NCBI GenBank assembly: GCA_022824305.1
Contig: JAJEAD010000089.1
Span: 81,756 to 105,755, forward strand
Direction: 5' to 3'
Source of the DNA: Gammaproteobacteria bacterium
Lineage (GTDB): Bacteria > Pseudomonadota > Gammaproteobacteria > HK1
Length of the DNA stretch: 24,000 nucleotides
Shown: positions 1 through 24,000 of the stretch, one piece after another
Position numbering within the stretch: position 1 is the first letter of the stretch
How the letters are laid out: each line of letters begins with the position of its first letter
Notes under the pieces: model-generated
What the model was told of the DNA's origin: nothing
The model's input: the letters and a program-made list of their open reading frames with translations, nothing else
Database searches by the model: none
Made by a program: the position numbers and the translations under genes

Positions 1-335
1 GCCTCGTTCTGCTGCAACAAGGCAAGGGCGCCGATGCGGGCGCCGCGTTCGGCAGTGGGGGCGCAGGGTCGGTCTTCGGGTCGCGCGGTCCGGCGACGCT
101 GCTCACCCGCATGACGGCGATTCTCGCCGCCGTCTTTTTCGTGAACAGCATCGGGCTGGCCTACCTTGCCCGAGAGGCCTCCATGGAGGGGAAGAGCGTG
201 GTGGAGCGCTACCAGGAGATGGAGCAGGGCGCGCCGGCCGGCGAAGGCTTTGACGTTCTGCCGACCGAAGAGCCGGGAAGCGGTGCTGTGGATGTCCCCG
301 CGCTGCCGGGCACGGTTGAGGATGGCGGCTCTTGA
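1..335 (+). CDS. secG: Preprotein translocase subunit SecG, 5'-truncated by the window edge
   Basis: Frame +3 is open from base 3 to TGA at 333-335. The translation LVLLQQGKGADAGAAFGSGGAGSVFGSRGPATLLTRMTAILAAVFFVNSIGLAYL matches the conserved SecG glycine-rich loop plus second TM helix. It is followed by tRNA-Leu(GAG), as in the E. coli secG-leuU unit. Confidence 0.8.
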   Translation, partial: LVLLQQGKGADAGAAFGSGGAGSVFGSRGPATLLTRMTAILAAVFFVNSIGLAYLAREASMEGKSVVERYQEMEQGAPAGEGFDVLPTEEPGSGAVDVPALPGTVEDGGS

Positions 336-375
336 GCGCAGGATCGGGCGCCGCCCGCCAGATCACGCAAAGCAT

Positions 376-460
376 GCCGAAGTGGTGGAATTGGTAGACA
401 CGCTATCTTGAGGGGGTAGTGCCTTCGGGTGTGCCGGTTCGAATCCGGCCTTCGGCACCA
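376..460 (+). tRNA. tRNA-Leu (anticodon GAG), class II with long variable arm, CCA encoded
   Basis: Acceptor GCCGAAG/CTTCGGC plus A73 and CCA. Anticodon stem CTATC/GGTAG with loop TTGAGGG (GAG at 410-412). T-arm is CCGGTTCGAATCCGG. The sequence is very similar to E. coli leuU from memory. Confidence 0.95.
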
Positions 461-674
461 AGACTTCGAGCTGCCCTCGCGACGGCCGGCACGGGACGGC
501 CGCCGCGGGGGCGGCCGAGTACTCAGCGACCTGCGACGCGGTGGAAGCGCGACGGAAGCCGCCCCGGCCCGCGGATTCTCGAATCTCGGGCCGAAGAAGG
601 GGGCGGAGACAGCGAGAGAGTTCCTAACTATTTGTTTATTGGGAAGATTTGTGTCAGTCGGGACCATTTTCCGA

Positions 675-704
675 TTGACACCCGGACTGCCCCTGTCCTA
701 AAGT
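675..704 (+). promoter_or_regulatory. Candidate sigma70-type promoter for the nuo operon
   Basis: TTGACA (675-680), an 18-nt spacer, then TAAAGT (699-704), about 40 nt upstream of the nuoA ATG. It is preceded by an AT-rich stretch (about 620-670) that could act as an UP element. Motif reading only. Confidence 0.4.
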
Positions 705-745
705 CCGGCGGTCCCGGTTCCCGGGGTGCTGCGGTCGCGGTGGCC

Positions 746-1102
746 ATGCTGCAGAACTACCTGCCCATCCTCGTGTTCATCGTCATTGCGCTCGGCATGG
801 GCACGGTCATGATCCTGGCCGGCTCCATCATCGGACCCCGCCGCCCCGACGCCGAGAAGCTCTCGCCCTACGAGTGCGGATTCGAGGCCTTCGAGGATTC
901 GCGCATGAAGTTCGACGTGCGCTACTACCTCGTCGCCATTCTCTTCATCATCTTCGACCTCGAAATCGCGTTTCTCTTCCCGTGGGCAGTGGTGCTCGAC
1001 GAGATCGGAACCTTCGGGTTCCTCGCGATGATGGCATTCCTCGCGGTGCTGGTGATCGGCTTCATATACGAGTGGAAGAAGGGAGCGCTCGAATGGGAAT
1101 AG
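746..1102 (+). CDS. nuoA: NADH-quinone oxidoreductase subunit A
   Basis: 118 aa, [11 protein letters not shown]...[10 protein letters not shown]...[11 protein letters not shown]...[11 protein letters not shown], a typical NuoA/ND3. The internal ATG at 746 was chosen over the 419 ORF start, which would run through the tRNA. Confidence 0.95.
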
Positions 1103-1569
1103 AAGGTCATATCGGACCGGGTTTCATTACCACGAGCGCGGACCGGCTCATCAACTGGGCGCGGACCGGCTCGATGTGGCCGATGACCTTCGGACTCGCC
1201 TGTTGCGCGGTCGAAATGATGCACGCAGGTGCGTCGCGCTACGATCTCGACCGATTCGGAATCATCTTCCGCCCGAGTCCGCGACAGTCGGACGTGATGA
1301 TCGTGGCGGGCACCCTGGTCAACAAGATGGCGCCGGCGTTGCGCAAGGTCTACGACCAGATGTCCGAGCCCAGGTGGGTCATCTCGATGGGATCCTGCGC
1401 AAACGGCGGCGGCTACTACCACTACTCCTACTCGGTGGTGCGCGGCTGCGATCGGATCGTGCCGGTGGACGTGTACGTGCCGGGGTGTCCACCTACGGCG
1501 GAGGCCCTTCTCTACGGCATTCTGCAGCTGCACAACAAGATTCGACGTACCAACACGATCGCACGCTAG
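1093..1569 (+). CDS. nuoB: NADH-quinone oxidoreductase subunit B (N2 Fe-S subunit)
   Basis: 158 aa with the conserved motifs [20 protein letters not shown] and GCPP. The ATG at 1093 overlaps the nuoA end by 10 nt. Confidence 0.95.
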
Positions 1570-1624
1570 CTGCCGGCATGTCACCTGACCCTCAACTCAT
1601 GCCGTTCCGGCGTGCGGGCTCCTG

Positions 1625-2317
1625 ATGGCGGCGGATAGCGTGGTCCTCGCCGATCTGGTGACCGAAAGCATCGGCTGCGATCCGGAAGCCTGCCGGACGC
1701 ATGCCGGTCAGTTGACGGTGGAAGTGGGGACCGAGCGGCTCGTCGAGGCCTGCCGCATCCTTCGCGACGATGCCCGTCTTCGCTTTGCGCAACTCGTGGA
1801 TCTCTGCGCGGTGGACTACCTGGGTTACGGCGAGGCCGACTGGGAAACGAGCGAGAGCGCATCGGGCGCGGGATTTTCCCGCGGGGTCCGAGAGCGCCGG
1901 CCGCATGGGGAAGCGCAGACCGCTCGGAGATTCGCCCTCGTCTACCAGCTTCTGTCCCATGAGCACAACCGGAGGATGCGCCTTCGCTCATTCGCCGTGG
2001 GGGATCCTCCGCGCATTCCTTCGGTCGTGGACGTGTGGCCGAATGCCAACTGGTTCGAGCGCGAAGCGTTCGATCTCTTCGGGGTGCTGTTCGAAGGCCA
2101 TCCGGATCTGCGACGGATACTCACCGACTACGGCTTCATCGGGCATCCCTTCCGCAAGGACTTTCCCCTTTCCGGAGAAGTGGAGATGCGCTACGACCCC
2201 GAGAAGCGGCGGGTCGTGTACGAGCCGGTCAGCATCGAAGCGCGCACCCTGGTGCCCCGGGTGATCCGTCGTGAGACGGGCCGGCCGCTCGCGCCCGGGG
2301 ACGACAATGGTGCTTGA
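1625..2317 (+). CDS. nuoC: NADH-quinone oxidoreductase subunit C (separate from D)
   Basis: 230 aa with [44 protein letters not shown], the diagnostic 30-kDa subunit core. Confidence 0.93.
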
Positions 2318-2327
2318 GGACTGAGCC

Positions 2328-3581
2328 TTGCCCGAAATTCAGAACTTCACCCTGAACTTCGGTCCCCAGCACCCGGCCGCTCACGGCGTGCTGCGCCTCG
2401 TGCTCGAGATGGACGGGGAAGTGATCGAACGCGCCGACCCGCACATCGGGCTGCTGCACCGTGCGACCGAGAAGCTGGCGGAGAGCAAGCCCTACAACCA
2501 GAGCATCGGATACATGGATCGCCTCGACTACGTATCCATGATGTGCAACGAGCACGCCTATGTGCTCGCGATGGAGAAACTGCTGGGGCTGGAAGCGCCG
2601 ATCCGGGCCCAGTACATCCGGGTGATGTTCGACGAGATCACCCGCATCCTCAATCACCTTATGTGGCTGGGGGCCCACGCGCTGGATATCGGGGCGATGA
2701 CGGTCTTCCTCTACGCGTTCAGGGAGCGGGAAGATCTCCTGGACTGCTACGAGGCGGTTTCCGGCGCCCGGATGCATGCGACCTACTACCGGCCCGGAGG
2801 GGTCTACCGCGACCTGCCCGGCCAGATGCCCCGCTACCAGTCTTCGGAGTGGCGCAGCGATGCCGATCTCTCGCGCCTGAACGAGGCGCGCGCCGGTTCC
2901 CTGCTCGATTTCATCGAATCGTTCACGCAGCGCTTTCCGCAGCGCGTGGACGAGTACGAGACGCTGCTCACCGACAACCGGATCTGGAAGCAGCGCACCG
3001 TCGGCATCGGGGTGGTGGAGCCCGAGCGGGCGATCAGTCTCGGTTTTTCCGGCCCGATGCTGCGCGGTTCGGGAGTCGAATGGGACCTTCGCAGGAAGCA
3101 GCCCTACGAGGTCTATCCGGATGTGGATTTCGACATACCGGTCGGCGTGAACGGAGACTGCTACGACCGGTACCTGGTACGCATCGAGGAGCTGCGGCAG
3201 TCGAACTGGATCGTCTCCCAGTGCGTCGACTGGCTGCGCCGCAATCCGGGTCCGGTCATGACCGCCGATTACAAGCTGTCGCCCCCGAGCCGCGAGGAGA
3301 TGAAGGGCGACATGGAAGCGATGATCCACCACTTCAAGCTGTTCACGGAAGGCTTCTGCATCCCGGAGGGCGAGACCTACGCCGCGGTGGAAGCGCCGAA
3401 GGGGGAGTTCGGCATCTACCTGGTCTCGGACGGCGCCAACAAGCCCTACCGACTGAAGATCCGTGCGCCCGGCTTCGTCCATCTTTCCGCGATGGACGAG
3501 ATGGTGAGAGGGCACATGCTCGCGGACGTCGTCGCGGTGATCGGCACTCAGGACATCGTGTTCGGAGAGGTCGATCGCTGA
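2328..3581 (+). CDS. nuoD: NADH-quinone oxidoreductase subunit D
   Basis: 417 aa, N-terminus (M)[33 protein letters not shown] start at 2328 with a GAGGA RBS 7 nt upstream. The C-terminus is DIVFGEVDR. Confidence 0.95.
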
Positions 3582-4126
3582 TGCCCTACGATGCTCCCAT
3601 TGCCTCGCTCGACATTCGGATGCCGATGAGCAGAGTCGAGGCCGAAGGCCTGCTCACCCCGCACACGCGCGAGGAGATCGACCACTGGGCGGCCAAGTAT
3701 CCCGCCGCTCGCCGGCGTTCCGCGGTAGTCGCCGCGCTGCGCGCCGCGCAGCATCAGAACGGCGGCCACCTCAACGAAGCGCTCATGGATGCGGTGGCGG
3801 CGTATCTGAACCTTCCCCCGATCTACGTGTACGAAGCGGCGAGCTTCTACTCCATGTTCGAGCTTCGGCCGGTGGGGCGCCACAGCGTTTCGGTGTGCAC
3901 GAACATCTCGTGCATGCTCTGCGGGGCGGAGTCCATCGTCGAGTACATCGAGAAGAAGCTCGGCATCGTGACGGGCGAGAGCACCGCCGACGGGCGCATC
4001 TACCTCAAGCAGGAGGAGGAATGCCTTGCCGCCTGCTGCGGCGCGCCGATGATGATGGTGGATCACGTCTACCACGAGCACCTGACCCCGGAAAGGGTGG
4101 ACGAGATCCTGGACGCGCTGGAGTAG
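3581..4126 (+). CDS. nuoE: NADH-quinone oxidoreductase subunit E (2Fe-2S)
   Basis: EIDHWAAKYP, then the Cys ligands CTNISCMLCG and CLAACCGAP. The ATG at 3581 overlaps the nuoD TGA (ATGA coupling). Later in-frame ATGs at 3620 and 3626 are alternative starts. Confidence 0.9.
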   Translation: MPYDAPIASLDIRMPMSRVEAEGLLTPHTREEIDHWAAKYPAARRRSAVVAALRAAQHQNGGHLNEALMDAVAAYLNLPPIYVYEAASFYSMFELRPVGRHSVSVCTNISCMLCGAESIVEYIEKKLGIVTGESTADGRIYLKQEEECLAACCGAPMMMVDHVYHEHLTPERVDEILDALE

Positions 4127-4129
4127 GGC

Positions 4130-5428
4130 ATGTCGCTGAACGAAGTCTGCTACTCGACCCTGAGCTTCGACGAGCCCTGGAGCTTCGAGAACTATGTGAA
4201 GGTCGGCGGCTACGAGGCCTGGAAGAAGGTCCTCGAGGAACGTCCCGATCCCGCCGACGTGATCGACCAGGTCAAGCGATCGGGACTGCGCGGCCGCGGG
4301 GGCGCGGGATTTCCGACCGGACTCAAGTGGAGCTTCGTTCCCAGGGACTATCCCGGTCAGGTCTACGTGGTCTGCAACTCCGACGAGAGCGAGCCCGGCA
4401 CCTGCAAGGACCGGGACATTCTGCGTTTCAACCCCCACTCCGTGATCGAGGGAATGGCGATCGCCGGGTACGCGATGGGCGCCACCGTCGGCTACAACTA
4501 CATTCGGGGCGAGTTCATGGACGAGCCCTATCTCCGCTTCGAGGCGGCGCTCGGGGAAGCCCGCGAAGCCGGACTGCTCGGATGCGACATTCTGGGATCG
4601 GGAGTCGACTTCGAGCTCCACTCCCACCTTGGGGCGGGCGCCTACATCTGCGGTGAGGAGATGGCGTTGCTCGAATCCCTCGAAGGCAAGAAGGGGTTGC
4701 CCCGCTTCAAGCCGCCCTTTCCCGCCCAGGCGGGGGTCTACGGGCAGCCGAGCACCGTCAACAACACCGAGACCTACGCATCGGTGCCGTCCATCATCCG
4801 GAAGGGAGCGGAGTGGTTCGCGGCCCTGGGCGTGGAGAAGAGCGGCGGCACCAAGTGCTTCTCGGTGTCCGGGCACGTGGGCCGGCCCGGAAACTACGAG
4901 GTGTCCCTCGGAATCCCCTTCCCCGAGCTGCTCGAGCATGCCGGCGGGGTGCGCAACGGCAACCGGCTGAAGGGCGTGATCCCGGGAGGATGCTCCATGC
5001 CGGTCCTTCCCGCCGAGATCATGATGCAGACCAACATGGATTTCGACTCCCTCGCCCGGGCCGGCTCGATGCTGGGCTCCGGGGCGGTGGTGGTCATGGA
5101 CGAGACCACGTCCATGGTGAGCATGTGCCGGCGTATCGCGCGCTTCTACTACGCGGAGTCCTGCGGGCAGTGCACGCCGTGCCGCGAGGGCACGGGTTGG
5201 ATGTACCGGATGCTCTGCCGCATCGAAGCGGGCGAGGGGAGGGAAGAAGATCTCGACACCCTGCTCGACATCGCGGGAAACATCGAGGGCCGCACGATCT
5301 GCGCCTTCGGTGACGCGGCGGCATGGCCGGTGCAGGGCTTTCTGCGTCACTTCCGGGAAGAGTTCGAGTACCACATTCGTCACAAGGCCTTTCCCCCGGG
5401 AGTCGTGCCGTTCAAGGCCGCGGCCTGA
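4130..5428 (+). CDS. nuoF: NADH-quinone oxidoreductase subunit F (FMN/NADH-binding, N3 cluster)
   Basis: 432 aa with [29 protein letters not shown] and [12 protein letters not shown] motifs. Confidence 0.96.
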
Positions 5429-5462
5429 CCGACCCGCTACGGCTCGGAATGACAAGAGGACC

Positions 5463-7832
5463 ATGAGCGACACCGCGAGCATCGAGATCGACGGCCGGAC
5501 CCTGGAAGCGCCGAGAGGGGCGATGATCATCGAGGTCGCCGACCGGCACGGCATCCACATTCCGCGCTTCTGCTACCACCGCAAGCTGTCCATTGCCGCG
5601 AACTGCCGCATGTGCCTGGTCGAGGTCGAAAAGGCGCCCAAGCCTTTGCCCGCCTGCGCCACGCCGGTAATGGACGGGATGAAGGTGCGCACTGCCTCCG
5701 CCCTTGCGGCGGGAGCCCAGAAGGCGGTGATGGAGTTCCTGCTCATCAATCATCCCCTCGATTGTCCGATCTGCGATCAGGGCGGCGAATGTGAGCTGCA
5801 GGACGTCGCGATGGGCTACGGGCGCGGCGTCTCGCGCTTCTCCGAACGCAAGCGGGTGGTGGCGGACAAGAACCTCGGGCCGCTCATCGCCACCGACATG
5901 ACACGCTGCATCCATTGCACGCGCTGCGTGCGCTTCGGAGAGGAGATCGCGGGCATGCCGGAGCTTGGGGCCACCGGACGCGGCGAGCACATGGAGATCG
6001 GGACCTTCGTGGAGCAGGCGGTCGATTCGGAGATGTCCGGGAACGTCATCGATGTCTGCCCGGTGGGCGCTCTGACCTCGAAGCCCTTCCGCTTTCAGGC
6101 GAGGGCCTGGGAGATGGGCAGCCGGGACACGGTGGCGCCCCACGATGCGGTGGGGTCGAACGTGCACGTTCACGTCATGGGGGGACGCGTGAAGCGGGTG
6201 GTCCCACGGGAGAACGAAGCCGTCAACGAGGTATGGATTTCGGATCGGGACCGTTTCAGCTACGAAGGCCTGTACGACGAGGAGCGGCTACTCGAGCCGA
6301 TGATCAGGCGCAACGGCGAGTGGTCCGCCTGCGGGTGGGAAGAGGCGCTCGCCTTCGCCTCGCGGGGACTGCGATCACTCGTCTCCCGCCACGGCGCGGA
6401 CGCCTTCGGCACGCTGGTATCGCCGAACGCCAGCGTGGAAGAGGCCTACCTGCTGCAGAAGATGGTGCGTGGTCTCGGTGTCTCCGACATCGATCATCGA
6501 CTGCGCGACGCCGACTTCTCCGATCAGGAGCAGGCGCCGCTCTGCCCCTCGCTCGGCTGTTCGCTCGCCGAGGTCGAGACGCGCGACGCCGTGCTCCTCG
6601 TCGGCGCCTGGCCGCGCAAGGAAGTGCCCATCCTGAACCACCGGCTGCGGAAGGCGAGCCTCGCCGGGGCACGGGTCATGGTTCTGAATCCGGCGGACTA
6701 CGAGTTCAATTTCCGGGTGGACGGGCGCATCGTGGTTTCCCCGGACGCGATGGTCGACGCCCTCGCGAGCGTGCTGTCGGGATCTGCCGCCCCGGCCGAG
6801 CTCTGCCCCGGAGTGCGGGAAGTGGTGGATGGAGCGTCGCACTCCGAAGATGCCGCGGCGATCGCGAGCACGCTCGCGGACGCGGATCACGCGTCGCTGC
6901 TCCTCGGGCCGATGGTGGCCAGGCATCCGGAGGGGGCCCTGCTGCGCGCGCTCGCCCGCGCCCTCGCGTCGGCGACGGGCGCGTCCCTGGGCCAGCTCAC
7001 CGAAGGCGCGAACGCCGCGGGCGCGTGGCTTGCCGGCGCGCTTCCTCACCGGGGGCCCGGAGGTCGGAGCCTGGAGCGTCCCGGGCGTGACGCCCGATCC
7101 ATGCTGCGCGACGCGCGTCCGGGGTATCTGCTCTTCGGCATCGAGCCCGAGCTCGACTGCGGCGACCCCGCCCTGGCGTTGAGCGCGATGCGGGGCGCGG
7201 ATTTCGTCGCGGTCTTCACCGCCTACCGGAGCGAGGCCATGTCCCGGTACGCCGACGTGATGCTGCCGATCGCGCCCTACGCGGAGAACTCGGGCACCTT
7301 CGTCAACCTCGAAGGCCGATGGCAGAGCTTCGAGGCGGCGGTGCGGCCTCCGGGCGAGGCTCGTCCGGGATGGAAGGTGTTGCGGGTCATGGGAAACGTC
7401 CTCGACCTCGAGGGCTTCGACTACCTGAGCGCGGAGGAGGTCAGGGGCGAGGTCGAGAGCCTGGTGGAACAGGCTGCGCCCATTCGCGCCGCATGGCGTT
7501 CCGGAGAACGGACACCGTGGCCGCGGGAGGCCCTGTGCCGCCTGGGAAGCGTTCCCCTGTACGCCGCGGACGCGATCGTCCGGCGGGCGCCGGCTCTGCA
7601 ACAGACTCGGGACGCGGCATTTGCCGGCGTGTCGCTGAACTCCGCCGCGGCGGCCCGCCTCGGTCTCGAAGACGGCGCCCGGGCGACGGTTCGCCAGGGC
7701 GATGCCTGCATAAGGCTCCCCGTCTTCATCGACGATCGACTGCCCGACGGATGCGCCTGCCTCCCCGCCGGCGTGCCGCAGGCGGCGGCGCTCGGCCCGG
7801 ACATCGGGCCGATGCACGTCACGCCGGCCTGA
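5463..7832 (+). CDS. nuoG: NADH-quinone oxidoreductase subunit G
   Basis: 789 aa. The N-terminal Fe-S motifs are CYHRKLSIAANCRMCLVEV, HPLDCPICDQGGECELQD, CIHCTRCVRF and CPVGALT, followed by a molybdopterin-like domain. AAGAGGA RBS lies before the ATG at 5463. Confidence 0.95.
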   Translation: MSDTASIEIDGRTLEAPRGAMIIEVADRHGIHIPRFCYHRKLSIAANCRMCLVEVEKAPKPLPACATPVMDGMKVRTASALAAGAQKAVMEFLLINHPLDCPICDQGGECELQDVAMGYGRGVSRFSERKRVVADKNLGPLIATDMTRCIHCTRCVRFGEEIAGMPELGATGRGEHMEIGTFVEQAVDSEMSGNVIDVCPVGALTSKPFRFQARAWEMGSRDTVAPHDAVGSNVHVHVMGGRVKRVVPRENEAVNEVWISDRDRFSYEGLYDEERLLEPMIRRNGEWSACGWEEALAFASRGLRSLVSRHGADAFGTLVSPNASVEEAYLLQKMVRGLGVSDIDHRLRDADFSDQEQAPLCPSLGCSLAEVETRDAVLLVGAWPRKEVPILNHRLRKASLAGARVMVLNPADYEFNFRVDGRIVVSPDAMVDALASVLSGSAAPAELCPGVREVVDGASHSEDAAAIASTLADADHASLLLGPMVARHPEGALLRALARALASATGASLGQLTEGANAAGAWLAGALPHRGPGGRSLERPGRDARSMLRDARPGYLLFGIEPELDCGDPALALSAMRGADFVAVFTAYRSEAMSRYADVMLPIAPYAENSGTFVNLEGRWQSFEAAVRPPGEARPGWKVLRVMGNVLDLEGFDYLSAEEVRGEVESLVEQAAPIRAAWRSGERTPWPREALCRLGSVPLYAADAIVRRAPALQQTRDAAFAGVSLNSAAAARLGLEDGARATVRQGDACIRLPVFIDDRLPDGCACLPAGVPQAAALGPDIGPMHVTPA

Positions 7833-7853
7833 GCGGGGATTCCGGACCGGGGG

Positions 7854-8891
7854 ATGATCGACTCGCTCGTCAGCCTGGCGTGGACGGTGGCCAAAGTGCT
7901 GGCGATCCTCGTCCCGCTCGTCCTCGCCGTGGCCTGGTACACCTTCGCCGAGCGCAAGGTGGTCGGCTACATCCAGGTGCGCATGGGACCGAACCGGGTG
8001 GGTCCACGCGGCTGGCTGCAGCCGATCGCGGACGGGATCAAGCTCGTGCTGAAGGAGGTGATCATTCCCGCCGGGGCCAACCGCTTTCTCTTCGTCCTTG
8101 CGCCGGTGATCGCGCTGGGCGCCGCGCTTGCCGCGTGGGCGGTAGTGCCCTTCGGAGAGGGACTGGTGCTCGCCGACATCAATGCCGGCCTGCTCTACAT
8201 CCTGGCGATGACCTCGGTCGGGGTGTACGGGGTGATCATCGCGGGCTGGGCCTCCAACTCGAAGTATGCGCTGCTCGGGGCAATGCGTTCCGCGGCGCAG
8301 ATCGTCGCGTACGAGATCGCGATGGGATTCGCGCTGGTGGTGGTGTTGATGGCGGCGGGAAGCCTGAACCTGGGGGAGATCGTCAACGCGCAGGACGGGA
8401 GCATCCTGAACTGGTTCTGGCTGCCGCTGCTGCCGATGTTCGTGGTGTACATCATCGCCGGCATCGCGGAGACCAACCGTGCGCCCTTCGACGTGGCGGA
8501 GGGCGAATCCGAGATCGTGGCCGGCTTCCACGTCGAGTACTCGGGGATGTCCTTCCTGGTGTTCTTCCTCGCCGAGTACGCGAACATGATCCTGATCAGC
8601 CTCCTGATCAGCATCATGTTCCTGGGCGGCTGGCTCTCGCCCTTTCAGGGCATCTTTCCGGATCGGTTCACCGAGGGCTTTCCCCTCGGACCGGGCCCGC
8701 ACTGGCTATTGCTGAAGACCCTGTTCTTCATGTTCCTCTATCTGTGGTTGCGGGCGACGTTCCCGCGCTATCGTTACGATCAGATCATGCGTCTGGGCTG
8801 GAAGGTGTTCATCCCCTTGACGATCGTCTGGATAGTGGTGGTGGGGGTCGCGATCGTGCTCGACGTCCCGCCCTGGTTCGACGGGGCCTGA
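7854..8891 (+). CDS. nuoH: NADH-quinone oxidoreductase subunit H
   Basis: 345 aa polytopic membrane protein with [27 protein letters not shown] and [17 protein letters not shown] (ND1 family). Confidence 0.95.
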
Positions 8892-8907
8892 CGGGGAGGA
8901 AGATTCG

Positions 8908-9396
8908 ATGAGCAAGACACGTGGCTGGCTGAAGAGCTTCCTCCTGGTGGAGCTCTTCCGGGGGTTGATGCTGACGATTCGCTACATGTTCTCGGGCAAG
9001 TTCACGGTGCGCTATCCGGAGGAGAAGGCGCCGCAGTCGCCTCGATTTCGCGGGCTTCACGCCCTGCGGCGCTACCCGAACGGCGAAGAGCGCTGCATCG
9101 CGTGCAAGCTGTGCGAGGCGGTGTGCCCGGCCCTGGCGATCACCATCGATTCCGAGCCCAGGAAAGACGGCACCCGTCGCACCAGCCGGTACGACATCGA
9201 CCTCTTCAAGTGCATCTTCTGCGGATTCTGTGAAGAGGCCTGCCCGGTGGACTCCATTGTCGAGACCCGCATCTACGAGTATCACTTCGAGAAGCGCGGC
9301 GAGCAGATCATGACCAAGGACAAGCTGCTCGCGATCGGGGACCGCTACGAAGCGCAGATCGCGAGTGACCGCATGCAGGACGCGCTCTACCGCTGA
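8908..9396 (+). CDS. nuoI: NADH-quinone oxidoreductase subunit I (2x 4Fe-4S ferredoxin)
   Basis: 162 aa with [12 protein letters not shown] and [25 protein letters not shown] upstream. Confidence 0.96.
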
Positions 9397-9998
9397 TGGC
9401 CGAGCTCGTCGTCTTCTACTGCTTCGCCGCGATACTCGTGTTCGCGGCGTTTCGGGTGATCACGGTGAGAAACCCGGTGCATGCGGCGCTCTTTCTCGTG
9501 CTCGCCTTCTTCTCGAGCGCCTGCGTCTGGATCCTGCTGGAGGCGGAGTTCCTCGCCATCGTGCTGGTGCTCGTCTACGTGGGCGCGGTCATGGTGCTCT
9601 TCCTCTTCGTGGTGATGATGCTGGATATCAATCTCGCTCCGCTGCGGGAAGGGTTCACCCGCTATCTCGGACTGGGGGCGGCAGTGGCGGTGCTCATCGT
9701 GGCGCAGCTTCTTCTCGTGCTCGGCTCCGATCGCTTCGGACTGGAGAGGGTGGGCGCCCCGGTGCGCCGAGCTGCGGACTACAGCAACACCGAGGAGCTC
9801 GGGGTGCTGCTCTATACCGTGTACGCCTATCCCTTCGAGATCGCGGCGGTGGTGCTGCTGGTGGCGATCATCGCGGCAATATCGCTCACCATGCGCCGGC
9901 GTCCCGGAATCAAGGCGCAGAATCCGGCCGAGCAGGTCGCGGTGCGTCGTTCGGACCGCGTGCGCCTGGTCAAGATGCGCTCGGAAAGCAGGCGCTAG
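9396..9998 (+). CDS. nuoJ: NADH-quinone oxidoreductase subunit J
   Basis: 200 aa hydrophobic ND6-like protein. Its ATG overlaps the nuoI TGA (ATGA). Operon position supports the call. Confidence 0.9.
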
Positions 9999-10012
9999 GG
10001 CGGGAGAGGCTC

Positions 10013-10318
10013 ATGCTTTCACTCCCGCACTTTCTCGGGCTCGGAGCCATCCTGTTCTGCCTGAGCGTGGCCGGAATCTTCCTCAACCGGAAGAACGTCA
10101 TCATTCTGCTCATGGCCATCGAGCTCCTGCTGCTGTCGGTCAACATGAACTTCATCGCCTTCTCCCACTTCCACGGTGACCTGGCCGGCCAGATCTTCGT
10201 GTTCTTCATCCTGACCGTCGCGGCGGCCGAGGCAGCGATCGGACTCGCAATCCTGGTGGTCCTGTTTCGCAGCCGCCAGACCATCAACGTCGACGATCTG
10301 AACACCATGAAGGGCTAG
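10013..10318 (+). CDS. nuoK: NADH-quinone oxidoreductase subunit K
   Basis: 101 aa, [15 protein letters not shown]...[12 protein letters not shown]...[13 protein letters not shown] (ND4L family). GGGAGAGG RBS upstream. The internal ATG was preferred to the 9365 ORF start. Confidence 0.93.
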
Positions 10319-10321
10319 GCG

Positions 10322-12298
10322 GTGGAATTGACGGATCTCTACGTCTGGGTGGTGCTGGCTCCGCTGATCGGCTCGGTCATTGCCGGCGTGTTCGGAAAGT
10401 CCATAGGAAGGGCGGGGGCGCACTGGGCCTGCATCCTCGGAGTGGGCGTCTCGACGCTCATCTCGGGCGCCGCCTTCGGCCATATCGTGCTCGAAGGGGG
10501 AGCCGCCTTTGAGAGCACCCTCTACCACTGGGGCAGGGTCGGAGACCTGACCCTGGAGATCGGGTTCCTCGTCGACCCGTTGAGCGCGACCATGATGTTC
10601 GTGGTGTCCTTCGTTTCGCTCATGGTGCACATCTACACCATCGGATACATGCGCGACGATCCGGGCTACCAGCGATTCTTCAGCTACATCGCCCTGTTCA
10701 CCTTCGCGATGCTCATGCTGTGCATGTCGAACAACTTCCTGCAGCTCTTCTTCGGGTGGGAAGCGGTCGGCGTCGTCTCCTACCTCCTCATCGGCTTCTG
10801 GTTCCAGCGCGAGTCCGCCATACGCGCCAACCTGAAGGCGTTTCTCGTGAACCGGATCGGGGATCTCGGCTTCCTGCTCGGGGTCGCGGCGGTGCTGTTC
10901 TACTTCGGCACTCTGCGCTACTCCGAGGTATTCGAGCTGGCGCCCTCGCTTCAGGGGGCGACGTTGAGCATCTTTCCCGGTGCGGACTGGTCCGTCGCCA
11001 GCCTGATATGCATCCTGCTCTTCATGGGAGCGATGGGAAAGTCCGCCCAGTTTCCCCTGCACGTCTGGCTTCCCGATTCCATGGAGGGGCCGACGCCCAT
11101 CTCCGCGCTGATCCACGCCGCCACCATGGTCACCGCGGGAATATTCATGGTGGCGCGCATGTCTCCTCTTTTCGAGCAGTCGGAGACCGCGCTCAGCGTG
11201 GTGCTCGTCGTCGGCGCAATCACTGCGCTGTTCATGGGGCTCCTGGGCCTGGTCCAGAACGACATCAAGCGGGTCGTCGCCTACTCGACTCTCTCGCAGC
11301 TCGGCTACATGGCGGTGGCGCTGGGCGCCTCGGCCTACGCGGCCGCGATCTTCCATCTCGTCACCCATGCCTTCTTCAAGGCTCTGCTCTTCCTTGCCGC
11401 CGGCTCCGTGATCATCGCTCTCCATCACAACCAGGACATGCGCAGCATGGGGGGCCTGCGCAAGTACATGCCCGTGACGTGGATCACCTCTCTGCTCGGG
11501 TCACTCGCGCTCATCGGGTTCCCGGGCTTTGCGGGGTTCTTCTCCAAGGACGCGATCATCGAAGCGGTGCACCTCTCCGAGGTGCCGGGGCATGACTTCG
11601 CCTACTGGTGCGTGGTGATCGGAGTGTTCGTCACCGCACTGTACAGCTTCCGACTCTACTTTCTCGTGTTCCACGGAAAGGAACGGATGGACGAACACGC
11701 CCGCGAGCACCTTCACGAGTCGCCCTGGGTGGTCACCGTGCCGCTGGTGCTGCTCGCGATTCCGTCGGTGCTGATCGGCTGGATAGGCATCGAGCCGATG
11801 CTCTTCGGCGACCATTTCGGTGACAGCCTGTTCGTGCTTTCCGAGCACGACGTACTCGCCCGGCTCGGCGACAGCTACCGCGGAGAGGCGGCTTTCATCG
11901 GGCATGCGTTCGCGACGCCGCCGCTCTACCTGGCCCTCGCCGGAGTCGCCTGCGCATGGTACTTCTACATGGTGCGCCCGGATTTGCCTGCGCTCTGCGC
12001 GAGGCGACTTGCCCCGGTCCATTCGGTGCTCGTGCACAAGTACGGCTTCGACCTGCTCTACGAAGAGGTGTTGGCGCGAATCGGCCGGGGCCTGGGCAGC
12101 CTCTTCTGGCGGATCGGCGACCGGATTCTCATCGACGGGATGCTCGTCAACGGTTCCGCCCGGGTCGTCGGATGGTTCTCCAGCCTGATTCGCCAACTCC
12201 AGACGGGATTTCTGTACACCTACGCGTTCGCCATGATCATCGGCCTGGTGGCCTTGATGAGCCTTTTCGTCTTCCTCCGCATGCAGGGTCATTCCTGA
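10322..12298 (+). CDS. nuoL: NADH-quinone oxidoreductase subunit L
   Basis: 658 aa antiporter-like subunit with FFGWEAVGVVSYLLIGFW, GAMGKSAQFPLHVWLPDSMEGPTPISALIHAATMV. GTG start. Confidence 0.95.
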   Translation: MELTDLYVWVVLAPLIGSVIAGVFGKSIGRAGAHWACILGVGVSTLISGAAFGHIVLEGGAAFESTLYHWGRVGDLTLEIGFLVDPLSATMMFVVSFVSLMVHIYTIGYMRDDPGYQRFFSYIALFTFAMLMLCMSNNFLQLFFGWEAVGVVSYLLIGFWFQRESAIRANLKAFLVNRIGDLGFLLGVAAVLFYFGTLRYSEVFELAPSLQGATLSIFPGADWSVASLICILLFMGAMGKSAQFPLHVWLPDSMEGPTPISALIHAATMVTAGIFMVARMSPLFEQSETALSVVLVVGAITALFMGLLGLVQNDIKRVVAYSTLSQLGYMAVALGASAYAAAIFHLVTHAFFKALLFLAAGSVIIALHHNQDMRSMGGLRKYMPVTWITSLLGSLALIGFPGFAGFFSKDAIIEAVHLSEVPGHDFAYWCVVIGVFVTALYSFRLYFLVFHGKERMDEHAREHLHESPWVVTVPLVLLAIPSVLIGWIGIEPMLFGDHFGDSLFVLSEHDVLARLGDSYRGEAAFIGHAFATPPLYLALAGVACAWYFYMVRPDLPALCARRLAPVHSVLVHKYGFDLLYEEVLARIGRGLGSLFWRIGDRILIDGMLVNGSARVVGWFSSLIRQLQTGFLYTYAFAMIIGLVALMSLFVFLRMQGHS

Positions 12299-12326
12299 AT
12301 CCGGTTTTCCCGGAACGGCGCCGACA

Positions 12327-13844
12327 ATGCCCGAACTCCCGTTGTTGAGCCTGCTGATCTGGCTGCCCATCGCCGGGGCATGCTGGGTTCTGATCGCGGG
12401 AGAGCGCGGAGGCGCGGCGCGATCGATCGCGTTCGCGGTCGCGCTGGTCACGTTGCTGGTGTCCATTCCGCTCTACACGGGCTTCGAGACCGACACCCAC
12501 GAGATGCAGTTCGAGGAGTACGCGACCTGGATCGACGCCTACCGGATTCACTATCACCTCGGCGTCGACGGCATCTCGTTGCCGCTCATCCTCCTGACCA
12601 CTTTCACCACCGTGCTCGTGGTGCTCGCGGGGTGGGATGTCATCACCCGCCGCCAGGCCCAGTACATGGCGGCGCTGCTCTTCCAGGAAGGGTTCATGAT
12701 CGGCGCCTTCGCGTCCCTGGACTCGATCCTGTTCTACGTGTTCTGGGAAGCGCAGCTCATACCGATGTTCATCATCATCGGAGTCTGGGGCGGACCGCGC
12801 CGCATCTACGCCACCATCAAGTTCTTTCTCTACACCTTCCTCGGTTCGGTGCTGATGCTCGTCGCGCTGCTCTACCTCTACCGGGAAGCCGGCTCCTTCG
12901 CGATCCTCGATCTCCATCACCTGCGCCTCGGACTGACCCCCCAGATCCTCGTGTTCATCGCGTTCCTGCTCGCCTTCGCGGTCAAGGTGCCCATGTGGCC
13001 GGTGCATACCTGGCTGCCGGACGCCCACGTCGAGGCGCCTACCGGGGGGTCGGTCATCCTGGCGGCCATCATGCTGAAGCTGGGCGGCTACGGATTCCTG
13101 CGTTTCAGCCTGCCGATCGCCCCCGATGCGAGCAGCGAGCTCGACTGGCTGCTCATCGCGCTCTCGCTGATTGCCGTGGTCTACATCGGCTTCGTGGCGA
13201 TCGTGCAGCCCGACATGAAGAAGCTCATCGCCTATTCCTCCGTCGCCCACATGGGATTCGCGACGCTCGGCTTCTTTCTCGTGTTCCGGCTCCTCGATGC
13301 CGGTGACGTGCAGGGTGCGATGCTCGGAGTGCAGGGAGGCATGATCCAGATGATCTCCCACGGCTTCATCTCCGGGGCGCTCTTTCTGTGCGTGGGCGTG
13401 ATGTACGACCGCCTGCACAGCAGGGAGATCGGAGACTACGGCGGGGTGGTGAACACCATGCCCGTCTTCGCCGCCTTCATGATGCTCTTCGCGCTGGCGA
13501 ATTCCGGCCTGCCGGGGACGTCGGGTTTCGTCGGCGAGTTCCTCGTCATTCTGAGCAGCTTCAAGGCGAACTTCTGGATAGCCTTCCTCGCGGCGACCAC
13601 TCTCGTTCTGGGGGCGGCCTACTCGTTGTGGATGTACAAGCGCGTGATCTACGGGCCGGTCGCCAACGAAGGGGTTGCGTCGCTCAGCGATCTGAACCGG
13701 CGCGAGTTCGCCATTCTGGGCGCGCTTGCCATCGCGGTGCTCGTCTTCGGAATCTGGCCGGCGCCTCTTCTCGACCTGATGGAACCGACGGTCCGCCATC
13801 TCGTCGAGCACGTCGGGCAATCGAAGCTCGGTCCGGGTCTCTAG
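12327..13844 (+). CDS. nuoM: NADH-quinone oxidoreductase subunit M
   Basis: 505 aa with FAVKVPMWPVHTWLPDAHVEAPTGGSVILAAIMLKLGGYG (ND4 family). Confidence 0.95.
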   Translation: MPELPLLSLLIWLPIAGACWVLIAGERGGAARSIAFAVALVTLLVSIPLYTGFETDTHEMQFEEYATWIDAYRIHYHLGVDGISLPLILLTTFTTVLVVLAGWDVITRRQAQYMAALLFQEGFMIGAFASLDSILFYVFWEAQLIPMFIIIGVWGGPRRIYATIKFFLYTFLGSVLMLVALLYLYREAGSFAILDLHHLRLGLTPQILVFIAFLLAFAVKVPMWPVHTWLPDAHVEAPTGGSVILAAIMLKLGGYGFLRFSLPIAPDASSELDWLLIALSLIAVVYIGFVAIVQPDMKKLIAYSSVAHMGFATLGFFLVFRLLDAGDVQGAMLGVQGGMIQMISHGFISGALFLCVGVMYDRLHSREIGDYGGVVNTMPVFAAFMMLFALANSGLPGTSGFVGEFLVILSSFKANFWIAFLAATTLVLGAAYSLWMYKRVIYGPVANEGVASLSDLNRREFAILGALAIAVLVFGIWPAPLLDLMEPTVRHLVEHVGQSKLGPGL

Positions 13845-13856
13845 GGGAAAGGGATC

Positions 13857-15293
13857 ATGCCCTTCGTCACGCCCGAGTTCCTTCCCGCTCTTCCGGAGAT
13901 CCTGCTCGCGGTCATGGCGTGCCTGGTCCTCCTCGTGGATCTCTACTTCGGTCGCCGGCACCCGTCCTGGGTGTTTCTGCTCGCCCAGGCCTCCCTCGTG
14001 CTGTGCGCGCTGCTGTGCATCGCGCTCTATCCCGAAGAGCCGACAACGACCTTCAACGGCACCTTCAGGAGCGACGGAATGAGTGCGGTGCTCAAGGTCT
14101 TCATGATCCTCGTCACCTACTTCGTTCTCTTCTATTCCAAGTTCTATCTCGACGTGCGGGACCTCTTCAAGGGCGAGTACTTCGTGCTCTCGCTCTTCGC
14201 GGTGCTCGGGATGATGATCCTGGTCTCCGCCGCCAGCCTGCTGACCCTGTATCTCGGCCTCGAGCTGATGGCCCTGTGTCTCTACGCCCTGGTGGCGCTG
14301 AACCGGGAGTCGTCGATGGCTTCCGAAGCGGCGATGAAGTACTTCGTGCTCGGCGCGCTCGCCTCGGGCACGCTGCTCTACGGCATGTCGCTTCTCTACG
14401 GCGTGACGGGGTCCCTGGAGCTCGATCGAATCCGCGAGTACCAGTCCGTGGGAGGGGAGATCGACATCATCCTGGTGCTCGGGCTGGTGTTCATCGTCGT
14501 GGGCGTCGCGTTCAAGCTCGGGGCGGCGCCCTTCCACATGTGGGTTCCGGACGTCTACGAAGGCGCGCCCACCTCGGTGACCCTGTTCGTCGGCACCGCT
14601 CCCAAGATCGCCGCGTTCGGCATGCTGATGCGTCTGCTGGTGGATGGGCTTGCCGGCGTGCAGGGCGACTGGATCGAGATGTTGACGATCCTCTCGGTCC
14701 TGTCGATGGCGGTCGGCAACATCATCGCGATCGCGCAGACCAACCTGAAGCGAATGCTCGCCTACTCCACGATCGCGCACGTGGGCTTCCTGCTTCTCGG
14801 GATCATTGCCGGTACCCGCGCCGGTTACGCGGCTTCGATGTTCTACGTGATCGTCTACGCGCTGATGGGCCTGGGGGCCTTCGGCATGATCATCGTGCTC
14901 GGAAGCAAGGGCTTCGAGTCCGACCGGCTGGACGACTTCCGCGGACTGAACGAGCGCAGTCCGTGGCTCGCTTTCCTGGTCCTGGTGCTCATGCTCTCGA
15001 TGGCGGGAGTGCCGCCCTTCGTCGGCTTCTGGGCGAAGTGGTCGGTGCTGCGCGAAGTCGTGGCGGCGGACCAGGTGTGGCTCGCCACGGTGGCGGTGGT
15101 GCTCGCCGTGATCGGGCTGTTCTACTACCTGCGCGTCGTGCGTCTCGTCTACTTCGAGGAGGGGCAGGAGGCTGCCCCTCTCGTCTGCGGCACCGACGTC
15201 AAGGTCATGATCAGCACCAACGCGCTGGCGATCCTCGCGCTCGGAGTGTACCCGAGCGCCCTGCTCGCACTGTGCGTCACCGCGCTCGGTTAG
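13857..15293 (+). CDS. nuoN: NADH-quinone oxidoreductase subunit N
   Basis: 478 aa with AFKLGAAPFHMWVPDVYEGAPTSVTLF and LKRMLAYSTIAHVGF (ND2 family). It is the last gene of the operon. Confidence 0.95.
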   Translation: MPFVTPEFLPALPEILLAVMACLVLLVDLYFGRRHPSWVFLLAQASLVLCALLCIALYPEEPTTTFNGTFRSDGMSAVLKVFMILVTYFVLFYSKFYLDVRDLFKGEYFVLSLFAVLGMMILVSAASLLTLYLGLELMALCLYALVALNRESSMASEAAMKYFVLGALASGTLLYGMSLLYGVTGSLELDRIREYQSVGGEIDIILVLGLVFIVVGVAFKLGAAPFHMWVPDVYEGAPTSVTLFVGTAPKIAAFGMLMRLLVDGLAGVQGDWIEMLTILSVLSMAVGNIIAIAQTNLKRMLAYSTIAHVGFLLLGIIAGTRAGYAASMFYVIVYALMGLGAFGMIIVLGSKGFESDRLDDFRGLNERSPWLAFLVLVLMLSMAGVPPFVGFWAKWSVLREVVAADQVWLATVAVVLAVIGLFYYLRVVRLVYFEEGQEAAPLVCGTDVKVMISTNALAILALGVYPSALLALCVTALG

Positions 15294-16183
15294 CCCTTTT
15301 CTCCTGCCGATCCGCGAAGCGGCGTTGCGAAGGTGCCGCCAGGGCCGAGGCGCGCAACGCGCTCACCGACCCTGATCGCGCGACCGGGCGCGAGCCCGGA
15401 TTCCCATTCGACCCCGAGCTCGGGACCGAACAACGCGATCACCGTCGACCCCATGTTGAAGCGGCCCATCTCGCCGCACTTCCCGAGAGCCGGCGGGGAG
15501 GCGTGGGAGCGGTAGTCGCGAACTTCCGTGCCGTGCCCTCGCGGCGGAGTCATCGGTCCGCACCAGGCCTGCTCGATGCCTCCCACGAACAGAGCGCCGA
15601 CCATGATCACGGCAAAGGAGCCGAGCTCTCCCTCGAAGAGCGAGGCGACCCTCTCGTTGCGCGTGAAGAGATTCGGGACGCGGCGGGTGTTTTCCGTCCC
15701 TACACTGAAGAGACGGCCAGGGACGTGCACCGTCTCGCAAAGCGTGCCCGAGAGCGGCATGTGCACCCGGTGATAGTTGCCGGGCGCGAGGTAGATGGTC
15801 AGAAAGCTGCCTCCCTCGAATCGGGCGCTTCGGAGCTCCGAGCCGCCAAGAAGGCGGCGGAGCGAATACCTGATTCCCTTTGCCTGGATCAGTGAGTCAT
15901 CACGTATCCGTCCGAGCTGCCCCAGGCGGCCGTCGGCGGGGGAGGCCACGCTGTCCCCGGCGGCGTCGAAGGGCCTGGCGCCAGGACGCAAGGGTCGGGT
16001 GAAGAAGGTGTTGAAGTCCGGGTACTGCGCGGGATGGGGGAGCAGCGCTTCGGACAAATCCACGCCGTATCGACGGACGAACCAGCGGATTTGCCAGTTC
16101 TTCCAGGGCCGAAAGCGGATGCGGGTTGCGCGGTACATCAGCGCGCCCAGCAAGCGTTGCGGGTAGAGATGCTGGAGCATCAC
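15290..16183 (-). CDS. psd: Phosphatidylserine decarboxylase proenzyme
   Basis: 297 aa with FNTFFTRPLRPGARP, YLAPGNYHRVHMP, NLFTRNERV and the self-cleavage site GRFNMGSTV. The start is GTG at 16183 or the adjacent ATG at 16180. Confidence 0.92.
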   Translation of the reverse strand: MMLQHLYPQRLLGALMYRATRIRFRPWKNWQIRWFVRRYGVDLSEALLPHPAQYPDFNTFFTRPLRPGARPFDAAGDSVASPADGRLGQLGRIRDDSLIQAKGIRYSLRRLLGGSELRSARFEGGSFLTIYLAPGNYHRVHMPLSGTLCETVHVPGRLFSVGTENTRRVPNLFTRNERVASLFEGELGSFAVIMVGALFVGGIEQAWCGPMTPPRGHGTEVRDYRSHASPPALGKCGEMGRFNMGSTVIALFGPELGVEWESGLAPGRAIRVGERVARLGPGGTFATPLRGSAGEKG

Positions 16184-16321
16184 GAGGGCACGGTCATCGC
16201 CGTCATGCCTTCGTCCTCACCGGGGCCTCGCATGTCAGCGCCCGCGCCACGGATTGCCGCGGTCGGAGGGAATCCCTCCGGTCGAAGCCCCTGCCGCCTG
16301 CAGCAGGAGCTTCGGGTGAAT

Positions 16322-16397
<76 letters not shown>

Positions 16398-16535
16398 GGT
16401 GACTGATTCGATGCAGATTCAATGTTACCCCGGGGCAGTGCGGAGTGTCATCTCGACGGGTACTCACCCCCCCGTTCTTGTTGCTGGCACCGGGTCGCGC
16501 GGATACCATCGAGAGCCCGCTCCGGGCCCACCACC

Positions 16536-17498
16536 ATGCATGATCCGCTGCCGCTGCTCACTCCTTCGGACTTTCCTCCTCTGCGCCGCGCAGCACTCGA
16601 AACCGTCCAGGTCAATCTGGGCTATCGGTGCAACCTGAGTTGCGTCCATTGCCATGTCTCGGCCGGCCCCAACCGCACCGAGGAAATGGACGGCGCGACG
16701 GCGGAGCAGGTGTTGCGCTACCTCGAGCTGTCTTCCGCGCATACCCTGGATCTGACCGGTGGCGCGCCGGAGCTCAATCCCCACTTTCGGGCAATGGTGA
16801 GACGGGCGCGGGAGCTCGGGCGGCAGGTGATCGACCGCTGCAATCTCACCATCCTCGAGGAGCCCGGCCATGAAGACCTGGCGGCGTTTCTCGCTTCGCA
16901 CGGGGTCCGGGTCGTCGCTTCCCTCCCATGCTACGAGGAAGAGAACGTCGCGAGGCAGCGTGGCGGCGGCGTGTTCGACGCCAGTATCCGCGCCATCCGG
17001 CGCCTGAACGATCTCGGCTACGGAAAGGAAGACGGGGAGCTCAGTCTCGATCTTGTGTTCAACCCCCAAGGCACCAGTCTCCCGCCGGACCAGCGGGAGA
17101 TGGAAGCCAGGTACAAGCAGGTTCTGTGGGATCGCTACGGCATCCGATTCAATGACCTGTTGACGCTTGCCAACATGCCGGTCGGCCGTTTCGGCAGCGT
17201 GCTCATCTCCAGGAAGGAGTTCCACGACTACCTGCACCAGCTCAAGTCCGCGCACCGGCATTCCAACCTCGAGTCGGTGATGTGCCGTACCCTCATCAGC
17301 ATCGATTGGCAGGGCTACGTCTACGACTGCGACTTCAACCAGATGCTGGGGCTCCCGCTGAGGATGAACGGGTCGCTGCGGACCCATCTCTCCGATCTCT
17401 TCGACGAGGACTTGCCGGGACATCGAATCGCGGTGCGCGCTCACTGCTACGGCTGCACCGCGGGGCAGGGCAGCAGTTGCGGCGGCGCCCTCGCCTGA
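16536..17498 (+). CDS. Radical SAM / Cys-rich C-terminal domain protein (ArsS-like, rSAM_SeCys family, all-Cys form)
   Basis: 320 aa from the ATG at 16536. VNLGYRCNLSCVHCHV carries the CX3CX2C motif (16629-16652), followed by LTGGAPELNP. The C-terminus is HCYGCTAGQGSSCGG. The longer ORF from 16422 is possible but adds a non-conserved-looking leader. Confidence 0.85.
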   Translation: MHDPLPLLTPSDFPPLRRAALETVQVNLGYRCNLSCVHCHVSAGPNRTEEMDGATAEQVLRYLELSSAHTLDLTGGAPELNPHFRAMVRRARELGRQVIDRCNLTILEEPGHEDLAAFLASHGVRVVASLPCYEEENVARQRGGGVFDASIRAIRRLNDLGYGKEDGELSLDLVFNPQGTSLPPDQREMEARYKQVLWDRYGIRFNDLLTLANMPVGRFGSVLISRKEFHDYLHQLKSAHRHSNLESVMCRTLISIDWQGYVYDCDFNQMLGLPLRMNGSLRTHLSDLFDEDLPGHRIAVRAHCYGCTAGQGSSCGGALA

Positions 17499-18208
17499 GC
17501 GCGGAGATCCATCGTTCGCAGGGGGCGCTGCGACTCTCCATCGTCGTTCCCGTCCTCGATGATGCGGCGGCGCTGCGGGATCGGAGCGACGAGCTGCGGG
17601 CCCTGGGAGGCGCGGTCCACGAGGTGATCATCGTGGACGGGGGCAGCACCGACGACAGCTTCGAGATCTCCCGCACTCTCACCCGCAAGTGCTTCTCGAC
17701 CGGCCAGGGACGCTCGCGGCAGATGAACGAAGGAGCGAGGAGAGCGAGCGGGGACGTGCTCGTCTTCCTGCACGCGGATACGCGCCTCCCGAAAGGCGCG
17801 CCACGTCGGCTGGCGCAGGCGCTGGCGGACTCGAACGCGCTCTGGGGCCGTTTTGACGTGCGCCTTTCCGGCGAGCACTGGATGTTCCGGGTGATCGAAG
17901 GGGCGATGAACTGGCGATCGCGGCTCACCGGCATCGCTACCGGGGACCAGGCGATCTTCGTGCGCAAGGTCGCGTTCGAGAGGGCGGGGGGATTTCCCCT
18001 CATCCCCCTCATGGAGGATGTCGCGCTCAGCCGGAAGCTGCGCCGCCTGGCAAGGCCGGTCTGCCTGCGTGAGCGCGTCGTGACTTCGAGCCGCCGTTGG
18101 CAGCGCGACGGGATACTGAGGACCGTTCTGCTGATGTGGTGCTTACGTCTCGCATACGCGCTGGGCGCGGACCCGGGGCTTCTCCACCGCGTCTACTACC
18201 GGAGTTGA
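17477..18208 (+). CDS. GT-A/GT2-like glycosyltransferase (transferase 2, rSAM-associated type)
   Basis: LSIVVPVLDD, IIVDGGSTDDS, VLVFLHADTRLP and ATGDQAIFVRK motifs. There is no in-frame ATG or GTG between the upstream gene's stop and the first conserved strand. The TTG at 17477 is proposed; CTG at 17495 and 17528 are alternatives. Confidence 0.75.
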   Translation: MRRRPRLSAEIHRSQGALRLSIVVPVLDDAAALRDRSDELRALGGAVHEVIIVDGGSTDDSFEISRTLTRKCFSTGQGRSRQMNEGARRASGDVLVFLHADTRLPKGAPRRLAQALADSNALWGRFDVRLSGEHWMFRVIEGAMNWRSRLTGIATGDQAIFVRKVAFERAGGFPLIPLMEDVALSRKLRRLARPVCLRERVVTSSRRWQRDGILRTVLLMWCLRLAYALGADPGLLHRVYYRS

Positions 18209-18912
18209 GAACGGACTTGTCGCTCCGTGCGCTCCCGCTGCCGTCCGTGCCGGTCAGTGTCTTCGCCCGCGCGCCGGTGCCCGGGCGGACCAAGACGCGC
18301 CTGATTCCGGTCCTCGGAGCGCGGCGGGCCGCCGAACTGGCGGCGCGGATGACCCGCCTGACTCTCGAGCGCGCGGCGGAGGCCGACCTGGGACCGCTCA
18401 CGCTCTGGTGTGCCCCGGGCCCCGACGCATTCCTGCGCGCCCTCGCCGAGGAGTTCGGCGCCGGACTCCGAACACAACCGGGCGGGGACCTGGGCAGTCG
18501 CATGCACCATGCACTGCGCTGGGCGCTCGAGGGACATCCCGCGGCGGTTCTGGTCGGAAGCGACTGTCCCTTCCTTTCGGCCGAAGACCTTCGCAGGACG
18601 CGCTCCCTGCTCCTCGAAGGAAGCAGCCGGGCGGTGATCGGGCCCGCCTGCGACGGCGGCTACTACCTCATCGCCTTGCGCGAAGTCGACGAGTCGCTCT
18701 TCGAAGGTGTCCCCTGGGGAGGAGAGAGGGTGCTGGAAGTCACACGCCGTCGCCTGAAGCGCCTCGGCTGGCGCTGGGAAGAGCTCGCCTCGAGACCCGA
18801 CGTCGACCGTCCCGGCGACCTCGTCCACGTGAAGGATCTCCTCTCGTCGTCGGGAGAGCCCCCTGCGCGCGGGCGAGCCGGGCGCGACGGGCATTCGGAT
18901 GCGGGCGTCTGA
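18205..18912 (+). CDS. DUF2064 / CofC-MobA-like nucleotidyltransferase-fold protein (transferase 1, rSAM-associated type)
   Basis: VFARAPVPGRTKTRL, VLVGSDCPFLSAEDL and IGPACDGGYYLIAL motifs. The start is uncertain: TTG at 18205 (overlaps the upstream TGA), TTG at 18217 (GGAG 12 nt upstream) or GTG at 18247. Confidence 0.75.
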   Translation: MRTDLSLRALPLPSVPVSVFARAPVPGRTKTRLIPVLGARRAAELAARMTRLTLERAAEADLGPLTLWCAPGPDAFLRALAEEFGAGLRTQPGGDLGSRMHHALRWALEGHPAAVLVGSDCPFLSAEDLRRTRSLLLEGSSRAVIGPACDGGYYLIALREVDESLFEGVPWGGERVLEVTRRRLKRLGWRWEELASRPDVDRPGDLVHVKDLLSSSGEPPARGRAGRDGHSDAGV

Positions 18913-18936
18913 GTCGGGGAAGGGAAGGTCAGGGAT

Positions 18937-19008
18937 TCGAATTCAGAATGGAAGGTAATATAAAACAATAAGATAGATTCCTTTCATAATCTATTTTATT
19001 GAATTCGA
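18937..19008. repeat. Inverted repeat TCGAATTCA / TGAATTCGA bracketing the AT-rich island
   Basis: The 9-nt arms lie at 18937-18945 and 19000-19008 and are perfect reverse complements. Each contains GAATTC. The interior is about 20-25% G+C by hand count. Confidence 0.5.
18971..18996. repeat. AT-rich hairpin/palindrome AGATAGATT-N8-AATCTATTT
   Basis: The potential stem is 9 bp (one G-U if RNA) with an 8-nt loop CCTTTCAT and T-rich 3' flank. This could be a weak terminator for the upstream cassette or a protein-binding palindrome. Confidence 0.35.
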
Positions 19009-19027
19009 GGCAAGTCGGGGCTAAGCT
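18999..19027 (+). promoter_or_regulatory. Candidate sigma70-type promoter for mrcB
   Basis: TTGAAT (18999-19004), a 17-nt spacer, then TAAGCT (19022-19027), 30 nt upstream of the mrcB ATG. The match is weak and rests on motif reading only. Confidence 0.25.
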
Positions 19028-19056
19028 CCCACGAGGTGACGAGCACCTGAGAGTCG

Positions 19057-21402
19057 ATGGCACGAGCGCGCATCCGCAATACCCGAGGCGCAGGTGGCAG
19101 ACGCCGAACGTCCCCGCGGCGTTCCCGCCGGCGCGGCAAGCGCGGGCGAGCCTCGACGCGGCTGCGCTCGCTTGCCATGCGGGCGACCGTGATGGTCGCC
19201 GTTCTCGCCCTGGGCTGGGTCGCCTGGCTCGATCTCGACATGCGGGCCAAGTTCGAGGGCAAGCGATGGTCGCTGCCCGCTCGGATCTACGCTCGACCAC
19301 TGGATCTCTACGCCGGGGCGAGGCTCGCGCCGGACGAGTTCGAGCGCGAGCTCGCATTGGCGGGCTACCACCGGAGCCCGGAGCCCCGCAGGCCCGGCAG
19401 CTATCGTCGCGAGGATTCCCGTTTCCGATTGATCGCGCGCGAGTTTCGCTTCTGGGACGGCCATGAGCCCGAGCGCACTCTGGAACTGGACTTCGAGCGC
19501 GGCCGGCTCGTCTCTCTCTCGGAAGGGAGTCGGAAGGTTTCGCTCGCGAGGCTCGATCCCGCGGAAATTGCCCAGATTTATCCCGCCCACCGCGAGGACC
19601 GCATTCTCGTCTCGCTCGAGGAGGTGCCTCCGCTCCTCGTGAAGGGCCTGCTGGCGGTCGAGGACCGGGAATTCCTTTCCCACCACGGGATCTCGCTGCG
19701 AGGGATCGCACGGGCAGCCTTCGCCAATCTCCGGGCCGGCGGCGCAGTGCAGGGCGGCAGCACGCTGACGCAGCAATTGGCGAAGAACTTCTTTCTGACG
19801 CCCGAGCGCAGTCTGTGGCGCAAGGCGAACGAAGCGCTGCTCGCCGTGCTTCTCGAGGCGCGCTACGAGAAGTCGGAGATCCTCGAGGCGTATTTGAACG
19901 AGGTCTTTCTCGGTCAGCGCGGCCGCCGGGCCATCCACGGATTCGGGCTTGCCGCCTGGTACTACTACCGCCGGCCGCTCCAGGAGCTGCGCAGCGAGGA
20001 GCTCGCTCTCCTCATCGGGCTGGTGAAGGGCCCCTCCTTCTACAACCCTCACCGCCACCCCGAGCGGGCGCGGGCCCGGCGGGACACGGTGCTGAGAGTC
20101 ATGGTGGAGCAGGGCGTGATCCCGGCGGCCGAGGGGAAGGCGGCCCGCGAGCGTGGGCTCGGAGTCGGTAGAGCCGGTGGAGTGGCGCGTTCCTCCTACC
20201 CGGCCTTCGTCGACCTCGTCCGCCGGCAAGTGCGACGCGACTACGATATCGAGAGCCTTCGCACCGAGGGGTTGCGGATCTTCACTACCCTGGACCCGAG
20301 CGTGCAGGCGTCGGCCGAGCAGGCCATGTCGGGGCAGATTGCGAAGCTCGAAGCGTCGAGGGGCGCGCGCGCTGCCCCGCTCCAGGGCGCGCTTGCGGTG
20401 ACCGCGACCGGTACCGGGGAGGTCCTGGCGGTAGTCGGGAGCCGGGATCCCGACGATTTCGGCTTCAATCGCGCGCTGGACGCGGTCCGCCCGATAGGAT
20501 CGCTTGCCAAGCCCGCGGTGTACCTCGCCGCGCTCGCGCACCCGGACCGGTACACGCTGGCGAGCCCGGTGTCGGACGCACCGGTGCGCGTCGAAGGCAG
20601 GACGGGCAAGGCGTGGACCCCGGCGAACTACGACGGACGCTCCCACGGAGAGGTTCCGCTCTACGAAGCCCTCGCCCGGTCCTACAACCAGGCCACGGTG
20701 CGCATCGGCCTCGACATCGGGGTCGACGCGGTTGCCGATTACCTGCATCGACTCGGGGTGCAGCGCCGTATCGACGTCTATCCGGCGATGATGCTGGGAG
20801 CCTTCGAGCTCTCCCCGTTGGAGGTGGTGCAGATGTATCACACGCTGGCTTCGGGCGGATTTCGGGTGCCGCTGCGCTCTATCCGGGAGGTGACGGACGC
20901 AAGGGGGCGAAAGCTCTCGCGCTACGGAGTCGCGGTATCCCCCGGGGTAGCTCCCGAGCTCAACTTCCTCATGGTCAACGCGCTCGAATCGGTGATGCGC
21001 GAGGGTACCGGCCGATCGGCTTCCCGGCGCCTGCCCGAGGGCTTCGTCAGCGCGGGGAAGACCGGAACCACCGACGATCTTCGGGATAGCTGGTTCGCGG
21101 GATTCGGCAGCGACCGCCTCGCGGTGGTCTGGCTGGGTCACGACGACAACTCTCCCGCCGGACTGACGGGTGCGACGGGCGCGCTCGCGGTATGGACGGA
21201 ACTCATGCGCCGCATCGATCCGACGCCGCTCGAGCTGCAGCCTCCACCGGGGATCGAATGGCACTGGGTCGACGTGCAGTCGGGACACCGCACCTCACCC
21301 GGCTGCCCCGACGCCCGGCGATTCCCCTTCATCACCGGGTCCGAGCCCTCTCCCGGGCGATGCACGACGAGAGCCGCGCTGAATGAGCGTGCCACGAGTT
21401 GA
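19057..21402 (+). CDS. mrcB: Penicillin-binding protein 1B (bifunctional glycosyltransferase/transpeptidase with UB2H domain)
   Basis: 781 aa with a basic cytoplasmic tail, a TM helix, and GKRWSLPARIYARPL (UB2H region). The GT51 motifs are AVEDREFLSHHGIS, GGSTLTQQLAKN and RKANEA. The TPase motifs are SLAKP, SYN and KTGTT. It is collinear with E. coli PBP1B from memory. Confidence 0.93.
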   Translation: MARARIRNTRGAGGRRRTSPRRSRRRGKRGRASTRLRSLAMRATVMVAVLALGWVAWLDLDMRAKFEGKRWSLPARIYARPLDLYAGARLAPDEFERELALAGYHRSPEPRRPGSYRREDSRFRLIAREFRFWDGHEPERTLELDFERGRLVSLSEGSRKVSLARLDPAEIAQIYPAHREDRILVSLEEVPPLLVKGLLAVEDREFLSHHGISLRGIARAAFANLRAGGAVQGGSTLTQQLAKNFFLTPERSLWRKANEALLAVLLEARYEKSEILEAYLNEVFLGQRGRRAIHGFGLAAWYYYRRPLQELRSEELALLIGLVKGPSFYNPHRHPERARARRDTVLRVMVEQGVIPAAEGKAARERGLGVGRAGGVARSSYPAFVDLVRRQVRRDYDIESLRTEGLRIFTTLDPSVQASAEQAMSGQIAKLEASRGARAAPLQGALAVTATGTGEVLAVVGSRDPDDFGFNRALDAVRPIGSLAKPAVYLAALAHPDRYTLASPVSDAPVRVEGRTGKAWTPANYDGRSHGEVPLYEALARSYNQATVRIGLDIGVDAVADYLHRLGVQRRIDVYPAMMLGAFELSPLEVVQMYHTLASGGFRVPLRSIREVTDARGRKLSRYGVAVSPGVAPELNFLMVNALESVMREGTGRSASRRLPEGFVSAGKTGTTDDLRDSWFAGFGSDRLAVVWLGHDDNSPAGLTGATGALAVWTELMRRIDPTPLELQPPPGIEWHWVDVQSGHRTSPGCPDARRFPFITGSEPSPGRCTTRAALNERATS

Positions 21403-21412
21403 GGAGACGACG

Positions 21413-22090
21413 ATGAGAGCGCATCAACAGGTCGGCGCCGCCGCGCGAGAGTCCGACCTTCCCGGCGCCGTGCGGCGCGCACTTCGGATCGGGGCGCGGC
21501 ATGGCGGAGTCGTCGTGGTCATGCTCGCTCTCGGCGCCTGCGCGGGCCGGACTCCGGCGCCGGTGGAGAGCCGCGTCGACGTGCCCGAGGCGCCCCAGTT
21601 GCCTGCCAGGACCCCGACGTCCGAGCTTGCCGTTTCCGACTCCGCCGCATCCGAAACTGCGTCCGGCGCCGTGGAAGCCGCTCCCGAGGCGCCGCCTCCC
21701 GAGGCGCAAGCGGCGGGTGATGCCACACCCGAGACCGAGAGCACGGTCACACGGCTGGCGGCGCTCAATCCCGCAATCATCGACCTGCTCAACGCCGCCA
21801 GCGCGCACAGCGCCGCGGGGCGCCACGACGGGGCCGCGGCGGCGCTGGAGCGTGCTCTCAAGATCGAGCCGGCCGATCCCGGATTGTGGCACCGCCTGGC
21901 GCGGGTCCGTTTCGATCAGGGCAAGCCCGACCTCGCGGAGGCGCTCGCGGCAAAGTCCAACAGCCTCGCCGCCGGAGACGAGAACCTGCAGGCACAGAAC
22001 TGGCGCCTCATCGCCAAGGTCCGCCGGAGGCTCGGAGACGCGTCGGGGGCGGCCGATGCGGCGGCGCGCGCCTCCCGCGTGCTCGACTGA
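21413..22090 (+). CDS. Predicted lipoprotein with a Pro/Ala/Glu-rich linker and C-terminal TPR-like repeats (LpoP-like candidate PBP1B activator)
   Basis: ATG at 21413 with a GAGGAG RBS 6 nt upstream. An alternative GTG at 21470 gives a compact signal peptide MRRALRIGARHGGVVVVMLALGAC. The lipobox is LGAC (Cys codon 21539-21541). A low-complexity linker follows, then AAGRHDGAAAALERALKIEPADPGLWHRLARVRFDQGKPDLAEALAAKS. Confidence 0.7.
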   Translation: MRAHQQVGAAARESDLPGAVRRALRIGARHGGVVVVMLALGACAGRTPAPVESRVDVPEAPQLPARTPTSELAVSDSAASETASGAVEAAPEAPPPEAQAAGDATPETESTVTRLAALNPAIIDLLNAASAHSAAGRHDGAAAALERALKIEPADPGLWHRLARVRFDQGKPDLAEALAAKSNSLAAGDENLQAQNWRLIAKVRRRLGDASGAADAAARASRVLD

Positions 22091-22091
22091 G

Positions 22092-22137
22092 GCGGGCGGC
22101 GCCGGCCGGTGCGCATCGAGGGACCGGCCCCGCCCGC
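22092..22137 (+). other. GC-rich extended hairpin just downstream of the lipoprotein gene's stop codon
   Basis: GCGGGCGG (22092-22099) pairs with CCGCCCGC (22130-22137). GGCCGGT (22104-22110) pairs with ACCGGCC (22123-22129). The loop is 12 nt and there is no U-tract. Confidence 0.3.
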
Positions 22138-22143
22138 ACCGAG

Positions 22144-22173
22144 TTGAAGGCGGCGCCTGGCTTCTTGTAGGAT
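22144..22173 (+). promoter_or_regulatory. Candidate promoter for the initiator tRNA
   Basis: TTGAAG (22144-22149), an 18-nt spacer, then TAGGAT (22168-22173), followed by a GC-rich discriminator CTTCGC before the tRNA 5' end at 22187. Confidence 0.3.
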
Positions 22174-22186
22174 CTTCGCAACCAGG

Positions 22187-22263
22187 TGCGGGGTGGAGCA
22201 GTCTGGCAGCTCGTCGGGCTCATAACCCGAAGGTCGCAGGTTCAAATCCTGCCCCCGCTACCA
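22187..22263 (+). tRNA. Initiator-type tRNA-Met (anticodon CAT), CCA encoded
   Basis: TGCGGGGTGGAGCAGTCTGGCAGCTCGTCGGGCTCATAACCCGAAGGTCGCAGGTTCAAATCCTGCCCCCGCTACCA. It has three consecutive G:C pairs closing the anticodon stem, A11:U24, and an unpaired 1:72 position. It is near-identical to E. coli tRNA-fMet from memory. Confidence 0.93.
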
Positions 22264-22269
22264 ATCAGG

Positions 22270-22304
22270 GCCGGCGCACCCCCATGGTGCGCCGGCTTTT
22301 TCTT
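22270..22304 (+). terminator. Rho-independent terminator after tRNA-fMet
   Basis: An 11-bp GC-rich stem, GCCGGCGCACC (22270-22280) with GGTGCGCCGGC (22286-22296), has a 5-nt loop and is followed by TTTTTCTT. Confidence 0.85.
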
Positions 22305-22515
22305 GTCCGAGCCCGGTTCCCCCGCCTCGAGGCTCGTATCGGGACCATGTGACCGCATGACGCGCAGGCCGCCACCATGACGCTTCGCTCATCATGGTGC
22401 TCCCTCCCGGTGGGGTTGGTGAACGCGGCCGACGCCGCCTGCGCGTAGCGCCGCGCGCCGCCCCGGCGAGAACCGGGGGGCGCACGGCGCTCGGAGTTGG
22501 AGAAGAGAGCTCCTG

Positions 22516-23460
22516 TCAGCCCTGATCCGGGACCCAGGGACGCCACACTTCCTCGTTGTTTTCGAGCCACTCCTCGACCACCTCGTCGAGGTCCCTTCCG
22601 TCCACGTCGATGGCGAGGATCAGCTCGGCCTGCTCGGAGTTGGACATCCGGAAGTTGCGGATGAGGGCGACCACGTCGGGGTGCTCTTCCTCGAAGCTCG
22701 GAGTCCCGTAGTTGTAGGTGACGTCCTCGGGCCAGTCGCTCACCGGCCAGGCTTCTTCGGAGTACGGGGGCAGCTCGACCTCGACGAGATCGAGGGTCGC
22801 GTGGATCCAGTGCGGTTCCCAGGCGTAGGCCACGAAGGGCTCCTTGCGGGCGTAGAGTCCCTTGAGCTCCGCCCAGTGCGCCGTCTCCGAGCCGAGCTCG
22901 ACGAGCTCGTACTCGAGGTCGAGGCCCGCGGCGCGATCGTGGTCCTTGCACTCCCAGGCCGAGACCGGGCAGGCGATCAGACGGCCCTTGTCTCCGGACT
23001 CGAGGGTCTTGAAGAGATCCTTGTACCGGTTGAGGTCTTCCCAGGTCTTGAGATCGGGGGCCAGCGCGCCCTCGCCCTCGACGAGATAGCGAGGCACGTA
23101 GTAGCCGGACTGTCCGATGACGCCGACGGGCGCGTAGTACCGGATCGAGCCGTCTCCCCCGAACTCCGTGACGTACTTTTCCTTGGTGGTGGAATAGGAC
23201 GGCCAGGTTTCGCAGGCGTAGTCCAGGTCGCCGGCGCGAAGTCCTTCCGAGACCGCCGGACCGGAGGGCATGGTGATGCGCTTCACCCTGTGCCCCATCT
23301 CCCGTTCGAGGATCTGGTGAATGATCTCGCAGGTTACGGCGCCGCCGGTCCAGTCGGCGACGGGAGACTTGAAGAGGTCCGCGGCGGCCGGAGTCGAACC
23401 AAGGGCAATCAATGCTGCGCCGGCCGAGGCGAGCAACCCTGTTCGATTGAGTGCTTTCAT
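22516..23460 (-). CDS. Periplasmic substrate-binding protein of a glycine betaine/proline betaine/choline-type ABC transporter
   Basis: 314 aa from the ATG at 23460 (GGAG RBS 6 nt upstream). The signal peptide is MKALNRTGLLASAGAALIALGSTPAAA. Trp-rich segments (DWTGG, ETWPS, AWEPHW) are typical of OpuAC/ProX-family binding proteins. It lies directly downstream of a ProW-like permease. Confidence 0.75.
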   Translation of the reverse strand: MKALNRTGLLASAGAALIALGSTPAAADLFKSPVADWTGGAVTCEIIHQILEREMGHRVKRITMPSGPAVSEGLRAGDLDYACETWPSYSTTKEKYVTEFGGDGSIRYYAPVGVIGQSGYYVPRYLVEGEGALAPDLKTWEDLNRYKDLFKTLESGDKGRLIACPVSAWECKDHDRAAGLDLEYELVELGSETAHWAELKGLYARKEPFVAYAWEPHWIHATLDLVEVELPPYSEEAWPVSDWPEDVTYNYGTPSFEEEHPDVVALIRNFRMSNSEQAELILAIDVDGRDLDEVVEEWLENNEEVWRPWVPDQG

Positions 23461-23599
23461 TGTGTTCTCCGTGATCGTTTTGACGCCCCTGCGGGCGATG
23501 CGTCTCATGTCGTGCGGCACGAAACGACACAGAAGCTACCGCGACATCGAGGGGATGTCGATATGGGCAAGCGGTGGGAAGGGCGCTGCGCGGAGGTTC

Positions 23600-24000
23600 T
23601 CAGGAGAGACCCAGCGCCGCGCGCTGCTGGCGGGTCCAGGACTGGGTCAGTCTGTCCAGCACGATCGCGAGCAGAGTGATGCCGATCCCCGCCATGAGGC
23701 CCCGCCCGGTGTTGGCGGTGTTCATCGCATCGTAGACCTCCTTGCCGAGGCCGAGTCCGGCGACGAGCGGGGTGATGGCCTGCATCGCGAGTGCCATGAT
23801 CACGGTCTGGTTCACCCCGAGCATGATCGAAGGAATCGCGAGCGGAAACTTCACCTTGGTCAGCGTCTGCAGGGTTCGAGAACCGAACGAACGGGCGACC
23901 TCGTCGATCTCCAGCGGAATCTGGCCGATTCCCAGGGTGGTCAACCGGATCATCGGCGGCAGCGCGTAGATCACCGTGGCGATGATGGCGGTGGTCGGGT
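23600..24000 (-). CDS. ABC transporter permease, ProW/OpuAB-like, 5' end outside the window
   Basis: The frame stays open to the window edge (...PTTAIIATVIYALPPMIRLTTLGIGQIP...EVARSFGS...LPLAIPSIMLGVNQTVIMAL...LDRLTQ). This includes the EAA-type loop of betaine-family permeases. The stop is at 23600-23602. Confidence 0.8.
   Translation of the reverse strand, partial: PTTAIIATVIYALPPMIRLTTLGIGQIPLEIDEVARSFGSRTLQTLTKVKFPLAIPSIMLGVNQTVIMALAMQAITPLVAGLGLGKEVYDAMNTANTGRGLMAGIGITLLAIVLDRLTQSWTRQQRAALGLS

Follow-up and report, generated by a model that had tools for sequence, protein, structure and literature searches.

Arsenosugars and arsenosugar phospholipids dominate marine organic arsenic. The closest described system is that of cyanobacteria, in which the radical SAM enzyme ArsS 5'-deoxyadenosylates dimethylarsenite, DMAs(III), to give DDMAA; in PMC13598754 and a 2026 bioRxiv preprint, both of which cite this work (Cheng et al. 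2021, Xue et al. 2019), the activity is assigned to the cyanobacterial enzyme only. In Synechocystis, arsM is reported to be co-transcribed with arsS, and cyanobacterial ArsS working with ArsM is, as noted in a preliminary description of the locus analyzed here, the sole studied relative. On the steps leading from DDMAA to arsenosugars, current literature goes no further than the remark that "the adenine can then be removed", and bacteria have been proposed as an overlooked source of arsenosugar phospholipids. The ArsS family TIGR04167 is placed among selenoprotein families, with a GxxU motif, in the review PMC13188914. In NCBIfam 20.0 and RefSeq, TIGR04167 and the transferase families TIGR04283 and TIGR04282 are all named for arsenosugar biosynthesis, which makes the earlier view of a cassette with no established product and an unknown pathway outdated; JGI keeps the name "rSAM/selenodomain-associated transferase 2". 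The cassette has already been catalogued and named and is therefore no surprise to the specialist as a genome feature. A literature search found no paper that gives a function to either the TIGR04282 or the TIGR04283 transferase.

In the window (the whole stretch of 24,000 nucleotides that was analyzed, from a gammaproteobacterium), three genes on the plus strand (16536-17498, 17477-18208, and 18217-18912), separated by a 22-nt overlap and then an 8-nt gap, form a real, tightly packed operon, arsS-TIGR04283-TIGR04282. Operons of this kind are widespread, have been catalogued and named before, and represent the minimal form of the module that RefSeq calls arsenosugar biosynthesis. The same-strand reading frames with overlapping or abutting ends, and the motifs within them, were all found where the preliminary description had placed them. 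The features of the locus are as follows.

16322-16397, minus strand: tRNA-Ala(cgc), the upstream neighbour of the operon
16398..16535, plus strand: untranslated 5' leader/promoter region, reaching from tRNA-Ala(cgc) to the start codon of arsS
16536..17498, plus strand: arsS, radical SAM protein with a DUF3641 Cys-rich C-terminal domain, 320 aa (ATG 16536, TGA 17498), assigned by profile scores
16629..16652, plus strand: CX3CX2C motif CNLSCVHC (C32/C36/C39), read in the sequence
17442..17486, plus strand: C-terminal motif HCYGCTAGQGSSCGG (C304/C307/C315)
17477..18208, plus strand: GT-A/GT2 glycosyltransferase TIGR04283, 243 aa (TTG 17477, TGA 18208), overlapping arsS by 22 nt
18217..18912, plus strand: DUF2064 protein TIGR04282, 231 aa, putative CofC/MobA-like nucleotidyltransferase, 8 nt past the GT2 stop codon
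18937..19008, no strand assigned: nested inverted repeat, AT-rich, located in the operon-mrcB spacer and marking the 3' boundary of the operon

Rfam and promoter scans of the 5' region (16398..16535) revealed neither an Rfam element nor any convincing plus-strand sigma-70 match, and the inverted repeats present there are weak only. The inverted repeat at the 3' boundary is identical in contigs of the same species (L001-L003) and is not conserved in a relative at 81% identity (L087); a terminator scan did not find the intrinsic-terminator pattern in it, and it is at most a candidate terminator or regulator. Long antisense open reading frames over the region (e.g., 16464-17444 on the minus strand) were treated as high-GC artefacts, and clusters of antisense reading frames in related loci were set aside as spurious and left unscanned. 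A genomic island at tRNA-Ala was also considered and was rejected because the GC content of the cassette equals that of its surroundings, as the preliminary description had said, and because synteny at the locus extends to the relatives with 81% and 75% identity. The extra upstream flank of the scaffold contains housekeeping genes only. No arsM, arsR, acr3, or methylthioadenosine phosphorylase (MTAP) gene was found in about 45 kb round the cassette (of a 236-kb scaffold), an observation that speaks against an arsenic pathway. The reported absence of arsM, other ars genes, and a phosphoesterase from the window was borne out, and it extends to the additional flanks of the same scaffold.

Profile searches place the three proteins in their families with E-values of 1e-54 to 1e-134, far beyond chance, and the assignments of the preliminary description to TIGR04167, TIGR04283, and TIGR04282 hold with scores far above the curated cut-offs; the DUF3641, Glycos_transf_2, and DUF2064 domains were found as well. 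The first protein reaches 445.9 bits against TIGR04167 (cut-off 300), aligned over model positions 2-303 of 303, and contains Radical_SAM (PF04055) and DUF3641 (PF12345, 179.5 bits) domains. C32, C36, and C39 are the predicted ligands of the SAM-cleaving [4Fe-4S] cluster, and their motif is invariant in an alignment of relatives, as is the C-terminal motif, which is also found in cyanobacterial ArsS; judged by motif reading, C315 appears to be the counterpart of the selenocysteine position of some family members (GxxU). The protein shares 43% identity over its full length with the arsM-linked ArsS of Pseudanabaena, and all conserved Cys residues of arsM-linked cyanobacterial ArsS are present in it except C132. 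Both its profile score and its combination of motif, DUF3641 domain, and CxxC...C/U tail make it a member of the ArsS family, which comprises more than 8000 homologue clusters, while partnership with arsM, a further mark of ArsS, was seen neither in the window nor in roughly 20 kb of additional flanking sequence. The AlphaFold model of ArsS has low confidence (pLDDT 73) precisely where the cluster loop and the Cys tail lie, and no geometry was taken from it.

The second protein carries LSIVVPVLD, VDGGSTD, and FLHADT and starts at TTG 17477, the sole usable start upstream of its domain, on which the gene caller agrees. It belongs to TIGR04283 by its score (266.3 bits, cut-off 182; Glycos_transf_2, PF00535), by a GT-A fold with nucleotide-sugar motifs, and by its neighbours ArsS and DUF2064. 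Its AlphaFold model shows a confident GT-A fold (pLDDT 90.2), for which structure comparison gave the membrane GT2 enzyme PcManGT, WrtF, ArnC, and MpgS/GpgS as the closest folds, and the invariant residues include D54, H99-x-D101, TGDQ, E180-D181, and S204-x-RRW. The third protein may start at TTG 18217 (preceded by GGAG at 18201-18204) or at TTG 18205 (overlapping by 4 nt), with its stop at TGA 18912. The sequence includes VFARAPVPGRTKTRL, GSDCP, and GPACDGGYYLIAL; P-x-x-G-x-x-KTR, G-x-DCP, and PAxDGGY are invariant in the family, and membership of the protein in TIGR04282, a model of the type "hypothetical equivalog", is indicated by score (185.2 bits, cut-off 134), by the DUF2064 domain (PF09837, 100.2 bits), and by likeness to PDB 3CGX (5.7e-19). 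Secondary matches were obtained to NTP_transf_3 and to CofC (TIGR03552, 2.2e-9); with 37.2 bits against a TIGR03552 cut-off of 105, the protein is a relative and not a member of CofC.

The three genes are strongly co-inherited, as had been supposed. Of the ArsS-centred genome loci that have 3 kb or more of downstream sequence, 45 of 60 contain both transferases and 7 contain one of them, and in DUF2064-centred metagenome loci the GT2 gene adjoined in 53 of 54 and ArsS was present in 28 of 34. Contiguous trios with the same order and tight coupling were found in other genomes (20 cases), and contigs with GT2 matches have lengths in common with those with ArsS matches. An ArsM-type methyltransferase lies within the cluster in 14 of 80 genome loci and 8 of 80 metagenome loci, and these genes are the direct arsenic link that was counted for the pathway proposed here. 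When scored singly, three of five ArsM genes were above curated ArsM cut-offs; L020 and L042, the latter with the order ArsM-ArsS-GT2-DUF2064, reach 549 and 545 bits against the arsenosugar-ArsM model NF038099 (cut-off 400), and the ArsM of L062 passes NF008823. The commoner ArsM-like type near ArsS keeps Cys72/174/224 of CmArsM. In addition, ArsM adjoins ArsS in Cupriavidus and Pseudanabaena replicons. ArsS proteins with a linked ArsM are dispersed through the ArsS tree, in which the clade of the window lies beside L042, L008, and L007.

No ArsM-type gene was found within 10 kb in 66 of the 80 related genome loci, including 18 of 20 minimal trios. The 49 Burkholderia plasmids with ArsS were absent among the ArsM-family matches listed (10 of 29 matched genera named), and none of the best 120 of about 8000 matches to the L008-type ArsM, the commonest ArsS-linked type, was assigned to the 75-81% ArsS relatives, a share of the matches too small to weigh against an ArsM there. 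For a Modicisalibacter genome, the gene table includes both transferases and no arsM. In at least five lineages (L019, L033, where it scores 482 bits with a cut-off of 453, L048, L171, and the Burkholderia plasmids), MTAP was detected within the cluster or beside it, in the orders MTAP-TIGR04283-TIGR04282 on the Burkholderia plasmids and MTAP-ArsS-GT2-DUF2064 in L171.

Co-inheritance and the occurrence of MTAP in the cluster suggest a route from DDMAA through arsenoribose-1-phosphate and an NDP-sugar to a beta-riboside, and the two MTAP-containing gene orders point to a ribose-1-phosphate intermediate that needs activation. It is most likely that the operon converts dimethylated arsenic to an arsenic-containing riboside and represents no new envelope pathway; the arsenoriboside route as a whole, composed of ArsS, an MTAP-type enzyme, TIGR04282, and TIGR04283, and with transferase steps that we infer, has slightly better than an even chance of being correct. 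In this route, ArsS is predicted to 5'-deoxyadenosylate DMAs(III), supplied by an ArsM elsewhere in the genome or as methylated arsenic from neighbouring microbes, to DDMAA, from which an MTAP-type enzyme, presumably encoded elsewhere in the genome, would strip the adenine by phosphorolysis and release 5-deoxy-5-dimethylarsinoyl-alpha-ribose-1-phosphate. The CofC/MobA-like TIGR04282 protein would then couple arsenoribose-1-phosphate to a nucleotide, and the TIGR04283 GT2 enzyme would carry out an inverting transfer of arsenoribose from the resulting NDP-arsenoribose to a glycerol-type acceptor (glycerol-3-phosphate or a phosphatidylglycerol head group), probably yielding a beta-riboside as in arsenosugars and arsenosugar phospholipids. 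The likeness of the third protein to CofC and NTP transferases, and the predicted fold of the second, nearest to GT2 enzymes that use NDP-sugars, speak for such a division of labour. The transferases are not universally required for arsenosugar making, since neither a TIGR04282 nor a TIGR04283 gene lies near the arsM-arsS cluster examined in cyanobacteria.

Extended clusters in relatives also contain TIGR03169 (an oxidoreductase described as "N-terminal to SelD"), DedA/VTT-disulfide reductase fusions, CcdA with thioredoxin, and a second radical SAM enzyme resembling TrsS, and these thiol-redox proteins and the selenium-linked TIGR03169 fit other metalloid or chalcogen chemistry equally well. 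It is conceivable that lineages with the trio only apply the same chemistry to a non-arsenic substrate, i.e., another soft nucleophile such as methylated Se, Te, or Sb species or a thiol-bound metabolite, from which the transferases would make a riboside; such partners, the lack of any ars gene in about 45 kb, the majority of related loci without ArsM within 10 kb, and the selenoproteins in the ArsS family all argue for it. It nevertheless appears unlikely, as the first protein has the score of an ArsS equivalog and retains the arsM-linked cyanobacterial Cys residues apart from C132, ArsM-linked loci are among its nearest tree neighbours, the cyanobacterial arsR...arsM-arsS cluster has DedA/VTT and MerA-like partners in common with the proteobacterial clusters, and none of the family members is known to act on a substrate other than arsenic. 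For trio-only lineages without arsM at a stable housekeeping locus, an arsenic-independent role in which the ArsS-like enzyme adenosylates some other substrate and the 5'-modified ribose is placed onto a membrane glycerolipid is held to be quite improbable; if true, heterotrophic Proteobacteria would possess a class of lipids or metabolites not recognised before.

The assignment of steps to the two transferases can also be read differently within an arsenic-linked pathway, with the DUF2064 protein activating the acceptor or, like CofC, a phospho-acid, or being itself a glycosyltransferase, and the GT2 enzyme decorating the arsenical from a common nucleotide sugar. NCBI labels both proteins glycosyltransferases, PDB 3CGX was deposited as a "putative nucleotide-diphospho-sugar transferase", the substrate of CofC is, according to the family description, 2-phospho-L-lactate and not a sugar-1-phosphate, and the fold neighbours GpgS and MpgS take ordinary NDP-sugars and 3-phosphoglycerate. 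However, a second sugar is absent from known arsenosugars and both MTAP-containing orders favour activation of ribose-1-phosphate; a different order of steps seems quite unlikely. Least probable, and very unlikely, is the core, arsenic-independent envelope function of the preliminary description, a 5'-deoxyadenosyl- or nucleotide-sugar-derived modification with a functional link to psd, mrcB, and the gene for the LpoP-like lipoprotein, for which the stably inherited housekeeping locus with GC like its surroundings and the resemblance of the second protein to membrane-associated GT2 enzymes may speak, but against which stand the ArsM-type genes embedded in the same cluster of many relatives, the position of psd on the opposite strand past the tRNA gene and of mrcB beyond the AT-rich spacer, the loss of mrcB and the TPR gene from after the trio in the 75% relative, the occurrence of distant trios next to chemotaxis genes, within redox/ArsM clusters, or on plasmids, and the lack of any envelope gene recurring with the trio in 160 loci. 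What stands of the envelope context is the psd/nuo side, which is kept within the lineage only, and, in weakened form, the idea of an envelope product: with respect to the arsenoriboside route, we suggest that the product may be a membrane lipid (arsenosugar phospholipid), unrelated to psd or mrcB.

The three-gene cassette is a compact candidate for the missing steps of phosphorolysis, nucleotide activation, and inverting transfer, which is supported by the recurrent joining of MTAP to the two transferases. If the arsenoriboside route is true, many uncultured Gamma- and Betaproteobacteria would turn methylated arsenic into sugars or lipids, which would bear on arsenic cycling and on arsenic speciation in food chains.

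Several known systems can be compared with this locus. The third protein resembles CofC/FbiD and MobA-like NTP transferases in fold family and in the N-terminal nucleotide-binding motif P-x-x-G-x-x-K-T-R-L, and differs from CofC/FbiD in being a DUF2064 member with another genomic context. The second shares with GT2 enzymes that work at the membrane or use glycerate or glycerol phosphates (PcManGT, DPMS, ArnC, GpgS/MpgS, and TarP) the GT-A fold, DGGS-x-D, the ED pair, and the RRW motif (17-21% identity, TM-score of about 0.6), and its C-terminal helices look, by eye, amphipathic; unlike those enzymes, it has no transmembrane helices and has H-A-D in the usual place of DxD. In contrast to the extended TIGR04167/04283/04282 clusters, the operon is not accompanied by a DedA-disulfide reductase fusion, DUF547, DUF3047, TIGR03169, a metallophosphoesterase-like gene, ArsM, or MTAP, and its ArsS has Cys where some TIGR04167 members have selenocysteine. 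In the ArsL/ArsM system for arsinothricin, too, a radical SAM enzyme forms a C-As bond and has an ArsM as its partner, and the model for the arsinothricin type of ArsM is the one that gives the commoner ArsM-like genes near ArsS their highest scores; ArsL, however, moves a 3-amino-3-carboxypropyl and not a 5'-deoxyadenosyl group, and by family assignment the first protein is no ArsL homologue. With regard to the salvage of MTA and 5'-deoxyadenosine, DDMAA is, like MTA, a 5'-substituted 5'-deoxyadenosine, and MTAP produces a 5-substituted ribose-1-phosphate, although the window itself has no MTAP gene. Compared with ArsM-ArsS of Synechocystis sp. PCC 6803 (Xue et al. 2019; Cheng et al. 2021), the first protein has the same domain layout, CX3CX2C motif, and HCxGCTAGxGSSC motif; unlike the cyanobacterial pathway, arsS here stands without a nearby ars gene or co-transcribed arsM and is coupled to two transferases.

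The cassette lies on the forward strand at 16536-18912 and is followed by an AT-rich spacer.

Features of the cassette and the adjoining spacer
16536-17498, forward: ORF1 (arsS), ATG 16536 to TGA 17498, 320 aa
16629-16652, forward: CNLSCVHC in ORF1, read in the sequence
17442-17486, forward: HCYGCTAGQGSSCGG in ORF1, read in the sequence
17477-18208, forward: ORF2 (GT2), TTG 17477 to TGA 18208, overlapping ORF1 by 22 nt
18217-18912, forward: ORF3 (DUF2064), TTG 18217 to TGA 18912, with GGAG 5' of the start at 18201-18204
18913-19056: AT-rich spacer of 144 nt from the operon to mrcB (genome about 66% GC)
18937-19008: span of nested inverted repeats in the spacer, 18937-18945/19000-19008 and 18966-18979/18988-19001

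The ORFs, motifs and coordinates of the preliminary description were borne out in all details, and the families it had assigned scored above all three NCBIfam cut-offs, with 445.9 bits for ORF1 against TIGR04167 (cut-off 300), 266.3 bits for ORF2 against TIGR04283 (182) and 185.2 bits for ORF3 against TIGR04282 (134); its Pfam assignments were also recovered (Radical_SAM and DUF3641 in ORF1, Glycos_transf_2 in ORF2, DUF2064 in ORF3). TTG 17477, also the public gene caller's choice, is the only start for ORF2 because no further start codon lies 5' of the conserved domain, while an alternative start of ORF3 at TTG 18205 gives a 4-nt overlap with ORF2. Very long ORFs antisense or out of frame to real genes (13388-15895, 16464-17444 and 19021-21288, the last two on the reverse strand, and others) are typical high-GC artefacts, not genes.

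In NCBIfam 20.0, TIGR04167 is named 'arsenosugar biosynthesis radical SAM (seleno)protein ArsS', and both TIGR04283 and TIGR04282 are named 'arsenosugar biosynthesis glycosyltransferase', the latter model being of hypothetical-equivalog type only. The arsenosugar names also occur in RefSeq plasmid records, and JGI keeps 'rSAM/selenodomain-associated transferase 2'. According to PMC13598754 and a 2026 bioRxiv preprint, which cite Xue et al. 2019 and Cheng et al. 2021, arsM and arsS are co-transcribed in Synechocystis, and ArsS catalyzes the first committed step of arsenosugar synthesis, converting dimethylarsenite (DMAs(III)) to its 5'-deoxyadenosylated product DDMAA by a redox-neutral adenosylation. 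No function was found for the TIGR04283 or TIGR04282 transferase in a literature search. The earlier statement that the cassette lacks an established product no longer holds for ArsS but remains reasonable for both transferases, which were named by association. The cassette belongs to an already known and named module, here in an uncultured gammaproteobacterium.

An ArsS-alignment scan using one genome per GTDB species provided 80 loci (57-67% identical) from more than 598 relatives, 79 of these loci in Pseudomonadota and one in a MAG labelled Deinococcota. Of the 60 loci that extend 3 kb or more downstream, 45 have both transferases, 7 have one and 8 have neither, and a contiguous trio as in the window was found in 20 ArsS genome loci. 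A converse scan of JGI metagenomes, with DUF2064 as the anchor, placed GT2 directly 5' of DUF2064 in 53 of the 54 loci long enough to show it, and ArsS in 28 of the 34 loci that reach 2 kb or more upstream. Of the six loci lacking ArsS, four have a VTT/FAD-oxidoreductase gene 5' of GT2; in three of these (L123, L125 and L136) the contig begins within that gene, and ArsS may lie past the contig edge. The trio is a real unit, since the co-inheritance expected from the preliminary description was upheld in both scans.

Extended ArsS clusters were also observed, mostly in Betaproteobacteria (loci L012, L029, L036, L050, L051, L057, L061, L073, L120, L146 and others), with genes for DUF547 (12 loci), DUF3047 (13) and a TIGR03169 'N-terminal-to-SelD' oxidoreductase (13). 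In 17 loci the gene directly 3' of ArsS encodes a protein of about 340 aa that has no annotation and weakly matches Metallophos (E = 0.016); this metallophosphoesterase-like gene is absent from the window cassette. To our knowledge, neither these proteins nor a DedA-reductase fusion is known to act in arsenic metabolism.

The trio is read here, with slightly better than even confidence, as an arsenic-riboside pathway (ArsS, phosphorolysis, activation by ORF3 and transfer by ORF2), the three-step transferase route being less certain than the arsenic link. Clustering of neighbouring ORFs placed an ArsM-family methyltransferase inside the cluster in 14 of the 80 loci from genomes and in 8 of the 80 from metagenomes. 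Two of these proteins (L020 and L042) pass NF038099 ('arsenosugar biosynthesis ArsM') with 549 and 545 bits (cut-off 400), as does arsM of the cyanobacterium Pseudanabaena; the gene order in L042 is ArsM-ArsS-GT2-DUF2064, and in L062 a canonical ArsM gene (365 bits vs 263) directly follows the trio. A commoner ArsM-like type, from a family of more than 8000 clusters, adjoins ArsS in nine loci (L008, L026, L035, L040, L044, L047, L065, L068 and L070), falls under every NCBIfam ArsM cut-off and carries the NCBI name 'methyltransferase domain-containing protein'. Alignment to the solved Cyanidioschyzon ArsM (CmArsM) shows that it keeps Cys72, Cys174 and Cys224, which we take to be the three As(III)-binding cysteines, so this type is probably a clade of under-annotated arsenite methyltransferases. 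On a Cupriavidus chromid, too, arsS has an ArsM-like gene about 0.8 kb to its 5' side. The ArsS proteins with an ArsM link do not form a single clade (the nearest neighbour is ArsM-linked in only 6 of 15), and the neighbour-joining tree places the window's ArsS clade beside L042 and L008, both ArsM-linked, and L007. Such links in relatives do not show ArsM in the window's own organism: an ArsM-type gene is absent within 10 kb in 66 of 80 genome loci, including 18 of 20 minimal trios, none of 49 ArsS-bearing Burkholderia plasmids is among the ArsM-family matches listed (10 of 29 matched genera named), and the published gene table of a Modicisalibacter strain has both transferases and no arsM. 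That the same chemistry serves a non-arsenic substrate is considered unlikely.

For the steps of the arsenic-riboside pathway after DDMAA, methylthioadenosine phosphorylase (MTAP) is a candidate. Burkholderia glumae and B. thailandensis plasmids carry an operon MTAP-TIGR04283-TIGR04282-FAD oxidoreductase, MTAP is directly 5' of ArsS in L033 (482 bits vs 453), L048 and L171 (order MTAP-ArsS-GT2-DUF2064), and it is divergent from ArsS in L019. These five lineages are far above expectation, because we estimate that, across 160 loci, a single-copy housekeeping gene would be adjacent by chance about 0.1 times. DDMAA, like MTA, is a 5'-substituted 5'-deoxyadenosine, and its MTAP-type phosphorolysis would yield an alpha-ribose-1-phosphate derivative. 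ORF3, which matches TIGR03552 (CofC, 2.2e-9), NTP_transf_3 and PDB 3CGX (5.7e-19) and has the invariant motif P-x-x-G-x-x-K-T-R-L, is by sequence comparison a member of the CofC/MobA nucleotidyltransferase fold group. As enzymes of this group couple a phosphate monoester with an NMP, synthesis of NDP-arsenoribose would be the natural reading for ORF3. The ORF2 model is a confident GT-A fold (pLDDT 90.2), whose best structural matches are NDP-sugar-dependent GT2s (PcManGT, WrtF, ArnC, TarP and MpgS/GpgS); D54, H99-x-D101, E180-D181 and S-x-RRW are invariant, and the ED and RRW motifs, by our own comparison, are presumably similar to motifs of inverting GT2s of the cellulose-synthase-like kind. 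If ORF2 inverts an alpha-linked donor, its product would be a beta-riboside, as natural arsenosugars are. The common arsenosugar aglycone is glycerol or glycerophosphoglycerol. As described in the literature, the aglycone of arsenosugar phospholipids is the phosphatidylglycerol head group. In view of both kinds of aglycone, glycerol-3-phosphate or phosphatidylglycerol would be the most economical acceptor for ORF2, and the metallophosphoesterase-like gene of the 17 loci would fit, by analogy, a GpgS/GpgP-like 'transfer then dephosphorylate' scheme. Different roles of the transferases in an arsenic-linked pathway appear quite unlikely.

The ArsS region of the two Burkholderia plasmids (L090 and L091), which includes MTAP, also encodes a second radical SAM enzyme like selenoprotein TrsS (106 bits, under the cut-off), a YiiX-like cysteine hydrolase, an ECF sigma/anti-sigma pair, CcdA plus thioredoxin, and an MFS transporter.

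On the 5' side of the trio are nuoA-N, psd (15290-16183, reverse) and tRNA-Ala(cgc) (16322-16397, reverse), and beyond the spacer are mrcB (PBP1b, 875.9 bits), a TPR lipoprotein, tRNA-Met and an OpuAC-type binding protein. The spacer, identical in same-species contigs and AT-rich but different in the relative with 81% identical ArsS, may represent a terminator, a promoter region for mrcB or a small target for insertion. For the window, a matching scaffold of 236 kb in an ENA metagenome allowed 10 kb more to be read on each side, and these flanks hold only carB, greA, ftsJ, ftsH, glmM, tpiA, secG and a betaine-type ABC transporter. The lack of ars genes and phosphoesterase noted earlier for the window extends to the whole region of about 45 kb, where MTAP is also absent, and the GC of the cassette does equal that of its flanks. 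The nuo-psd-trio arrangement is at the same site in relatives with ArsS 81% and 75% identical, the trio being intact in both and conservation falling from ArsS (81/75%) through GT2 (70/64%) to DUF2064 (56/52%). The arsenic-independent core envelope function that the preliminary description tied to psd and mrcB is very unlikely because these neighbours are syntenic in one lineage: psd lies on the other strand past a tRNA gene, the spacer parts mrcB from the trio, neither mrcB nor the TPR gene follows the trio in the 75% relative, and no envelope gene recurs with the trio in 160 loci.

For mrcB the start codon is ambiguous: the longest ORF begins at ATG 19057, which gives an Arg-rich N-terminus, and the public gene call begins at 19177. 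The TPR protein starts at ATG 21383, 20 nt before the mrcB end, or at ATG 21413, 10 nt after it (the public gene caller's start), and ends at 22090; it has an LGAC lipobox and a long Ala/Pro/Glu-rich linker and resembles LpoP-type activators of PBP1b, as had been suggested. In L002 (region 7387-9327), from the same species in another sample, a 541-aa reverse-strand ORF without a Pfam match even at E <= 1 is inserted right after the spacer, and mrcB is cut down to its transpeptidase part, a strain-level insertion or deletion.

The cassette itself should be no surprise to a specialist. What is new is modest: the minimal form without arsM (none in about 45 kb) at a housekeeping locus, the recurrent MTAP fusion, which suggests concrete candidate biochemistry for the post-DDMAA steps, and the DedA and MerA-like partners common to different phyla; these make the open post-DDMAA question directly testable. 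Plasmid pPg_02 of Pseudanabaena galeata (L092) carries arsR ... TVP38/DedA - MerA-like ('mercuric') reductase - arsM - TVP38 - arsS next to pst genes, and TIGR04282/04283 were not found near this arsS cluster. Its composition indicates that the DedA plus MerA-like partnership with ArsS spans phyla, whereas the transferases do not. Considering the ArsM links, the scattered tree positions and these shared cyanobacterial partners, an arsenic-independent role for the ArsS family is unlikely. In 34 of 80 proteobacterial loci the same pair, DedA(VTT) and pyridine-nucleotide-disulfide reductase, adjoins ArsS as a fusion.
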